Positions 1 through 64,000 of a DNA stretch of 64,000 bases are shown in pieces (the first letter of the stretch is position 1; each line of letters opens with the position of its first letter). The stretch lies in NCBI GenBank assembly GCA_030602225.1, contig JAUWAD010000002.1, positions 12,418 through 76,417 on the forward strand, in the 5' to 3' direction. The notes under the pieces are model-generated. The model worked only from the letters and a program-made list of their open reading frames with translations, was not told the DNA's origin and did no database searches. This DNA is from Bacillota bacterium (GTDB lineage Bacteria > Bacillota > Clostridia > Tissierellales > Tissierellaceae). A program made the translations under genes and the position numbers.

Positions 1-612
1 GGAGATTGTTCCCAGATATTGATAGACTTTGTAACTCATATCTCTAAATAATAATGCTTGAATGGCACCAGCCACTGCAGATGATCCTCCCATAATCACC
101 AAACCATATATTATTGCCACTATTCCCGCTCTTAATGTCATATACATAGACTTTGAGATGTCGGGATTATTTTTAGGAAAGGCTGCAAAAATTACAAACA
201 AAACCAATGAGGAATAAATAAGAGCCATGACCCTAAAGACTGATAGGTCTGTTAACCTTAGATACTCGTAAGTGTAATAACTTTGAGTGCTGCTAAACAT
301 ATACAATAGAACAAAGGTTGTAATGCCAATTATTGCTGCAAACACATTTGCCATGATAAAATTACTACTGGAATTTCGTCTACTTCTAACAAAAGCTATT
401 AATGCCATTCCTGATGCTGCAGCTAAAGCCAATGAAAAATGAAGACTATTTAGGAGCAAACTATAACTTTGCTGTAATTCCCAATCCATATGAATTCTAA
501 CTATGGTTACAACAGAAAAAAGCAAGGCACTTATCATTGAAATTGGATAATCACTGAAGGACTTCAGTGCTCCTTTATATACTTTAAGAACTGATTCTTT
601 AATACTAGTCAT
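1..612 (-). CDS. Multi-pass membrane protein, DUF4153-like (5' part; runs off the left edge)
   Basis: Not in the ORF track. Hand translation from ATG at 612 (RBS AGGAGGAGG) is open to position 1: MTSIKESVLKVYKGALKSFSDYPISMISALLFSVVTIVRIH..., with several hydrophobic helices. Family call from recalled similarity. Confidence 0.7.
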   Translation of the reverse strand, partial: MTSIKESVLKVYKGALKSFSDYPISMISALLFSVVTIVRIHMDWELQQSYSLLLNSLHFSLALAAASGMALIAFVRSRRNSSSNFIMANVFAAIIGITTFVLLYMFSSTQSYYTYEYLRLTDLSVFRVMALIYSSLVLFVIFAAFPKNNPDISKSMYMTLRAGIVAIIYGLVIMGGSSAVAGAIQALLFRDMSYKVYQYLGTIS

Positions 613-697
613 ATATTTTCCTCCTCCTGTTATGGGAGTATTATTTTGTTATATATTTACCCGATTATATAAAAATAAATATTACAATTCGGATACG

Positions 698-723
698 AAA
701 AAAAGGCTTTATTTAGCCTTTTT
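698..723 (-). terminator. Intrinsic terminator overlapping the nuclease stop codon
   Basis: AAAAAGGCT-loop-AGCCTTTTTTT on the minus strand. Confidence 0.65.
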
Positions 724-1170
724 ATAATATGCTTCCCTTATCTTATTTTCATATTTCACATTAGGTGGTATGATTAGAACTTCTCCATATCCATCCATAA
801 TAATCTTTGCATTAAACAATTCTTCATCTATAAAAACATAGGCTAATAACCTTCCGTACTTATCCCTTTCCTGTATATCTGTTTCTAACCTTACTTTCTT
901 ATTTAGCAGGTTCTCCTTTGTATAATCTGAAGCCTGCAGTCCTTCGGGAGTATTAAGATCCAAATTAGGATTTACGCTTTCAGGTGAATCCACGCCAATT
1001 AATCTTACTATCTCAAAATTACCATCCAGATCAACTATTATGGTATCACCATCGATTACCCTATCCACTCTATATAGACTTGCAGTATTCTGATTCAGAG
1101 CCATTGCAATTACTATTAGTATGGCAACTAGCACTGCCATCCATGCTGAATTACTAATTAACTTTCTCAT
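709..1170 (-). CDS. Thermonuclease (SNase/micrococcal nuclease family), N-terminal membrane anchor
   Basis: RVIDGDTI, VRLIGVDSPE, DKYGRLLAYVF motifs; hydrophobic N-terminus. Confidence 0.92.
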   Translation of the reverse strand: MRKLISNSAWMAVLVAILIVIAMALNQNTASLYRVDRVIDGDTIIVDLDGNFEIVRLIGVDSPESVNPNLDLNTPEGLQASDYTKENLLNKKVRLETDIQERDKYGRLLAYVFIDEELFNAKIIMDGYGEVLIIPPNVKYENKIREAYYKKAK

Positions 1171-1196
1171 GTCTTAATTCCTCGACTCTAATATTG

Positions 1197-2513
1197 TTAA
1201 AAGTTATAAGATCCATACCAGGTAAAATAAGTGCTGGAATAGCTGAATACATCAATTAATGGATACCATACGTAATAAATTCCTTCGAAATCATCAAAGT
1301 AAATCACCTGTGGTTCAATAAAATTCTCCTCCAAGAAGTCTGGATTCTCTTCATAGCTGGATGAATATATGACCATGATTTCTATATCAGTTAGAGTTTG
1401 TTCTCTGTAGTATAAGCTAAGACTTCTAAGTTCTCTAGCAATATTTACTCTACTGATGGAATCTGATTGGATATACTTCTCGAAACCTTCATCCCCCACA
1501 TATAAATGAATGCTTGTTACAGTTCCATCTGCAGATACAAGGACATCGTAGTAGCTAAATGGTACAACTATACCATTTACATTCATAGATGGATAGTATT
1601 CCCAAAGATGATTAACTAAATCCTCAGCAGACATACCTTCAGGTAACTCAACCATATTGGAATATCCAAATGCTGATACCACATTATCCTTGACTGATGA
1701 CACCTTATACTGAACAATATCGCCTTTTTCATAACCTAGTATTTCAACTGAAAATTCAGGATACCAATCCCATACATTCCTACCATAGGGATCAAGAATA
1801 TCTTCCCAGTTTACTCCATCATAGGATTCATATACTCTATAATAGTCTGAACCATTGTCATCCCATTGAAGATTAACCCTTAACCCACTGACTATGGTTG
1901 CTGTAACATTCTTTGGTGGTAACAAAAGATATTGTTCATAAACCCTTACTATAAGAGCTATGGCTTCCTCTCTGGAGGTATTTCTAAGAGGTCTAAAAGT
2001 ACCATCCTCATACCCCTTAATTATACTGTTATTCCATAGAAACCCAACTTCATTTACAGCCCATGAACTAATAGTACCTTTATCCTTTAGTTCATAAGTT
2101 CCTCTGTCATATACATATCCTGAATCTATTGTTTTTAATAATCTATAGAACATTACTGCAATTTGCTCTCTTGTAATATTTGAATTTGGATCAAAAAATC
2201 CGCCTCCAACACCTTCTACAATACCCAAATAATGAGCTTTTATAACTTCTGGATTACTTGTGTCCCTGAAAGGATTTCCATTGGGTAAAATGGCCTGTCT
2301 TCCAGTTAATCCAGAGTATAATTTTATCACCAGCTCTGCAAATTCCTCCCTTGTTATACTTTGTTGATAATTCATCATAACCTTTGGAGTTAATAAATCA
2401 TAAGTCTTTGCCTTATTAACCTCATTATCTGCCCATTGTGAAGGGCTAGCCATTGATATATTTGGAATAAGCATAATTATCGCTATTAACAGGTACATGG
2501 TAAATTTTTTCAT
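1197..2513 (-). CDS. Secreted S-layer homology (SLH) domain protein with FN3-like domain
   Basis: Signal peptide; SLH motifs ITREEFA, GVGGGFFDPNSNITREQIA, GYEDGTFRPLRNTSREEA; PPKNVTAT...LQWD...YRVY FN3-like segment. Confidence 0.85.
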   Translation of the reverse strand: MKKFTMYLLIAIIMLIPNISMASPSQWADNEVNKAKTYDLLTPKVMMNYQQSITREEFAELVIKLYSGLTGRQAILPNGNPFRDTSNPEVIKAHYLGIVEGVGGGFFDPNSNITREQIAVMFYRLLKTIDSGYVYDRGTYELKDKGTISSWAVNEVGFLWNNSIIKGYEDGTFRPLRNTSREEAIALIVRVYEQYLLLPPKNVTATIVSGLRVNLQWDDNGSDYYRVYESYDGVNWEDILDPYGRNVWDWYPEFSVEILGYEKGDIVQYKVSSVKDNVVSAFGYSNMVELPEGMSAEDLVNHLWEYYPSMNVNGIVVPFSYYDVLVSADGTVTSIHLYVGDEGFEKYIQSDSISRVNIARELRSLSLYYREQTLTDIEIMVIYSSSYEENPDFLEENFIEPQVIYFDDFEGIYYVWYPLIDVFSYSSTYFTWYGSYNF

Positions 2514-2611
2514 ATTGTATTTCCTCCAGAATTTTAGTCTAATACTCTATAGTTCTTGATACCCTTTCTACTGTAAAAAATTCAGAAAAATAAGGGCAGA
2601 TACAATCTACC

Positions 2612-3145
2612 CTATAATTTCATTCCCATTTCCAATCTATACTCCAATTTCTCAACATCCTCATTTGAATACGCTTCAAGATCAAATCCTATAATCCTAA
2701 AGCCCATCTTCTTATAAAACATTATTGCTGGATAATTGCAGCTCTGAGTTTCAAGAACTATGGCTCTGCACCCATGTTGTCTGGCAGCTTCCACCGCCTT
2801 TTCCATCAAGGCTTTTCCTATACCTGTTCTTCTAAACTTATCATATACAAGTATGTTGGTAATTCTCAATCTATTATTCCATTTCTCATGGTTTACTTCT
2901 AAGTACCCCACTTGCTTATCCTTTATGAATGCTCCGAATAAAGTAGGCCTTTCCAGATAATCCTCCAACAATTTATCTGTGAATCTCTTTTCTATAGGAG
3001 TTGTAAAGTGCTTTTTCGTCATTCTGAAATTAATGCTATCTTCATAGTATGTCTTTTGGATATCGTAGTAGAATTCTGATGTGTATTTGTATTCAACTTC
3101 AAAACCTTTATATGATTCGTCCAACTTCTGAATTCTTAAATCCAT
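2612..3145 (-). CDS. GNAT acetyltransferase, streptothricin acetyltransferase (SatA)-like
   Basis: RRTGIGKALM acetyl-CoA motif; WNN...LETQSCNYPAIMFY...GF.IIGFD..AYSN pattern of SatA-like GNATs. Confidence 0.8.
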   Translation of the reverse strand: MDLRIQKLDESYKGFEVEYKYTSEFYYDIQKTYYEDSINFRMTKKHFTTPIEKRFTDKLLEDYLERPTLFGAFIKDKQVGYLEVNHEKWNNRLRITNILVYDKFRRTGIGKALMEKAVEAARQHGCRAIVLETQSCNYPAIMFYKKMGFRIIGFDLEAYSNEDVEKLEYRLEMGMKL

Positions 3146-3169
3146 TTTAACACTACCTTTCTTTATCTT

Positions 3170-4375
3170 TTATGATGGAAAAACTATCTTTTCTTTCTCT
3201 ATAAGACTCCTTGCTATAAATAGCATTATTAAAGTCACTCCTATGGATGTCAAAAGTGAAATTAAAGAAAGTGTAATTGATCCGTCCCCAGATAGAATCT
3301 TATTCATACTGATCAAATTATTGTATATTGGTATATATTGAAATATCCTAGAGGAATCAGATGAACCAAACATATTCATAAATCCACTTATCATAACTAA
3401 CATATATGCAGGTGTTATATAAGCTCCTGCTTCCTTAACTGAATTTGCAATCATTGATAATACAGCAATAACACTTACATACATTCCCACCAATCCTATC
3501 ATGGATATTAAAAATAAACCCAGATCCCCTGAACTCATTGCCAGCTGAGAGAACTCAAAGGACCCTGTAGATGAGAAGATCCTTGCTGAAAATGGTATTG
3601 AAATGAGAACTCCCATAAATGATGAACTCATGGAAATTAATGCCACAACTGACAAACTTAATATCTTTCCTCCAATGATAAGGGCTCTATCGATTGGAGT
3701 TATTAACATGCTTGCCATCGTTCCTCTTTCTTTCTCCCCAGCTATGGAATCTATTCCTATTCCCATGGCACCGGCAAAAATGAAAATTGATACTAATAAT
3801 GGTATCATACTAGCAAATCCACGATCAATTCCTCGATTTTCCTGAGGTATGTTTATTTCACCTGATTCCATTTCGTAAACTTGGATATACGCCTCATCAC
3901 CCAGTCGATTGGCCAGTGTAATATGTCTATAGCTCTCCATCAGGGCATTTATTTTATAATTGGCTTGAATTGAGTAATCATGCTTTGGCGAATACAATCC
4001 CTTTATTATTGGGATATCACCAGATTGAAAATCAACTATCTTTAAATCAAAATCCTCATCAAATTCAATATAATAATCTATTTCACCCTCTAAAAGAGCC
4101 TTTTCTGCTTCTGAAGTGCTCATATTCTGGGTGGATAAGTCTATTGTCTGATCAGATCTTATTATCTCCTGAATAACCAAAGGTACATTGATTCCACTTA
4201 ATCTTGTAATATGGGATTTAATATCTTCTTCTGCTCTTCCTATCATTATACCCATCAAGGAATAAATAATAGCAATACTTATCATAGGCAATAAGAAGCT
4301 TGTAATTACAAGTCTTTTATCCGTGAATACTCTTCTTAATTCCTTTCTTGCAACCAATAAAAGTGATTTAAGCAT
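3170..4375 (-). CDS. natB: ABC-2 permease, NatB-like (Na+ extrusion family)
   Basis: ARKELRRVFTDKR N-terminus; IAGEKERGTMASMLITP...GGKILS motif; overlaps natA. Confidence 0.8.
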   Translation of the reverse strand: MLKSLLLVARKELRRVFTDKRLVITSFLLPMISIAIIYSLMGIMIGRAEEDIKSHITRLSGINVPLVIQEIIRSDQTIDLSTQNMSTSEAEKALLEGEIDYYIEFDEDFDLKIVDFQSGDIPIIKGLYSPKHDYSIQANYKINALMESYRHITLANRLGDEAYIQVYEMESGEINIPQENRGIDRGFASMIPLLVSIFIFAGAMGIGIDSIAGEKERGTMASMLITPIDRALIIGGKILSLSVVALISMSSSFMGVLISIPFSARIFSSTGSFEFSQLAMSSGDLGLFLISMIGLVGMYVSVIAVLSMIANSVKEAGAYITPAYMLVMISGFMNMFGSSDSSRIFQYIPIYNNLISMNKILSGDGSITLSLISLLTSIGVTLIMLFIARSLIEKEKIVFPS

Positions 4376-5150
4376 CTAATTCACCTCGATTTCCTTGGTG
4401 ATAAAGTTTGAAAAATGCATCTTCCAGATTTTTCTCTTTGACCATATACAGAATTTCATCTAATGTTCCAATAGCTTTTATTTTGCCATCCATTATTATC
4501 CCAATTCTATCACAGAGTTTTTCTGCAACATGCATCATATGTGTTGATAGAATGATAGTCTTTCCCTGTGCCTTTAACTCTAAAAGATAATCAGTCACAG
4601 CTTTTGCAGTTATAATATCCAATCCATTGGTTGGTTCATCGAATATTATCACTCCTGGATCGTGGATTAAGCTAACAACTATTGACAGTTTCTGCTTCAT
4701 TCCGGTTGATAAATCACCTATTTTAGTATATCGAAATGGGGTAACCCCAAAATAATCAAATAAATACTCCATCCTCGTTTCTATCTTATTATTATCCATA
4801 TTATGGAGCTTCCCAAAAAATCTAGTGGTATAGTCAGGGGTGAAATGGGTATCCAGCTTTAACTCACTGGTAAGAAAGGCTAATTGACTTCTTACCTCCA
4901 AGGGATCCTTTACACAATCATGACCATTAACACTGATAGTACCTCCACTAGGTACAATAAGTGTTGACATGCATCTTAGGGTAGTAGTCTTTCCAGCACC
5001 ATTTGGTCCAAGAAGTCCAAAAATCTCATTGTCGTATACAATGAAATCTATACCATCCACTGCAACTTTATATTTCTCTTCAGTATTATTTACCTTCATT
5101 TGCTTTCTCGATAACTGGAATACTTTTCTCAATCCCTTAACTTCAATCAT
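4368..5150 (-). CDS. natA: ABC ATP-binding protein, NatA-like
   Basis: GPNGAGKTT, LSTGMKQK, IIFDEPTNGLD, STH motifs. Confidence 0.85.
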   Translation of the reverse strand: MIEVKGLRKVFQLSRKQMKVNNTEEKYKVAVDGIDFIVYDNEIFGLLGPNGAGKTTTLRCMSTLIVPSGGTISVNGHDCVKDPLEVRSQLAFLTSELKLDTHFTPDYTTRFFGKLHNMDNNKIETRMEYLFDYFGVTPFRYTKIGDLSTGMKQKLSIVVSLIHDPGVIIFDEPTNGLDIITAKAVTDYLLELKAQGKTIILSTHMMHVAEKLCDRIGIIMDGKIKAIGTLDEILYMVKEKNLEDAFFKLYHQGNRGELDA

Positions 5151-5260
5151 TACCTTCCTCCGTTAAAATGGCTTAATATTCAATATTATTTTAACATAAC
5201 AACTGCATGATTAACTACTCAAAAAATAAAAAAGCTGGGCATTCACCCAGCAAATTCTAT

Positions 5261-5719
5261 TTAAATTTGAATACCATCCTCTTTAGCAAGATTATCAAGC
5301 TTGGATCCAATTCCTATTCCCACTATTGTACCCAGTAAAGCTCCCAATAATGGATAATCAAGTACCAGGAATCCTAAGATGCCTCCAACGAATACTCCAC
5401 CAATGGCAAGTATTGTCATATACTTACCCTTTTTAACGAAGTTATGCTCTTTGGAAAGTACTGTAACAAGGTCATTTCTAACCTTCTTTAGGGATCTAAT
5501 CTGTTCGTTCTTTACTCCTCCATCAGCTTCCTTAAGTTCCTTGATTAAGTTACCCATCTGAAGTAAATAATCATCATACTCAGGTGCGTCAATATTTAAG
5601 TTTTGTGTCCTTGCCACAATATTTGCATAAACTTCAAGTTGTAGCTTTTTTCTAGTATTATAGTCTAGTTTTCTCCTCAGTTCGTTTAGATCTCCAATGA
5701 TTTCATGATGAATACTCAT
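5261..5719 (-). CDS. Hypothetical protein with C-terminal glycine-rich TM hairpin
   Basis: Good RBS (AGAGGAGG); helical N-terminus plus two Gly-rich TM segments. Confidence 0.6.
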   Translation of the reverse strand: MSIHHEIIGDLNELRRKLDYNTRKKLQLEVYANIVARTQNLNIDAPEYDDYLLQMGNLIKELKEADGGVKNEQIRSLKKVRNDLVTVLSKEHNFVKKGKYMTILAIGGVFVGGILGFLVLDYPLLGALLGTIVGIGIGSKLDNLAKEDGIQI

Positions 5720-6037
5720 ATACTTTCCTCCTTTGCCAGATTTTATATTTTAATGATAAATGTTCAATTTAGAAATTTCAGACTTATTAATATTATACCA
5801 CGAATACATATAAAATCATCAATTTATTGGCAAAAACTAAGTTTATTTTTTATCATATATTGTTAAATAATGTGTAATTATCAATGTTTATTCATTCCCT
5901 ATTTTCGGGGATTCACACTAATCAACGTTTAGGAAAATTAAAAAATAACAGAACATTTTTTGTCTTATTTTAAGTGGATATTGATAATTTATGGACATTG
6001 TTAATGGTTTATTACAAAAAGTTAACAATTGCAATTT

Positions 6038-6065
6038 AAAAAAAGATGGGTTCTCCATCTTTTTT
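6038..6065 (-). terminator. Intrinsic terminator after phosphotransferase gene
   Basis: AAAAAAAGATGG-GTTCT-CCATCTTTTTT. Confidence 0.7.
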
Positions 6066-6074
6066 ATCCAAGTA

Positions 6075-6854
6075 CTATAATATTTTCAGCAATTTCTTTA
6101 TCTCACCCTCAGGTAATCTTTCATTTGTTCTTGCTGCGGCCACAACTTTTATCCATTTATCAAGCTGTTTTATATCTATAGGATTAACTTCTGCGTAGCT
6201 CTTTAGGTAATCTCTGATTAGCTTTTCCTTGAAAATCCTTATAAAGATTCTGAAAACCGGATTCTGAAACGGCACTGCCGAATATCTGAGTATTATTATG
6301 GTTCTTGCAACATCTGCCAATGGGTTTCCTTTTCCTGATGTCATCCAGTCTATTACAAATGTGTTAGAGTTGTCATAAAATACATTATCTGGATGAAAGT
6401 CCATATGTAATAATCTATTGTCATCTGGCATTTTATGAAGCATCTTAAGGAGCTCACTTTTCTTTTCTTCTGTGATTCTATTGGACTTACTTATTGACCT
6501 TTCTATGGCATCTTTTACACTATCTAGATTATCACAGCTATTCTCATGAATTCTAACTTGAGTCTTCGCAAGTAAATCTGCTATTTTCTTTACTCCCAAT
6601 GACCTATTAAGTAGAACTGAAGTAAGAGATATTCCCTTTATGTTTTCGTAGATAATTCCATCCCTATCTTCGTATTTTATCATTTCTATGGGACTTGGAC
6701 ATATGTTGGCATTTCCACATATGCTCAAAGTATTATTATACTCCTTTAGAACAGCATCATAGGGGATAAAATCATAAAAAAGCTTAAGGACATAGTTATC
6801 ACTCCACCTATAAACTTCAGCAGTTCTACCTCTTGCAATGAATTTACCAATCAT
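6075..6854 (-). CDS. Aminoglycoside phosphotransferase (APH/choline kinase) family protein
   Basis: GRTAEVY, VLK, HMDFHPDNV (Brenner motif), IDW. Confidence 0.85.
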   Translation of the reverse strand: MIGKFIARGRTAEVYRWSDNYVLKLFYDFIPYDAVLKEYNNTLSICGNANICPSPIEMIKYEDRDGIIYENIKGISLTSVLLNRSLGVKKIADLLAKTQVRIHENSCDNLDSVKDAIERSISKSNRITEEKKSELLKMLHKMPDDNRLLHMDFHPDNVFYDNSNTFVIDWMTSGKGNPLADVARTIIILRYSAVPFQNPVFRIFIRIFKEKLIRDYLKSYAEVNPIDIKQLDKWIKVVAAARTNERLPEGEIKKLLKIL

Positions 6855-6876
6855 ATAACACCTCTACATTATTTTA

Positions 6877-8016
6877 TTAGTATTTTGGTGTATCCAGGTT
6901 CTTATGTTTTACCTTCTTCTTTTGATACATATTGTAATCCGCCCTAGATAATAGATCTGAAAGATTTTTAGCATCTGTTGGATAATGGGAACTTCCAGCA
7001 CTTAATCCCAAAAACTTTATTCCCATACCCTTATTCACGTAGCTTATACTTTCCAGTCCAAGCTCTTCATTTTCTAATTTTTCTCCATCAACAATTATTA
7101 CGAATTCATCTCCAGATATTCTGTAAAAATTAGTTCTATAAAATCTCTTGAGCATTTCCTTACAGAAATTAATAAGATATTCATCTCCTTTGGCATGTCC
7201 AAAAACATCATTAACATATTTGAAGTTATCCAGATCCAGAAATACCAGGTTAAATGGAATCCCCACTAGAATCTTACTATTGATATCATCCATAAGAGCA
7301 GCTCTATTTTTTAAACCGGTCAGGGTATCAGTTCTTGATTTTTTAAGAAATACCTCTGCAGATTCATTTACCCTGGAAAATAGAAATGCCAGATTATATG
7401 ATAGAAGTGTTATGGAGGTTATGACAAAAATTATAACAAATCCAGTAATGGGGCTTATACCTTCAATAAAGGTATAGTTAGATATGGCTATTAAGGCTAA
7501 AAGAGAAAAGCTAAGAAACAACATATAATCTATTATTTTCTCATTGGAATTCCAAAGTGTATAAATGAACTGATTTTTAAGTATTCTATATGTAAATCTT
7601 ATTGTTAAAATATGTAGTAGGGTTTGACTTATTAGGATAATCAACTGGAGATTCTCTTCTCCAAAAAGATGACCAATTCTTACAGAAAGGGCAAATACTA
7701 GATATGTATAGATCCAAGCTGATAGAAAAATCGTCAAGGTGATTTTTATTGGTTGCTTAAGAGTTATCAGCATCGGAACTACATAAGATGCAACTATTAT
7801 GAGGAAGATTCCATTTCCTTCAAAACAATCAAGCTCATATAGTTTGTGAAAACTATTATGAACCAAATAGAACAAAAGGACAGAGTATACTATCAAAATA
7901 AGCATATTTACTGTCCTTGAATATCTAATTTTAGAAAACTTAAAACTAATGAATAGATTAACTGCTACCATCTGTAAGATTACTAGAGCTACATAGATAT
8001 ATAACACTATTGTCAC
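6877..8016 (-). CDS. Membrane-bound GGDEF diguanylate cyclase
   Basis: About 6-7 TM helices, then DTLTGLKNR, DLDNFKYVNDVFGHAKGD, RISGDEF. Confidence 0.88.
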   Translation of the reverse strand: MTIVLYIYVALVILQMVAVNLFISFKFSKIRYSRTVNMLILIVYSVLLFYLVHNSFHKLYELDCFEGNGIFLIIVASYVVPMLITLKQPIKITLTIFLSAWIYTYLVFALSVRIGHLFGEENLQLIILISQTLLHILTIRFTYRILKNQFIYTLWNSNEKIIDYMLFLSFSLLALIAISNYTFIEGISPITGFVIIFVITSITLLSYNLAFLFSRVNESAEVFLKKSRTDTLTGLKNRAALMDDINSKILVGIPFNLVFLDLDNFKYVNDVFGHAKGDEYLINFCKEMLKRFYRTNFYRISGDEFVIIVDGEKLENEELGLESISYVNKGMGIKFLGLSAGSSHYPTDAKNLSDLLSRADYNMYQKKKVKHKNLDTPKY

Positions 8017-8069
8017 GTCCTTTAAAAGGGCTATATTCCATAATATTATTGTACTCTATTAGTCGTTAA

Positions 8070-9035
8070 TTATAAATAGTTTTTTCCAGAATTATCTGAT
8101 GATTGTAAAATTATTTCCCTAAGTTCTTCCAAGTACTGGTATACTATTGATATTTCCTTTAGTTTGTCTCTCTTTGTACTTAATATTTCTAAACTCATTG
8201 AATAATTATCAATATTTTCAATAATACTACTTGCTTTACTTTCCTCCATTTGACTTTCTTTAAACTCCTTGGTTAATGAAAGAAGTTTATCTACTTGACA
8301 ATTATTCAAACTTATTCTTTGAGAAAGCTTATAAAGATAAGACAATGACTGAATAATTTTCCTTTCCCTTTCCAAATCCAGGATGTAACTACTTAAGTTA
8401 AATATGGTATACTCATTTTTGTCAAATTCAAGCCTTTCCAAGCTATTACTAATTCTTAGCTCAATTTCATCAATTACCATTTGACCACTTGTTTGTATTT
8501 CTTCTCCTTCTAGGGTTCTATATATTATGTCTATAAGCTGAAGTTTCGAACTTTTTATTCTTCTAATATCTTCTCTTATGCTCTTTTCTAATCCAGGCAT
8601 GTATATGTTTAATACAAGTGCAATTCCTGCTCCTATGATCATCTGTGCCATTTCATTACTTAAGCTTGCAAAGGATACATCCTTTGCCCCCAGCAAATGA
8701 CTAACCAATACTGAGGCAGGTACTATACCATCATTTAATCTAAACCTTGCTGCGAAAGGAATGAACAATAGTAAGTATATCCCAAATGCCAAAGCACTAA
8801 AACCAAATACACTGAAAACTATTGCTCCAATTATCAATGCAAAAAAAGTTGCGCTGATCCTAATCGCTGCCAATTGAAAGGATTTTTTTCTAGTATTCTG
8901 TAAACTCAGTATCACTACAATCCCTGCATTTATCCCGTAGTTTAAGTTAAGAAGTTGAGCTATAAAAACTGCTAATGCAGCTCCAATAGCAGTCTTTATG
9001 GTTCTTAAGCCAATTAATTTCTTTAATTTTCGCAA
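8070..9035 (-). CDS. Aromatic acid exporter family (DUF939/YgaE-like)
   Basis: IGLRTIKTAIGAALAVFIAQ...AGIVVILSLQNT motif. Confidence 0.8.
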   Translation of the reverse strand: MRKLKKLIGLRTIKTAIGAALAVFIAQLLNLNYGINAGIVVILSLQNTRKKSFQLAAIRISATFFALIIGAIVFSVFGFSALAFGIYLLLFIPFAARFRLNDGIVPASVLVSHLLGAKDVSFASLSNEMAQMIIGAGIALVLNIYMPGLEKSIREDIRRIKSSKLQLIDIIYRTLEGEEIQTSGQMVIDEIELRISNSLERLEFDKNEYTIFNLSSYILDLERERKIIQSLSYLYKLSQRISLNNCQVDKLLSLTKEFKESQMEESKASSIIENIDNYSMSLEILSTKRDKLKEISIVYQYLEELREIILQSSDNSGKNYL

Positions 9036-9060
9036 TCAACACATCTCCATTTTCTGGTAA

Positions 9061-9966
9061 TTATATGGTTTTTCTTCCACTTCGTTTTATTATTGTCTCC
9101 CCCTGGGATAACAACATACCAAGCAGCATTAGAAATGCTCCAAAATAACCCCTAATGCCCATTGACTCCCCTAACAATATTATCCCTCCAATGGCAGCAA
9201 ATACAGCCTCCATTGATAAAGCAATTGCAGCATGGGATGGTTTTGCATCCTTCTGAGCAACCACCTGCAAGGTATAGGCAATTCCCACTGACATCAGTCC
9301 TCCATATAGTATTGGTACTGCTGCTGAAACTATACCTTGGATCTCAATGGTTTCAGTAAAAAGTGCAGCTACTAGACTTAGTATGGAACACATGGCAAAC
9401 TGCACAGAGGATAATTTGATTGGATTTGCATCCTTGACAAAATATCCAATTACAATTATGTGTGAAGCCCAGAAAAAAGCACCTATAAGTTGTAGTAGAT
9501 CCCCAAACTGAATGGTAAAATCACTGGTAATACTTAAGAAATATAATCCTACTGCTGCAACAATAGCTCCAGACCAAATATAAATATTAGATCTTTGTCT
9601 TAGAAACAATCCCAATATTGGCACGATTACTATGTATAGGCTGGTTATGAATCCAGCATTTCCAGCAGTTGTATATTTAAGACCAATCTGCTGAAGAGTT
9701 GCACCAGTGAATAAAACAGACCCTGCTATCATCCCGTAAACAATTAGTCGTTTTCTGCTTATTTTATCTTGTTCTCTATTTTTCTTCCCATTCCCTAAAA
9801 AGTATATTACTGGTATAAGTGAAATGCTTCCCAATGCAAATCTTATGGCATTAAATGTAAAAGGTCCTAGATAATCCATGCCGATTCTTTGAGCAACAAA
9901 AGCAAATCCCCAAATGGCTGCTGTAAGTAGCAGTAATATACTAGATCTTAGTTCTTTGTTTTTCAT
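9061..9966 (-). CDS. DMT/EamA family transporter
   Basis: LLLLTAAIWGFAFVAQR; 10 TM duplicated EamA architecture. Confidence 0.9.
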   Translation of the reverse strand: MKNKELRSSILLLLTAAIWGFAFVAQRIGMDYLGPFTFNAIRFALGSISLIPVIYFLGNGKKNREQDKISRKRLIVYGMIAGSVLFTGATLQQIGLKYTTAGNAGFITSLYIVIVPILGLFLRQRSNIYIWSGAIVAAVGLYFLSITSDFTIQFGDLLQLIGAFFWASHIIVIGYFVKDANPIKLSSVQFAMCSILSLVAALFTETIEIQGIVSAAVPILYGGLMSVGIAYTLQVVAQKDAKPSHAAIALSMEAVFAAIGGIILLGESMGIRGYFGAFLMLLGMLLSQGETIIKRSGRKTI

Positions 9967-9991
9967 GTCTCCTCCAAATTATAGTATCCTA

Positions 9992-10312
9992 TTATTTTTT
10001 CCTAAAAACGTATATTCCAAGAATCTGACCTATTAGTGACACCCCAGTGTAAATCAAAACATAAATAAAAGCTGAAGAGTTGTAGTAGATAAATATTGAT
10101 GGAATAAATAATAACCCCACAAGCAAGCTCAATATTGGGTTAAATCCTTTGTTTGCACCATATACGATTGATACCAACAATACAACAAATGGTACTCCGT
10201 ATAATAATATTAAAATAAAACTACCAGTATCCTTGCCATATAATGGGATTAAATACATCGCAGCAAGTATAATTCCTAAATATGGTACCATCTTAATCAA
10301 TTTTTCTTTCAT
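9992..10312 (-). CDS. Small 4-TM membrane protein (DUF2651-like)
   Basis: DTGSFILILL...FIPSIFIYYNSSA pattern; RBS GGAGGAG. Confidence 0.6.
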   Translation of the reverse strand: MKEKLIKMVPYLGIILAAMYLIPLYGKDTGSFILILLYGVPFVVLLVSIVYGANKGFNPILSLLVGLLFIPSIFIYYNSSAFIYVLIYTGVSLIGQILGIYVFRKK

Positions 10313-10355
10313 TTTCTCCTCCGATTTTTTCGAGTTTTACATGGTATCAAATTGA

Positions 10356-10628
10356 CTAATACCAGTATTTTGATGATTTTCTGGATCTCTTTGAGATAAT
10401 CCCAATTGTTATTAATGCAATCCCAGCTAATATAAAGGCTCCATAAAAGATATATTGGAAAGTGCCACCAGTTATTGCATTAAATGGATATGGTCCACTA
10501 ACTATCCATATGTACCTATAGTAATTTCCGTGTATAAACCAATAAATTAAAATAGGACAAAAAATAAGAATAAATCCAAGACCCATAATCAAATCTGTTA
10601 TAAAATCATTGAATGAATAATTACTCAA
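10356..10628 (-). CDS. Hypothetical 2-TM membrane protein
   Basis: TTG start with RBS AAGGAG; two hydrophobic helices and a basic C-terminus. Confidence 0.55.
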   Translation of the reverse strand: MSNYSFNDFITDLIMGLGFILIFCPILIYWFIHGNYYRYIWIVSGPYPFNAITGGTFQYIFYGAFILAGIALITIGIISKRSRKSSKYWY

Positions 10629-10774
10629 GATATCAGCTCCTTCCTTAATATAATTATGTCTTAATAATTAGCTTTTTTCAAGGTATTCAAGGATAATAAA
10701 TTTATTGAGACTTCGTCACAATAATCTGGTAAAATATAAATATCTTTAGAATCTATCTTGAAGGAGAGTTTCAT

Positions 10775-11359
10775 ATGCCAAATGCAGGTGCTTTTATTTC
10801 TTACATATTAATCACTACTTTTACCCCTGGTCCTAACAATCTCATGTCCATGGCAAATGCTAGCAAGTATGGAGTGAAGAAGAGTATAAACTTCAACTTG
10901 GGTGTATTTTCTGGTTTCTTTACAATACTATTTTTATCTAATGTATTTAGTTCTACGCTTTATAGAGTGATTCCAGCTATACAACCAGTCATGAGATTTA
11001 TTGGCGCATCTTATATTCTATACTTAGCATATAAGATATTCAGTAGTAAACCACACAGTCATGAAGATACCCAATCAAGGACTATAAAATTTACAACTGG
11101 ATTATTTCTTCAGTTTGTTAATATTAAAGGAATCGTCTATGCATTAACCACTGCTTCAACATTTATCACACCATACTATAATTCCACACTCATATATTTT
11201 GGGTTCGCCTTATTTCTTGCATCCATTGCTTTAGTTTCTACTGTAAGCTGGGGTGTATTTGGATCCATATTTCAGAAATTCTTAAGTGAACATCATAGGC
11301 TTGTAAGTGCTATCATGGCGCTGCTTTTAGTGTATACTGCTATCACAATAATAATATAA
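10775..11359 (+). CDS. LysE/RhtB family amino-acid exporter (EamB-like)
   Basis: TPGPNN motif, GASYILYLAYK, GLFLQFVNIKG. Confidence 0.88.
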   Translation: MPNAGAFISYILITTFTPGPNNLMSMANASKYGVKKSINFNLGVFSGFFTILFLSNVFSSTLYRVIPAIQPVMRFIGASYILYLAYKIFSSKPHSHEDTQSRTIKFTTGLFLQFVNIKGIVYALTTASTFITPYYNSTLIYFGFALFLASIALVSTVSWGVFGSIFQKFLSEHHRLVSAIMALLLVYTAITIII

Positions 11360-11388
11360 TCTCCCCTGAACAATTAAGGGAGCTTATA

Positions 11389-13224
11389 TTATTCCAATAC
11401 CTTTTTAAGGAATACACTCACTAAAGAAGGGTCAAATTGACTGCCTGCTGACTTAATCAACTCAGCCTTGGCTTCTTCAATGCTTTTTGCTTTTTTGTAT
11501 CCTCTGGGGTTTATCATATCATCATATGCTTCAGCTATGGCTAGGATCCTAGATAGTAATGGTATCTCCTCTCCACTTATTCCCAAGGGATAACCGCTTC
11601 CATCCCACCTTGCATGATGGTGCAATACAACCTTTGAAATTCCATAGAATTCTTCCATTGATTTAAGTATTCTATATCCAGTTTCTGAATGCTTTCTCAT
11701 CTCATCGTATTCCTCTAAATCCAGGGAACTATTTTTGTTTATAATCTTCTCTGGAATGGAAATCTTGCCAATGTCATGATATCTTGCTGCCATGGATAGA
11801 TCATGTAATTGTTCCTTACTTAGACCCAAGGATTTACCTAAGTTTATACTCAAATTCATAACATTAGTGGAATGTTCCCTTTCCAATGGAGACTTACTAA
11901 ATATCCTTTCCATGAAGGAATTGACAATCTCTCTATTTTTGTCATTTAAATTAGCAATCTTATCTATATACATCATATTATCAGCCTTAGATTGAATCTC
12001 AGTTATATCCTCAGTAGGTTTGTTTTTAACAGCATATCCAGCTGATAGAGATACAACCACTGATCCTAAGTCAATATTTTCTATGGAATCCTTTATCCTT
12101 TGTATTATCCTTTCAGCTTCAGATTCTCCAACTTTCGGTAGGACAATCAAGAACTCATCTCCTCCCACTCTACCTATCAATTCATCTTGCCTAAAACATC
12201 CTTTTATTGTTCTGGCAACCTCTCTAATTAGTCTATCACCAGTGGCATGACCAAAGGAGTCGTTTGTAACCTTTAGATTGTCCATATCCAGAACCATTAA
12301 AGTAATCGGTAAGTTACTTTCCTGATCAATCTTCTTCATGTTGATGTCCATAAACCTCTTATTATACAAACCAGTAAGAAAATCATGATAGCTTAGTCTT
12401 TGAATATATTTCATCTTATTCTTCTTTTCAGTCACATCCCTAGCAAAACCAACAACATACGCATTGTTCCCCTCAAGGATGGATGCTGAAATCTCAATAT
12501 CCAATAATGTTCCATTCTTCTTTCTGTGAGTGGTCTCAAATATCTTTGAATTTGTCCTAATTTCCTGAAGTAATATCCTGGAAAAGTCAGCATCCAATAA
12601 ATTTTCATCTATTTTGCTAATATGACTTCCAATTAACTCTTCTTTGGTATATCCCAAAATATTGCATGAAGCCCTATTTACATCAACAATAAACCCTTTC
12701 AGATCAACTAGGAAGAATCCATCATGGGTTGTATTAAGAACTGACTCTAAATATTTTTCCCTTTCTAGAAGCTTCGTTTCAAGTAATTTGCTTTCAGTGT
12801 AATCCCTACTAATGGATATTATGCCAACTATTTCATCATCCTTGTCTTTAAATGGGCTTTTTAGAGTATTATAAAAGACAGGTCTTCCATCAGGAAAACT
12901 TGCCCATGCTTCGTAATATTTAGGTTTGCAATTTTCTATTATATGTTTATCATCCATAATGTAATTATTGGCAGTTTCCACATCATATAACTGATAGTCA
13001 TTTTTACCGATAATTTCTTCTTTTGATAAACCATTTAGTTCAGCAAACTTCTTATTACATTCAATATAATTACCATTTAAGTCCTTAAGAAATATAACAT
13101 CCGATACTGAATCCAGAAGGGTATTGAATACATTGTCAATTCTTAAAGTTCTTTTTATGCTTTCATCCATAATTATCTCACTTCTCTCATTTGCAAATTT
13201 CAATAAATTATGTAAGTTACTCAA
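11389..13224 (-). CDS. PAS-PAS-GGDEF-HD-GYP c-di-GMP signalling protein
   Basis: Two PAS/PAC domains; HDFLTGLYN...RVGGDEF; EHS...YHDIGK...RWDGSGYP. Confidence 0.9.
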   Translation of the reverse strand: MSNLHNLLKFANERSEIIMDESIKRTLRIDNVFNTLLDSVSDVIFLKDLNGNYIECNKKFAELNGLSKEEIIGKNDYQLYDVETANNYIMDDKHIIENCKPKYYEAWASFPDGRPVFYNTLKSPFKDKDDEIVGIISISRDYTESKLLETKLLEREKYLESVLNTTHDGFFLVDLKGFIVDVNRASCNILGYTKEELIGSHISKIDENLLDADFSRILLQEIRTNSKIFETTHRKKNGTLLDIEISASILEGNNAYVVGFARDVTEKKNKMKYIQRLSYHDFLTGLYNKRFMDINMKKIDQESNLPITLMVLDMDNLKVTNDSFGHATGDRLIREVARTIKGCFRQDELIGRVGGDEFLIVLPKVGESEAERIIQRIKDSIENIDLGSVVVSLSAGYAVKNKPTEDITEIQSKADNMMYIDKIANLNDKNREIVNSFMERIFSKSPLEREHSTNVMNLSINLGKSLGLSKEQLHDLSMAARYHDIGKISIPEKIINKNSSLDLEEYDEMRKHSETGYRILKSMEEFYGISKVVLHHHARWDGSGYPLGISGEEIPLLSRILAIAEAYDDMINPRGYKKAKSIEEAKAELIKSAGSQFDPSLVSVFLKKVLE

Positions 13225-13307
13225 CCGTTCATATCTCTATGTCCTTACTAGATTTTACAAACAACAAGAAGATTATAATGTATTTTTGTAACAATTACAA
13301 TGTATAT

Positions 13308-13982
13308 CTATAATCTATGGATAGGATTATAATCTGCCCTGAAATAAATGCTGTAATCTTCAGTATTGTGTCCTAATTCCTTGAGAATTTTAACTATCAA
13401 GTCTCTAATTGTGTTTGCATCAAATTTTGTCTCAATAAATAAATTATCATCTAGTTTGAAAGGCTCAATCATTGTTTCAGTAACTTTAGAGAAATAATCT
13501 CTCACATCCCCATTCATATATGTTTTATTTATGAATGAAACAAACTTTTCCTGATGTTTAGAGTAAAGAAACTGACATGTTCTAATATAGAGTTTTTTCC
13601 ATGAATGGGCTTCAATAAAATCCTCATCCTTAAATGTGAATCCAAAAGGTCTTATATGCCTCATGTTTTCATTTAATGTATGAGGTTTGGTTCTATCAAC
13701 TACAAAATCCTTATATGATGGTCTTCTAATCTCCTGATTAAGCTTTATTGGAATTCCATCCAGTAGGTGCAACTGTCCAAATCCTAGATCCAGCCTATCC
13801 ACAAGAATTTCAAGATTATGATAAATACCTTCAATTTGTCTTAGAAGTTCCTCCTCATTTGGAATGCTCTCCATGGACAATTCGATTTCATTCAAAAGAT
13901 CCACCAGGATCTCCCTTATTCTTATGGAGGATTCTGGCAGATTCTTTTTAAGCTCTTCAATTGTGTTTATTAGTTCTTTCAT
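13308..13982 (-). CDS. Conserved hypothetical protein (C-terminus weakly SeqA-C-like)
   Basis: Full-length ORF 11 bp downstream of the Eis gene; YFS...EPFKLDDNLFIETKFDANTIRDLIVKIL pattern. Confidence 0.55.
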   Translation of the reverse strand: MKELINTIEELKKNLPESSIRIREILVDLLNEIELSMESIPNEEELLRQIEGIYHNLEILVDRLDLGFGQLHLLDGIPIKLNQEIRRPSYKDFVVDRTKPHTLNENMRHIRPFGFTFKDEDFIEAHSWKKLYIRTCQFLYSKHQEKFVSFINKTYMNGDVRDYFSKVTETMIEPFKLDDNLFIETKFDANTIRDLIVKILKELGHNTEDYSIYFRADYNPIHRL

Positions 13983-13993
13983 CTTATCACCAA

Positions 13994-15166
13994 CTAGAAT
14001 ATACTGTTACACATAACCTTATCAACAAACAAATCTATCCTTACATTTGGCTTTTCTATAAGGCCCTTTTCAATTATTTCATCAATTTCAATGCTCCCAA
14101 ATAACACACTGGATAATAGGGATTTGTCAATTACAACTTTTTCTCCACCACCGTTAATTTGGTAGACTTCTGTCTGCTGTTTATGTGATCTTAACTCCAA
14201 ATCAAAAGCATCCACACAAACCATTTCTAGTACCTTTTTTGGATCTAGAACCTGAACCATCAGACCCAGTCCCACTTCTGCAACCTTATGGCTTATGGGA
14301 AGGAGTAGCTTTGCTCCCTTTCCATAGCTAATATCATCCAGGAATATATTAAACTTGGAATCAAATGAGTACATATCAACCCTTTCAAATTGATCTGACT
14401 GACTTCTAATGAAACTCAATAGACCATGTAGTGCTTCTGAGTCCTTATAAACAAACTCGTTGATCTTCATCTTTTGACTCAATAGTCTATCCTTATCAAT
14501 GTTTGAGGCTTCATAAATCAAGTATCCCTTAATTACATCATCCTTTTGATAGACAACTCCGTTTAAAACCTCAGGTGTGAGGATTCTTCTCTTATCCATA
14601 GTAGATTTAAATACAGATCCTGCTTTTTCTATGCAATAATCATTGTGAAACTTTAGTAACTTTTCTCTATCCTCATCCTCTATCCACTTAATATTCGTTA
14701 GAGTTGAATTTATTATTATTTCTTTAGGGTGAAAACTGTAGTGATATTGGGGAAGAGTAAAACCATAATTGAAGTTATTGTAGAACTTATGGTTAAATGG
14801 ATATAGTATGCTAAACAAATGATTTTTATCTCTACTCCATTTTAATCCATACTGAATAAGACTTCTTGCTATTCCTTGCTTCTTATAGGTTGGATGAACT
14901 GCTATGGCACTAATCCCACCTATTGTAAGAATTTCACTGGAATAGTTCATTTTAAACTCTATTAGCATCATGTTTCCCACAAGATAACCATCTCTAAAAA
15001 ATCCAATAGGTGTCAAGTCCTCAGAACTTTCGAATACCTCTTTTTGTCTTTGACTCATTCTTTCCAGCTCATCCTTGCTCCCTTTATAGAATGTGGGATA
15101 GGCTAGCTGATTATTTCTTGTATACTGATATATTTCATTCATGGTCAAGACACGTATTTCATCCAT
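13994..15166 (-). CDS. Eis-family (GNAT tandem) acetyltransferase
   Basis: GGISAIAVHPTYKKQGIARSL, LYPFNHKFY..F.YG, second GNAT domain, shortened C-terminal domain. Confidence 0.88.
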   Translation of the reverse strand: MDEIRVLTMNEIYQYTRNNQLAYPTFYKGSKDELERMSQRQKEVFESSEDLTPIGFFRDGYLVGNMMLIEFKMNYSSEILTIGGISAIAVHPTYKKQGIARSLIQYGLKWSRDKNHLFSILYPFNHKFYNNFNYGFTLPQYHYSFHPKEIIINSTLTNIKWIEDEDREKLLKFHNDYCIEKAGSVFKSTMDKRRILTPEVLNGVVYQKDDVIKGYLIYEASNIDKDRLLSQKMKINEFVYKDSEALHGLLSFIRSQSDQFERVDMYSFDSKFNIFLDDISYGKGAKLLLPISHKVAEVGLGLMVQVLDPKKVLEMVCVDAFDLELRSHKQQTEVYQINGGGEKVVIDKSLLSSVLFGSIEIDEIIEKGLIEKPNVRIDLFVDKVMCNSIF

Positions 15167-15230
15167 TGGTCTTCCTCCTATCAGAAATTATACTACATAA
15201 ACCTACTTGCCGTTTATTTATACCCATATT

Positions 15231-16202
15231 TTACTTTTCAATGCTATTATATAACCAGCATCTGACAAAATGATTATCTTGTATTTCCAGTAGAGGTGGT
15301 ATCTTTTCATTACATAAATCCATACGTCTGTTACATCTATCATAAAAACGACAACCACTTCCATACTCAGTAGGATGTGGTACATATCCTTCTATTGAAT
15401 TTAACCTATCCTTCTTCTTGTCAATTCTTGGGATGCAATCCATTAAATTAATGGTATATGGATTGAGTGGATTGTTGAAGATATTCCCAATACTGGATTC
15501 TTCCATGACTTTTCCACAATACATAACAATTACCCTATCGGCCATCTGGGCCACAACCCCTAAATCATGGGTGTTGAGGATAATGGACATATTGTTTTTT
15601 TTCTTAAGATCTCTGATTAGCTCTAAAATTTCTGATTGTATTGTAACATCTAAGGCTGTAGTTGGTTCATCAGCTATCAGAATCTTTGGATTGCATGATA
15701 TAGCCATGGCTATCATCAATCTTTGTCTCATTCCGCCACTAAACTGACTTGGATAATTTGAGAATCTCTTCTCTGCATCAGATATTCCCACTGCCTTAAT
15801 AAGTTCAATTGCCATGCTCTTAGATGTCTTCTTACTTGCCTTACCATGTACCAGTAATGCTTCTTCCAATTGGATTCCCACCTTATTAAATGGATTAAGT
15901 GTCATCATTGGATCCTGGTAGATCATGGAGATCATATTTCCCCGTATGTTCTTTAACTCTTTTTCTTTTAACTTTAATAAATCATTGCCTTCAAATAATA
16001 TCTCACCATGAATGATCTTACCTGGTTCATCCACCAAACCCATAATGGAGAGTGCAGTAACGCTCTTGCCACTGCCTGATTCCCCGATAATGGCCAGAGT
16101 TTCTCCTTCCTTTAAATAGAAGGATATTCCATCAACCGCAGGATATAAGGCATTATTAATATTAAAATATGTTTTTAAATTTCTAACTTCCAAAACATTC
16201 AT
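15231..16202 (-). CDS. oppD: Oligopeptide/dipeptide ABC ATPase (OppD/DppD-like)
   Basis: GESGSGKSVT, FSGGMRQR, DEPTTALDVT, C-terminal GCRFYDRC...C. Confidence 0.9.
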   Translation of the reverse strand: MNVLEVRNLKTYFNINNALYPAVDGISFYLKEGETLAIIGESGSGKSVTALSIMGLVDEPGKIIHGEILFEGNDLLKLKEKELKNIRGNMISMIYQDPMMTLNPFNKVGIQLEEALLVHGKASKKTSKSMAIELIKAVGISDAEKRFSNYPSQFSGGMRQRLMIAMAISCNPKILIADEPTTALDVTIQSEILELIRDLKKKNNMSIILNTHDLGVVAQMADRVIVMYCGKVMEESSIGNIFNNPLNPYTINLMDCIPRIDKKKDRLNSIEGYVPHPTEYGSGCRFYDRCNRRMDLCNEKIPPLLEIQDNHFVRCWLYNSIEK

Positions 16203-16212
16203 TTAATTCCTC

Positions 16213-17163
16213 CTAACCTGCTTCCTTAATTTGAATAACTGTATCCTTTAATATTTTAATCAATACTAATATTAGGTAGTATATTATTGAAAGTGCAACA
16301 ATAAACAAGGTAAACCCTATCCCCGCTTCATAGGGTTCTATTAATTGCGTGGTGTAGAAATATAATAGGTAGAAGCCAACTCCTCTAAAACTAAATAATC
16401 TCTCTATTATGATCAAACTTGAAAACATGATTCCCATGATGGTTGTGAAGCCAGATAGAATATTAAAAAAAATGCTCTTTAATAAATGGTTCTTGATTAT
16501 CTGTAGTCTTGATAGACCTTTTCCTCTTGCAGCTAGTATATATGGTTTTCCATATCCCTCTTCTATGGTAGAAGCCGTTATTCTGGAAATATAAGCACTG
16601 GGTAGAATTGAAATTGCTACTATTGGATATATACTATGAAGTATTGTTTCATCTCCAATATATGGTAAAGGGTTTATTCCAAATACTCTAATGGAGTTTG
16701 TAAACAAATACATTGCGAAAAATTGTAGTAGTCCTATGGTAAAAACATCAGGTAAAGATAAAGGTATTAGTGACTGTAATAGTTTTAATGTACCGGATGT
16801 GTTCTTCTTTCTGCTATCAATTATCCCTTTTGGAATTCCAACCAACAATGCTAGTACTGTGCCTAAGAATAAAATCAAGGATGACTTCTTGCCAGTTCTA
16901 ATTAACAACTCCAGTGTTGTTTCACCCTGAATTACTGTGGAGAAGGCTTCCCCAGTAAATATAATTTTAAAATTATTAATAATGCTATCATTGATTGCAC
17001 TAAGTGGCATATTTAGAGTAGTTACACCATTAAAGCTTGATATGTTGAAATTTTGGGGTATGCCGGTTATGGCAATTACCAATATAAGTATAAATATGAG
17101 CATGGCAGTATGGGGTATTATTATTCTTAATAATCCTTTGGTTACTTCATTATGTTTATCCAT
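16213..17163 (-). CDS. Oligopeptide ABC permease (OppB-like, divergent)
   Basis: LALLVGIPKG; EAA-loop YILAARGKGLS; IIERLFSFRGVG. Confidence 0.82.
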   Translation of the reverse strand: MDKHNEVTKGLLRIIIPHTAMLIFILILVIAITGIPQNFNISSFNGVTTLNMPLSAINDSIINNFKIIFTGEAFSTVIQGETTLELLIRTGKKSSLILFLGTVLALLVGIPKGIIDSRKKNTSGTLKLLQSLIPLSLPDVFTIGLLQFFAMYLFTNSIRVFGINPLPYIGDETILHSIYPIVAISILPSAYISRITASTIEEGYGKPYILAARGKGLSRLQIIKNHLLKSIFFNILSGFTTIMGIMFSSLIIIERLFSFRGVGFYLLYFYTTQLIEPYEAGIGFTLFIVALSIIYYLILVLIKILKDTVIQIKEAG

Positions 17164-17165
17164 AT

Positions 17166-18140
17166 CTACACCTCCCCATTATAAAGATGACAGCTTATTC
17201 TTCTATAATCACTCAATTGAATCTCCTGAGGATCTATTCTCTCGCAAATATCCATCTTAAAGTCACATCTATCATGAAAAGAACAACCCGTTGGAACATT
17301 AAATCCTCCGGGGATCTCTCCCTTTAACCTAATTCTTCTATCCTTAACTCCCAATTCAGGAACTGGTGAAGCAGACATAAGTGCTTGGGTATATGGGTGC
17401 TTGGGTGAATCAAAGATTCTATCAGCAGAGCCCTTTTCAACGATTTTACCTAGATACATAACAGCTACTTCATCACTGACATGTCTTACTACACTTAGGT
17501 CATGGGCAATAAATAAGTAGGATAAATCCAATTCTTTCTGTAAATCCTTAACTAGATTAAGTATTTGGGATTGAACGGATACATCTAATGCTGAAACAGG
17601 TTCATCCATTACAACAAATCTGGGTTTTGTTGACAGTGCCCTTGCTATGCCAATTCTTTGTCTTTGTCCTCCACTGAACTCATGGGGAAATTTTGTTGAA
17701 TCCTTTTTTGATAGACCTACCATTTCCAGCAACTTATAAACCTCATTTCTATAATCCAGTGGATGTACTATTTTATGAAGTTGTATAGGTTGAATTAGAA
17801 TATCCTCTATTGTCATTTTACTATCCAAGGCGGAATAAGGGTTTTGAAATACGATTTGTAAATCTTTCCTCAACTTTCTAAAATCCCTATTGCCGATGGA
17901 GCTAATATCCTTTCCTTCCAATAGAATTCTACCTGATGTGGGTTCCAATAACCTAAGGATAAGTCTACCAGTGGTTGACTTTCCACTTCCTGATTCTCCT
18001 ACCAAACCCAGAGTCGCACCTCTGTTTATCTTAAGGTTAACTCCATTTACAGCTTTTATACTACCTTGGGTTATCTTTAATACAGGTGATATTATATTAA
18101 ATTCCTTTTTCAAATCAATGACTTCTATCATTTTGTCCAC
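17166..18140 (-). CDS. oppF: Oligopeptide/dipeptide ABC ATPase (OppF/DppF-like)
   Basis: GESGSGKSTT, FSGGQRQR, DEPVSALDVS, HPYTQAL, GCSFHDRC; ATG at 18131 is an alternative start. Confidence 0.9.
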   Translation of the reverse strand: MDKMIEVIDLKKEFNIISPVLKITQGSIKAVNGVNLKINRGATLGLVGESGSGKSTTGRLILRLLEPTSGRILLEGKDISSIGNRDFRKLRKDLQIVFQNPYSALDSKMTIEDILIQPIQLHKIVHPLDYRNEVYKLLEMVGLSKKDSTKFPHEFSGGQRQRIGIARALSTKPRFVVMDEPVSALDVSVQSQILNLVKDLQKELDLSYLFIAHDLSVVRHVSDEVAVMYLGKIVEKGSADRIFDSPKHPYTQALMSASPVPELGVKDRRIRLKGEIPGGFNVPTGCSFHDRCDFKMDICERIDPQEIQLSDYRRISCHLYNGEV

Positions 18141-18143
18141 CCC

Positions 18144-20564
18144 CTAGTCCATAATATAGGAGTTCATAGTCATAGTATCAACAATAATCTGACCTATTTC
18201 CTTCATTCTCTTGTAATTGATCCTATCAAGCCTATCCATTGATGAATTAATCCATTCTGTTGATGGATTTCCAAATTCAGTGCTTGTTAGTGCATTTAGC
18301 CTCATATGTCTCATTGCTCTACTTGTGGCAAAATTATAGTGAAAGCGTCTATACCTGATATCCAGTTGCCTCATTCTCTTTTCAACATCAAGACTCATCA
18401 GATAGGTATTCTTATCTGCCCTTTGGGCTGGCAATGTTATAAGATTAAGATATTTATCCTGAATAAATCCTGGATAGCTGATGTCAAAATAATAATATCC
18501 ATCATTCATTGCGTGTTTGATTGTTATTTTTTCTGTAAGGTTATAATGATAGGAACCCTCTGTAGCACCGTATTTTATGTTGTCATAATCATTATCCCAG
18601 AATATATACTGAATTGTCTTTTCAAGTGGTTCATCTAATTTTGATAGAACATTTGCCACTTCCAATAAAATGGATGCAGGTGTTCCACTCATATAGTATC
18701 TATTATCACCATGCTGGTATCCTCCATCAAAATGAGCCCCGATAATTAATATCTCTCCTGGGTCAGAACTATCTCTACCCATTCCGTATTGAGTTGCTAT
18801 TATATTTCTTCCGTTATGATAAGGTAAAGTTGGATAATCAAATATCAACTCCAACTGAAGATTCTCATTTCTAAACCTATCAGTAAGATCACCAAAAGGT
18901 ATTATGGTAGTTGAATTAAAAATATGGGCATTCCCATTTCTATTAAATCCATTCATTAGAAACACCTTCAGATCGTACTCCCTATGGTCTCTACCCTGGT
19001 TGAAGGTTACTCTGGTTGCATTTCTGAATTGGTGTTCCTGGAAACCGGATATGCCTTCCTCTACATAAATGAACTTCTCTGATTCAAGTGTATTGGCTAT
19101 GTTGAATGTGGTTGCTGATAAACCTCCATACTGAACTCTATCAACCTTTTCACTATTGAAAATATCCATATCCACAGAGCTTATGGTAAAGTCCTTATGA
19201 AGGTGGTAAATGGTTTTGCTTCCATCTGATTCATAAATTGTAAGTTCACCATTTTCAACTATTACCGGAGTTAGAACATTAGGTAATCTGGCATCTTCAT
19301 TTATGAATGGAATTTCCATCTCCCATACTTCCAATCCATAGGAATTCAACTGCTCAACTATATATTGACTTGCCAGATACCCCCCTTGACTACCAGGAGT
19401 TCTGCCCATAAACTCCTCCTTGGTTAACTCATGCAAGTGATCAATGGCATTTTCAAGATTAAAATCGTATTTGCTTGGATGTAAGGGGATTATAAGATAT
19501 CCAATGATCAAGGCAATTACAAGTAATTTAATCACAACACTCCTATAATAGGTCTTAAAGTTTATGATTTGAGATATGAATGCTCTTGGTGAAACCAAGT
19601 AATACATTCTTCTGATAAAACTTATAACCCTGGAGTCTCTTTTTAAGTATTCAATTCTTAAACCTTCCCCTAGTAGGTTCAATCCAATTATTGCTATGGT
19701 AAATGCCAAAATGGGGTAGATGGTCATCCAATATGTACTATTGAATTTCCCTATATTAACAGCAATTCTAGATAATGACCCTCCCCATTCAGGTTCGAGT
19801 ATCATTTCATAATTGGCTCTAAAAGCCAATGCTTTAATTTGCCTTGTCACCCCTACAAAAACGTATAATACAGAAAGTTGAGCGACTAGAAACAGCCCCA
19901 TCCCCATTTCCTTGAAAAATAGGCTAACACTTGTTGGGATTAAATGGGGAAGTACATTCTGATATGCTATTTGGAATTTATTCTTTCCAATTGCTATTTC
20001 TCCTTCTATGAAATCTTCATCCATAACTAATCTTGTGGAATCTTCAATCATTCCTGCAAGTTTAGCCCATCCCACAATAGTTAGTATTATTGCAAAGGCC
20101 ATCAGAGATTTGTCCATCTGCAAGCTTCTAAAATATCCAATGTTCAGAACTATGAAACTAAATAATAGCATTGGAAAAGCTGTAAATAATGTATTAAAAA
20201 CCTTAATTATTCCAGATATTAATTTTACTCCCATTCCTGCAGCCAATCCTAAAGGTAGTGCTAGGAGCATTCTAAATAAAGCTATATAAAGACCAAGTTT
20301 CATAGTGTTTTTCGCACCATAAACCAGCCTGGCATATACATCTCTACCAGCATCGTCTGTACCCATTATATTATCCTCGTTTGGAGGCATGGGATTTGTT
20401 CTAAACTTATATGTAACCTCTCCATCAACTAACTGCTCAATATATTTTGGCGATTCCTCAAACAAAGGGTCATTCTTTGTAAACAAGCCTGGGTAAAAAA
20501 CCATAGCTAAAAGCACAAATAAAATAACTCCTCCGATAAAAAGGGGGAAATTAAAACGTTTCAA
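18144..20564 (-). CDS. OppC-like ABC permease fused to extracellular M28 peptidase-fold domain (probably catalytically dead)
   Basis: TTG start at 20564 after RBS AGGAGGTG (the track's 20603 start is too long). N-half: MGTDDAGRDVYARLVYG...EPEWG..L...NLLGEGLR (OppC). C-half: GRTPGS.GG..A..YI, NIIA...IIGAHFD, ILLEVA..L. Confidence 0.85.
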   Translation of the reverse strand: MKRFNFPLFIGGVILFVLLAMVFYPGLFTKNDPLFEESPKYIEQLVDGEVTYKFRTNPMPPNEDNIMGTDDAGRDVYARLVYGAKNTMKLGLYIALFRMLLALPLGLAAGMGVKLISGIIKVFNTLFTAFPMLLFSFIVLNIGYFRSLQMDKSLMAFAIILTIVGWAKLAGMIEDSTRLVMDEDFIEGEIAIGKNKFQIAYQNVLPHLIPTSVSLFFKEMGMGLFLVAQLSVLYVFVGVTRQIKALAFRANYEMILEPEWGGSLSRIAVNIGKFNSTYWMTIYPILAFTIAIIGLNLLGEGLRIEYLKRDSRVISFIRRMYYLVSPRAFISQIINFKTYYRSVVIKLLVIALIIGYLIIPLHPSKYDFNLENAIDHLHELTKEEFMGRTPGSQGGYLASQYIVEQLNSYGLEVWEMEIPFINEDARLPNVLTPVIVENGELTIYESDGSKTIYHLHKDFTISSVDMDIFNSEKVDRVQYGGLSATTFNIANTLESEKFIYVEEGISGFQEHQFRNATRVTFNQGRDHREYDLKVFLMNGFNRNGNAHIFNSTTIIPFGDLTDRFRNENLQLELIFDYPTLPYHNGRNIIATQYGMGRDSSDPGEILIIGAHFDGGYQHGDNRYYMSGTPASILLEVANVLSKLDEPLEKTIQYIFWDNDYDNIKYGATEGSYHYNLTEKITIKHAMNDGYYYFDISYPGFIQDKYLNLITLPAQRADKNTYLMSLDVEKRMRQLDIRYRRFHYNFATSRAMRHMRLNALTSTEFGNPSTEWINSSMDRLDRINYKRMKEIGQIIVDTMTMNSYIMD

Positions 20565-20639
20565 ATGCTTACACCTCCTGTCATTCACCTTAAATTCTAA
20601 CACAAAATAGAAATAATTTGTCTAATTTTTATGAATTTA

Positions 20640-20690
20640 CAAAAAAAATAACAACCCCTGGAAGGAGAATTTAACCTTACCAGGGGTTGT
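20640..20690 (-). terminator. Intrinsic terminator separating the ADP-ribosylglycohydrolase gene from the ABC operon
   Basis: ACAACCCCTGG...CCAGGGGTTGT stem followed by TATTTTTTTT on the minus strand. Confidence 0.8.
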
Positions 20691-20708
20691 ATATGAGAGG
20701 TATTGTTG

Positions 20709-21701
20709 TTAGCTATTGTAATTTATATATTTGGTATAAAGTCTTTCAGCAAAAAAATTTATCAGATCTCTAATCTCTATCCTATATCCCCATTCTTCCG
20801 GTAGCTTAGAAGCACCTAGAATAGTTCCTAATATGCTGCCTGTCATAGTTCCAGTACCATCACTATTTCCATCATGATTAACTGCAGTGAATAGTCCCTT
20901 CTTGAAATCCCCTTTACTTACTAAAGAAGAATATATTGAAATTCCCAACGCCTCATCCCCATTCCAACCTGCACCAAGGAGCATAAAGGCATCTTGGGAG
21001 GGATAATCCAAATCAAATAACCTTTTGGCCAATTCAATTGCTGCCCTTGTTTCATTGCTTCCCTCAATTTCCCTTAGGTAAAGTATAATTCTATCAATAG
21101 AATCTTCCAGTTCAACCCCATCTTGTAGGAGGGAGATTAGCATTGAATATGCTCCAGAACTAATATGGGCGGTTGGATGTCCATGGGTTATGGCAGATGT
21201 CATGCTACCTATTTTAAATGCATCATGGGGAGGACACACCATTCCAACAGGTGAAACTCTTACAGTTCCACCGCAACCTTTTGAGGTGTTTATTGCTTTT
21301 TCTAAGCTTCCTACTAGACCACTATTAAGGGAAGAAACACTAATGTTTCCTGGAGTCCTCTTTGAGTATAGTCGCTGGTCGTTAATCAACCAGCCTTCTT
21401 CAACAACAGGAACATTATATCCTTGTGTTCTTAACCACCTTAAATATGCTAAGTATATGTTGTCTATGGCTTTTTCCTTAGTATCTGAAAACAATATCCC
21501 TTCTGCTGTAAACAGAGTCATTTGTGTGTCATCACTGACAAAGGCTTTCCCTGTACCATTTATTTCCAGCTGCCTCACGCCATTAATTCCATGGATGGCA
21601 AATATCTCACCTTTGGATTTGTATTCCACTGGCCATCCCAATGCATCACCAATAGCACCACCAAGTAGACACCCTAAGAACTTATCTTTGCACCTAGACA
21701 T
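20709..21701 (-). CDS. ADP-ribosylglycohydrolase (DraG/ARH) family protein
   Basis: GCLLGGAIGDALG..E, SDDTQMT, SKGCGG..R, THGH, NHDGNSD. Confidence 0.9.
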   Translation of the reverse strand: MSRCKDKFLGCLLGGAIGDALGWPVEYKSKGEIFAIHGINGVRQLEINGTGKAFVSDDTQMTLFTAEGILFSDTKEKAIDNIYLAYLRWLRTQGYNVPVVEEGWLINDQRLYSKRTPGNISVSSLNSGLVGSLEKAINTSKGCGGTVRVSPVGMVCPPHDAFKIGSMTSAITHGHPTAHISSGAYSMLISLLQDGVELEDSIDRIILYLREIEGSNETRAAIELAKRLFDLDYPSQDAFMLLGAGWNGDEALGISIYSSLVSKGDFKKGLFTAVNHDGNSDGTGTMTGSILGTILGASKLPEEWGYRIEIRDLINFFAERLYTKYINYNS

Positions 21702-21733
21702 TATATCCCTCTATTCTAGTTTAAATGCTACTT

Positions 21734-21748
21734 AATTTTCAGAAAACT
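21734..21748. promoter_or_regulatory. Putative CodY box
   Basis: AATTTTCAGAAAACT, one mismatch to AATTTTCWGAAAATT, in a divergent intergenic region. Confidence 0.55.
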
Positions 21749-21862
21749 ATTAATTCAATTATATTCGCTATTTTATTATTTTTCAAGTGTTTATTGACAT
21801 TATTTTCTGATTGTCTGAAAGTATTTTGCCAATTCATCACTTTAGTAGATGAACGCGCATTA

Positions 21863-21891
21863 TTGACAATAAAAGACAAAAATTGTAGAGT
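21863..21891 (+). promoter_or_regulatory. Sigma-A promoter for the aldolase-aminotransferase operon
   Basis: TTGACA-17 nt-TAGAGT. Confidence 0.55.
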
Positions 21892-21913
21892 TTTACTAAC
21901 GGGGGTGGATTTT

Positions 21914-22693
21914 TTGGAAAATTTACTAATTAAGAAACTGAATAAAGGAGAAAAAGTTTTAGGTACTTTCTTTGAAATTGGAAGTGTAACAGCAGTTGAA
22001 GCTCTATCTTATACTGGTCTGGATTACATAATAATCGATTCTGAACATGGACCTTTTGATATTGAAAGTAATATGGAATTTATTAGAACAGCTGAACTTA
22101 AGGGCTTAACTCCACTTGTAAGAATTCATGAAATATCAAGAAGTGCTGTACTTAAAAATCTTGATGTAGGTGCAAAGGGTTTGATAATCCCATGTGTTGA
22201 AACAGTTGATCAGGTAAAAAGCCTGGTTCAGTGGGGTAAATACCCTCCAATAGGTCTAAGAGGCTTCTTCACAGCAAGACCCACTGGTTTTGGTTTTGAA
22301 GAATTTGCAAAGGATATTTCTACTCTATTTCAAACTTCAAATAGTCAAACCATATTAATCCCTCAGTGTGAAACTTTAGGCTGTTTGGAAAACATAGAAG
22401 AAATAGCATCAATTAATGGGGTTGATGGAATATTCATAGGTCCTTATGATCTTTCCATCTCAATGGGTATTCCAGGAGAATTTACGAACATAAGATTCTT
22501 AGAAGCTATTGATAGGATTGTTAAGGCATGTAGGGAAAATAATAAAATTTGCTTCATGTTCACCATGAATCCAAAGATGGCCAATGTTTACTTTGATCAA
22601 GGAATAGATGCAGTTGCTGTTGGAATGGATGTATCCATATATATAAGGTCCTTAAAGGACATTGTGGATGAAATTAAAAATGGGGAGGAATAA
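21914..22693 (+). CDS. HpcH/HpaI aldolase family protein
   Basis: IDSEHGP, VRI, LDVGAKG, YPPIGLRG, QCET, DGIFIGPYDLS; true start probably TTG 21914 after GGGGGTGG. Confidence 0.9.
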   Translation: MENLLIKKLNKGEKVLGTFFEIGSVTAVEALSYTGLDYIIIDSEHGPFDIESNMEFIRTAELKGLTPLVRIHEISRSAVLKNLDVGAKGLIIPCVETVDQVKSLVQWGKYPPIGLRGFFTARPTGFGFEEFAKDISTLFQTSNSQTILIPQCETLGCLENIEEIASINGVDGIFIGPYDLSISMGIPGEFTNIRFLEAIDRIVKACRENNKICFMFTMNPKMANVYFDQGIDAVAVGMDVSIYIRSLKDIVDEIKNGEE

Positions 22694-22694
22694 A

Positions 22695-23885
22695 ATGATT
22701 ACATATGCTGATAGAATGAAAAATGTATCTGGTGAAGCATTGAATGATATTCTTAAATACTCGTCAGATCCAAGTATCATATCCTTTAGCCTAGGGTCTC
22801 CTGCAAAGGAAGTTTATCCCATAGAAAAGATAAAAGAGATTATGAGTACAGTCATGGAAAAGGATGCCATTAGGATACTTTCCTATGGAATGTCTGAAGG
22901 TTATATGCCCCTTAGAGAAGCATTCCTAAATCATATTGCCATACCTAAGGGAATTAAAGCAGATATTGAGAATATACTCATAACCACAGGTGCAACACAG
23001 GGTATTGAACTTATATCTCAGACTTTTATAAATCCTGGTGATGTGGTTCTTGTTGAATCACCATCCTTCTTAACTTCATTGCAGGTATTCCTAAAATACG
23101 GTGCTACCCTAGTAGGAGTTAATATGGACACAGATGGAATTATGTGTGAGGATCTTGAGTGTAAAATAAAAAAGTATAATCCAAAGATGCTTTATACTAT
23201 ACCAACTTTCCAAAATCCTTCAGGTAAGACACTCCCATCCCATAGAAGAAAAAAAATAGCTGAACTTGCTGATAAATATGATTTATTGGTTGTGGAAGAT
23301 GATCCATATTGTGATCTAAGATACACTGGGGATGTGGTTCCACCAATAAAATCCTTTGATGAAACTGGTAATGTCATATTGGCCAATAGCTTCTCCAAGA
23401 TATTAGCTCCAGGTCTAAGGGTGGGAACCATTACAGCTACCAAGGAAATTATCACTGCTTTAGTTCTTGCAAAAGGTGGAGCAGACACCAATACTACAAT
23501 AATGTCACAGGCCATATGTGCCGAGTTCTTAAACCAAGGATTATTACCTGATCACCTTAAGGAAATGGTCCCTGTGTATCTTGAGAGACTTAATGCCATG
23601 CTTGATGCATTGGATAGGTACTTCCCCAAAGAATGTAAGTATACTATTCCTCAGGGAGGCCTGTTTGTTTGGATAGAAGTACCAGAAAGCATCAATACCA
23701 GAGAACTGCTATTCATTGCAGCAAATGAACATAAGGTATCCTATGTTCCTGGATATCCATTTTTTATAAATCCAAAAGATGGTGATCACTCACTAAGACT
23801 AAACTTCTCCTCTAATACTCCTGAAAAAATTTATGAAGGAGTAAAAAGATTAGGTGATCTGTTGCATTCAATTATCAATGGGTAG
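22695..23885 (+). CDS. PLP-dependent class I aminotransferase (LysN/Aro8-like)
   Basis: ITTGATQG, YTIPTFQNPSG, EDDPY, SFSKILAPGLRVG, GGLFVW, LRLNFS; ATG 22695 after GGGGAGG. Confidence 0.9.
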   Translation: MITYADRMKNVSGEALNDILKYSSDPSIISFSLGSPAKEVYPIEKIKEIMSTVMEKDAIRILSYGMSEGYMPLREAFLNHIAIPKGIKADIENILITTGATQGIELISQTFINPGDVVLVESPSFLTSLQVFLKYGATLVGVNMDTDGIMCEDLECKIKKYNPKMLYTIPTFQNPSGKTLPSHRRKKIAELADKYDLLVVEDDPYCDLRYTGDVVPPIKSFDETGNVILANSFSKILAPGLRVGTITATKEIITALVLAKGGADTNTTIMSQAICAEFLNQGLLPDHLKEMVPVYLERLNAMLDALDRYFPKECKYTIPQGGLFVWIEVPESINTRELLFIAANEHKVSYVPGYPFFINPKDGDHSLRLNFSSNTPEKIYEGVKRLGDLLHSIING

Positions 23886-24552
23886 TCTTTCTTATAAAGT
23901 AGTTGCTGATAATCTGAATTATTGTAACCATAATAACCAGGGCAATAACTGTGGCAAATGTGACATCTACTTGATTTCTCTGATGACCATATCTAAGTGC
24001 AAAGTCACCAAGACCACCACCGCCTACAGCACCTGCCATGGCTGTTAAGCCAATCAAGCTTATGGTGGTTATAGTTAGTGCTCGAATTAATCCAGGTATG
24101 CTTTCTCTGATATAAACCCTAAAAATTATATCAAAGGGACTACTACCCATGGATAGGGCAGCTTCAACCAATCCATTTCCCATTTCAGATAGTGTGCTTT
24201 CAACCTGTCTTGCAAAGAATGGTGTTGTCCCAAAAATCAAGGGTATAATAGCTCCTTTAGTGCCTATTGCAGTCCCCATTATCATCCTGGTTAAAGGTAT
24301 AAGAGCGGCTAGTAGTATTACAAAGGGTATTATCCTAAATACATTTATTACTTTATCTAAAATAGTATTGATGGAGGCATTTTGAAGAATGCCTCCCTTT
24401 TTTGTAACCACCAACAATACTCCCACCGCTAATCCAATGGAGTAGGAAAACACTCCTGAAACTACCACCATATAAAGAGTCTGATATATGCTATTTAAGA
24501 ACTCAGGTAACTTATTTGAAACATTAGGAAACAGGCTTAACAATAAATCCAT
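23875..24552 (-). CDS. metI: Methionine ABC transporter permease
   Basis: NVFRIIPFVIL, LVEAALSMG, MAGAVGGGGLGDFALRYGHQR. Confidence 0.92.
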   Translation of the reverse strand: MDLLLSLFPNVSNKLPEFLNSIYQTLYMVVVSGVFSYSIGLAVGVLLVVTKKGGILQNASINTILDKVINVFRIIPFVILLAALIPLTRMIMGTAIGTKGAIIPLIFGTTPFFARQVESTLSEMGNGLVEAALSMGSSPFDIIFRVYIRESIPGLIRALTITTISLIGLTAMAGAVGGGGLGDFALRYGHQRNQVDVTFATVIALVIMVTIIQIISNYFIRKTTH

Positions 24553-24555
24553 GGT

Positions 24556-25509
24556 TTATACCTCCAAATACTTATCTGCTATCTTAATATACTCTCTAAT
24601 TACATTGCAGGAGTCATCAAACTCCATTAATTCCTCTTTTCTCAAATCCATCTGAATAATTTCTTCAACTCCGTTTTTTCCAATTATGCAGGGCACGCTG
24701 GCAAAAACACCTCTTTGATTGTACTCCCCATTTAACAAGGTTGAAACTGTTATTATTCTCCTTTCATCATGGAAAATGGCCCTTATAATATCAGTTGCCG
24801 CTTGACTTATTCCAAACTCAGTTGACCCCTTACCCTTTAAGACATCATATCCTGCATATCTTGTTTCTTCCAGTATGGAATTGAAATCCAGCCTTATACC
24901 TTTTAACCTGGTATACTCTTCTATTCCAACATTACCTATGGTTATTTTACTCCAAGGTATAAATTGGCTGCTTCCGTGTTCTCCCATGGAAAATGCATTT
25001 ATTGACTTGTAAGCTACATTAAGTTCTCTTGCAAGGATTCTTCTTAATCTTGCAGAATCCAATGAAGTTCCTGTGGAGAATACTCTTTTAGGGCTTAGAT
25101 TCGTCCTCTTTAGAATATGATCAGCAATCACATCAGCAGGATTTGATATGCTTAATATGATACCATTAAACCCATTTTCAATTATGTTATCAATGGAGTG
25201 GACTATGGTATTAAGGGTGTCTTCCAGGGTATCAAGCCTGCTTTGATTGATACCAGGTAAAGGTCCTGCACTGATAATAAGAATATGAGAATCAGATAGA
25301 TCCTTCTCTTCGCCAACCTTCACCTTAATATTATTGGGTAGGAATGATATTGAATCCATTAAGTCCAATGCTTCACCATTGGCTTTATCTTTTTTGGTAT
25401 CAACCAATATTAGTTCATCAGCTCCACCATAGGCAGCCAGTGTATACCCACAGTGAGAACCAACATTTCCAACTCCAAGTATTCCGATTTTTCTCGTATT
25501 AATATTCAT
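24556..25509 (-). CDS. ldh: LDH/MDH-family L-2-hydroxyacid dehydrogenase
   Basis: GVGNVG, DLMD, ISNPADV, GTSLDSARLR, GEHGSS, KGKGSTEFGI; start ATG 25509 after AAGGATG. Confidence 0.88.
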   Translation of the reverse strand: MNINTRKIGILGVGNVGSHCGYTLAAYGGADELILVDTKKDKANGEALDLMDSISFLPNNIKVKVGEEKDLSDSHILIISAGPLPGINQSRLDTLEDTLNTIVHSIDNIIENGFNGIILSISNPADVIADHILKRTNLSPKRVFSTGTSLDSARLRRILARELNVAYKSINAFSMGEHGSSQFIPWSKITIGNVGIEEYTRLKGIRLDFNSILEETRYAGYDVLKGKGSTEFGISQAATDIIRAIFHDERRIITVSTLLNGEYNQRGVFASVPCIIGKNGVEEIIQMDLRKEELMEFDDSCNVIREYIKIADKYLEV

Positions 25510-25522
25510 TTCATTCACATCC

Positions 25523-26347
25523 TTAATTTTTCCAAGCTGGAATGTATAATCCTCCAAATGTATCATTTATAACCTTTGCCACATTTGGTTGATTATAAGC
25601 ATTTACCACCTTCAGATATACTTCATTATCTTTATCTTCCCCTCTTGCAACAATAATATTGATATATGGGTTATCCTCTTCTATTTCATCCACAGGTATT
25701 GAATATATTGCATCCTTCTTAGGATCTAGACCATAATCATGGGCGTGATTACCGTTTATTATTGCAGCAGCCACATCTGGTAATAATGATGGTATGTTTG
25801 AAGCTTCAACTTCAATAAACTCTAACTTTAAAGGATTTTCTATAATATCAGAAACTGATGGTATATAGCCCTTTGACTTATCTAATTTAATCAAACCAGC
25901 AGTTTCAAGTACTTTTAAACCTCTGCCTCCATTTGTCAGATCATTTGGAATTGCTATTTTATCTCCACTTTTTAATTGAGATACATCATTAATTTTCTTG
26001 GAATATAAATTCAAAGGTGCAATAATTGTATTACCTATTGGTGTCAAGTCAAGTCCCTTAGTATTTATTTCATTGTTTAAGAAGGCAACATGTTGGAATG
26101 CATTTAGGTCGATTTCTCCATCAGCTAATGCTTGATTTGGAAGTGTATAATCTGCAAACTTTACAATTTCAATCTTAATATTTTCATCCTTTAGGTTCTC
26201 TTGAACAGGCTCCCACATTTCTGTCATCTCTCCCACAAGTCCCACCTTCACAACTACCACCTCAGAATCTAGCTCCTCCTTATTACTACATCCAGTAAGT
26301 ATTCCTATGCTCAACAGTAAAATTAATAAATAAATCACTTTTTTCAT
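25523..26347 (-). CDS. metQ: Methionine ABC substrate-binding lipoprotein (MetQ/NlpA)
   Basis: Lipobox LTGC; DYTLPNQALADGEIDLNAFQH; IAIPNDLTNGGRGL. Confidence 0.93.
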   Translation of the reverse strand: MKKVIYLLILLLSIGILTGCSNKEELDSEVVVVKVGLVGEMTEMWEPVQENLKDENIKIEIVKFADYTLPNQALADGEIDLNAFQHVAFLNNEINTKGLDLTPIGNTIIAPLNLYSKKINDVSQLKSGDKIAIPNDLTNGGRGLKVLETAGLIKLDKSKGYIPSVSDIIENPLKLEFIEVEASNIPSLLPDVAAAIINGNHAHDYGLDPKKDAIYSIPVDEIEEDNPYINIIVARGEDKDNEVYLKVVNAYNQPNVAKVINDTFGGLYIPAWKN

Positions 26348-27391
26348 TTATATCTCTCCATTTCTTTTTATTATTTCTATTTTTAAGCCCTTTTGGATAA
26401 AATAATCCAAACCCTTTTTTACTCCTTCTTCTTCACCTCTAAAAAAAACAATCAACTCTCCTATTGGTGTATTTCCAATAACATCAAAATTTCCAAATAG
26501 TACTGAAATCTCAATATTAAACAACCTGGATGCCTGGGATAATATTCCTTCATTTGCCAGATCACCAACGTACTGAACTCTCGCCAGAATATCATCATTT
26601 CTAAGTCCAAAAGTATTATTGCTGCCACTTAGTATCTCATCTAGTTTATTCTTATTGGAAGTTGTTTGAATAAATTCCTTGGTGACTTCACTTCTTGGGT
26701 TACTAAAAATACTTACAACATCTGATTGCTCAACAATCTTTCCCCTTTCCATTATGGAAACCTTATGGCATATTTCCTTTATTACCTCCATTTCATGTGT
26801 AATTAATATTATTGTTAAATCCAACTCATCTCTAAGCTTTTTAAGTAACCTTAGTATAGACTTTGTAGTTTTTGGATCCAATGCAGAGGTGGCTTCATCA
26901 CATAAAAGAACTTCTGGCCTGTTAGCCAATGCCCTTGCTATTGCAACCCTCTGTTTTTGTCCCCCACTTAGCTGAGATGGATATGCCAATTCCTTATCCT
27001 CTAACTCCACTATTTCCAAGAGTTCTGCTATTATTCTACCTTCGTCTTCCTTTGATAACCTCTCCTTCTTCAGGGGGTATGCTATATTTTCATATACATT
27101 TCTTGAAGGCATCAGATTGAAATGTTGAAATATCATTCCTATTTTCTTTCTTCTCTGTCTTAAATCACTCTCCTTAAGTCTTGTAATATCCTCATCTTTA
27201 TATAAGACTTGCCCCTTATCGGGTTTTTCCAATAGATTGATGCATCTTATCAATGTACTCTTACCAGCCCCTGAGTAACCTATAACACCATGAATTTCTC
27301 CTTTGGAAACATTGATATTTACATTATCCAAAGCTAAAATGGAGTTGTTTTTTTGTCTGAACTCCTTTGATACATTCACTAATTTAATCAA
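26348..27391 (-). CDS. metN: Methionine ABC ATP-binding protein
   Basis: GYSGAGKSTL, LSGGQKQRV, CDEATSALDP, C-terminal NIL domain; TTG start 27391 after GAGGTGAG. Confidence 0.93.
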   Translation of the reverse strand: MIKLVNVSKEFRQKNNSILALDNVNINVSKGEIHGVIGYSGAGKSTLIRCINLLEKPDKGQVLYKDEDITRLKESDLRQRRKKIGMIFQHFNLMPSRNVYENIAYPLKKERLSKEDEGRIIAELLEIVELEDKELAYPSQLSGGQKQRVAIARALANRPEVLLCDEATSALDPKTTKSILRLLKKLRDELDLTIILITHEMEVIKEICHKVSIMERGKIVEQSDVVSIFSNPRSEVTKEFIQTTSNKNKLDEILSGSNNTFGLRNDDILARVQYVGDLANEGILSQASRLFNIEISVLFGNFDVIGNTPIGELIVFFRGEEEGVKKGLDYFIQKGLKIEIIKRNGEI

Positions 27392-27414
27392 ATCCTCACC
27401 TCTTTTCTTGGAAA

Positions 27415-27697
27415 TAAAAAAAGCTCTCATCTCTTTGCATTAGCAAAGGACGAAAGCATCGTGGTACCACCTTTAGTTTATGTAGACTTCACAGACTACA
27501 CCTTATCAGGTACGCAGGAATCAAATCCATTAATACCCTGGCACTGTAACGTGTGCTCACGTAATTGTCTTAACCCAATTGGATTCGACAACTAGACTCA
27601 AAGACCATATTCGGCTTGCTATCCTCTACCCCCTTTCACCAAACGGGAGCTCTCTGTAAAAGTATTCACATGCTTACTCTTCTTATCTGCGTCATAT
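27415..27697 (-). ncRNA. T-box riboswitch leader, Met (AUG) specifier
   Basis: T-box AAAGGTGGTACCACG (27460-27474); terminator GCTTTCGTCCTTTGC...GCAAAGAGATGAGAGCTTTTTT; stem I with AGAGAG/GGTGAA distal loops; specifier GAAT-ATG-GTCTT (27606-27608). Confidence 0.92.
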
Positions 27698-27711
27698 TTA
27701 ACTTAGATATG

Positions 27712-27740
27712 AATATAACACTGTCATTTTTTAAAGTCAA
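27712..27740 (-). promoter_or_regulatory. Sigma-A promoter of the T-box/met operon
   Basis: TTGACT-17 nt-TATATT with extended TG. Confidence 0.7.
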
Positions 27741-27810
27741 TGGTTTTTTTTCTGCAATTTTCGTATTTCTCTGAAGAAAACGTTTATTTAAATATTTTGA
27801 TAATGAAAAT

Positions 27811-28182
27811 TTATTCTAAATATTTTTTTATCCGTTCATTATCTTTAATAATTAATCCCCTTTCTCCTGCAAGAGTTTCCAGGTGATGGGTAAATTCGTG
27901 AAGGAGTGTTTCCTCAAGTCTTTTGATTAGATCATCCTCACTTATACCTTCAAAAACTTTTTTATATGACCCATAATATATCCTTATGTGACTTCCTGTA
28001 ATGCTCTTTCTATATTCACCTAGGATATATAGCATTTTATTGTCTCTACTTAAGGGGTGAACTCTATATTCCGGCAATAAAACAACGCCCTCATTCAATC
28101 TACTAAAGAACTCCTTTGGTAATTTTTCTGCAATATCATTTAGGATTTCATGTACTCTATCTATATCAGGAAAACTTCTCAT
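27811..28182 (-). CDS. Zincin-like minimal metallopeptidase family protein
   Basis: HEFTHH (HExxH), preceded by I.IYYGSY. Confidence 0.75.
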   Translation of the reverse strand: MRSFPDIDRVHEILNDIAEKLPKEFFSRLNEGVVLLPEYRVHPLSRDNKMLYILGEYRKSITGSHIRIYYGSYKKVFEGISEDDLIKRLEETLLHEFTHHLETLAGERGLIIKDNERIKKYLE

Positions 28183-28220
28183 ACTTACACCTCCAAAAAA
28201 AGATAAGAGGGTATCCCCTC

Positions 28221-29180
<960 letters not shown>

Positions 29181-29333
29181 TTATATCATATTTGTTATTA
29201 TACCCTATATTACTAAAACTAACAGTTTTAAATAATCCATGCAAACATATAAATTGATATTTTTTGCTGCTCCTAGTATAATCTATCTGTAATTAGGGTA
29301 AATAACTAGAAATGATATTTAGGAGGGAAAATT

Positions 29334-30410
29334 ATGCACAAAAAACTATTTATACCTGGACCCGTGGATGTTAAAGAGGATGTACTACAGAAGTTGGCAA
29401 CTCAACAAATCGGTCACAGAACTAAGGAAGCATCTGCATTACAAAGAAGTATATCTGAAAAACTTCAAAAAGTGTTTTATACCGACAACCAGATACTATT
29501 ATCCACCTCATCTGGTAGTGGATTGATGGAAGGTGCTATCAGATCCTTTACAAGAAAAAGAGCAGCAGTATTTTCCGTAGGTGCATTTGGGGATAGATGG
29601 TACAAGATGGCTAAAGCTAATAATGTACCAGCTGATTTATTTAAGTCAGAGCCTGGGTATCCAACTACTCCTGAGATGGTTGATGAAGCTTTATCCACTG
29701 GAAAATATGACCTTATTACAGTTACTCATAATGAGACCTCTGCTGGTATTATGAACCCTGTTGGTGAGATTGGAGCATTATTAAAAGAAAAGTACCCAGA
29801 TGTATTATTCCTTGTGGATAGTGTAAGTTCAATGGGTGGAGTCAAGATCGAAACGGATGCTTGGGGAGTAGATGTTAATATTACTTCCACTCAGAAGGCT
29901 TTAGGATTACCAGCTGGAATGGCAATATGTTCAGTTAGTGAAAGAGCTATTGAAGCGGGAAGACAAGTTGAATTTAGAGGATTGTATCTTGATATAGTTG
30001 ATCTTTATGATACTGTTAAGAAGAAAGATCATCAGTATCCTTCAACCCCTTCACTTCCTCACATGTTTGCTCTAGACTATCAATTGGATAGAATCTTAGA
30101 AGAAGGATTAGAAAATAGATATGCAAGACATAAGGAAATGGCAGAATATGTAAGAGCTTGGGCAAGAAAGAACTTTGCTCTATTGGTTAAAGAAGAAAAG
30201 TACCTATCACAAACCCTTACAACCATAATGAATACTAAGGAAATAAGCGTTGGTGACCTTAATAAGAAACTTGCTGAGAGAGGCTTTATGATTTCTAATG
30301 GTTACGGTGATTTGAAGGATTTAACATTTAGAATATCCCATATGGCTGATTATACATTGGATGAAGTAAAGGATTTAATTAGTAATATAGACGATATACT
30401 TGGACTATAG
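29334..30410 (+). CDS. Class V PLP aminotransferase (alanine-glyoxylate/serine type; probable phosphoserine aminotransferase role)
   Basis: FIPGPV, HNETSAG, VDSVSS, STQKALGLPAG, FRISHM; operon with serA-like gene and DUF1015. Confidence 0.85.
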   Translation: MHKKLFIPGPVDVKEDVLQKLATQQIGHRTKEASALQRSISEKLQKVFYTDNQILLSTSSGSGLMEGAIRSFTRKRAAVFSVGAFGDRWYKMAKANNVPADLFKSEPGYPTTPEMVDEALSTGKYDLITVTHNETSAGIMNPVGEIGALLKEKYPDVLFLVDSVSSMGGVKIETDAWGVDVNITSTQKALGLPAGMAICSVSERAIEAGRQVEFRGLYLDIVDLYDTVKKKDHQYPSTPSLPHMFALDYQLDRILEEGLENRYARHKEMAEYVRAWARKNFALLVKEEKYLSQTLTTIMNTKEISVGDLNKKLAERGFMISNGYGDLKDLTFRISHMADYTLDEVKDLISNIDDILGL

Positions 30411-30422
30411 TGAGGTGATAAC

Positions 30423-31331
30423 ATGGTAAAAATATTAGCCACTGATGGAATGGATAAATCAGCAATTGATGAACTGACATCATTGGGTCATGAAGTTGTT
30501 GAACAATTTTATGATATTGATGATCTAAAGAATGCAGTTAAGGAATACGATGTTATGGTAGTTAGATCTGCAACTAAGGTTAGAGTCCCTGTTATCGATG
30601 CTGCAGCTGAAGGAAAAAGGCTAAAGATGGTAATCAGAGCTGGAGTTGGCGTTGATAACATAGATGTGGAGTATGCTGAAAGTAAAGGTATAATGGTTAG
30701 AAATACACCAAACTCCAGTAGTATTTCCGTTGCAGAACTTGCTTTAGCCCATATGTTCTCATTGGCTAGATTCGTAGGTATATCCAATGTGACAATGAGA
30801 AATGGACAATGGAATAAAAAACACTACACAGGTATCGAACTTATGAATAAAACATTAGGTTTGGTAGGTTTTGGAAGGATATCTGTTGAACTTGCCAAAA
30901 GAGCTCATGTTCTTGGAATGAAGGTAGTTTATACCAATAGAAGTGGCCCAAAGGAAGGATATCCTGATTTTAAGTATATGGAATTTGAAGAACTTCTTAA
31001 GGTTTCTGACTTTGTATCTATTCATACTCCAGCTACAGAGGATGGATCTCCATTAATTGGTAAATCTCAGTTGGATATGATGAAAGAAGGGTCATATCTT
31101 ATAAACTGTGCTAGAGGTGGTGTAGTTGATGAGGATGCATTGTTAGATGCTCTTAATTCCAATCATCTTGCTGGTGCAGGAATAGATGTCTTTACCGTTG
31201 AGCCTACTAAAAATGAAGCATTGGTAAATCATCCTAATGTATCTGTCACTCCTCATATTGGTGGATCCACAGGTGAAGCTCAAGAGAGAATCGGCGGAGA
31301 AATAGTTGAGTTAATAAAAAATAATTTCTAG
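30423..31331 (+). CDS. serA: D-3-phosphoglycerate/D-2-hydroxyacid dehydrogenase (no ACT domain)
   Basis: VVRSATKV, RAGVGVDNID, GFGRI, INCARGGVVDE, TPHIGGSTGEAQ. Confidence 0.85.
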   Translation: MVKILATDGMDKSAIDELTSLGHEVVEQFYDIDDLKNAVKEYDVMVVRSATKVRVPVIDAAAEGKRLKMVIRAGVGVDNIDVEYAESKGIMVRNTPNSSSISVAELALAHMFSLARFVGISNVTMRNGQWNKKHYTGIELMNKTLGLVGFGRISVELAKRAHVLGMKVVYTNRSGPKEGYPDFKYMEFEELLKVSDFVSIHTPATEDGSPLIGKSQLDMMKEGSYLINCARGGVVDEDALLDALNSNHLAGAGIDVFTVEPTKNEALVNHPNVSVTPHIGGSTGEAQERIGGEIVELIKNNF

Positions 31332-31341
31332 GAGGTATATA

Positions 31342-32589
31342 ATGGCAGTATTAAAACCCTTTAAGGCATATAGACCAGCACCAGAATTAGCAGATAAGGT
31401 AGCAGCACTACCTTATGATGTAATGAATTCAGATGAGGCAAGAGTAATGGTTGAAGGCAACCCCTATTCTTTTCTTCATGTTGACAAGGCTGAAATTGAT
31501 CTTGATCCAAGTATTGATATCCATGATGTTGTAGTATATGAGAAGGCAAGAGACAACCTATATAAAATGATTAAAGATGGTGTTTTTATCCAGGATGATG
31601 AGGATAGCCTTTATATCTATAAGCAAATAATGGATGGAAGATCTCAAGTTGGATTAGTTGGAACAAGTTCAATTGATGATTACATTAATAATATTATTAA
31701 GAAGCACGAGTTCACTAGAGCTGACAAGGAACTTGACAGGATAAATCACGTGGATTATACCAATGCTAACACTGGTCCTATCTTTTTAACCTACAGAAAA
31801 AATGGAACTGTATCCGACTTAATTAATAATTGGATGGATAATAAGGACCCTATCTATGACTTCACATCAGATGATGGTATAACCCATACAATCTGGAAGA
31901 TTGACGATAAGGGAGTAATCGATGAGTTGGTTGCCCTATTTAAAGGAATTGACTATCTTTATATAGCTGATGGGCACCATAGAACCGCTTCAGCTGTTAA
32001 GGTAGGATTGATGAGAAGAGAACTAAACAAGGACTATGATGGTTCCGAGGAGTTTAATTTCTTCCTATCAGTTCTTTTCCCTGATGAAGATTTATACATC
32101 ATGGACTATAACAGGGTTGTAAGAGATTTGAACGAATATTCAACTACAGAGTTTATCGAGTTGTTAAAGGAGAACTTCTATGTTGAGGAATACGAAGGTG
32201 ATGGACAGTACAAGCCTACAGAGAAGCATACATTCGGTATGTATCTAGATGATAAGTGGTATGTATTAAAAGCAAAGGAAGGATCCTTCGATCCAGAATC
32301 CCCAGTGGATAGGCTGGACGTATCAATTCTTCAGAAAAATGTTCTGACACCTCTACTTGGCATAGATGATCCAAGAACAAATGATAGAATAGACTTTGTT
32401 GGTGGAATAAGAGGATTAGCTGAGCTTGAAACAAGAGTAATGGATGGTATGAGAGTGGCATTCTCCATGTTCCCAACTAGTATTGAAGATCTGATGGCCA
32501 TTGCTGATGCAGGTGAGGTAATGCCACCTAAGTCAACTTGGTTTGAGCCTAAGTTAAGAAGTGGAGTGTTTGTTCACACCTTAGATTAA
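31342..32589 (+). CDS. DUF1015 family protein
   Basis: PYDV, KHEFTR, YIADGHHRTASA, MPPKSTWFEPKLRSG. Confidence 0.93.
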   Translation: MAVLKPFKAYRPAPELADKVAALPYDVMNSDEARVMVEGNPYSFLHVDKAEIDLDPSIDIHDVVVYEKARDNLYKMIKDGVFIQDDEDSLYIYKQIMDGRSQVGLVGTSSIDDYINNIIKKHEFTRADKELDRINHVDYTNANTGPIFLTYRKNGTVSDLINNWMDNKDPIYDFTSDDGITHTIWKIDDKGVIDELVALFKGIDYLYIADGHHRTASAVKVGLMRRELNKDYDGSEEFNFFLSVLFPDEDLYIMDYNRVVRDLNEYSTTEFIELLKENFYVEEYEGDGQYKPTEKHTFGMYLDDKWYVLKAKEGSFDPESPVDRLDVSILQKNVLTPLLGIDDPRTNDRIDFVGGIRGLAELETRVMDGMRVAFSMFPTSIEDLMAIADAGEVMPPKSTWFEPKLRSGVFVHTLD

Positions 32590-32597
32590 TAAAACTT

Positions 32598-32625
32598 ACC
32601 CAGGATATTGCTATCCTGGGTTTTT
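32598..32625. terminator. Bidirectional intrinsic terminator
   Basis: ACCCAGGATA-TTGC-TATCCTGGGT-TTTT between convergent genes. Confidence 0.75.
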
Positions 32626-32653
32626 ATTTCAAGACCTCTTGAAAATACTACGT

Positions 32654-33097
32654 TCATGTGTGACATAGGCTATCGTACATCCTGAAGAAAGCATCTATTT
32701 CCTCAACCATCTCGCTACTTTCCTCATTCTCAATTAGTTCATTCATCTGGATTTTGTAGTCAGTAAATACTCCCCTATTTCTAAAAATATATAAGACATT
32801 TAAACCTTCATCTGGATTTTCCATGGTTGCCTTTATAAACTTCAATGGATTTCTACTATATAGCATAATGATTATATCCTCAAATATATCAATGTGTGCA
32901 CCATCAGGATTAAGGTATAACTTTTGAATCCCTGAAATTTCTCTTATGTCATCTGCCTCTAACAGATATGGTTTGACTACTGAAATCATATCTTCCCTTG
33001 TAATCTCATTAAGATTACTCCAGAATATTTCTTCTATTACTTCTTCCATGCTGAGATTTTTTTTGTTGTTACTTCTTATACTATGAACAATATCCAA
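32654..33097 (-). CDS. Hypothetical helical protein
   Basis: Probable TTG start 33097 after GGGAGGG; DGAHIDIF...LYSRNPLKFIKA segment. Confidence 0.55.
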   Translation of the reverse strand: MDIVHSIRSNNKKNLSMEEVIEEIFWSNLNEITREDMISVVKPYLLEADDIREISGIQKLYLNPDGAHIDIFEDIIIMLYSRNPLKFIKATMENPDEGLNVLYIFRNRGVFTDYKIQMNELIENEESSEMVEEIDAFFRMYDSLCHT

Positions 33098-33135
33098 AAT
33101 AAACCCTCCCTTTGTCATTCTATATACCCTTTGTG

Positions 33136-33164
33136 TTGACAATGTTAGCTTAAAAATGTATAAA
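33136..33164 (+). promoter_or_regulatory. Sigma-A promoter for the coiled-coil/ftsEX operon
   Basis: TTGACA-17 nt-TATAAA. Confidence 0.6.
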
Positions 33165-33185
33165 GATTATAAGGGTGGTGATGTC

Positions 33186-34289
33186 TTGAAGAAAATAAGT
33201 ATTTTAGTAGCTTTTGTGGTTATATTAGTTTTTTTTACAAATGTTTATTCCAGTCAATTGGATGAAGCCTCAATTGAAGAAATAGATAGATCTATAGTGG
33301 ATCTTAATGTAGAAGAGTTAAAGATTCTAGATGAGTTATACATTATTCAACAGGATATAAATGATTTGGAAAACCAAGAAAGAAGAATAGTCTTAGAGAT
33401 TGAATCTGTCCTTTTATTAATTGAAGATATTGAAGAAAATATTGAAGAAAAAACTTACTCATATAATAATAATTTAGAAATCATGGAAAGTGTTCTAAAA
33501 TCCTACCAGAAGAATGGTGCCTACAATTATCTTCAACTAATTTTAAGTTCCAACGATCTTCCTACCCTTCTTAGAAGGATAAACAGTATAAGAGATATCT
33601 CTAGAAATACATCAAAACTTCTTGATACCCTCAACTTAGAGAAAGAGGAATTGATGATCCAGAAATCTAACTTGGATGAGAATTTAGTGATTTTAGATAA
33701 TACCAGAAAGGAATTAGAAAAAACTATATCAAACAAAATGGAAAGTAAGGCTACCTTAGAGATTAGACTTAATGAACTTATGGATGAGAAGGATAAGTAC
33801 CTTGGATACCTAGAAGAACTGAATAATCGTTGGAAAGTCTCTAAACCAGTATTTGAGGATGTAATTACTACGTTGGTAGCTATAGTAGAAACTGGAGATT
33901 TGCCAGAGGAGTTAATAGAAACAAGAATCACCTTAACTGGCGTTTTTGGTAGAATCAGTGATAATTCCCTAAATATTGCTCTAAAAGAAAAGAACCTGTC
34001 CTCTCCCTTACAGGTTAAATTCAAAAAAGATGAGATGACTCTTATGCTTGATGAGCTTAAATTAATAATTAATGGGGACCTGGAGCAAATTGATGATCAA
34101 TCCTTACGTTTTAATATGACTTCTGGTCAATACATGGGTCTTAAGCTTGAGAAAAGTTCTTTGGAGGAGCTTTTTGAGTTTGGATTTTTAGAACTTAAAT
34201 TCTCATCCATCCTGGGTAGAAACAAGATCAGATCAGTTAGAATCAATGATGGATATTTAGAACTTAATATTATTCCAGTACTTTTCTAG
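33186..34289 (+). CDS. Secreted PcsB/CwlO-type coiled-coil protein with non-hydrolase C-terminal domain
   Basis: TTG start after AAGGGTGG; signal peptide; YQKNG...YLQLILSSNDL..LLRRI motif of CwlO/PcsB coiled coils; no NlpC/P60, CHAP or M23 motif at the C-terminus. Confidence 0.75.
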   Translation: MKKISILVAFVVILVFFTNVYSSQLDEASIEEIDRSIVDLNVEELKILDELYIIQQDINDLENQERRIVLEIESVLLLIEDIEENIEEKTYSYNNNLEIMESVLKSYQKNGAYNYLQLILSSNDLPTLLRRINSIRDISRNTSKLLDTLNLEKEELMIQKSNLDENLVILDNTRKELEKTISNKMESKATLEIRLNELMDEKDKYLGYLEELNNRWKVSKPVFEDVITTLVAIVETGDLPEELIETRITLTGVFGRISDNSLNIALKEKNLSSPLQVKFKKDEMTLMLDELKLIINGDLEQIDDQSLRFNMTSGQYMGLKLEKSSLEELFEFGFLELKFSSILGRNKIRSVRINDGYLELNIIPVLF

Positions 34290-34298
34290 GAGGGCAAA

Positions 34299-34973
34299 AT
34301 GATAAAATCAAGAGAGCTTAGTCTGCAGTATAAAGATGGAACTTATGGTTTGAAAAATGTAAGTATTGAAATACCAAAAGGAGAACTTGTTTTCATCACT
34401 GGTCCCAGTGGTTCTGGGAAAACCAGTTTTGTTAAATTAATTTTAGGAATGGAAAAGCTCACCCACGGAGATTTATTCGTCCTGGATTATAATATGAAAT
34501 CAATTACTGATAAAGAGTTGGTTAAACTTAGACAAAGTATAGGTCCTATTTTCCAGGACTTCAAATTACTGGATGGAAGATCTGTCTGTGATAATGTACT
34601 AGTTGGTATGAGATTCTTAAATATTGATAGTGGGACTATGTATGAGAAAGCATTAATAGCCCTGGAAAAGGTAGGATTATCTCATAAAGTCCATTCAAGG
34701 GTTGAAAATCTATCCTATGGTGAAAAACAAAGAGTTGCTATTGCTAGAGCAATTGCAAGAAATCCCAAATTGATAATAGCTGATGAACCCACAGGTAATC
34801 TTGACAAGAAGAATTCCATAATCATATTTGATCTTCTTAAATCCTTCAAAGCTGAGGATACTACTGTAATAGTAACCACCCATGCAACCCACTTAATTAA
34901 GGATATTAAAGACTCATTACATATCCAGGTTGAGGATGGAAAATTGAAGTATCAGGAGGTCATCAATGATTAA
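34299..34973 (+). CDS. ftsE: FtsE-family ATP-binding protein
   Basis: GPSGSGKTS, IGPIFQDFKLL, LSYGEKQRVAIARA, ADEPTGNLD, TTHA. Confidence 0.85.
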   Translation: MIKSRELSLQYKDGTYGLKNVSIEIPKGELVFITGPSGSGKTSFVKLILGMEKLTHGDLFVLDYNMKSITDKELVKLRQSIGPIFQDFKLLDGRSVCDNVLVGMRFLNIDSGTMYEKALIALEKVGLSHKVHSRVENLSYGEKQRVAIARAIARNPKLIIADEPTGNLDKKNSIIIFDLLKSFKAEDTTVIVTTHATHLIKDIKDSLHIQVEDGKLKYQEVIND

Positions 34974-35844
34974 GAGAATTAGTAATACAAAGTATTATTT
35001 AAGAGAAGTATCCACCCTTTTAAAAAGAGATTTATCAACCAATATTCTATCCATATTAAGTCTGGGATTCATCTTTTTTATTATTTCTCTTGTTATCTCC
35101 TTGGGTATTTCCAGTCAGTTCATGATAGATGAAATAAGTTTCCAGGCACAGATAAGTATTTATTATAATGAAAATTTCGACCCTAATCTTATCAAAGATG
35201 AACTTAAAATAATCCCTGGAGTGAATGTTATTAATTACATAAACTCAGAAGAAGCAAATGCTAGAATGCAGGAAGTTTTGGGAAGTGATAAAAGAATACT
35301 AGAACTGTTTGATCACAATCCTTTCAGTCCATACCTTGAGGTGTTTATCGAACTGGATCAATTGGATGAAATTGTTCAGAAAAGCAAAGATATACATGGA
35401 GTTGAATTGGTTAGAGATAACCAGGAAGTTCTAGACAAATTAAAGAATCTGCTTAATATTCTAACTGTTCTAGGAGTATTTATATTTATAGCCATTAGTG
35501 TGGCAACTTTGGTAATAACTGCTCACATAATTCGCCAAGGTGTATATATCAATAAAGAAGCTATAGCTACTTTGAAACTACTAGGAGCTCCTTCCTATTT
35601 TATCTATATTCCATTTGTTATTAATGGGATATTCATGACTTTATTAGCGGGAATAGGCTCAGTTGTCTTGGTATATTTTTCAAACAGCTATATATATTCT
35701 AAAATATCGGGGGTTTTGCCATTTATCATATTGCCAAAATTTAGTGCACTTATATTAACTCTTGTATTATTCAATGGTATAATTAGCATTATACTTGGAT
35801 TCTTGGGTAGTATCCTAGGAATAAAGACAACGAAACTAAAATAA
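34966..35844 (+). CDS. ftsX: FtsX-family permease
   Basis: 4 TM with large extracellular loop 1 (YINSEEA.....E.LG....L..FDHNPF); EAIATLKLLGA..YFIYIPF..NG. Confidence 0.85.
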   Translation: MIKRISNTKYYLREVSTLLKRDLSTNILSILSLGFIFFIISLVISLGISSQFMIDEISFQAQISIYYNENFDPNLIKDELKIIPGVNVINYINSEEANARMQEVLGSDKRILELFDHNPFSPYLEVFIELDQLDEIVQKSKDIHGVELVRDNQEVLDKLKNLLNILTVLGVFIFIAISVATLVITAHIIRQGVYINKEAIATLKLLGAPSYFIYIPFVINGIFMTLLAGIGSVVLVYFSNSYIYSKISGVLPFIILPKFSALILTLVLFNGIISIILGFLGSILGIKTTKLK

Positions 35845-35865
35845 GGAGCTTTCAAAGCTCCTTTT
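35843..35865. terminator. Bidirectional terminator between ftsX and DMT gene
   Basis: AAGGAGCTT-TCA-AAGCTCCTT-TT. Confidence 0.65.
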
Positions 35866-36763
35866 AAAATAGCATCAAATATGCCACTCCCACCACTGAG
35901 ACCAATGCCCCAATTATTTCTTTTGGTTTTACCTGCTCCTTGAAGATTAGAATCGAAAACGGAATAATGGTAACAGGTGTTATGGATGTCAATGTGGAGG
36001 CAATACCTGCACTGGTATATCTTAGTGCTATAAGTGAAAGGCTCACTCCTATAAATGGTCCAAATATGGATCCCATTAGAGTATGAAAAATCGCCACCTT
36101 ATCTTTTATAGCCAACCTCAATTCTCCCCAACTATTTCTAAGTGTAACGAAGATTACAAAGCATGCAAATCCTGCTATTATTCTTATTTGAGTAGCTGCA
36201 AATGTATTATAATCACCAAGACCGATCTTGCTAAATATCAGCCCCATGGACTGGCCAAAGGCTCCTATAAAGGCATATGTAAGACCCCTTATCGAGTACT
36301 TTATCTTGAACTTCTTATCATTTGTGTCCTTGCTAAGTATAACGATAACTATTCCAAATATGGTTATACTCATCCCAATTATGGCAGAAGGTGAAAGGAT
36401 TTCACCTAATAATAAAAATCCAATCAATGCTGTCATAGGGGGACTTGTAGCCATTAATAACATGGATACTCTAACTCCCACCTCAATATATGCTTTTAAC
36501 ATAAAAAAATCACCTAAAAAGAATCCAATTACACCAGATATCATAAGAAATATCCAATTATGTAATGAAGCATCTGTGGGAAACATAACACCTCTGGTTA
36601 AATATGCTGCTATACTCAAAAATGTAAACCCAAATATCAACTTTATAAAGTTAACGGATAAACTTCCAATTTTTTTACTGGCACTTCCAAAGAATATACC
36701 AACAAATGTCCAGCTAAAGGCAGTGGCCAGTGCTGCTAATTCTCCAATATTATTATGAATCAT
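35864..36763 (-). CDS. DMT/EamA family transporter
   Basis: GELAALATAFSW, SGVIGFFLGD, duplicated EamA repeats. Confidence 0.9.
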   Translation of the reverse strand: MIHNNIGELAALATAFSWTFVGIFFGSASKKIGSLSVNFIKLIFGFTFLSIAAYLTRGVMFPTDASLHNWIFLMISGVIGFFLGDFFMLKAYIEVGVRVSMLLMATSPPMTALIGFLLLGEILSPSAIIGMSITIFGIVIVILSKDTNDKKFKIKYSIRGLTYAFIGAFGQSMGLIFSKIGLGDYNTFAATQIRIIAGFACFVIFVTLRNSWGELRLAIKDKVAIFHTLMGSIFGPFIGVSLSLIALRYTSAGIASTLTSITPVTIIPFSILIFKEQVKPKEIIGALVSVVGVAYLMLF

Positions 36764-36860
36764 TCTTATATCCTCTTTCTAATTTCTCATATGAAAATAC
36801 TATACACCTTATTTCGGCCAAAGTAAATATGAGCCCACAATTATTTGTAGACTCAAATTA

Positions 36861-37856
36861 TTATTTAAACATTTCGTATGTTCTTACAACCAATACAGCA
36901 GCTTCTTCCCGAGTGGTATTATTAAGAGGATTTAAGTTTCCTTTTTCATCCCCTTTTAGTATTCCTTTATAATTTAAAAACATCACGCTATCATATGCAT
37001 AGGCTTGAATTTCATCAGAATGATCTGTTGGTTTATAAGAGAAACTCATATTTTTATATATGGTTTTTAAGGCTCTTGTTATAATCACTGCAATATCCTG
37101 TCTAAATATTGGATTATTAGGTTTAAATGTACCATCTAAATAACCAGTTATAAACCCCATGGATGCAGCTTTCAATACATATGGATCATCAGAATCAATA
37201 AAAACCTTGGAGTTCTGTAATGGAATTTCTGTTCCTGTTTTAGATTCATAGAATCTAACAATTATTTCACTAAATTCTGCTCTAGTGACTATGTCCCTCA
37301 TATTGCCTTTCATGCTATCAGTCAGCAGATTGTATTCGATACTTTTATCCAATTCTCCAATTGCCCACTGACTCGCATAACTATAAGGGTATACAAGCCC
37401 TATGTTTACTGGTGTTGAATATGAACCTCTCAAGAAGTAACTACCAAGAATATCACTCATCCTCAGTCCATTTCTCACTCTGAAGCTATAGGTATACTTC
37501 ATGATATCAACGTCTTTTTCAGTATATCCTAACTCCACTGGATTTATGTTGATTTCAAAAAATCCATCCTCGCCGACTTCCAGTAAAGAGTATGAGTAAG
37601 ACAAGTTTCTGGATATTACCCTTTCTCCTTCTCTAATATATATATCCAATTGATAGAAAAAATCTTTAGCTATTTCAGGATCCCCAAGAAGTATGTTGGT
37701 GGATGCCTCATTTCTCCATCTGATAAAAAATGTATTGTTATCTTCCAGCTGACCAGCTGAAACACTTCTGGGTATTCCCACCTCTATGTTCTGTGCAAAT
37801 GAAATGTTTGTTATAAGCATGCTTATAATAAAAACAAATATTAAAATCCTCTTCAT
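36861..37856 (-). CDS. Secreted protein with C-terminal SLH domains
   Basis: Signal peptide; VTRAEFS, GYLDGTFKPNNPIFRQDIA, GDEKGNLNPLNNTTREEAA. Confidence 0.85.
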   Translation of the reverse strand: MKRILIFVFIISMLITNISFAQNIEVGIPRSVSAGQLEDNNTFFIRWRNEASTNILLGDPEIAKDFFYQLDIYIREGERVISRNLSYSYSLLEVGEDGFFEININPVELGYTEKDVDIMKYTYSFRVRNGLRMSDILGSYFLRGSYSTPVNIGLVYPYSYASQWAIGELDKSIEYNLLTDSMKGNMRDIVTRAEFSEIIVRFYESKTGTEIPLQNSKVFIDSDDPYVLKAASMGFITGYLDGTFKPNNPIFRQDIAVIITRALKTIYKNMSFSYKPTDHSDEIQAYAYDSVMFLNYKGILKGDEKGNLNPLNNTTREEAAVLVVRTYEMFK

Positions 37857-37865
37857 ACTTTCCCC

Positions 37866-38252
37866 CTAGCCATTCTTCCATTTTTTATACAGATCTAGTT
37901 CTGTACTAATTCTCTTCAATACATATCCTAAAACCGCTGCATCATCCACAAATCCTCCAATAAATATATCTGGAATAATATCCACTGGATTAACCAGGTA
38001 AATAAGTCCTGCAATTATTGTTACAATAGTTGATACAGAGACATTTGTATACTTTTTCTTGGAAAAATCCATCACAAGACTAGTTAATGTCTTGATTTCA
38101 TCTACAATGTCTGATAGCTGATTATTGTTCTTGATCTTAATGCCTGTATTAACTATTAGTTCATTTAATCTATTATTATCATCTAAATAAACTTTTGCCT
38201 TTTTATTAAGTCCTTTTATTATTTTTTTAGGTTCTACTTTCATAGCATTCAC
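37866..38252 (-). CDS. YkvA/DUF1232 family protein
   Basis: LIYLVNPVDIIPDIFIGGFVDDA. Confidence 0.9.
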   Translation of the reverse strand: MNAMKVEPKKIIKGLNKKAKVYLDDNNRLNELIVNTGIKIKNNNQLSDIVDEIKTLTSLVMDFSKKKYTNVSVSTIVTIIAGLIYLVNPVDIIPDIFIGGFVDDAAVLGYVLKRISTELDLYKKWKNG

Positions 38253-38260
38253 TCTTTCTA

Positions 38261-38506
38261 TTATCGATTATATATTTTATCCATAATCTTATTATTTATG
38301 TAATCATAACCCTCATATTTATGTGGAATCATACAATTTGTACAATCCTTTATCCCGTTATTATCCATATAATTCCCTCCGCATTCTTCAAAAAAATACA
38401 AAGGACAATAACAGAACATACAGTTGAATTCCTGGGTATTCTTCGTATTATGGCATGGGAAATAATCACAATCTAAATTTCTATAATATCTAAATGAATT
38501 GTCCAT
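38261..38506 (-). CDS. Cysteine-rich small domain (zf-like) protein
   Basis: CDYFPCH...FNCMFCYCPLY...CGG...KDCTNC.IPH. Confidence 0.88.
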   Translation of the reverse strand: MDNSFRYYRNLDCDYFPCHNTKNTQEFNCMFCYCPLYFFEECGGNYMDNNGIKDCTNCMIPHKYEGYDYINNKIMDKIYNR

Positions 38507-38556
38507 TAAATCACTCCTTATCTGTAGATTATATCATAGGCTGATGCATTTTACTC

Positions 38557-38589
38557 AAAAAAAATAGACCAAGCCTAAGCTTGGTCTAT
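38557..38589 (-). terminator. sodA terminator
   Basis: ATAGACCAAGC-loop-GCTTGGTCTAT plus T-run on the minus strand. Confidence 0.75.
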
Positions 38590-38600
38590 ACTATAAACTG

Positions 38601-39197
38601 TTATTCACTTTTCCCTACTTTAGTCCAATCTACTACATTAAACCATGCATCCACATAATCTGGTCTTAAATTTTGGTATTTTAGATAATAAGCATGTTCC
38701 CATACATCTATTCCTAGAATCGGATTTAATCCGTCTGAAATTGGATTATCCTGATTTGGTGTTGATACAACCTTTAGTTTATCGCCATCCAAAACAAGCC
38801 ATGCCCATCCACTACCAAATCTTGATAATGCAGCTTTCTTAAATTCAGCCTTAAACTCCTCAAAGCTACCAAAATCTCTGTTGATCATCTCCATTAACTG
38901 GCCTGTTGGTTCTCCTCCACCATTTGGTGACATGATTTCCCAAAACATGGTGTGATTTAAATGACCTCCACCATTGTTTCTTACAGCCATTCTTATACCT
39001 TCAGGAATCCCTTCAAGATTTGTTAGAAGTTCTTCAATTGTTAATTGTTTCAAATCTTCATGACCCTCAAGGGCAGCGTTTAGGTTGTTGATATATGCCT
39101 GATGGTGCTTGGTATGGTGTATCTCCATAGTTCTAGCATCGATATAAGGCTCAAGTTGGTCATATCCGTAGTTTAATTCTGGTAATTTAAAAGTCAT
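38601..39197 (-). CDS. sodA: Fe/Mn superoxide dismutase (Mn-type residues)
   Basis: [36 protein letters not shown]. Confidence 0.95.
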
Positions 39198-39261
39198 AAA
39201 ATCTCTCCTTTATCTATATTAATAATTTGTTATCCAATTTATTATTACCCAAGATCGGTAT

Positions 39262-39276
39262 TGATAAACATTATCA
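39262..39276. promoter_or_regulatory. Fur/PerR-like 7-1-7 box upstream of sodA
   Basis: TGATAAA-C-ATTATCA, one mismatch to TGATAATnATTATCA. Confidence 0.5.
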
Positions 39277-39313
39277 TTTAATATTGTTAAGAAACCACTT
39301 CTTTTGGAAGTGG

Positions 39314-40261
39314 CTAATTCTCAACTATGAAATTAACTATAACATCCATTAACCCTGGATGCAGTTTGAGATTTGGCATTTGATAAGTTTTGAGGTTTTC
39401 TTCAAAATCCTCAGAAGCATCCTTAAGAACATGATTCATGCCCTGAATAATAATGGGTTCTTGACCAATACTCTCACCTAACCTATCTGCATCCTCAATG
39501 GTGATTTGAAGGTCATTGTCTCCTTGAATCACAACTACTGGAGCGTCTATTTTAGAGTATATTTCTACCGGATCATACTGAAACCAGGAAATTAGATATG
39601 GTTGAACACTTTCTCTAAACAATGCGCCATACATGGGGTCTATATTACTGACTAATTCACCATTTAATAGTCTATCCATTATGGGAAATGCCACATCGGT
39701 GATTTCCTTAGGCTGGGATGAAAGTTGCCTTTTTAGTGTATCGTATGCTGAATAACCTGCACCTGCAAGAGATATAAAGCCATCAATATCCCTTTGAGTT
39801 GCTGATACAGATGCAATTAATGCCCCTTCACTATGTCCTAGTAGATAAATTTCACTAAATCTAGTATCTGCATGAACCTTATCTATCCACAAGTTCAAAT
39901 CATTAATATAGTCTTCAAATACCAGATCCTCCTCTCTTTGTACCAATGCCATGGATTCAGCAATTCCCCTTTTGTCATACCTTAAAGATGCAATTCCATT
40001 TTCAGCAAGATTTTGTGCTACCATTTTTAGGGAATTGTTTGAGCCTCCAATATGACTATTTCCATCCCTATCAGTTGGTCCTGAACCTTGATGAATAATT
40101 ACTATCTTGAATGTATTTCCATCCTCGGGCAGTGTCAAAGTTCCATAAATTGTTCCACCCTCCACATCAAGGTTGTAATCCTCTTCCCTAATTCCATTAC
40201 TGCTACACCCAGTGGTGACTAAAGCCAATGCTAGTATCAAGTAATAAATTCTTTTTTTCAT
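39314..40261 (-). CDS. Alpha/beta hydrolase lipoprotein
   Basis: Lipobox LVTTGC; GSGPTDRDGN; GHSEG nucleophile elbow; QGDNDLQI; MNHVLK. Confidence 0.88.
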   Translation of the reverse strand: MKKRIYYLILALALVTTGCSSNGIREEDYNLDVEGGTIYGTLTLPEDGNTFKIVIIHQGSGPTDRDGNSHIGGSNNSLKMVAQNLAENGIASLRYDKRGIAESMALVQREEDLVFEDYINDLNLWIDKVHADTRFSEIYLLGHSEGALIASVSATQRDIDGFISLAGAGYSAYDTLKRQLSSQPKEITDVAFPIMDRLLNGELVSNIDPMYGALFRESVQPYLISWFQYDPVEIYSKIDAPVVVIQGDNDLQITIEDADRLGESIGQEPIIIQGMNHVLKDASEDFEENLKTYQMPNLKLHPGLMDVIVNFIVEN

Positions 40262-40286
40262 CCTATTGTCTCCTCATATTTATAAG

Positions 40287-40319
40287 TAGACCCTAACCAA
40301 AATATACGGTTAGGGTCTA
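40287..40319 (-). terminator. tnaA terminator
   Basis: TAGACCCTAACC-loop-GGTTAGGGTCTA. Confidence 0.7.
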
Positions 40320-40323
40320 TTCT

Positions 40324-41703
40324 TTATTTTATAGGTTCAAGCTTAGATGTGAAGTGTCTTAGTACTTTAGGTTCCCATGTAATTCTATATCCTTTAAGGG
40401 AATCTCTTCTCTCCTTTATTGCCTTGAGAGCTTCGACTATAACATCAAGATGTGATTGAGTATATACTCTTCTTGGCACTGCCAGTCTAGTGAACTCAAA
40501 CTCAGACTCAATCTGTTCTCCTGTATCAGGATCATTACCCATCATATATGATCCTATATCACAACTTCTTATCCCTGCTTCAATGTAAAGTTCTATTGCT
40601 AATGCTTGTGCAGGAAACTCATAATATGGTATATGGGGTAATAAATGCTTTGCATCCAAGAACACAGCATGTCCTCCCACAGGAGACTGATATGCAATTC
40701 CTGCTTCATCAAGCTTTCCTGCTAAGTATTCCATCTGACCAATTCTATACTGAAGATAATCAAAATCCGTACCTTCTTGAAGACCAATTGCCATGGCTTC
40801 AATATCTCTACCAGATAATCCTCCATAGGATACAAATCCTTCATATGGTATTGTTCTCGCCTTTACAGTTTCATATAAATCTTTGTCATTCTTAACTCCA
40901 ATAAGTCCACCCATATTGATAATGGCATCTTTCTTAGCACTCATGGTGAATACATCAGCATAGCTGAACATTTCTTTTGCTATATCTTTGATTGACTTAT
41001 CTGCAAACCCTTCTTCTCTCATTTTAATGAAATATGCATTCTCTGCATATCTTGCTGCATCAATGCAAACAGGAATATCATACTTCTTAGCTATTTCGCT
41101 GGTCTGTTTTATGTTCTCCATGGATACAGGCTGTCCACCTGCACTGTTGTTGGTAACTGTAATTATTATCATTCCAACATTTTCTGCTCCATACTCCTGA
41201 ATAAGCTTTTCTAATCTTTCATTGTCCATATTACCTTTAAATGGATGGTAATTAACAGTATCCAATGCTTCCTTAATAACACAATCGATAGCTCTAGCAC
41301 CAGCTAATTCAACATGAGCTCTTGTAGTATCAAAATGCATATTGGAGATGGCAACCTTCCCTTCCTTAAGGAAAATAGGCATAACTACTTTTTCAGCTGC
41401 CCTTCCTTGATGCACTGGTTGAAAATACTCATACCCAAATATGTCCTTTGCTGATATCATTAAATTTTTATAACTTCTTGACCCAGAGTATGCCTCATCA
41501 CCCACCATGATTCCTGCCCATTGGTTTGCACTCATCGCTCCAGTTCCACTGTCAGTTAACAAGTCGATGTATACATCATCTGAATCAAGAGAGAAAACAT
41601 TATAATTTGCATTCTTAATCTTTTCAATTCTTTCTTCCTTTGTAAGAATTTTAATTGGTTCCACCATTTTTATCTTAAATGGTTCAGCATAATACTTTGT
41701 CAT
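40324..41703 (-). CDS. tnaA: Tryptophanase (beta-eliminating lyase family)
   Basis: [36 protein letters not shown] (TnaA-type; TPL has SGKKD), DIGSYMMG (TnaA-type; TPL has ERG). Confidence 0.8.
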
Positions 41704-41729
41704 CCTTACACCTCCATAGATTTATATGA

Positions 41730-42311
41730 TTACAGGTCACCCTTTAATCCAATTTCCTCAGCTACTTCTCTCATGGCTAATATGGTTTCATGAATTATAT
41801 CCTTTAATTCCATATTCATTAACCCAGCTCCATCCTCAATCACTTCTCTGTTAACTCCAGCAGCAAATGATTTTTGCCCCCACTTCTTCTTAACACTTTT
41901 AGCTTCCATATCCATGATTGATTTGCTTGGTCTCATCAGGGCAGTTGCTGCTATCAAACCAGTTAGTTCGTCTACCGTATAAATTACCTTCTCCATAATT
42001 TCCTTTGGTTCGACATCAGTGCACAACTTCCAACCGTGACTTAATACACCTCTGATATAGTCCTCTGGCCAATTTTCATCTCTAAGTAACTGTTCAGTGA
42101 TCTTACAATGTTCATCAGGATATTGGTCATAATCCAAATCGTGAATAAGGCCTATTACCCCCCACTTTTCAACATCTTCATTATATAATTTTGCAAAATG
42201 AATCATTGTTGCTTCAACTGCCAGAGCATGCTTTATCTGACTATCATTTTTTACATGCTTGTTCAATAAATCCCAAGCATCATCTCTAGTTGGTCTATAA
42301 TCTCCCACCAA
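41730..42311 (-). CDS. HD/HDIG domain protein
   Basis: KHALAVEA, GLIHDLDY, HGW, DELTGLI. Confidence 0.88.
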   Translation of the reverse strand: MVGDYRPTRDDAWDLLNKHVKNDSQIKHALAVEATMIHFAKLYNEDVEKWGVIGLIHDLDYDQYPDEHCKITEQLLRDENWPEDYIRGVLSHGWKLCTDVEPKEIMEKVIYTVDELTGLIAATALMRPSKSIMDMEAKSVKKKWGQKSFAAGVNREVIEDGAGLMNMELKDIIHETILAMREVAEEIGLKGDL

Positions 42312-42390
42312 AATCCCTTCTTTCTGCTTTTATATTTATTTTAACCAATATGATGTAAAATTACAAGCAACGGACTTTACACCAATAAAG

Positions 42391-43821
42391 TCAAGAAATT
42401 GATTTCTTGAATTGGAGTGTAAACGTACTCCCCTTGCCAATCTCACTTTCAACGAAACATCTTCCACCTAAGGCTGTTACTATTGATTTTACTATGGATA
42501 AACCTATTCCAGTTCCTGCTTTCCCCCTAACATGGCTCTTGCCTCCGCGATAATATCTATCCCATATTAGATTTATCTCATCATCTGGGATTCCTTCTCC
42601 CCTATCTTTAACTGAAATACTAACCCATTCATCCTTTTCTTCTACTTTTATCTCGATTTCCTTGTAATCATTGGAATAGTTAATCCCATTGATTATAAGA
42701 TTGTATATAGCTTGGATAACCTTTGATTCATCTCCTAATATAGTCGTATTCCCAGAATGAATTAGTTTAATATCAAAATTCTCCTGTTCAACAAAGTACT
42801 CAAATCTACCCAAGACTTTTTTTGCACACTGATAAAGGTCAATTGTATTTAGCTCCAATGTGATTAATCCAGATTGAACTTTGGATAAATCAAGCATATC
42901 ATCCACAAAATGTGTTAATCTATCGGTTTCATCAATTATAATTCCCACATGGTAGTCCCTTTTTACCTTATCATCACCTGATATATCCCTAATCATCTCT
43001 CCATATGATTTTATTAAGGTTAGGGGTGTCTTTAAATCATGTGTCATGTTTGCCATAAGATCTTGTCTTAATTCCTCAGTCTTGTTCAACTCCTTTGCCG
43101 TCTTATTCAAGGTCTCTGCAAGATTGTCAATCTCAGTGTAATAACCTTTGTCAAACTGGATGTTATAATTACCCATCATAAGGTTTTTTGCCTGATCAGT
43201 TATCTTTACTATTGGATTACTTAGCTTCCTGGAAATTATATAGCTAAGTCCTATAGCCAAAAACAAGGATAAAATAGTAATTATAACAAGCTGATTCTGG
43301 AGTACGTTCACGGTTGAATCAATTGGATCTAGGATAGTATTAATATATAAGAAATAATTTGACCCTTGCTCATTTTCAAGAATTGCACCATAAGTCAATA
43401 TTGGATATTCAATTCTGTGATCACTTCTTGTATATAAAGTAGTCCTATCATCGGATTTGTATAGGTTTGTCAAGAGTTCGGAAAACATGTTGGACTCCAG
43501 TCTGGGTTGTCTTATAATATCAAAGAAATCCAATGGGAAAATTAGCCTTCCTGTCTCATCGAGAATATTAATAGAAATTCCCTCCAAAAAGGCCTTTTCC
43601 ACCAATTGATTTTCAAATTCCTCACTATTGTATTGCCCCAGTAGTTGATCCCCAATCTTTTTAATTTCTCTCATCTTCATATTTTCGTAAAAACTATTTA
43701 TAAATACAATTTGCAAAAGCCAGAGAATCACAATAATAACGGAAGCAAAGGCAATAAAATAGGACCAAAGTTTAAAATTCAAAGTTCTTTTATCTAATTT
43801 TGATGTTCCCATACCATTCAC
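42391..43821 (-). CDS. HAMP-domain sensor histidine kinase (OmpR partner)
   Basis: 2 TM; HDLKTPLT; NLIINGINYS; DRGEGI; GTGIGL; GKGSTF. Confidence 0.92.
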   Translation of the reverse strand: MNGMGTSKLDKRTLNFKLWSYFIAFASVIIVILWLLQIVFINSFYENMKMREIKKIGDQLLGQYNSEEFENQLVEKAFLEGISINILDETGRLIFPLDFFDIIRQPRLESNMFSELLTNLYKSDDRTTLYTRSDHRIEYPILTYGAILENEQGSNYFLYINTILDPIDSTVNVLQNQLVIITILSLFLAIGLSYIISRKLSNPIVKITDQAKNLMMGNYNIQFDKGYYTEIDNLAETLNKTAKELNKTEELRQDLMANMTHDLKTPLTLIKSYGEMIRDISGDDKVKRDYHVGIIIDETDRLTHFVDDMLDLSKVQSGLITLELNTIDLYQCAKKVLGRFEYFVEQENFDIKLIHSGNTTILGDESKVIQAIYNLIINGINYSNDYKEIEIKVEEKDEWVSISVKDRGEGIPDDEINLIWDRYYRGGKSHVRGKAGTGIGLSIVKSIVTALGGRCFVESEIGKGSTFTLQFKKSIS

Positions 43822-44492
43822 TAACCTTTATATTCAAATTTATAACCTACTCCCCTAAGGGTGACTATATAATCCCTGTAGGGTTCAATATTATTTCTAA
43901 GCATCTTTATATGGGTATCTATGGTTCTATCATCTCCATAAAAATCATATCCCCACACCTCTTTAAGGAGTTTTTCCCTTGACATGGCTTTATTCTTATT
44001 CATTGCCAGATAAACCAACAACTCATACTCCTTTGGGGTGATGTCTATTTTCTTATCATCCACGTATACATCCATACCATCCAGATCGATTTTAAGTCCA
44101 TCAAATTCCAATTTTTTGTTATTCTCCATAGATTTACTTCTGTTGATTATAGCATTGATTCTTGCCATAACTTCCTTAGGTGAGAATGGCTTTACAACAT
44201 AATCATCCACACCTATTTCAAATCCAAATAATTTATCATACTCCTCACCTCTTGCAGATAGCATTAATATGGGAGTTTTGAATTTCTTTCTGATCTCCTT
44301 AACTGCTGAAAACCCATCAAGTTTGGGCATCATAATATCCATTATTATAAGGTCATACTCATTTGTATTAGATTTCTGTATGGCTTCCATACCATCTTTT
44401 GCCTCATCTACCATGTAGCCTTCAAACTTGGCATATTCCTTTATTACTTCCCTAATTCTTTCCTCATCATCAGCAATTAGTAATCTAATCAT
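43821..44492 (-). CDS. OmpR-family response regulator
   Basis: IADDE, MDIMMPKLDG, DDYVVKPFS, ITPKEYELL, RTIDTHIKMLR; ATG 44492 after GAGGTGAG. Confidence 0.93.
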   Translation of the reverse strand: MIRLLIADDEERIREVIKEYAKFEGYMVDEAKDGMEAIQKSNTNEYDLIIMDIMMPKLDGFSAVKEIRKKFKTPILMLSARGEEYDKLFGFEIGVDDYVVKPFSPKEVMARINAIINRSKSMENNKKLEFDGLKIDLDGMDVYVDDKKIDITPKEYELLVYLAMNKNKAMSREKLLKEVWGYDFYGDDRTIDTHIKMLRNNIEPYRDYIVTLRGVGYKFEYKG

Positions 44493-44526
44493 GCTTCTCA
44501 CCTCATTTCTAGAATACCAAATTAAA

Positions 44527-44543
44527 GTGAAATATATGTGAAA
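44527..44543 (-). promoter_or_regulatory. Direct repeat TTTCAC-N5-TTTCAC, candidate OmpR-family binding site
   Basis: GTGAAA at 44527 and 44538 (11-bp period), upstream of the response regulator gene. Confidence 0.4.
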
Positions 44544-44551
44544 TCATTGGC

Positions 44552-45277
44552 TTATTTTAACTTTAAAATTTCTTCGTTTACTTTTTTAAGAACCTCTCCA
44601 GCTTTACCAATTATTACCATATCGAATTTCTTCTTTACTTCATTCTCATTATTGATATAAACCACTTTCCCAGATGTTCTTTTGTGAATACCAGCAGCTG
44701 GATATACGGTTAAACTGGTTCCTATAATTAAAACTAGTTCCGCTTTTTTAACTTCCTCAATTGATTTCTCCAACTCATAGACTGGCAAAGCTTCCCCAAA
44801 TAAAACAATTCCCGGTCTAAGCTTTCCCCCACAACTATTACATGGTACTCTATTAATGAAGTCATCTCTAGTAGCTTCCCTACCACAGGAAAAACACCTG
44901 AACTCTCTTATGGACCCATGAATATTTAGTACATTTTTACTCCCTGCCTTCTTATGAAAATCATCTACATTCTGTGTGATAATAGACTTAACTAAACCAT
45001 CATCTTCCCAATTTGAAAGTATATAATGCCCTTCATGGGGTGTAGCTGTTGTATTTGATTTTCCTCTTAATGTATAAAACCTATGGAAGTTATCATAGTC
45101 ATTTATTAAAGCATCAATTGTGGCTACCTTCATGGGATCAAACTCTTTCCATATTCCTGTAGGCGATCTGAAATCAGATAATCCACTTTCAGTGGACATT
45201 CCAGCACCTGTTAATACTACTGTGTATTTTGAATCTAGTATTTCCTTAGCTAATTCTCTGAATTGATAATTAATCAT
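44552..45277 (-). CDS. cobB: Sirtuin NAD-dependent protein deacylase
   Basis: GAGMSTESGLSDFRS, TQNVDDFH, HGS, two CxxC, RPGIVLFGE, GTSLTVYPAA; ATG 45277 after AGGAGTG. Confidence 0.92.
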   Translation of the reverse strand: MINYQFRELAKEILDSKYTVVLTGAGMSTESGLSDFRSPTGIWKEFDPMKVATIDALINDYDNFHRFYTLRGKSNTTATPHEGHYILSNWEDDGLVKSIITQNVDDFHKKAGSKNVLNIHGSIREFRCFSCGREATRDDFINRVPCNSCGGKLRPGIVLFGEALPVYELEKSIEEVKKAELVLIIGTSLTVYPAAGIHKRTSGKVVYINNENEVKKKFDMVIIGKAGEVLKKVNEEILKLK

Positions 45278-45348
45278 TTTATCCACTCCTTGAATATATA
45301 TTAGCAAATAGGAAAAAAATAGACAACAACCCAAAAGGGCTATTGTCA

Positions 45349-46233
45349 TTAAAGTCTTTCTTCTATTTCATTAATCTTTTCTTTCAAATTATCAATAGAA
45401 GGTAAATACATGTCCGCTCCAACTATATTTAAAGCTTCCCTTTCATTTTCTATTCCCCTACCCCCAATTAATATCAAAGGTGTCCTGGAAGATAATTCAA
45501 GCTTTAATGCTTGTACCAGATAACTACAGCTATTTGTTCCCCCTGGTGTGAGTATTGATAGTACTATTAAATCTGGTTTTCTCTCTCTTATAACTCCTAT
45601 CAAACTATCTAGTGGAATACTTCTACCTATATAGATTATCCCCCATCCTTTTCTCCTGAAGAACTCTGCTGCCATCTTTAAACTCAAAGTATGTTCCTCT
45701 CCACCTGGTACCATGAATAGTGCCTTATATACCTTCTCCTCCTTGACCGGTTCAACCTCTGATAGGTAATCAAGAAGTTTTTCTATTAATGCTGAAGAAT
45801 AATGTTCTTGTGCTATTGAAATCTGATTTCTCTCCCATAGATCTCCTATCTTCCTTAGAGCTGGAATAAATATTTGTGTTATTATTCTTAGAAGATCAAT
45901 TCCTTGGGTATGAGCATTCTTAATTAGTTGCTTAGCATTGTTTGAATCACCTATTATCAGGTAGTTAACAAAATCATCAACTAACTCATCATTTTCTAGA
46001 ATAAAGTCATATTTTTCCTTAGATTCATTAAGATCAATTCCCAATAGAAAATCTAAACTTATCTTAAGATACTCAGAGATTTCTTTTAATATTTCATTTC
46101 CTGGAAATCTTATATTATTCTCATAATTAGCAATTGTAGATTGAGCAACTCCTAACTTTTGGGAAAGTTCCTTTTGTGTAATTCCTTTTTTTATTCTAGA
46201 TTTTTTTAACCTTTCACCAAAGCTGCTCATCAT
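45349..46233 (-). CDS. XRE-HTH plus B12-binding (CarH-like) transcriptional regulator
   Basis: N-terminal HTH_3 (GERLKKSRIKKGITQKELSQKLGVAQSTIANYE); W-x9-EH (WERNQISIAQEH); EEH...RRKGW..IYIG..IP. Confidence 0.88.
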   Translation of the reverse strand: MMSSFGERLKKSRIKKGITQKELSQKLGVAQSTIANYENNIRFPGNEILKEISEYLKISLDFLLGIDLNESKEKYDFILENDELVDDFVNYLIIGDSNNAKQLIKNAHTQGIDLLRIITQIFIPALRKIGDLWERNQISIAQEHYSSALIEKLLDYLSEVEPVKEEKVYKALFMVPGGEEHTLSLKMAAEFFRRKGWGIIYIGRSIPLDSLIGVIRERKPDLIVLSILTPGGTNSCSYLVQALKLELSSRTPLILIGGRGIENEREALNIVGADMYLPSIDNLKEKINEIEERL

Positions 46234-46243
46234 TTCACCAACC

Positions 46244-46849
46244 TTATCCGAATATTTTCTTTCTTAAAGATACAAATGCTACTAAAGCTATTATACCTAA
46301 CCCAAATATTGGAGTCAACTCACTTGAGCCTGTTCTTGGTAGTACAACTTCTGCTTCTTCAGCACTCAGTACAAAATCAGCTGGTACTAATACTGAATCT
46401 ATTACGTGGATTACTCCATTTGTTGCTTCAATATCAGCTATTACTACATTAGATTCGTTGATTTTAACTCCACCAGTAAGGTCAACTTTTATAGTATCAC
46501 CTTTAAGTGTTGGTGCTTCCATGCCATTTACCAAATCAGTGCTCATTACTTTACCTGATACTACGTGGTATAGTAATACTTCACTTAGTTGTGGGTGTGC
46601 CAATAAATCTGCTGCTGTAATTTCAAGTTGTGATAGTAGTGCTGCAAATGCTTCATTTGTTGGTGCAAACACTGTAAATGGTCCTTCACCTTGTAATGCT
46701 CCCACTAATTGTGCTTGTGTTAATGCTGCCACTAGAATACTGAAGTCTTCATTTCCTACTGCTATATCTACTATATCTTGATCTTGTGCAAATACTGGGA
46801 TGTTAATTAATAATACTAATGCTAATAAAATACTAAATACCTTTTTCAT
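46244..46849 (-). CDS. Fasciclin (FAS1) protein with signal peptide and LPRTG sortase anchor
   Basis: GPFTVFAPTNEAF (H1), LLYHVV, NGVIHVIDSVL (H2); LPRTG plus TM plus RKK. Confidence 0.92.
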   Translation of the reverse strand: MKKVFSILLALVLLINIPVFAQDQDIVDIAVGNEDFSILVAALTQAQLVGALQGEGPFTVFAPTNEAFAALLSQLEITAADLLAHPQLSEVLLYHVVSGKVMSTDLVNGMEAPTLKGDTIKVDLTGGVKINESNVVIADIEATNGVIHVIDSVLVPADFVLSAEEAEVVLPRTGSSELTPIFGLGIIALVAFVSLRKKIFG

Positions 46850-46904
46850 GATAATCCTCCTCTAAATTTTTATATTTTAATTTCATATTGTGTTCTGTGA
46901 GATA

Positions 46905-46933
46905 ACAATATCACGTTATGCAATTTATGTCAA
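46905..46933 (-). promoter_or_regulatory. Sigma-A promoter of the fasciclin/XRE-B12 unit
   Basis: TTGACA-17 nt-TATTGT. Confidence 0.6.
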
Positions 46934-46978
46934 TACTTATTTTAAAAATATATTTCATTTTGTGAATTTTATTGGCAT

Positions 46979-47011
46979 AAAAAAACTCCCTAACCTAAGT
47001 TAAGGAGTTTT
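46979..47011 (-). terminator. gntP-family gene terminator
   Basis: AAAACTCC-TTAAC-loop-GTTAG-GGAGTTTTTT on the minus strand. Confidence 0.65.
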
Positions 47012-47020
47012 GAACTGTTT

Positions 47021-48379
47021 TTAGAAGAAGAATGACATTACAAATACTACAGCCATTGCTGCTAAACTACCTAATGCAGTTGGTATTGATACAACATCAA
47101 AACCTTGTCTCATTGGAAGGTCCCCATTAGATTTAAGAACTACCCAGAAATGACTTGCATTAGCATGATAGAAGAATGAAGATCCTGCTGCTATTGCCAA
47201 TGTTGCAATAACTGGTGATAATCCCAATGATGGCATTAATGGTAATATTATTGCTGAACCTGTTAGTAGTGATACAGTTGCAGAACCATTAGCTACTGAA
47301 AGTAATAATGATACAAGGAATGGTATAAATACTGCCGGAAGTGCTGTTGTGGCAATTAAATCTCCCAGATAAGTACCTACTCCAGAAGCTCTTAAAACTG
47401 CTCCGAATGCTCCAGCAGCTCCAGTTGCCAATATAATAAATCCTGACTTCTCAACTGATATATTCAACCATTTTTGCCATACTGTCAAACTAATGTTTTC
47501 TTTATCCATGAATAAAGCTATTACAACTCCAACGAATAATGCAAAAATTGGATGTCCAATGAAACCTAGAATTGGCTTTGCAGCTGATTCAGCTTCAATG
47601 AATAATGTGCCAAAAGAGTTGATACAGATTAATAATACTGGAACTAAAATACTAGCAAATGCCATTCCAGCATGTGGTAGTGGTCTTCCATCTGGATTAC
47701 TAAGTTCGAAGTTACTGTCATCAGCTAAATCCACGTTTTCCATTACTGCAGGTTCTGGATACTTGTTTAACATATACTTACTATTACACCATGCACTTCC
47801 GACAAAAGTATAAGCTGCTGATGTAATAAGCCCAAGTACGATCATAAAACCTAAGTCTGCTCCAAGAGTTCCTGCTGCTGCTATTGGACCTGGTGTAGGA
47901 GGAACCATTGTATGCGTTGCCATGATACCTGCATTAAGTGCTCCAAGTAATGCAACTAGCGGAATACCACCACGTGCTGATAGTGCTCTAGCTACAGGTG
48001 ACATGATTACTATTGCTGAGTCGGAGAATACTGGAATTGATACCAAGTATCCTGTAAGTGCCATGGCAAGCTTGGAATTCTTTCTTCCTACCCACTTTAG
48101 GATAGTATTAGCCAATACCATTGCTCCACCTGTTTCTTCAAGAATAACTCCAATGGAACAACCTAGAATAATTACAATACCAATATTCCCTATTGTACCT
48201 CCGAAACCTCCTGTAACTGTTGGGAATACATCCTTAATTGGGAATCCAAATCCAAATGCTGCTAAAACTGCTACAATTATAAGTGCGAATACTGGGTGAA
48301 CCTTAAGCTTCATAATTGAAAATACCAATAAAACAATACTAAGAATCATTACTATCAGTGAACCTAAACCTGCTTCCAT
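47021..48379 (-). CDS. GntP family permease
   Basis: KLKVHPVFAL, GFGGTIGNIG, IPVFSD, VPPTPGP, HANASHFW; ATG 48379 after AGGGG. Confidence 0.9.
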   Translation of the reverse strand: MEAGLGSLIVMILSIVLLVFSIMKLKVHPVFALIIVAVLAAFGFGFPIKDVFPTVTGGFGGTIGNIGIVIILGCSIGVILEETGGAMVLANTILKWVGRKNSKLAMALTGYLVSIPVFSDSAIVIMSPVARALSARGGIPLVALLGALNAGIMATHTMVPPTPGPIAAAGTLGADLGFMIVLGLITSAAYTFVGSAWCNSKYMLNKYPEPAVMENVDLADDSNFELSNPDGRPLPHAGMAFASILVPVLLICINSFGTLFIEAESAAKPILGFIGHPIFALFVGVVIALFMDKENISLTVWQKWLNISVEKSGFIILATGAAGAFGAVLRASGVGTYLGDLIATTALPAVFIPFLVSLLLSVANGSATVSLLTGSAIILPLMPSLGLSPVIATLAIAAGSSFFYHANASHFWVVLKSNGDLPMRQGFDVVSIPTALGSLAAMAVVFVMSFFF

Positions 48380-48563
48380 TAAACTAATCCCCCTTGTTAT
48401 GTAATTTAAAAACCTTTCGTCACCAAGGCTTAAGCCAGGTAACAATGCCTAATTATATGTCACTATGATGTCTACTATTTTTCACCTCCTTGCTTAATTA
48501 AAGACATCAAACTAAAGCCATATTAAATGGCTATATGAACTAATCTAAATCCCCTATGATTTA

Positions 48564-48923
48564 TTAAATTGTTTCCTTATCAAACATAATCAATGCGATG
48601 TATTCAAGATCATCTTCACCGATGTTTTCGATGGAGTGGAATTGACCATTTCTAGTTAGAATAGAATCCCCTGGATTAAGCTCGGTAAAATCACCATTAT
48701 CATCCACCTTTGCTTTACCACTTAGGATATAATAGACTTCAAAGTCTCCCTTGTGAGTATGATTTCCAATGGAGCTACCTGGTTTTAGAATACTCTTTAC
48801 AAAAAGTCTCCCAGCTCCTGCAGAATCATCCTTTTCTAAGAAATGTATATTTGTTAGGGTTCCTTTTCCCCCTAAAAATTCATTATGTACATCAACCTTC
48901 ATGTCATGTGATCTTCTAATCAT
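48564..48923 (-). CDS. Cupin domain protein
   Basis: SIGNHTHKGDFEVYYILSG...HSIEN; ATG 48923 after GGGAGG. Confidence 0.88.
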   Translation of the reverse strand: MIRRSHDMKVDVHNEFLGGKGTLTNIHFLEKDDSAGAGRLFVKSILKPGSSIGNHTHKGDFEVYYILSGKAKVDDNGDFTELNPGDSILTRNGQFHSIENIGEDDLEYIALIMFDKETI

Positions 48924-49324
48924 GTCTGCCTCCCGATTTGATATTTTTTTAACAATCCCGTATAAAAATTTTCCGCTGTCACTCTCCAATAAAATTACAG
49001 CGTTAAATTTTCTCTTACCTACTTACTTAGGGTCAAGTTTTACTATTGTTAATTCATATTTTAACATGTTAAATCATTTTATGCAAACGTTTTTAAACAA
49101 ATATTAATATCTTGATTTTGGTTTGTTTGTTAACTGAAAATATGATATTATTTAACAATAGATATTCATATATCTATCAATTCATCATCTTCAGTACATC
49201 ATTAAATTTCGAGACTAAAAACAATGCTTTATTGCAAGCTAGTTCAGCTAAACAGTAAGATATGATTGTAGTTTTAAATTTAGTATTCTGAAGATTTTTT
49301 AATTTACATATGGGAGAAAAAATT

Positions 49325-49813
49325 ATGATTAGAAGATTTAAAGAACAACTCTTAATGTTTATAATACTACTTGCCTTTTGGTTAATACTATCACCAGCAA
49401 TCACCATAGAATCCATAATTACTGGTACTATTGCTGTTGTTTTTGTGATTGCATTTTCTAAGGAATTAATTCTTTCAGAAAAGGAAAGTCCACTTTATTC
49501 ACTTAAAAAGATACTCCTGCTGTTAAGCTATATTCCAGTATTGGTACTGGAAATTATAAAGTCTGGCTTGGATGTGGCTAAAATAGTATTAAATCCTAAA
49601 ATGCCAATTAATCCAGGATTTACAATTATAAACGTGCCATTGAAAATGGATTTCACTAAGGTTTTATTTGCCAACTCTGTTACCTTGACCCCAGGAACAC
49701 TTACAGTGGATGTTATCGATGATACTTATATAATCCATCATCTTACTGATGAAGCTTCCAAAGGACTTATAGATAGTACCCTGGAAAATTATGCAAGGAA
49801 ATTGGAGGAATAG
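49325..49813 (+). CDS. mnhE: Mrp/Mnh antiporter subunit E
   Basis: FWLILS, INPG, FANSVTLTPGTLTVD. Confidence 0.9.
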   Translation: MIRRFKEQLLMFIILLAFWLILSPAITIESIITGTIAVVFVIAFSKELILSEKESPLYSLKKILLLLSYIPVLVLEIIKSGLDVAKIVLNPKMPINPGFTIINVPLKMDFTKVLFANSVTLTPGTLTVDVIDDTYIIHHLTDEASKGLIDSTLENYARKLEE

Positions 49814-49818
49814 GCTAG

Positions 49819-50082
49819 ATGAATTCAATTATTTTAGGTGTTCTTATTTTTTTAAGCTCTCTGGCATTCTTTGGTCTTTATATTGCATACAAGGGGCCTG
49901 ATGCTGTTCATAGAGTAATAGCTATTAATGTTATTTTTACTAAATCAACAGTGATGATCGTATTGCTATCAGTTTTAACTAACCAATATTCCTTTGTAGA
50001 TGTGGCTTTAGTCTACGCACTTATGGGCTTTGTAGCTACAGTAGCTGTATCTAAGTATTTGGAAAAGGGAAAACTTAAATAG
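49819..50082 (+). CDS. mnhF: Mrp/Mnh antiporter subunit F
   Basis: GPDAVHRVIAIN, DVALVYALMGFVATVAVSKYL. Confidence 0.88.
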   Translation: MNSIILGVLIFLSSLAFFGLYIAYKGPDAVHRVIAINVIFTKSTVMIVLLSVLTNQYSFVDVALVYALMGFVATVAVSKYLEKGKLK

Positions 50083-50092
50083 GAGGTTTCAC

Positions 50093-50374
50093 ATGTTATT
50101 CGTACATATTTTATCTACTATAATGCTCCTAATTGGAAGTTTTTTCTTTTTGGTTGGGACAATAGGATTAATAAGAATGCCCGATGTGTACTCAAAAATG
50201 CATGCTACAACAAAGTGTGACACATTGGGAGCAGGATTTATAATGGCAGGACTTATGCTTTTGACTGGATTTAGTGGTGTAACCATTAAGTTACTATTAA
50301 TAATAGTATTTATTTGGTTAACCAATCCAACTGCAGCTCATATCATTGCAAAAGCAAATTATAGAAAGAAATAG
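50093..50374 (+). CDS. mnhG: Mrp/Mnh antiporter subunit G
   Basis: GLIRMPDVYSKMHATTKCDTLG, TNPTAAH. Confidence 0.9.
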   Translation: MLFVHILSTIMLLIGSFFFLVGTIGLIRMPDVYSKMHATTKCDTLGAGFIMAGLMLLTGFSGVTIKLLLIIVFIWLTNPTAAHIIAKANYRKK

Positions 50375-50383
50375 GGGGTTCAT

Positions 50384-50623
50384 ATGATTGTTTTTAATGT
50401 TTTACTAATAGTATTACTGATTGTATGTGCCATTGCAGTTGAGAGAACTAAGGATTTATTAAGCGCATTAATAATATTCGGTGCATACAGTGCCATAATG
50501 GCTCTTTTATGGCTGTTATTAAATGCGCCAGATATAGCGATGACAGAAGCTGCCGTAGGAGCTGGAGTTACAACTATTCTATTTGTAGGTGTTCTGTCAA
50601 AGACAAGGAGGAATGAAGATTGA
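50384..50623 (+). CDS. MrpA C-terminal/MbhD-like small subunit (DUF4040)
   Basis: APDIAMTEAAVGAG. Confidence 0.85.
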   Translation: MIVFNVLLIVLLIVCAIAVERTKDLLSALIIFGAYSAIMALLWLLLNAPDIAMTEAAVGAGVTTILFVGVLSKTRRNED

Positions 50624-50931
50624 AAAAGTTAATTTTTGCTTTGCTCCTTTGTGGATTGCTTTTTATCTTGATAGCAGGAATTTTAGAAATGCCTGCTCTG
50701 GGAAGCATAGATAATCAATCTTATAATGAAGTTGCCCACTATTACATTGATAATTCCATTAATGATACAAATGCTCCCAATATGATATCTGCTATAATGA
50801 CTGATTACAGATTTTTTGATACTTTGGGTGAAACCATCGTTTTATTCACTGCAATCACGGTTGTTATTTCAGTAAGAATCATAGCAGCTGGTAAATCACA
50901 CTATATGAAGGGAGATGATATAGATGGATGA
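50620..50931 (+). CDS. MbhE-like subunit (MrpA/B fragment)
   Basis: APNMISAIMTDYRFFDTLGETIV. Confidence 0.85.
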   Translation: MKKLIFALLLCGLLFILIAGILEMPALGSIDNQSYNEVAHYYIDNSINDTNAPNMISAIMTDYRFFDTLGETIVLFTAITVVISVRIIAAGKSHYMKGDDIDG

Positions 50932-51346
50932 TTTGATTGTAAAGGTTATCAGTAAAATCATTATTCCCTTCATGCAAGTCTTTGGGATATTTGTTATTAT
51001 GCATGGTCATTTATCACCTGGAGGAGGATTTGCAGGGGGATCTATACTTGGTGCAAGTTTAATATTACTCACTTTGGCATTCGGATTAAAGGAAGCCAAG
51101 AGAAAAATGCCCCATACTATATCTAAAATTGTAGAAACTGGTGCAATTCTATTAATTGTATCATTGGGATTGTTTGGAATACTATCAGGATATAATTTTT
51201 TAACAAATGGTGAAGCTGGATTCCACTTGGGTAGAACTGGTGAAATAATTAGTGCAGGTTTTATACCCATTGCGACTTTAGCCATAGGACTAAAGGTTGG
51301 TAGTACATTAATAACCCTTTTCCATACCATTATTGAGGAGGATTAG
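50924..51346 (+). CDS. mnhB: Mrp/Mnh antiporter subunit B
   Basis: HGHLSPGGGFAGG, LKVG. Confidence 0.9.
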   Translation: MDDLIVKVISKIIIPFMQVFGIFVIMHGHLSPGGGFAGGSILGASLILLTLAFGLKEAKRKMPHTISKIVETGAILLIVSLGLFGILSGYNFLTNGEAGFHLGRTGEIISAGFIPIATLAIGLKVGSTLITLFHTIIEED

Positions 51347-51348
51347 TA

Positions 51349-51729
51349 TTGGAACTAATTAAGGAGTTACTTGATCATATTAATTATGTGGGCTCTGCTA
51401 CACTTTTTGTAATTGGCCTATATACAGTGCTTACCCACTCGAATCTTCTTAAAAAGGTTATCGGTATAAATATAATGGAAACCTCAATTTTCCTATTTTT
51501 TGTATCAATAGGTTATATTTCTGGTGGAATAACACCTATAATCATACCTGGAAGCGAGGATATAATCTATGTGAATCCATTACCCTCAACCCTTATCCTA
51601 ACAGGCATTGTAGTTGCACTAAGTATTACAGCCTATTCATTAAGTCTAATCATGAGACTTTACAAGGAATATGGGACTCTTGATATGGACAAGATCATGG
51701 AATTAAGGAGTGATGGACAAGATGAATAG
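51349..51729 (+). CDS. mnhC: Mrp/Mnh antiporter subunit C
   Basis: NLLKKVIG.NI, NPLPSTLILTGIVV. Confidence 0.9.
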   Translation: MELIKELLDHINYVGSATLFVIGLYTVLTHSNLLKKVIGINIMETSIFLFFVSIGYISGGITPIIIPGSEDIIYVNPLPSTLILTGIVVALSITAYSLSLIMRLYKEYGTLDMDKIMELRSDGQDE

Positions 51730-53209
51730 TATACATTACCCAATTATTATTATGCTTTTGTTTCTAATTGTTGGGGTATCAAATCCAGTTATAAAGAAAA
51801 AGTTCGATAATATTGAGAAATCCATATTGATGTCCACATTTTTTGTGGCTATAGCACTGGCATTTTATACTTTCTTATATGTTAACATAGAGGGGCCATT
51901 TTTCTATAACTTTGGTAACTGGGGTAGGAAATTTGGTATCGAGTTTGCTATAGATGGTTTTTCATCTCTTTTATCTCTATTGATTTTAATCTTATCAGCA
52001 ATAATAGTATGGTATTCATTTAGAGATATTGGTCATGAGATGGATGATGAAAACTTCATCAGCTATTATACAATTGTTTTTTTACTTATCTTCTCCATGT
52101 TGGGAATAACTTTTAGCAATGACTTGTTTAATATATATGTTTTTATGGAAATACTATCCTTAACATCATGTGGAATAATCTCAATTAAGCATAAAAGGGT
52201 TAATTTTCTAGCCTCTTTTAGGTATCTGATCTTAAACACCCTAGGCTCCTTGTCATTTTTCTTTGGGATTGCTCTGTTATACATGGTAACAGGACACTTA
52301 AATATTGTAGAAATGAACATTGCCATTCAGGAAGTATGGCAGGTTACACCCACTAATATATTATTGGCAACTGGATTTATGTTCATTGGATTGGCAATAA
52401 AATCAGCACTATTCCCAATGCACGTATGGTTGCCAGATGCTCATTCCAGTGCACCTTCACCTTCTAGTGCATTACTTTCTGGATTGGTTGTTAAAGTTTA
52501 CATATTTACCATGGCAAAAATAGTATTCAATGTACTTGGAAAAGAAATATCCCAAGCTTTGGATATTGATTTATTCTTAAGTATATTTGCAGCAATAAGT
52601 ATGATTATGGGTTCAATATTTGCAATAGCTCAAAAGGACATAAAGAGAATGTTGGCATATTCATCTGTGGCTCAGATCGGATACATGTTCTTAGGTATTG
52701 GTATTGCAACAGAATTAGGATTGGCAGCTGGATTTTTCCATATATTCTCCCATGCGTTAATGAAGTCTGCCCTGTTTCTGAGTGCGGGGGCAATTATCTA
52801 TAAAAAAGATCTGAGGGATATATCTAGATTTGATGGATTGGGATATGAACTCCCCATTTCCATGAGTGTATTTACCATAGCTGCCCTTGGAATGATTGGG
52901 ATTCCAGGAATAGTTGGTTTCATGAGCAAATTCTATCTAGCTGAGGCTGTTATATTAGCAGGCAAACCATATTATGTCGTCGTAATACTACTTAGCTCTT
53001 TCTTAAATGCTGTTTATTACTTGCCTATAATAATATCTGCATTTATTAAGAAGGACCCTGATAGGGAGAAAATCCTTGAGATTGATGACATCCCCAGATC
53101 CATGTATACATCAATGATAATTATTGGGTTCTGTATGATATTATTTGGAATGTTCCCAAACCTATTAATGAATACAATTATAAATGTAGTACCTACTTTT
53201 ATAAACTAG
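51710..53209 (+). CDS. mnhD: MrpD-type antiporter subunit (copy 1)
   Basis: DLFNIYVFMEI, IKSALFPMHVWLPDAH, KRMLAYSSVAQ, GFMSK. Confidence 0.9.
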   Translation: MMDKMNSIHYPIIIMLLFLIVGVSNPVIKKKFDNIEKSILMSTFFVAIALAFYTFLYVNIEGPFFYNFGNWGRKFGIEFAIDGFSSLLSLLILILSAIIVWYSFRDIGHEMDDENFISYYTIVFLLIFSMLGITFSNDLFNIYVFMEILSLTSCGIISIKHKRVNFLASFRYLILNTLGSLSFFFGIALLYMVTGHLNIVEMNIAIQEVWQVTPTNILLATGFMFIGLAIKSALFPMHVWLPDAHSSAPSPSSALLSGLVVKVYIFTMAKIVFNVLGKEISQALDIDLFLSIFAAISMIMGSIFAIAQKDIKRMLAYSSVAQIGYMFLGIGIATELGLAAGFFHIFSHALMKSALFLSAGAIIYKKDLRDISRFDGLGYELPISMSVFTIAALGMIGIPGIVGFMSKFYLAEAVILAGKPYYVVVILLSSFLNAVYYLPIIISAFIKKDPDREKILEIDDIPRSMYTSMIIIGFCMILFGMFPNLLMNTIINVVPTFIN

Positions 53210-53236
53210 GCAAAATCAATTTGAGGAGGATAAGTT

Positions 53237-54844
53237 ATGAGTAATCTAGATTTCAGTAAGAACGATAGTTCTTTCTCATCAAATTTAAGATTTCTATCTG
53301 TTCTATTTACTGGATTCTTTTTAGGAATTATATTCACAAAAACCATTGGTCGGGAAATTCTAATATTATTTACAACCAGTAATCTTATTCCTGGGATAAT
53401 ACTTGCTGTTATTTTTACTGGAGCAATAATCTCAGCAATTGTCTCCTTAAAAAAGGAAGAATCAAGAGATGTTGTATTATTGTATGTGAATTTATTTGTA
53501 GTTGGTTTAGTATTCTTAATGTTACCACACATCATCGAAGGAAATGATATGACCCTTAAATTGTCCAATGTATTGGGTTTTGGTATTGCATTTAGGGTTA
53601 ATGCATTAACCCTGTATATGCTGATTATAGCAAGTCTACTATGGTTTATGGTAACTCTATATTCCCATTCATACATGAATAAGAAGGAAAAATCAGGTGG
53701 TAGATTCTACTTCTGGTTTATGGTTGCTTATGGTGGTGCAATGGGAGCTATTATGGCTGATTCACTAATAACCATGTTTTTGTTCTTTGAGATCATGTAT
53801 ATAAGCTGTTACTTTTTGGTGGCTCACTCTGCTACTCCTGAGGCAATCAAAGCAGGTTATAGATACATATTTATGGGTGTTGTAGGTGGATTATCCATGC
53901 TTTTAGCTGTAATCATTCTACATGTTAATACAGGGACTTTTGATCTAATGTCAATGAGTAATTACATAGTCTTATCCAGTGATGGTACTGGTAGAATGCT
54001 TTTAGTGGCATTGATATTCATGTTAATAGGATTTTCAATAAAAACTGCAATCTTTCCACTACATTTTTGGCTTCCAGGAGCTCATTCATCTGCTCCTGCA
54101 CCTGCAAGTGCAATCCTATCAGGATTGATTATTAAAGTATATGTCTTTTCACTTATCAAGTTCCTATATGTGGGTTTAGGATTGGAGATAGTTCAATTCT
54201 TGCGCTTGCCGGAGTTCCTTCCTTACTTAGCTTCTGTAGGAATGATAGCTGGATCCGTATTTGCACTTAGACAGAAAGAATTAAAGAAGATGTTAGCATA
54301 TTCCACAGTGGCTCAGGTAGGATATATGATTCTAGGTATAGGACTTTCAAATCCCTTAGGAATTTCAGCAACTCTATTCCATATACTGACCCATATGATC
54401 ACAAAGTCTGCTTTGTTTCTATGTGCAGGTGCCATGTATTATCATACTGGCAAGAAAGATATAGGTGATTATAAAGGTATTGCATGTAAAATGCCAGTGA
54501 CTATGGGAATATTTACCTTAGCAGCCCTATCAATGATTGGAATTCCAGGACTTGTTGGTTTCATGAGCAAGTGGTACTTAAGTATCGCTGCCATAGATGC
54601 TGGAATGCCTTATTTCGTAATAGTTTTACTAATTAGTTCATTCTTAAATGCAATGTATTATCTGCCAATTATTATTAATGCATTTTTAATAGAACCAGAA
54701 GATGGACAGACCTGTTTCTTAAGGGATCCAATTCCGAATAATATGCTATTCCCCCTTGTGGGACTTGGAATAGGTTTGATATTCTTTGGAATCTTCCCTA
54801 AAATGGTGGTTTCCATCTTTCAAATGGGCATAACATTTATGTAG
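53237..54844 (+). CDS. MrpD-type antiporter subunit (copy 2)
   Basis: FLFFEI, IKTAIFPLHFWLPGAH, KKMLAYSTVAQ, GFMSKW. Confidence 0.88.
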   Translation: MSNLDFSKNDSSFSSNLRFLSVLFTGFFLGIIFTKTIGREILILFTTSNLIPGIILAVIFTGAIISAIVSLKKEESRDVVLLYVNLFVVGLVFLMLPHIIEGNDMTLKLSNVLGFGIAFRVNALTLYMLIIASLLWFMVTLYSHSYMNKKEKSGGRFYFWFMVAYGGAMGAIMADSLITMFLFFEIMYISCYFLVAHSATPEAIKAGYRYIFMGVVGGLSMLLAVIILHVNTGTFDLMSMSNYIVLSSDGTGRMLLVALIFMLIGFSIKTAIFPLHFWLPGAHSSAPAPASAILSGLIIKVYVFSLIKFLYVGLGLEIVQFLRLPEFLPYLASVGMIAGSVFALRQKELKKMLAYSTVAQVGYMILGIGLSNPLGISATLFHILTHMITKSALFLCAGAMYYHTGKKDIGDYKGIACKMPVTMGIFTLAALSMIGIPGLVGFMSKWYLSIAAIDAGMPYFVIVLLISSFLNAMYYLPIIINAFLIEPEDGQTCFLRDPIPNNMLFPLVGLGIGLIFFGIFPKMVVSIFQMGITFM

Positions 54845-54863
54845 TTTCCTAAGGAGGTTTAGT

Positions 54864-56990
54864 ATGGAACATAATAATATGAATATACAAATAAGCAATC
54901 ATATAGATGAACATGGTCCTAAGGGAAACTTAGTGCTTTCAATAGTTATTGGAATTATAACCCTTTTATCATTATTTATTACTCTAAATGTCGTATCGGG
55001 AAACTTCCCTGGTTTAGGATTCTGGCTAAATGCTAGATTTGGGAGTAATCCATATCTTCCTATAATAATAACTTTACTACCCTTAACTGGGCTTATAAGT
55101 AGTGCTGTTGGAATTAGAAATGAGAAATCAAGGGATTATTTAAACTTAGTCACAAACCTTATAGTTTATCTTCTTTTGCTATCTATTCTACCCACGGTTA
55201 TCCATCAACCCATATCCATAAGGGTTGCAGATTTATTAGGTTATGGTTTGTTTTTTAAAGTTGATTTATTTGGGATTATCGTTGCTGTATTGGCTGCTTT
55301 AATTTGGTTATTGGTTTCTATATATGCACCAGACTATATGGACCATGAAACCAGAAGAAATAGATTTTATCTCTTCTTATCAGTAACCTATACAGGTATT
55401 TTAGGTACTGTTCTTAGTGGAGACTTATTCACAACCTTTCTATTCTTTGAAATCATGACATTTAGCTCATATTTATTGGTTGTACACACTGAGACCAAAG
55501 AAGCGTTAAATGCAGGAGATAGTTATATATATATGGGTATTATGGGAGGATTGAGTATACTACTTGGAATTATATTGTTGTTCGTTAATTCAGGTTCACT
55601 GGAATATTCATCTCTAGCAGGTGTATTAAAAGATATGGGGAATCAAGGTTATTTCATAATGACATTATTCGTTGTTGGATTTGGTGTTAAGGCGGGAATG
55701 GTTCCGCTGCATATATGGCTTCCAAAAGCCCACCCTGTAGCTCCTACCCCAGCCAGTGCTTTACTATCGGGAATTATGGTAAAAATTGGAGCTTATGGTA
55801 TATTAAGAACTATTATAAGCTTCACTTTTCCTTCAGTGGATTTATCTTCCAACTATGAACTTTGGAGTGTATCCCAATCCTTAGGCTCTGTTATTATTTG
55901 GTTTGGTATTGGAACAATGGGAATTGGAATATTCTTAGCAATGCAGCAGAATAATATAAAGCGAATGCTTGCTTACTCCACAGTAAGCCAAATGGGCCTT
56001 ATTATAGCTGGGATAGGAGTAACCTCCTATCTTGGATTAAAAGGTGCCATGGGCTTCTCAGGGGCCTTATATCACGTTATAAACCACGCACTATATAAAA
56101 GTCTTCTATTTATGGTGGCAGGGGCGGTATATCTTAAAACTCATACCCTTGATATAAGAGAAATGGGTGGATTATGGAAGAAGATGCCTATTGCTTTTAT
56201 AGTTAGTACCATCGCTGTCCTTGGAATAACTGGAATGCCTTTTTTCAATGGTTATGTAAGTAAAACATTAGTGCACCATGGAATAGCTGAAGCTCATTAC
56301 TATGGTGAGGCTATATTTAAGGTGGCTGATTATCTTTTTATCTTTTTTAGTGGAGGAACAGCCTGTGTTTTATTCAAGTGGACCTATGGTATTTTTTTTG
56401 GTGAACTAAAGGATGAAAACAAGCAAATCACAGAAGGCTTCAAGGCTTTACATGTTCCCATGATGATAATTGCCCTAATAATAATTGGGATTGGATTTTT
56501 TCCTTACTTCCTATTAAATACCCTTATAATACCAACAGCAAAGATTTTCACCTTTGACTCTGAATTTATCTACAAATACATAGAAGGTATTAATATCTAT
56601 ATTATCAAAGATCTAATGGGTATTGTTTATGTTTATATAATAGGTATGGTGTTATTTGTCCTTGGAATAAAAGGTCCACTATTTAACTTAAGAGCACCCA
56701 AGTGGTTGTGTATTGAAGGTTTAGTTACCTATCCAGTAAAGAGAATAGCTCACTTTATTATTGATTTATATTGTCGAATACCAAGCAAAAGAAAAGAGAA
56801 GGTGTGTGTAGCACCTCCTCCCAAGCCAAAATATGATGAACTTGTTGAACACGAATCCATTATTCACAAATTTGTTGAATTTGTTGATAAACAAGTATGC
56901 AAACTGGAGATGCCCTTTATAAAAAGTGATGTTTTACTTTATTCCATGCTACTGACATTTGTTCTATTATTCTTCTTTATAGTTAAGTAA
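54864..56990 (+). CDS. Extended MrpD/NuoL/HyfB-type antiporter subunit (copy 3)
   Basis: FLFFEI, VKAGMVPLHIWLPKAHPVAP, KRMLAYSTVSQ, NHALYKSLLF, NGYVSK; extra N- and C-terminal TMs. Confidence 0.88.
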   Translation: MEHNNMNIQISNHIDEHGPKGNLVLSIVIGIITLLSLFITLNVVSGNFPGLGFWLNARFGSNPYLPIIITLLPLTGLISSAVGIRNEKSRDYLNLVTNLIVYLLLLSILPTVIHQPISIRVADLLGYGLFFKVDLFGIIVAVLAALIWLLVSIYAPDYMDHETRRNRFYLFLSVTYTGILGTVLSGDLFTTFLFFEIMTFSSYLLVVHTETKEALNAGDSYIYMGIMGGLSILLGIILLFVNSGSLEYSSLAGVLKDMGNQGYFIMTLFVVGFGVKAGMVPLHIWLPKAHPVAPTPASALLSGIMVKIGAYGILRTIISFTFPSVDLSSNYELWSVSQSLGSVIIWFGIGTMGIGIFLAMQQNNIKRMLAYSTVSQMGLIIAGIGVTSYLGLKGAMGFSGALYHVINHALYKSLLFMVAGAVYLKTHTLDIREMGGLWKKMPIAFIVSTIAVLGITGMPFFNGYVSKTLVHHGIAEAHYYGEAIFKVADYLFIFFSGGTACVLFKWTYGIFFGELKDENKQITEGFKALHVPMMIIALIIIGIGFFPYFLLNTLIIPTAKIFTFDSEFIYKYIEGINIYIIKDLMGIVYVYIIGMVLFVLGIKGPLFNLRAPKWLCIEGLVTYPVKRIAHFIIDLYCRIPSKRKEKVCVAPPPKPKYDELVEHESIIHKFVEFVDKQVCKLEMPFIKSDVLLYSMLLTFVLLFFFIVK

Positions 56991-57003
56991 TTATAAAAGC
57001 AAT

Positions 57004-57036
57004 TACCCTGTTGGCATAAAGTTAACCAACAGGGTA
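57004..57036. terminator. Bidirectional terminator
   Basis: TACCCTGTTGG-loop-CCAACAGGGTA between convergent genes. Confidence 0.75.
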
Positions 57037-57039
57037 TAT

Positions 57040-57612
57040 TTATTTTTTGAAGAATTTACCCATTAATTTTCCCACATCATCCACTATACTTCCATCATTA
57101 TCAGCATCTAGGAATTTCTCTGCCATATCCATCATTCCACCTTTTGCCGACTTGCCTAAGGCATCTGTTATTAGGTTTGAAACATTATTGCTGTCTATTT
57201 TTCCTTGCTTTTGTTGTTGTCCAAGGGTTCCCATTAATAAAGGAGCAAGTTGACTTAGTATATCATTTACTTGTTCTCCCTTAAGTCCTGTCTCCTTGGC
57301 TAAATTATTCTTGACATTATCTTTTTTACCTGAAAGAATGTGTCCTAATATTTTTTCTCCATCCTTCATGTTAATCTTTGAAGGATCTTTTATCATTTCC
57401 TCTACATCATCATCCTCATGCTGTTTTAGTGCATTTAGAAGCGATTCCGCACCTTTTTGGTCACTGATATTACCCTTCATTGCTTTCATTATTGTTGGCA
57501 AACCCATGTTAATCAGTTTATCAACCTGATTAGGATCCACCCCTGATTTCTTCCCTATTCCTTCCATCATATCCTTATTCCCCAATAAATTCATCAGATC
57601 CATCATATCCAT
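57040..57612 (-). CDS. DUF937 family protein
   Basis: GAESLLNALKQH, DGEKILGHIL, LAPLLMG.LG, LDADNDGSIVDD. Confidence 0.88.
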   Translation of the reverse strand: MDMMDLMNLLGNKDMMEGIGKKSGVDPNQVDKLINMGLPTIMKAMKGNISDQKGAESLLNALKQHEDDDVEEMIKDPSKINMKDGEKILGHILSGKKDNVKNNLAKETGLKGEQVNDILSQLAPLLMGTLGQQQKQGKIDSNNVSNLITDALGKSAKGGMMDMAEKFLDADNDGSIVDDVGKLMGKFFKK

Positions 57613-57687
57613 TGCAAGAAAACCCCCTTTAAATCTTAATAGAATTAAGACCTATTGGCGATTTCCAATAGGTCCATAGTGCAAATA

Positions 57688-58653
57688 TTATCTTTGAGAT
57701 TTATCATAAGGTATACCTTCTGCCTTTGGTGCTCTTGACTTTTTAGAAGTTAAAGCCAATACCAACATGGTGGCTAGATAAGGTAGCATCTTATAGTATG
57801 TCTGATTTATACCTAGGTTAAACAAAAATGGTATAAGGGAAACTGAATATGCCAAAGTTCTTAGAAAGGCAAAGAACAATGCAGCAAACATTATCCTAAT
57901 AGGTTTCCACTGTCCAAAAATCATAACCGCTAAAGCTAAAAATCCAAATCCTGCAACTCCTGTATGACCGTTGACATTTCCATCCATTACTCCAACAGAA
58001 TAGAAATACCCTCCAATTCCTGCCAGAACACCTGATATACTTACACCAGCATATCTCATTTTATAGACATTAATTCCCACTGAATCCGCTGCGTGAGGAT
58101 GCTCTCCACAGGCTCTTAATCTTAATCCAAATCGAGTCTTGTATAATACAATTGTTGCTATGGCAAGAAAAACGAATCCTATGATTACTGTCAAATAAGT
58201 TCTCTGAAAGAAAAGTTGCCCAATTACTGGTATATCTCCAAGAATGGGGATCTCTCTAATATAGAAGTTCTTGTTTGTTGTTATCCCATCACTGTTAAAG
58301 AACATCTTTGAGAATAATAATACTGCAGCAGGAATCATCATATTCAAAGCGGTTCCTGAAATAACCTGATTTGCCTTCATTGATACTGCTGCAAATGAAA
58401 GTAACAATGAATATAGGAAACCTGCTATTCCAGCAATTAACATCCCAAGTAATAATATTGTCTGGGGACCCATACTTGTGCCCTGTACATTGTATACAAA
58501 CAACGCTCCAAAGTATGCACCAAATAACATTATCCCCTCTAAACCAATATTTATAACCCCACTTCTCTCACTGAACATCCCACCAAGGGCTACCAACAGC
58601 AAGGGTATTGCAACAGGAAGCATGTTTTGAACTAAATAGTAAACTATATCCAT
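57688..58653 (-). CDS. Nucleoside ABC permease 2 (NupC-like)
   Basis: SERSGVINIGLEG, GLRLRACGEHP.AADSVG, GFLALA..IFG.WKP. Confidence 0.92.
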   Translation of the reverse strand: MDIVYYLVQNMLPVAIPLLLVALGGMFSERSGVINIGLEGIMLFGAYFGALFVYNVQGTSMGPQTILLLGMLIAGIAGFLYSLLLSFAAVSMKANQVISGTALNMMIPAAVLLFSKMFFNSDGITTNKNFYIREIPILGDIPVIGQLFFQRTYLTVIIGFVFLAIATIVLYKTRFGLRLRACGEHPHAADSVGINVYKMRYAGVSISGVLAGIGGYFYSVGVMDGNVNGHTGVAGFGFLALAVMIFGQWKPIRIMFAALFFAFLRTLAYSVSLIPFLFNLGINQTYYKMLPYLATMLVLALTSKKSRAPKAEGIPYDKSQR

Positions 58654-59804
58654 TATTCTGCCTCCTTTGCAACTTTATTTTCTTTATTCTCTTTCTTTCC
58701 AAATTTACTTTTAATAAACTTACCCGCTGATGATTTCATTATCATAGCAAAGGCTGAGAAATAGATAATAACAGCAATTACAACATCGATGATTTCAGGT
58801 TTATAGCCGACTAAACTAGTTAAGGTTCCACCTCTTTGTATGTGAGAGATAAATACTGCCGAGAAAATTATACCCAGTGGATGGGAGTGTCCAAGTAGAG
58901 AAACTGCTATCCCATTAAATCCATTGGCTGCTATTATATTAATTGGCTCATAAGTCATACTACTTCCTACTATTCCAGAAGGTGCAAGAATTAAAAATGC
59001 TCCTCCTAATCCAGCGAGACCACCTGATATAGCCATAGCCAAAACAATATTCTTCTTACCCTTCATACCAGCATATTCGCTGGCGTGTTTGTTAAAACCA
59101 GTGGCTTTAAGCTCATATCCAAATGTGGTTTTCTGTAAAACAATATATAGAATTATTGCAATCAATATTCCAATAACTATTCCAAAATTAACATTTGACC
59201 CAGATATTCCCAAGGATGGTATCTGAGCACTCATGGGTACATACCTGGTTCTAGTGGTGGATGATACATAGATGGTGGCATTTGACTGGATCCACATGTC
59301 AACTAAGTACATTCCAATATAATTGAACATAATGGAGGTGATTACTTCGTTTACATTTAGAAATGCCTTGAAAAATCCTGGTATGAAACCCCAGATCATA
59401 CCTCCTACCATTCCTGCTAAAATAGCCACCATCCAATGAATTCCATTGGGTAGCTGCCACATAAATGCTACATACAAGGCAAAATACAATCCCATTGTAT
59501 ATTGACCTGATGCACCGATGTTGAAAAGCCCCATTTTAAAAGCAAATCCAACTGCAAGGCCAGTCATTAAAATTGGTGTTGCAAAATAAAAAACATCTCC
59601 TATTCTTCCAAGTCCACCTAAAACAACAAATCTAAATCCAGCTAAGGCACTTCCTGGATTGGCAAAGAGCATTACCATGAATCCAAATATAAGTCCCAAT
59701 ACGATAGCCATTAAAGCAGAAGTGAAAGAGGAGTATCCCTGAAGTTGAGTAATTTTCTTAATGTCAAATTTAGTTTTCCTTGGTGCTCCCTTTTTATCCT
59801 TCAT
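58653..59804 (-). CDS. Nucleoside ABC permease 1 (NupB-like)
   Basis: GLFNIGASGQ, NEVITSIMFN, GYELKATGFN..AS.YAG, GFNGIAVSLLG. Confidence 0.92.
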   Translation of the reverse strand: MKDKKGAPRKTKFDIKKITQLQGYSSFTSALMAIVLGLIFGFMVMLFANPGSALAGFRFVVLGGLGRIGDVFYFATPILMTGLAVGFAFKMGLFNIGASGQYTMGLYFALYVAFMWQLPNGIHWMVAILAGMVGGMIWGFIPGFFKAFLNVNEVITSIMFNYIGMYLVDMWIQSNATIYVSSTTRTRYVPMSAQIPSLGISGSNVNFGIVIGILIAIILYIVLQKTTFGYELKATGFNKHASEYAGMKGKKNIVLAMAISGGLAGLGGAFLILAPSGIVGSSMTYEPINIIAANGFNGIAVSLLGHSHPLGIIFSAVFISHIQRGGTLTSLVGYKPEIIDVVIAVIIYFSAFAMIMKSSAGKFIKSKFGKKENKENKVAKEAE

Positions 59805-61341
59805 TTTTAATCTCCTTTGATGTATTTCTCTTTGCTCCAGACATATAAAGACCTAATTCCTGAACATTGGTCTCCTTAGGATTTAGCTCACCAACTATCT
59901 CTCCTTCATAAATCACCAGGATTCTATCACTGACATTCATAACTTCATCCAACTCCAGTGATATAAGCAATACCGCTTTCCCTGCATCCCTTCTATCAAC
60001 CAATTGTTTGTGAATGTATTCTATTGCTCCAACATCTAGGCCTCTTGTTGGTTGAACAGCTACTAGTAACTCATGCTCTTTATCAATTTCCCTTGCGATA
60101 ATTGCCTTTTGCTGATTACCCCCTGACATACTCCTAGTAATGGTCTCTGGTCCTTGTCCACTTCTAATATCGAATCTTTCTATTAAATCCTCTGCATACT
60201 TTCTGACCTCACCGAATTTAATAAATCCATTATTCTGGAACTGTTTTTGCCAATATCTCTGTAAAACAAGATTTTCTTCCAAAGTATAGTCCAATACTAA
60301 CCCATGCTTATGTCTATCTTCAGGGATGTGGCTCATACCACCCATTGATCTTTGTCTTATGGATGACCTTGATATATCCTTGCCACAAAGTTTGATTGAA
60401 CCACTTACCAATTTCTCCAATCCAGTTAAGGCGTGAACGAATTCTGTTTGACCATTTCCATCGATTCCTGCCAGGCACACAATCTCTCCAGCTCTAACAT
60501 CAAAGGATACATCCCTTATAGCATTATTTTTGTGAATTTTTGATGCAACTGTCATATTTTTAATTGACAATACAACATCTTTAGGTTTTGCCTCTTCCTT
60601 TTCAACTGTAAAGGTTATATCCCTTCCAACCATCATTCTTGAAAGCTCTTCCTTTGTGGTATCCTTTACATCAACTGTTCCCATGTACTTACCTTTTCTA
60701 AGGACAGTACATCTATCTGAAACCTCCATAATTTCATTAAGTTTATGGGTAATAAAAAGAATGGATTTACCTTCATTTGCAAGATCCTTCATGATCTTCA
60801 GTAATTCCTTTATCTCCTGAGGAGTTAGCACAGCAGTTGGCTCATCAAATATGAGAATCTCGTTATCTCTATAAAGCATTTTAAGAATCTCAACTCTCTG
60901 CTGCATTCCAACGGATATATCCTCAATTAATGCATCGGGATTAACCTTAAGTCCATACTTTTCACTTAAGTACAATACCTTTTCCTTTGCTTCGCTCTCC
61001 TGTAGAAATCCCATCTTGTTTGGTTCAACTCCTAGAATGATGTTCTCTAGGACAGTAAATACTTCTACCAACTTAAAGTGCTGGTGAACCATTCCAATTC
61101 CCAATGCGTTGGCATCATTTGGGTTGTTTATCTTAACTTCCTTGCCATTCATCTTAATAATGCCCTTTTCAGCTTGATACAGCCCAAATAACACACTCAT
61201 AAGTGTGGACTTTCCTGCACCATTTTCTCCCAGCAGTGCATGTATTTCTCCCTTTTTAAGCTTTAAGGTAATATCGTCATTTGCGATTATACCAGGGAAT
61301 TCTTTTGTAATATTAAGCATTTCAACAATATAATTTTCCAC
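59794..61341 (-). CDS. Nucleoside ABC ATPase, tandem domains (NupA-like)
   Basis: GENGAGKSTL, ISVGMQQRVEI, MSGGNQQK, QPTRGLDVGA. Confidence 0.93.
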   Translation of the reverse strand: MENYIVEMLNITKEFPGIIANDDITLKLKKGEIHALLGENGAGKSTLMSVLFGLYQAEKGIIKMNGKEVKINNPNDANALGIGMVHQHFKLVEVFTVLENIILGVEPNKMGFLQESEAKEKVLYLSEKYGLKVNPDALIEDISVGMQQRVEILKMLYRDNEILIFDEPTAVLTPQEIKELLKIMKDLANEGKSILFITHKLNEIMEVSDRCTVLRKGKYMGTVDVKDTTKEELSRMMVGRDITFTVEKEEAKPKDVVLSIKNMTVASKIHKNNAIRDVSFDVRAGEIVCLAGIDGNGQTEFVHALTGLEKLVSGSIKLCGKDISRSSIRQRSMGGMSHIPEDRHKHGLVLDYTLEENLVLQRYWQKQFQNNGFIKFGEVRKYAEDLIERFDIRSGQGPETITRSMSGGNQQKAIIAREIDKEHELLVAVQPTRGLDVGAIEYIHKQLVDRRDAGKAVLLISLELDEVMNVSDRILVIYEGEIVGELNPKETNVQELGLYMSGAKRNTSKEIKNEG

Positions 61342-61424
61342 GGTAACCTCTTCTTCTATTTAGTATTTGTATTAATTTCAATATATCATATTTTACCCTA
61401 GAATAAGACAATTTTATCATTGAA

Positions 61425-61462
61425 TAAAAAAATTAATGGGAGAAAGCATCGCCTTCCCCCAT
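61425..61462 (-). terminator. Intra-operon terminator/stabiliser after the BMP gene
   Basis: ATGGGGGAAGGC-GAT-GCTTTCTCCCAT-TAATTTTTT. Confidence 0.65.
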
Positions 61463-61514
61463 ATTTCGTCTTACTTGCATTAGGCTTAGGCCGTAAAGGC
61501 AGGTAATATTTACA

Positions 61515-62654
61515 TTATCTAGTTGTTACAGCAACTTTTACTAAACCTAATTCACTTGTTAATTCTTGAGCAGTTGCATATCCAGTAGCATCTTGAACAT
61601 CAATAGAACGAATGATTGAAACACTACCTGCTGCTAACTTACCAAAAATCTCATCATAATCTGCTTTTGTGAAACTTTCAAATCTATCAAATGCATCTCC
61701 GTTTGGATCTCCAATAACTTCTGTAGGAAGACCAACTCCATCATTTGATGCATTAAAGAAAGTTGACTTTCCTGAATAAGTTGACCAGCTATCAGTTTTA
61801 TAGATAGATTCAAGAACAGCTATAACTGAAGGAGCAAGTCCTTTTGTTGCTGAAGTTATAACAGTATCACTATCATATCTTTGGTCAACGTCTACACCTA
61901 TAACCTTCGCTCCCATTTCTGAAGCTGCTGACATAACACTTTTACCTACTGCTCCACCTGCTGCAAATATTACTTCTGTACCTTCTTGATACATAGTTCT
62001 AGCTGTAGCTTTATTTGTGTCATTTTCTTCAAAGTTTCCAGTATAGTGATAAGTTACCTTAATTGATCCATTAGCTAATCCTAATTCACTAGCTGCATCT
62101 TCTGCACCTTGAAGGAATCCATAACCAAATGCTTGAACTGCAGGTACTGCCATACCACCCATGAATCCAAGGTTTCTCATTCCATCCATAACAGCAGCAT
62201 AACCTGCAAGATATCCTGATTCCTCTTCAGCATAGAATATACTAGCTACATTTTCCTTTGTCTCAAAAACTGACCATGTAGCATCATGTGGTGCACCATC
62301 AAGTAGGATGAACTTAACTTCTGGATATTTGTTCTGTGCTTCAAATATTGGAACTTCGAACAAGAAACCAGGTGTTACGATTACTTTAGCTCCACCAGTA
62401 ACTGCTAGATCAATTGCTGCTAGATAACCTGAATCTGTTGCTTCTTCTGGCTTAATGTACTGATGTGAGATTTTCTCAGCTTCAGCAAACTCTACAACGC
62501 CTTCCCAGGATCCTTGGTTAAATGATTTGTCATCGATGTTTCCCTTGTCTGTAATTAAAGCGATTTCGAATGTGCTTGATGTTCCACCGCTACAACCTGC
62601 AAGTCCAACTGCCACTAATGTAATTGCCAAAATAATTGCAAGTACTCTTTTCAT
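61515..62654 (-). CDS. BMP/PnrA family nucleoside-binding lipoprotein
   Basis: Lipobox LAGC; DDKSFNQGSWEG, GYLAG, AAGGAVG, IGVDVDQ, SATK. Confidence 0.93.
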   Translation of the reverse strand: MKRVLAIILAITLVAVGLAGCSGGTSSTFEIALITDKGNIDDKSFNQGSWEGVVEFAEAEKISHQYIKPEEATDSGYLAAIDLAVTGGAKVIVTPGFLFEVPIFEAQNKYPEVKFILLDGAPHDATWSVFETKENVASIFYAEEESGYLAGYAAVMDGMRNLGFMGGMAVPAVQAFGYGFLQGAEDAASELGLANGSIKVTYHYTGNFEENDTNKATARTMYQEGTEVIFAAGGAVGKSVMSAASEMGAKVIGVDVDQRYDSDTVITSATKGLAPSVIAVLESIYKTDSWSTYSGKSTFFNASNDGVGLPTEVIGDPNGDAFDRFESFTKADYDEIFGKLAAGSVSIIRSIDVQDATGYATAQELTSELGLVKVAVTTR

Positions 62655-62703
62655 TATACTACTCCCCCTTATTTTTGTGTTACGACTTTCGTCTATGGGT
62701 AAA

Positions 62704-62732
62704 TTATACCCCTTTCTGTAATTTTATTCAAG
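62704..62732 (-). promoter_or_regulatory. Sigma-A promoter of the nucleoside ABC operon
   Basis: TTGAAT-17 nt-TATAAT. Confidence 0.65.
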
Positions 62733-62854
62733 ATTAATCCCCACTAATTGAGCTATTCACTTAATCCTACAGTGGAGAAATAAAATTACACTCCTTCATT
62801 AATTACCCTCTTACTCTACAAGTAAAACCTTTTCATAACTAAATAATTAAAAGT

Positions 62855-64000
62855 TTAGTCAAATTTTATCCTAACCATATCTCTTCCACTTTCCTTTATT
62901 GCATACAATTCCCGATCTGCAGATTCAATAATACCTTTTAGATTTTTATAATAGTCCAATGGTCCATAAATTCCACCAATACTGAAGGTTACATTTGTTC
63001 TTATGTTATTGAAGTAATAATATAAGTCCAGCTCCCTTATGATCTCCCTTAACTTTTCTCCATATATCTGTGCTTCTTCTCTATTCATGGATGTGGAAAC
63101 ATATATGAATTCTTCACCACCATATCTCCCAAAAAGATCCTCTTCATAACATTTATTCCTCATTATTTTATCAGCAATGGACTTTAGGCAATTATCTCCT
63201 TCACTATGGCCCCAGTAATCGTTATATCTTTTAAAATAGTCGATGTCCATAATAAATACGCAGATATTATCATCTGAAGACTTATCAGTTAGAAGGTTAT
63301 TAATATGCATACTTATTCGTCTTCTGTTTGGAATTTTTGTCAGATCATCTTCATAAGCTTTCTTTTCTAACTCAATATTTATCTGTTTAATTCTTTCCAA
63401 CTCTGATTTTTGATTTTTCACTTCCATCTCCAGAACTTCCTTCATCCTCTCAAGCTGCTTGGTTTCCTCAAGAAATCTAAGTTCCACATTTAAGATTTCT
63501 AATTTCTTCCCTAAATTAGTTGCCACAATTTCTTTATCCAATCTACAATATCGTTTGTAGATTTCCAAAGCTTCTTTAAAATTACCATGCACTTCATAAA
63601 AACCTGACAGATTCAATAATGATTCCAATGATTTCTTCTTAGCATTAATAAGTTCTGAATACTTAAAAGCTTTCTCAAAATACTTCAGGCTGGAAGTATT
63701 CTCTATGTTCAAGAGTCCTATATTTATAAGTACATCTATAACAAAATACTTATTATCCATCTTTTCTAACCGGTCATATGCTGTATTGAAGTACTTAGCT
63801 GCTAACTCATCATTTCCAAGTGTCTGATGAATCCTTCCTATTCTATTTTCAACTTCTCCAAGGCTTATGTTGTCATTATCATTTTTAAGTTGGTTATAAC
63901 TAAGAGTAAAGTACTCAAGGGCTTTATCATAGTTACCTTTTACAAAGTATATTTCACCAATATTCCCATGTATTATTGCCTTGCTATTATGGTTACCTGA
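62855..64000 (-). CDS. TPR-repeat GGDEF diguanylate cyclase (5' end beyond the window)
   Basis: The frame is open from 64000 (HGNIGEIYFVKGNYDKALEYF...GEVENRIGRIH, TPR-like), so the track's start at 63760 is internal; DDLTKIPNRR, DIDYFKRYND.WGH..GD, RYGGEEF. Confidence 0.9.
   Translation of the reverse strand, partial: SGNHNSKAIIHGNIGEIYFVKGNYDKALEYFTLSYNQLKNDNDNISLGEVENRIGRIHQTLGNDELAAKYFNTAYDRLEKMDNKYFVIDVLINIGLLNIENTSSLKYFEKAFKYSELINAKKKSLESLLNLSGFYEVHGNFKEALEIYKRYCRLDKEIVATNLGKKLEILNVELRFLEETKQLERMKEVLEMEVKNQKSELERIKQINIELEKKAYEDDLTKIPNRRRISMHINNLLTDKSSDDNICVFIMDIDYFKRYNDYWGHSEGDNCLKSIADKIMRNKCYEEDLFGRYGGEEFIYVSTSMNREEAQIYGEKLREIIRELDLYYYFNNIRTNVTFSIGGIYGPLDYYKNLKGIIESADRELYAIKESGRDMVRIKFD

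Follow-up and report, generated by a model that had tools for sequence, protein, structure and literature searches.

All features described here lie on the minus strand of the window, by which we mean the whole 64,000-nt stretch of DNA analyzed, which comes from an anaerobic bacterium of the Tissierellales. In the direction of transcription, a promoter is followed by a gene for an LPRTG-anchored fasciclin (46244..46849), by a 10-nt gap, by a gene for a 294-aa regulator with an XRE-type and a cobalamin (B12) domain (XRE-B12, 45349..46233), and by a Sir2/CobB NAD-dependent protein deacylase gene (sirtuin, 44552..45277). The same gene order and domains had been claimed in a sequence-only reading of this DNA, and are borne out by the ORF coordinates and the Pfam and NCBIfam matches.

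Judged by its sequence features, the fasciclin and the regulator form a bicistronic module, with a predicted terminator at each border. At the 5′ border, after the upstream GntP permease gene, there is a terminator-like hairpin with a T-run (approximately 46977..47009), reading AACTCCTTAAC-TTAG-GTTAGGGAGTT and then TTTTTT. The promoter alignment showed that an equivalent hairpin is kept in four other loci (L001, L010, L017 and L023). At the 3′ border, directly after the regulator stop codon, we found a second terminator-like hairpin of 11 pairs (45347-45322) plus a T-run (together 45312..45347).

The sirtuin was recognized by SIR2 (2.9e-47) and NCBIfam NF001753 (253 bits vs a cut-off of 243). 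The ORF as listed (265 aa) was over-extended, its real start being the ATG at 45277 (MINYQF...), 72 nt further on and behind its own RBS. The gene had been counted as part of the unit. If it were co-regulated with the sensor and the fasciclin, protein deacylation would be tied to the switch, and the gene does lie on the same strand, immediately downstream of the regulator, whose stop codon is overlapped by the unterminated ORF call. However, the 11-pair hairpin and the T-run separate the two genes, the real start has its own RBS, and a sirtuin adjoins the 3′ side of the regulator in only 2 of 25 loci (L001 and L004). We therefore left the sirtuin out of the operon, and consider its co-regulation extremely improbable.

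Fasciclin surface protein

The fasciclin has one FAS1 domain (Pfam Fasciclin, 1.7e-35). It starts with an N-terminal signal peptide (MKKVFSILLALVLLINIPVFA...) and ends with LPRTG (46342-46328), a hydrophobic tail and RKK, the C-terminus being LPRTG-27 aa-RKKIFG. The orthologues have a [LMI]PxTG sorting motif. The genome encodes one sortase, at C137, and this fasciclin only. All the marks of a sortase-anchored FAS1 protein were present: the FAS1 domain, the signal peptide, the LPXTG motif with its hydrophobic tail and basic end, and a genomic sortase gene. By sequence, the best bacterial structural relative was the Fdp protein of R. sphaeroides (1w7d, 1e-31). The algal protein AstaP (8c18) matched at 2.8e-17.

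Domains, motifs and fold of the regulator

The regulator matched HTH_3 (3e-15), B12-binding_2 (7e-18) and B12-binding (6e-12). Its HTH_3 domain (Pfam, residues 9-63, 46209-46045) is followed by a four-helix bundle with G130xxW133-x9-E143H144 (45978-45763) and a Rossmann B12 domain with G178xxH181 and G203xxxP207 (45726-45412). An XRE instead of a MerR DNA-binding domain had been claimed, and this agrees with Pfam, which placed HTH_3/HTH_19 at residues 5-63 and found no MerR domain. The HTH head was related to the 434 repressor (2.8e-5) and SinR (1.2e-5), and its recognition helix, QSTIANYENNxRFP, is nearly invariant in the family. Alignment with the closest MerR-B12 protein (P0062) was limited to the cobalamin half. 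The NCBIfam CarH equivalog (NF052513) aligned only with residues 82-285, scoring 72 bits vs a cut-off of 400.

The AF2 model of the regulator (pLDDT 88.5) has helices at residues 77-160, and then a beta/alpha module at 170-293. The best 50 PDB matches of the model in Foldseek were all CarH, LitR, photocobilins or the B12 domain of CtMerR, with a TM of 0.79-0.83 for the cobalamin-binding domain and an rmsd of about 3 Å. TtCarH (5c8d) came out on top, with a TM of 0.80-0.83 for this domain. At the sequence level, the best matches among solved structures were photocobilins and CarH, the cobalamin domain matching 8j2w at 3e-17, and the match to AerR (7te2, 1.8e-8) was much weaker.

Two motifs pointed out in the sequence-only reading are present: the Wx9EH cap as W133-ERNQISIAQ-E143-H144, and the EEH (HTLS) lower-ligand stretch as E179-E-H181-T-L-S184. 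A further motif was read directly as FFRRKGWGIIYIGRSIP. Eleven residues are invariant in 26/26 family members (G130, W133, E143, H144, E179, H181, G203, P207, S226, G257 and G258). The same 26 members have the complete Wx9EH motif, and in the wider XRE-B12 family 122 of 131 full-length representatives do. Trp133 is followed by a Glu; His occupies this place in only 1/122 representatives. In TtCarH, the His following that Trp forms the bis-His light state.

Wx9EH has been called crucial for AdoCbl-specific binding and photoreception, and the classic cobalamin motif was given as D/ExHx2G/P-x41-SxT/V-x22-27-GG (PMC9304148). The corresponding residues of the regulator are E179-E-H181-T-L-S184...S226-I-L...G257-G258. 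Invariant among these are the His, the GG and the Ser, which lies exactly 41 residues past position 184. The regulator deviates at the G/P position (Ser, variable in the family), at the third position of SxT/V (Leu) and in the last spacer (28 vs 22-27 residues). The experimentally validated signature of light-responsive cobalamin domains, GxxW, EH, GxxH and GxxxP (PMC11796333), is complete, as G130DLW133 ... E143H144 ... G178EEH181 ... G203RSIP207. Of the 58 clade members, 38 have it in full; waiving the first Gly of GxxH raises this number to 55. Together, the motifs and the model support a CarH-like sensor, predicted to bind cobalamin, in which an XRE-type DNA-binding domain replaces the MerR type.

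These residues bear on two alternatives. The first is a redox or oxygen sensor, in which cobalamin oxidation or ligand state (e.g., cob(II)alamin or hydroxocobalamin after oxidation), and not photolysis, would set DNA binding, broadly as AerR uses a non-adenosyl cobalamin. AerR was among the sequence matches, an oxygen cue would be useful because the hosts are oxygen-sensitive, and the His that would trap a CarH-type light state is missing after Trp133. However, the CarH and photocobilin matches were far stronger, and the invariant Trp-Glu-His adenosyl cap would be unnecessary for a hydroxocobalamin binder. We regard such a sensor as quite improbable. In the second alternative the repressor would be blind to any signal, its B12-like domain serving as an oligomerization scaffold while another factor is in control. 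A precedent is Myxococcus CarA, a CarH paralogue that lost B12 dependence (PMC9304148). CarA has lost the Trp of Wx9EH, whereas here this Trp and the signature residues are invariant over 37-71% identity. Nor was an antirepressor-like gene found conserved beside the fasciclin-regulator pair in the compared loci, and a signal-blind repressor is very improbable.

Promoter P1 and its operators

The predicted regulated promoter of the fasciclin gene, P1 (46905..46933), scored 10/12. It consists of TTGACA (46933-46928), a 17-bp spacer and TATTGT (46910-46905), with a TG-extended −10. This layout is repeated in 14 orthologous promoters. By comparing 15 fasciclin promoters we found a predicted operator, with the consensus palindrome ATYWC-N5-GWRAT.

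The proximal copy, O_P (ATTGCATAACGTGAT, 46910..46924), is the palindrome ATTGC-ATAAC-GTGAT. It fills the spacer between −35 and −10, and its right half-site gives the TG of the extended −10 and abuts the −10 hexamer. In 13 of the 15 promoters, a match of at least 9/10 occurs at the same distance from the −35 (offset +9), against a shuffled expectation of 0.0125; none of 2000 shuffles reached the observed count. This supports the spacer pseudo-palindrome, named earlier as a candidate at 46924-46910, as the predicted operator.

The distal copy, O_D (TTCACAAAATGAAAT, 46952..46966, 9/10 match), starts 42 bp upstream of O_P. Fourteen promoters have such a distal copy, separated from the proximal one by 42, 51-52 or 61-63 bp. 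These distances equal 4, 5 or 6 turns of the helix; at a period of 10.5 bp, the Rayleigh R was 0.89-0.93, with p about 0.004 when six lineages are counted. The downstream copy, O_3 (AACACAATATGAAAT, 46880..46894), corresponds roughly to positions +5 to +19 of the predicted transcript. It has equivalents 18-30 bp downstream of O_P in L001, L002, L010, L015, L017 and L023. The three copies of the window match at 9/10 each, none being perfect. A palindrome of the form xxCAC-N5-GTGAT, fused to an extended −10, also precedes distant XRE-B12 genes (L047, L049, L050, L053 and L054).

The tandem ATTG(A)CATAA repeats, previously offered as a second candidate operator, are present in the window. They are not a conserved element, the nearest relative (L001) reading GTTGACAACGATTTCAAAA, and consist of the −35 hexamer beside the left half-site. 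We discarded them as an operator.

In the 2.08-Mb genome, the motif had 79 perfect and 1583 nine-of-ten matches. It is therefore too common for a regulon to be called, and a genome-wide regulon based on this degenerate motif was dropped. Seven three-site clusters of the motif were found in the genome, among them the fasciclin promoter and one inside the photolyase coding sequence (C96). The promoter of the photolyase gene was checked and contained no operator copy.

Internal promoter P2

A second predicted promoter, P2 (46290..46318, TTGACT-17-TATAAT, 11/12), lies within the sorting-signal codons of the fasciclin gene, 85 nt before the regulator start codon. No operator copy was found at P2. 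Of 15 loci, 14 had a P2 of at least 10/12. It was always in the same reading frame, 69-75 nt before the fasciclin stop codon, in the 14 loci with aligned codons. Its Leu codon was TTG in 14/14, vs 21% TTG among the Leu codons of these genes. Between the two hexamers, the encoded residues vary among loci. P2 probably supplies the regulator constitutively. Sorting-signal codons constrained to hold a promoter would be a clear case of one DNA stretch with two functions.

Conservation of the module

The sequence-only reading had suggested surveying HTH_3+B12 loci for fasciclin neighbors. In 17 of 25 loci, the gene directly upstream of the regulator codes for a fasciclin; the gap is 10-25 nt and the regulator identity 39-71%. 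The pair was found in Gudongella, Tissierellaceae, Fusibacter and other Clostridia. Its other flanks differ, and are unrelated in L010, L012, L013 and L017. The conserved pairing and the conserved operators in the fasciclin promoters support the earlier claim that the regulator controls the fasciclin, and by these sequence patterns the sortase-anchored fasciclin is most likely its target.

On the whole, the XRE-B12 sensor, the control of the fasciclin and the spacer palindrome of the sequence-only reading stood, while the sirtuin membership and the tandem repeat did not. It had overlooked the distal and downstream operators with their helical phasing, the internal promoter of the regulator and the conservation of the module across families.

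A sister XRE-B12 subfamily adjoins a gene with a DICT domain in two loci (L048 and L049), and in L048 a photolyase is found about 4 kb away. DICT domains have a predicted role in the light response (PMC8612252). No B12 genes were found beside the sister XRE-B12 subfamilies in the loci examined. Among cobalamin-domain proteins of other kinds, the gene of the MerR-B12 protein P0062 adjoins carotenoid genes, and neither it nor those of P0227 and P0219 have a fasciclin gene as neighbor.

Host genome context and the signal

The genome encodes several AdoCbl enzymes (OraE, the lysine 5,6-aminomutase beta subunit and a methylmalonyl-CoA mutase B12 domain). It also encodes a BtuFCD-like importer, and two to three cobalamin riboswitches control B12 uptake genes. 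A DNA photolyase gene is retained. The hosts are strict anaerobes, and many of the source habitats are dark, e.g., digesters and oil fields.

This context could fit a B12-status sensor working in the dark. The AdoCbl-loaded regulator would repress P1, and the fasciclin would be made when B12 is short, perhaps attaching the cell to B12-producing neighbors or capturing a ligand; light would have no physiological part. Because any CarH-type repressor needs AdoCbl for DNA binding, cofactor supply is an inherent second input. Moreover, the hosts are B12-dependent anaerobes with an importer and AdoCbl enzymes, many of their habitats are dark, and FAS1 domains are part of an assemblage for which a role in binding small soluble ligands was proposed (PMC1949818). 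On the other hand, the riboswitches on the uptake genes already handle B12 homeostasis, and the full signature separating light-responsive from other cobalamin binders is kept (PMC11796333). The sister subfamilies are found beside a DICT gene, and in one locus near a photolyase, but none beside B12 genes, and the genome has kept its photolyase. A link between fasciclins and corrinoids was absent from the literature searched. We consider a dark B12 sensor unlikely, and keep a corrinoid-capturing fasciclin under B12 feedback as part of this minority alternative only.

The evidence favors, rather than proves, light as the signal. Speaking for light are the retained photolyase, the DICT and photolyase neighbors of the sister subfamily, and the fasciclins known from photooxidative stress elsewhere. 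Several observations count against a light switch of the CarH kind at this promoter: the anaerobic hosts and dark habitats, in which AdoCbl supply could be the effective variable; the Glu instead of His after Trp133, the deviating lower-ligand motif and the CarH model score of 72 vs 400 bits; and the degenerate motif, the 9/10 sites of the window and the photolyase promoter, which has no operator.

Proposed mechanism

Our best reading, which we consider reasonably probable, is an AdoCbl-requiring repressor that is released by light and so turns on a surface fasciclin. In it we infer AdoCbl binding, light as the signal, oligomerization, repression and the role of the fasciclin. The regulator would be made from the constitutive P2 (probably), plus read-through from P1. 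It would hold AdoCbl in a CarH-type pocket, where His181 would be the lower ligand and Trp133, Glu143 and His144 would cover the adenosyl group. Once loaded with the cofactor, the regulator would form a higher oligomer in the dark, on the CarH pattern of a dimer of dimers. The XRE-type heads would then occupy the ATYWC-N5-GWRAT copies in the P1 spacer, four helical turns upstream and just downstream. Bound cooperatively and in phase, and probably looping the DNA, they would shut out the RNA polymerase and keep the fasciclin gene off. Cleavage of the Co-C bond by green or blue light would break up the oligomer and open P1, so that the sortase-anchored fasciclin is displayed on the cell. There it would probably promote adhesion or aggregation, protective as light and the accompanying oxygen reach mats and sediments.

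Comparison with known systems

The unit is an uncharacterized variant of the known CarH-type light switch, with an unexpected target. CarH and the class I LitR proteins (Thermus thermophilus, Myxococcus xanthus and Bacillus megaterium; 5C8A/5C8D/5C8E) are AdoCbl-dependent photoreceptor repressors. Like them, the regulator is a one-component protein with an N-terminal DNA-binding domain. In its model, the four-helix bundle and the five-stranded Rossmann cobalamin domain are shared (Foldseek TM 0.80-0.83), as are the Wx9EH cap, the His lower ligand and the GxxW/GxxH/GxxxP signature. The predicted operator also overlaps the core promoter and offers several sites for an oligomer. Unlike CarH, with its MerR winged helix (RxWERRY recognition helix), the regulator has a Cro/CI-type HTH_3, and its predicted operators are helically phased 15-bp palindromes, whereas CarH has three tandem 11-bp direct repeats over the −35 region. 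It further differs in the missing His after the Trp, in its strictly anaerobic hosts, in its 72 bits against the cut-off of 400, and in having an LPXTG fasciclin as predicted target, where CarH targets carotenoid genes.

The photocobilins and CtMerR (8J2W, 8J2Y, 8JBS; PMC10979010 and the SignatureFinder set of PMC11796333) gave the best sequence match of the cobalamin domain and have the same four signature elements, but the regulator has no biliverdin or globin domain. With the lambda and 434 CI repressors it shares the HTH_3 head, palindromic operators and, as predicted here, cooperative binding of several operators at integral helical turns and control that includes its own transcription. 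Oligomerization and signal input would come from the cobalamin domain, and not from a CI C-terminal or peptidase domain.

We found no description of an XRE-type cobalamin photoreceptor, its operator or its target in the literature searched. The general combination of HTH and cobalamin domains had already been predicted from databases, since "HTH" is one of the output domains that the survey in PMC11796333 gives for predicted light-responsive cobalamin modules.

Other fasciclins are known from photooxidative stress. In R. sphaeroides, singlet oxygen induces fasciclin genes (RSP_1409) via RpoE (PMC7074977). Photooxidative stress induces AstaP, a FAS1 protein of algae (PMC7477208). For A. brasilense, a passage of PMC10949492 cites flocculation mediated by a fasciclin under the RpoE-ChrR photooxidative system. 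These proteins (Fdp/RSP_1409, the A. brasilense protein and AstaP, 8C18) are likewise secreted, with single or double FAS1 domains, and are switched on by light-linked stress. Their control is by RpoE-ChrR sigma/anti-sigma or algal stress pathways, whereas that of the window fasciclin would be by a B12 sensor, and none of them shares its covalent wall anchoring by sortase. Carotenoid binding by AstaP-type fasciclins was treated as a green-algal specialization, a cyanobacterial homologue not binding (PMC10147662); for such a role here, the lead is the overall similarity to 8c18. The AstaP orthologues that bind carotenoids are marked by specific tunnel-exit residues.

Significance

On a broader reading, tentative and a little short of an even chance, two things would hold jointly: the XRE/cobalamin proteins would be a distinct, widespread class of AdoCbl photoreceptor-repressors, and the fasciclin a general bacterial effector of the light response. 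This class may comprise several hundred sequence clusters of N-terminal-XRE/cobalamin proteins, with members in strict anaerobes. It may use spaced palindromes fused to an extended −10 and read via helically phased looping. Independently of each other, RpoE-ChrR in alphaproteobacteria and B12 sensors in Firmicutes may have come to control fasciclins. For anaerobes of mats and sediments, light may be an early warning of oxygen, answered by a change of the cell surface and not by pigment.

The simple palindromic operator, the whole-turn spacing and the separate, predicted constitutive promoter of the sensor would be attractive for a green-light genetic switch. Bacterial fasciclins are poorly understood. 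Three unrelated types of regulator would now have them in light-linked regulons, a pattern that suggests a conserved protective role, be it aggregation, surface shielding or ligand capture. If the light-released repressor is true, B12-based light sensing would reach the strictly anaerobic Firmicutes and a second DNA-binding scaffold.

Gene organization and conservation of the pair

All genes described in this region are on the minus strand. A GntP permease gene (48445-47021) is the upstream neighbour of the unit, with a terminator-like hairpin, also on the minus strand, between it and the fasciclin promoter (P1). The fasciclin gene (46849-46244; signal peptide, LPRTG sorting signal) is followed after 10 nt by the gene of the XRE-B12 regulator (46233-45349; 294 aa; HTH_3, B12-binding_2 and B12-binding domains) and a second minus-strand terminator-like hairpin 3' of it (45347-45322). 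Beyond are a Sir2/CobB deacylase gene, with its true start at ATG 45277, and genes for a response regulator of the OmpR type and the partner histidine kinase. On re-examination of the window, the coordinates, domains and motifs of the sequence-only reading were all right. Its inclusion of the sirtuin did not hold, this gene following the regulator in L001 and L004 only, of 25 loci from related genomes. The unit has two genes, fasciclin and regulator, not three.

The 25 loci with full-length regulator relatives came from one-genome-per-species contigs and span Gudongella, Tissierellaceae, Fusibacter, Acidaminobacteraceae, Vallitaleaceae and other Clostridia. A fasciclin gene was directly 5' of the regulator gene in 17 of them, down to 39% regulator identity, and also where all other neighbours differed (L010, L012, L013, L017). 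The pair is a real, conserved two-gene module. Loci without fasciclin have the regulator as an orphan. Fasciclin is absent from L011 but present in its Fusibacter relative L013, and L019 retains a remnant coding fragment for an LPKTG tail upstream of the regulator, which points to secondary loss. Two orphan XRE-B12 genes without fasciclin (L020:9023-10525, L022:8940-10505) have a flagellin gene directly 3' of them.

The response regulator, kinase and HD-domain protein genes downstream of the module (41730-44501) are syntenic with it throughout the Gudongella group only. Their linkage is ordinary synteny, and no functional tie of these genes to the switch was seen.

The window fasciclin gene is the only one of its kind in the genome, which has one sortase gene. 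It has one FAS1 domain (46244-46849, 201 aa), while its closest relative (L001:6944-7990, 348 aa) has two. The two forms alternate within the clade, with single domains in L003, L005 and L009, suggesting that the tandem domain was gained or lost repeatedly.

Sensor domain and family

The cobalamin domain of CarH has a four-helix bundle with Wx9EH, a motif touching the adenosyl group and crucial to activity as a photoreceptor, plus a Rossmann module carrying D/ExHx2G/P-x41-SxT/V-x22-27-GG (PMC9304148). An experimentally validated signature, GxxW, EH, GxxH and GxxxP, tells light-responsive domains from other cobalamin binders (PMC11796333). This signature was complete in the regulator (G130DLW133, E143H144, G178EEH181, G203RSIP207), and G130, W133, E143, H144, E179, H181, G203, P207, S226, G257 and G258 were invariant across 26 aligned relatives (37-71% identity). 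The top sequence matches with solved structures were photocobilins (8j2w, 3e-17) and Thermus thermophilus CarH (TtCarH, 5e-13). TtCarH was also the best Foldseek match of the AlphaFold model (pLDDT 88.5), with a TM of ~0.8 over the cobalamin domain.

Compared with CarH, the regulator has Ser at the Gly/Pro position after ExHxx and a last spacer of 28 residues before GG. The residue after its Trp is Glu, not His, so that the CarH-style bis-His light state is unavailable at that position; photocobilins, which are proven photoreceptors, likewise lack this His (WQ in the alignment). The N-terminal domain is Cro/CI-type instead of MerR-type, and the NCBI CarH model gave 72 bits where 400 are needed. 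Based on these matches and deviations, the regulator probably works like CarH, yet stands outside the CarH/LitR family.

Among 1.84 billion representatives searched by profile, 509 proteins matched at E<=1e-30. Among the best 150 of these, 131 were full-length (270-345 aa), and 122 of the 131 carried Wx9EH. Full-length members occurred in 4/399 evenly sampled genomes of the class, a patchy distribution. Five matches (P0066, P0075, P0079, P0112, P0188) were proteins of 703-2332 aa in which this XRE-type HTH is repeated in 8-17 tandem copies, each copy fitting the N-terminal part of the profile. CarH-type cobalamin domains were found beside, possibly fused to, histidine kinases in L039, L041, L043 and L060:4103-7245; in the last, a HisKA kinase gene follows a 351-aa cobalamin-domain protein, and a divergent MerR gene adjoins. 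Of three further proteins whose neighbourhoods were looked up, the MerR-B12 protein P0062 is encoded beside carotenoid genes, and the cobalamin-domain proteins P0227 and P0219 likewise lack a fasciclin neighbour.

In another XRE-B12 subfamily the regulator gene stands at the head of an operon for two MutS_V ATPases (L024:8912-12053; L025; L053:7851-10976; L054:1177-4302). In Vallitaleaceae the regulator gene overlaps the start of the operon, the two ATPases are paralogs of ~520 aa, and the promoter has a perfect ATCACAAAATGTGAT palindrome on its -10.

Operators and promoters

When the 15 fasciclin promoters at hand were aligned by the -35 hexamer, a palindrome of 15 bp emerged as the predicted operator: ATYWC-N5-GWRAT, its half-sites being ATCAC or ATTTC. 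A proximal copy (>=9/10 match) started exactly 9 nt past the first T of TTGACA in 13/15 promoters; the shuffled expectation was 0.0125 on average, and 13 was reached in 0/2000 shuffles. The window's copy reads ATTGCATAACGTGAT (46924-46910, minus strand), the pseudo-palindrome already proposed from sequence alone. Its right half, GTGAT, provides the TG of the extended -10 and extends into the -10 hexamer, so a protein bound there must exclude RNA polymerase. The ATTG(A)CATAA direct repeat, also proposed as operator, is the -35 beside the left half-site and was ruled out by its lack of conservation.

An upstream copy was found at 42 bp (window, L001, L013), 51-52 bp (L009, L010, L012, L015, L017, L023) or 61-63 bp (L002-L005, L014), distances equal to 4, 5 or 6 B-DNA turns. 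The phasing has a Rayleigh R of 0.89-0.93 and, with six lineages counted, p ~0.004 relative to random spacings. Cooperative dimer-of-dimers binding predicts such a pattern, in which sites keep their phase while their distance varies by whole turns, and in a CarH-like protein AdoCbl-driven tetramerisation would supply this oligomer. Often there is a third copy, 18-30 bp 3' of the proximal one (46894-46880 in the window). The recognition helix, QSTIANYENNxRFP, is near-invariant among regulator relatives. Distant XRE-B12 genes are preceded by the same palindrome fused to an extended -10 (ATCACAAAATGTGATAAGAT in L053) or by similar ones (L047, L049, L050, L054); in several, a further copy lies 50-63 bp upstream. 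Loci L018 and L020 retain a single palindrome just 5' of the -35 of the regulator's own promoter.

A second promoter, P2 (TTGACT-17-TATAAT, 11/12 match; 46318-46290, minus strand), lies in the sorting-signal-tail codons of the fasciclin gene, 85 nt 5' of the regulator start codon. A similar hexamer pair (>=10/12) was present in 14/15 loci. In the 14 loci with codons lined up, its reading frame was constant, 69-75 nt before the fasciclin stop, and the peptide between the hexamers variable (PIFGLG, LFGGIG, ILIALS, NLGILT). The Leu codon in the -35 was TTG in 14/14, against a TTG share of 21% among Leu codons of these genes. No operator copy was found at P2. We read P2 as a putative constitutive source of repressor; transcripts reading through from P1 would put the repressor under its own negative control as well. 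Overall, the predicted operator and promoter anatomy is well supported.

Light and cobalamin supply as possible signals

The genome encodes AdoCbl enzymes (D-ornithine 4,5-aminomutase, lysine 5,6-aminomutase beta, a methylmalonyl-CoA mutase B12 domain), a BtuFCD-like importer and a weak PduO-like gene behind a cobalamin riboswitch; judging from this gene content, the cofactor is available to the host. Cobalamin riboswitches precede three gene sets (C76:79100-82631, C72:4315-6098, C71:2195-5204): the BtuF/BtuC/BtuD-like importer; a small operon of the weak PduO-like protein and two membrane/secreted proteins without family matches; and anaerobic ribonucleotide reductase with its activase, where the riboswitch match is weak and below cut-off. 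Repressors of the CarH type report on AdoCbl supply as well, and dark habitats are common among the hosts. Riboswitches already run B12 homeostasis here, so that a separate protein sensor for B12 supply seems less needed. We consider AdoCbl supply a less likely signal than light.

We lean towards light as the signal, given the full light-responsive signature, a retained DNA photolyase gene, a sister XRE-B12 subfamily paired with DICT genes and the further subfamily with the MutS_V operon. The sister subfamily (~31-40% identity) adjoins ECF-S and stand-alone DICT-domain genes in L048:4789-5923 and in Thermohalobacter berrensis (L049:5681-6819), and a role of the DICT domain in light response has been predicted (PMC8612252). 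In L048, PAS-EAL protein and DNA photolyase genes follow within ~4 kb. A solar saltern is the source of T. berrensis, and a hypersaline mat that of Caldisalinibacter kiritimatiensis, so anaerobes with such sensors do live under light. In such lit habitats light also heralds oxygen. Redox sensing, or no signal at all, takes the remaining share of probability.

In the window's own genome, a class II-like DNA photolyase gene and a B12-protein operon lie ~5 kb apart (C96:10210-11565 and C96:14355-16834). The operon is headed by a stand-alone B12-binding_2/B12-binding protein (220 aa) without a DNA-binding domain and with WKEH in place of Wx9EH, and also encodes FtsX-type permease and ABC ATPase; in L047, likewise, the distant XRE-B12 gene adjoins an FtsX/ABC pair.

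The nearest bacterial structure to the window fasciclin was Rhodobacter sphaeroides Fdp (1w7d, 1e-31). Singlet oxygen induces R. sphaeroides RSP_1409, a Beta-Ig-H3/fasciclin protein (PMC7074977), photooxidative stress induces the algal FAS1 protein AstaP (PMC7477208, PMC10147662), and flocculation in A. brasilense is described as acting via a fasciclin that RpoE-ChrR controls (Dubey et al. 2021, cited in PMC10949492). These cases link fasciclins to light stress independently of the module.

'HTH' is listed among outputs fused to predicted light-responsive cobalamin domains (PMC11796333), so database mining had anticipated the XRE-B12 architecture. Our literature search found no description of a member with an XRE domain, of the operator or target of one, or of its occurrence in anaerobes. 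The module is a new variant of the CarH-type switch.
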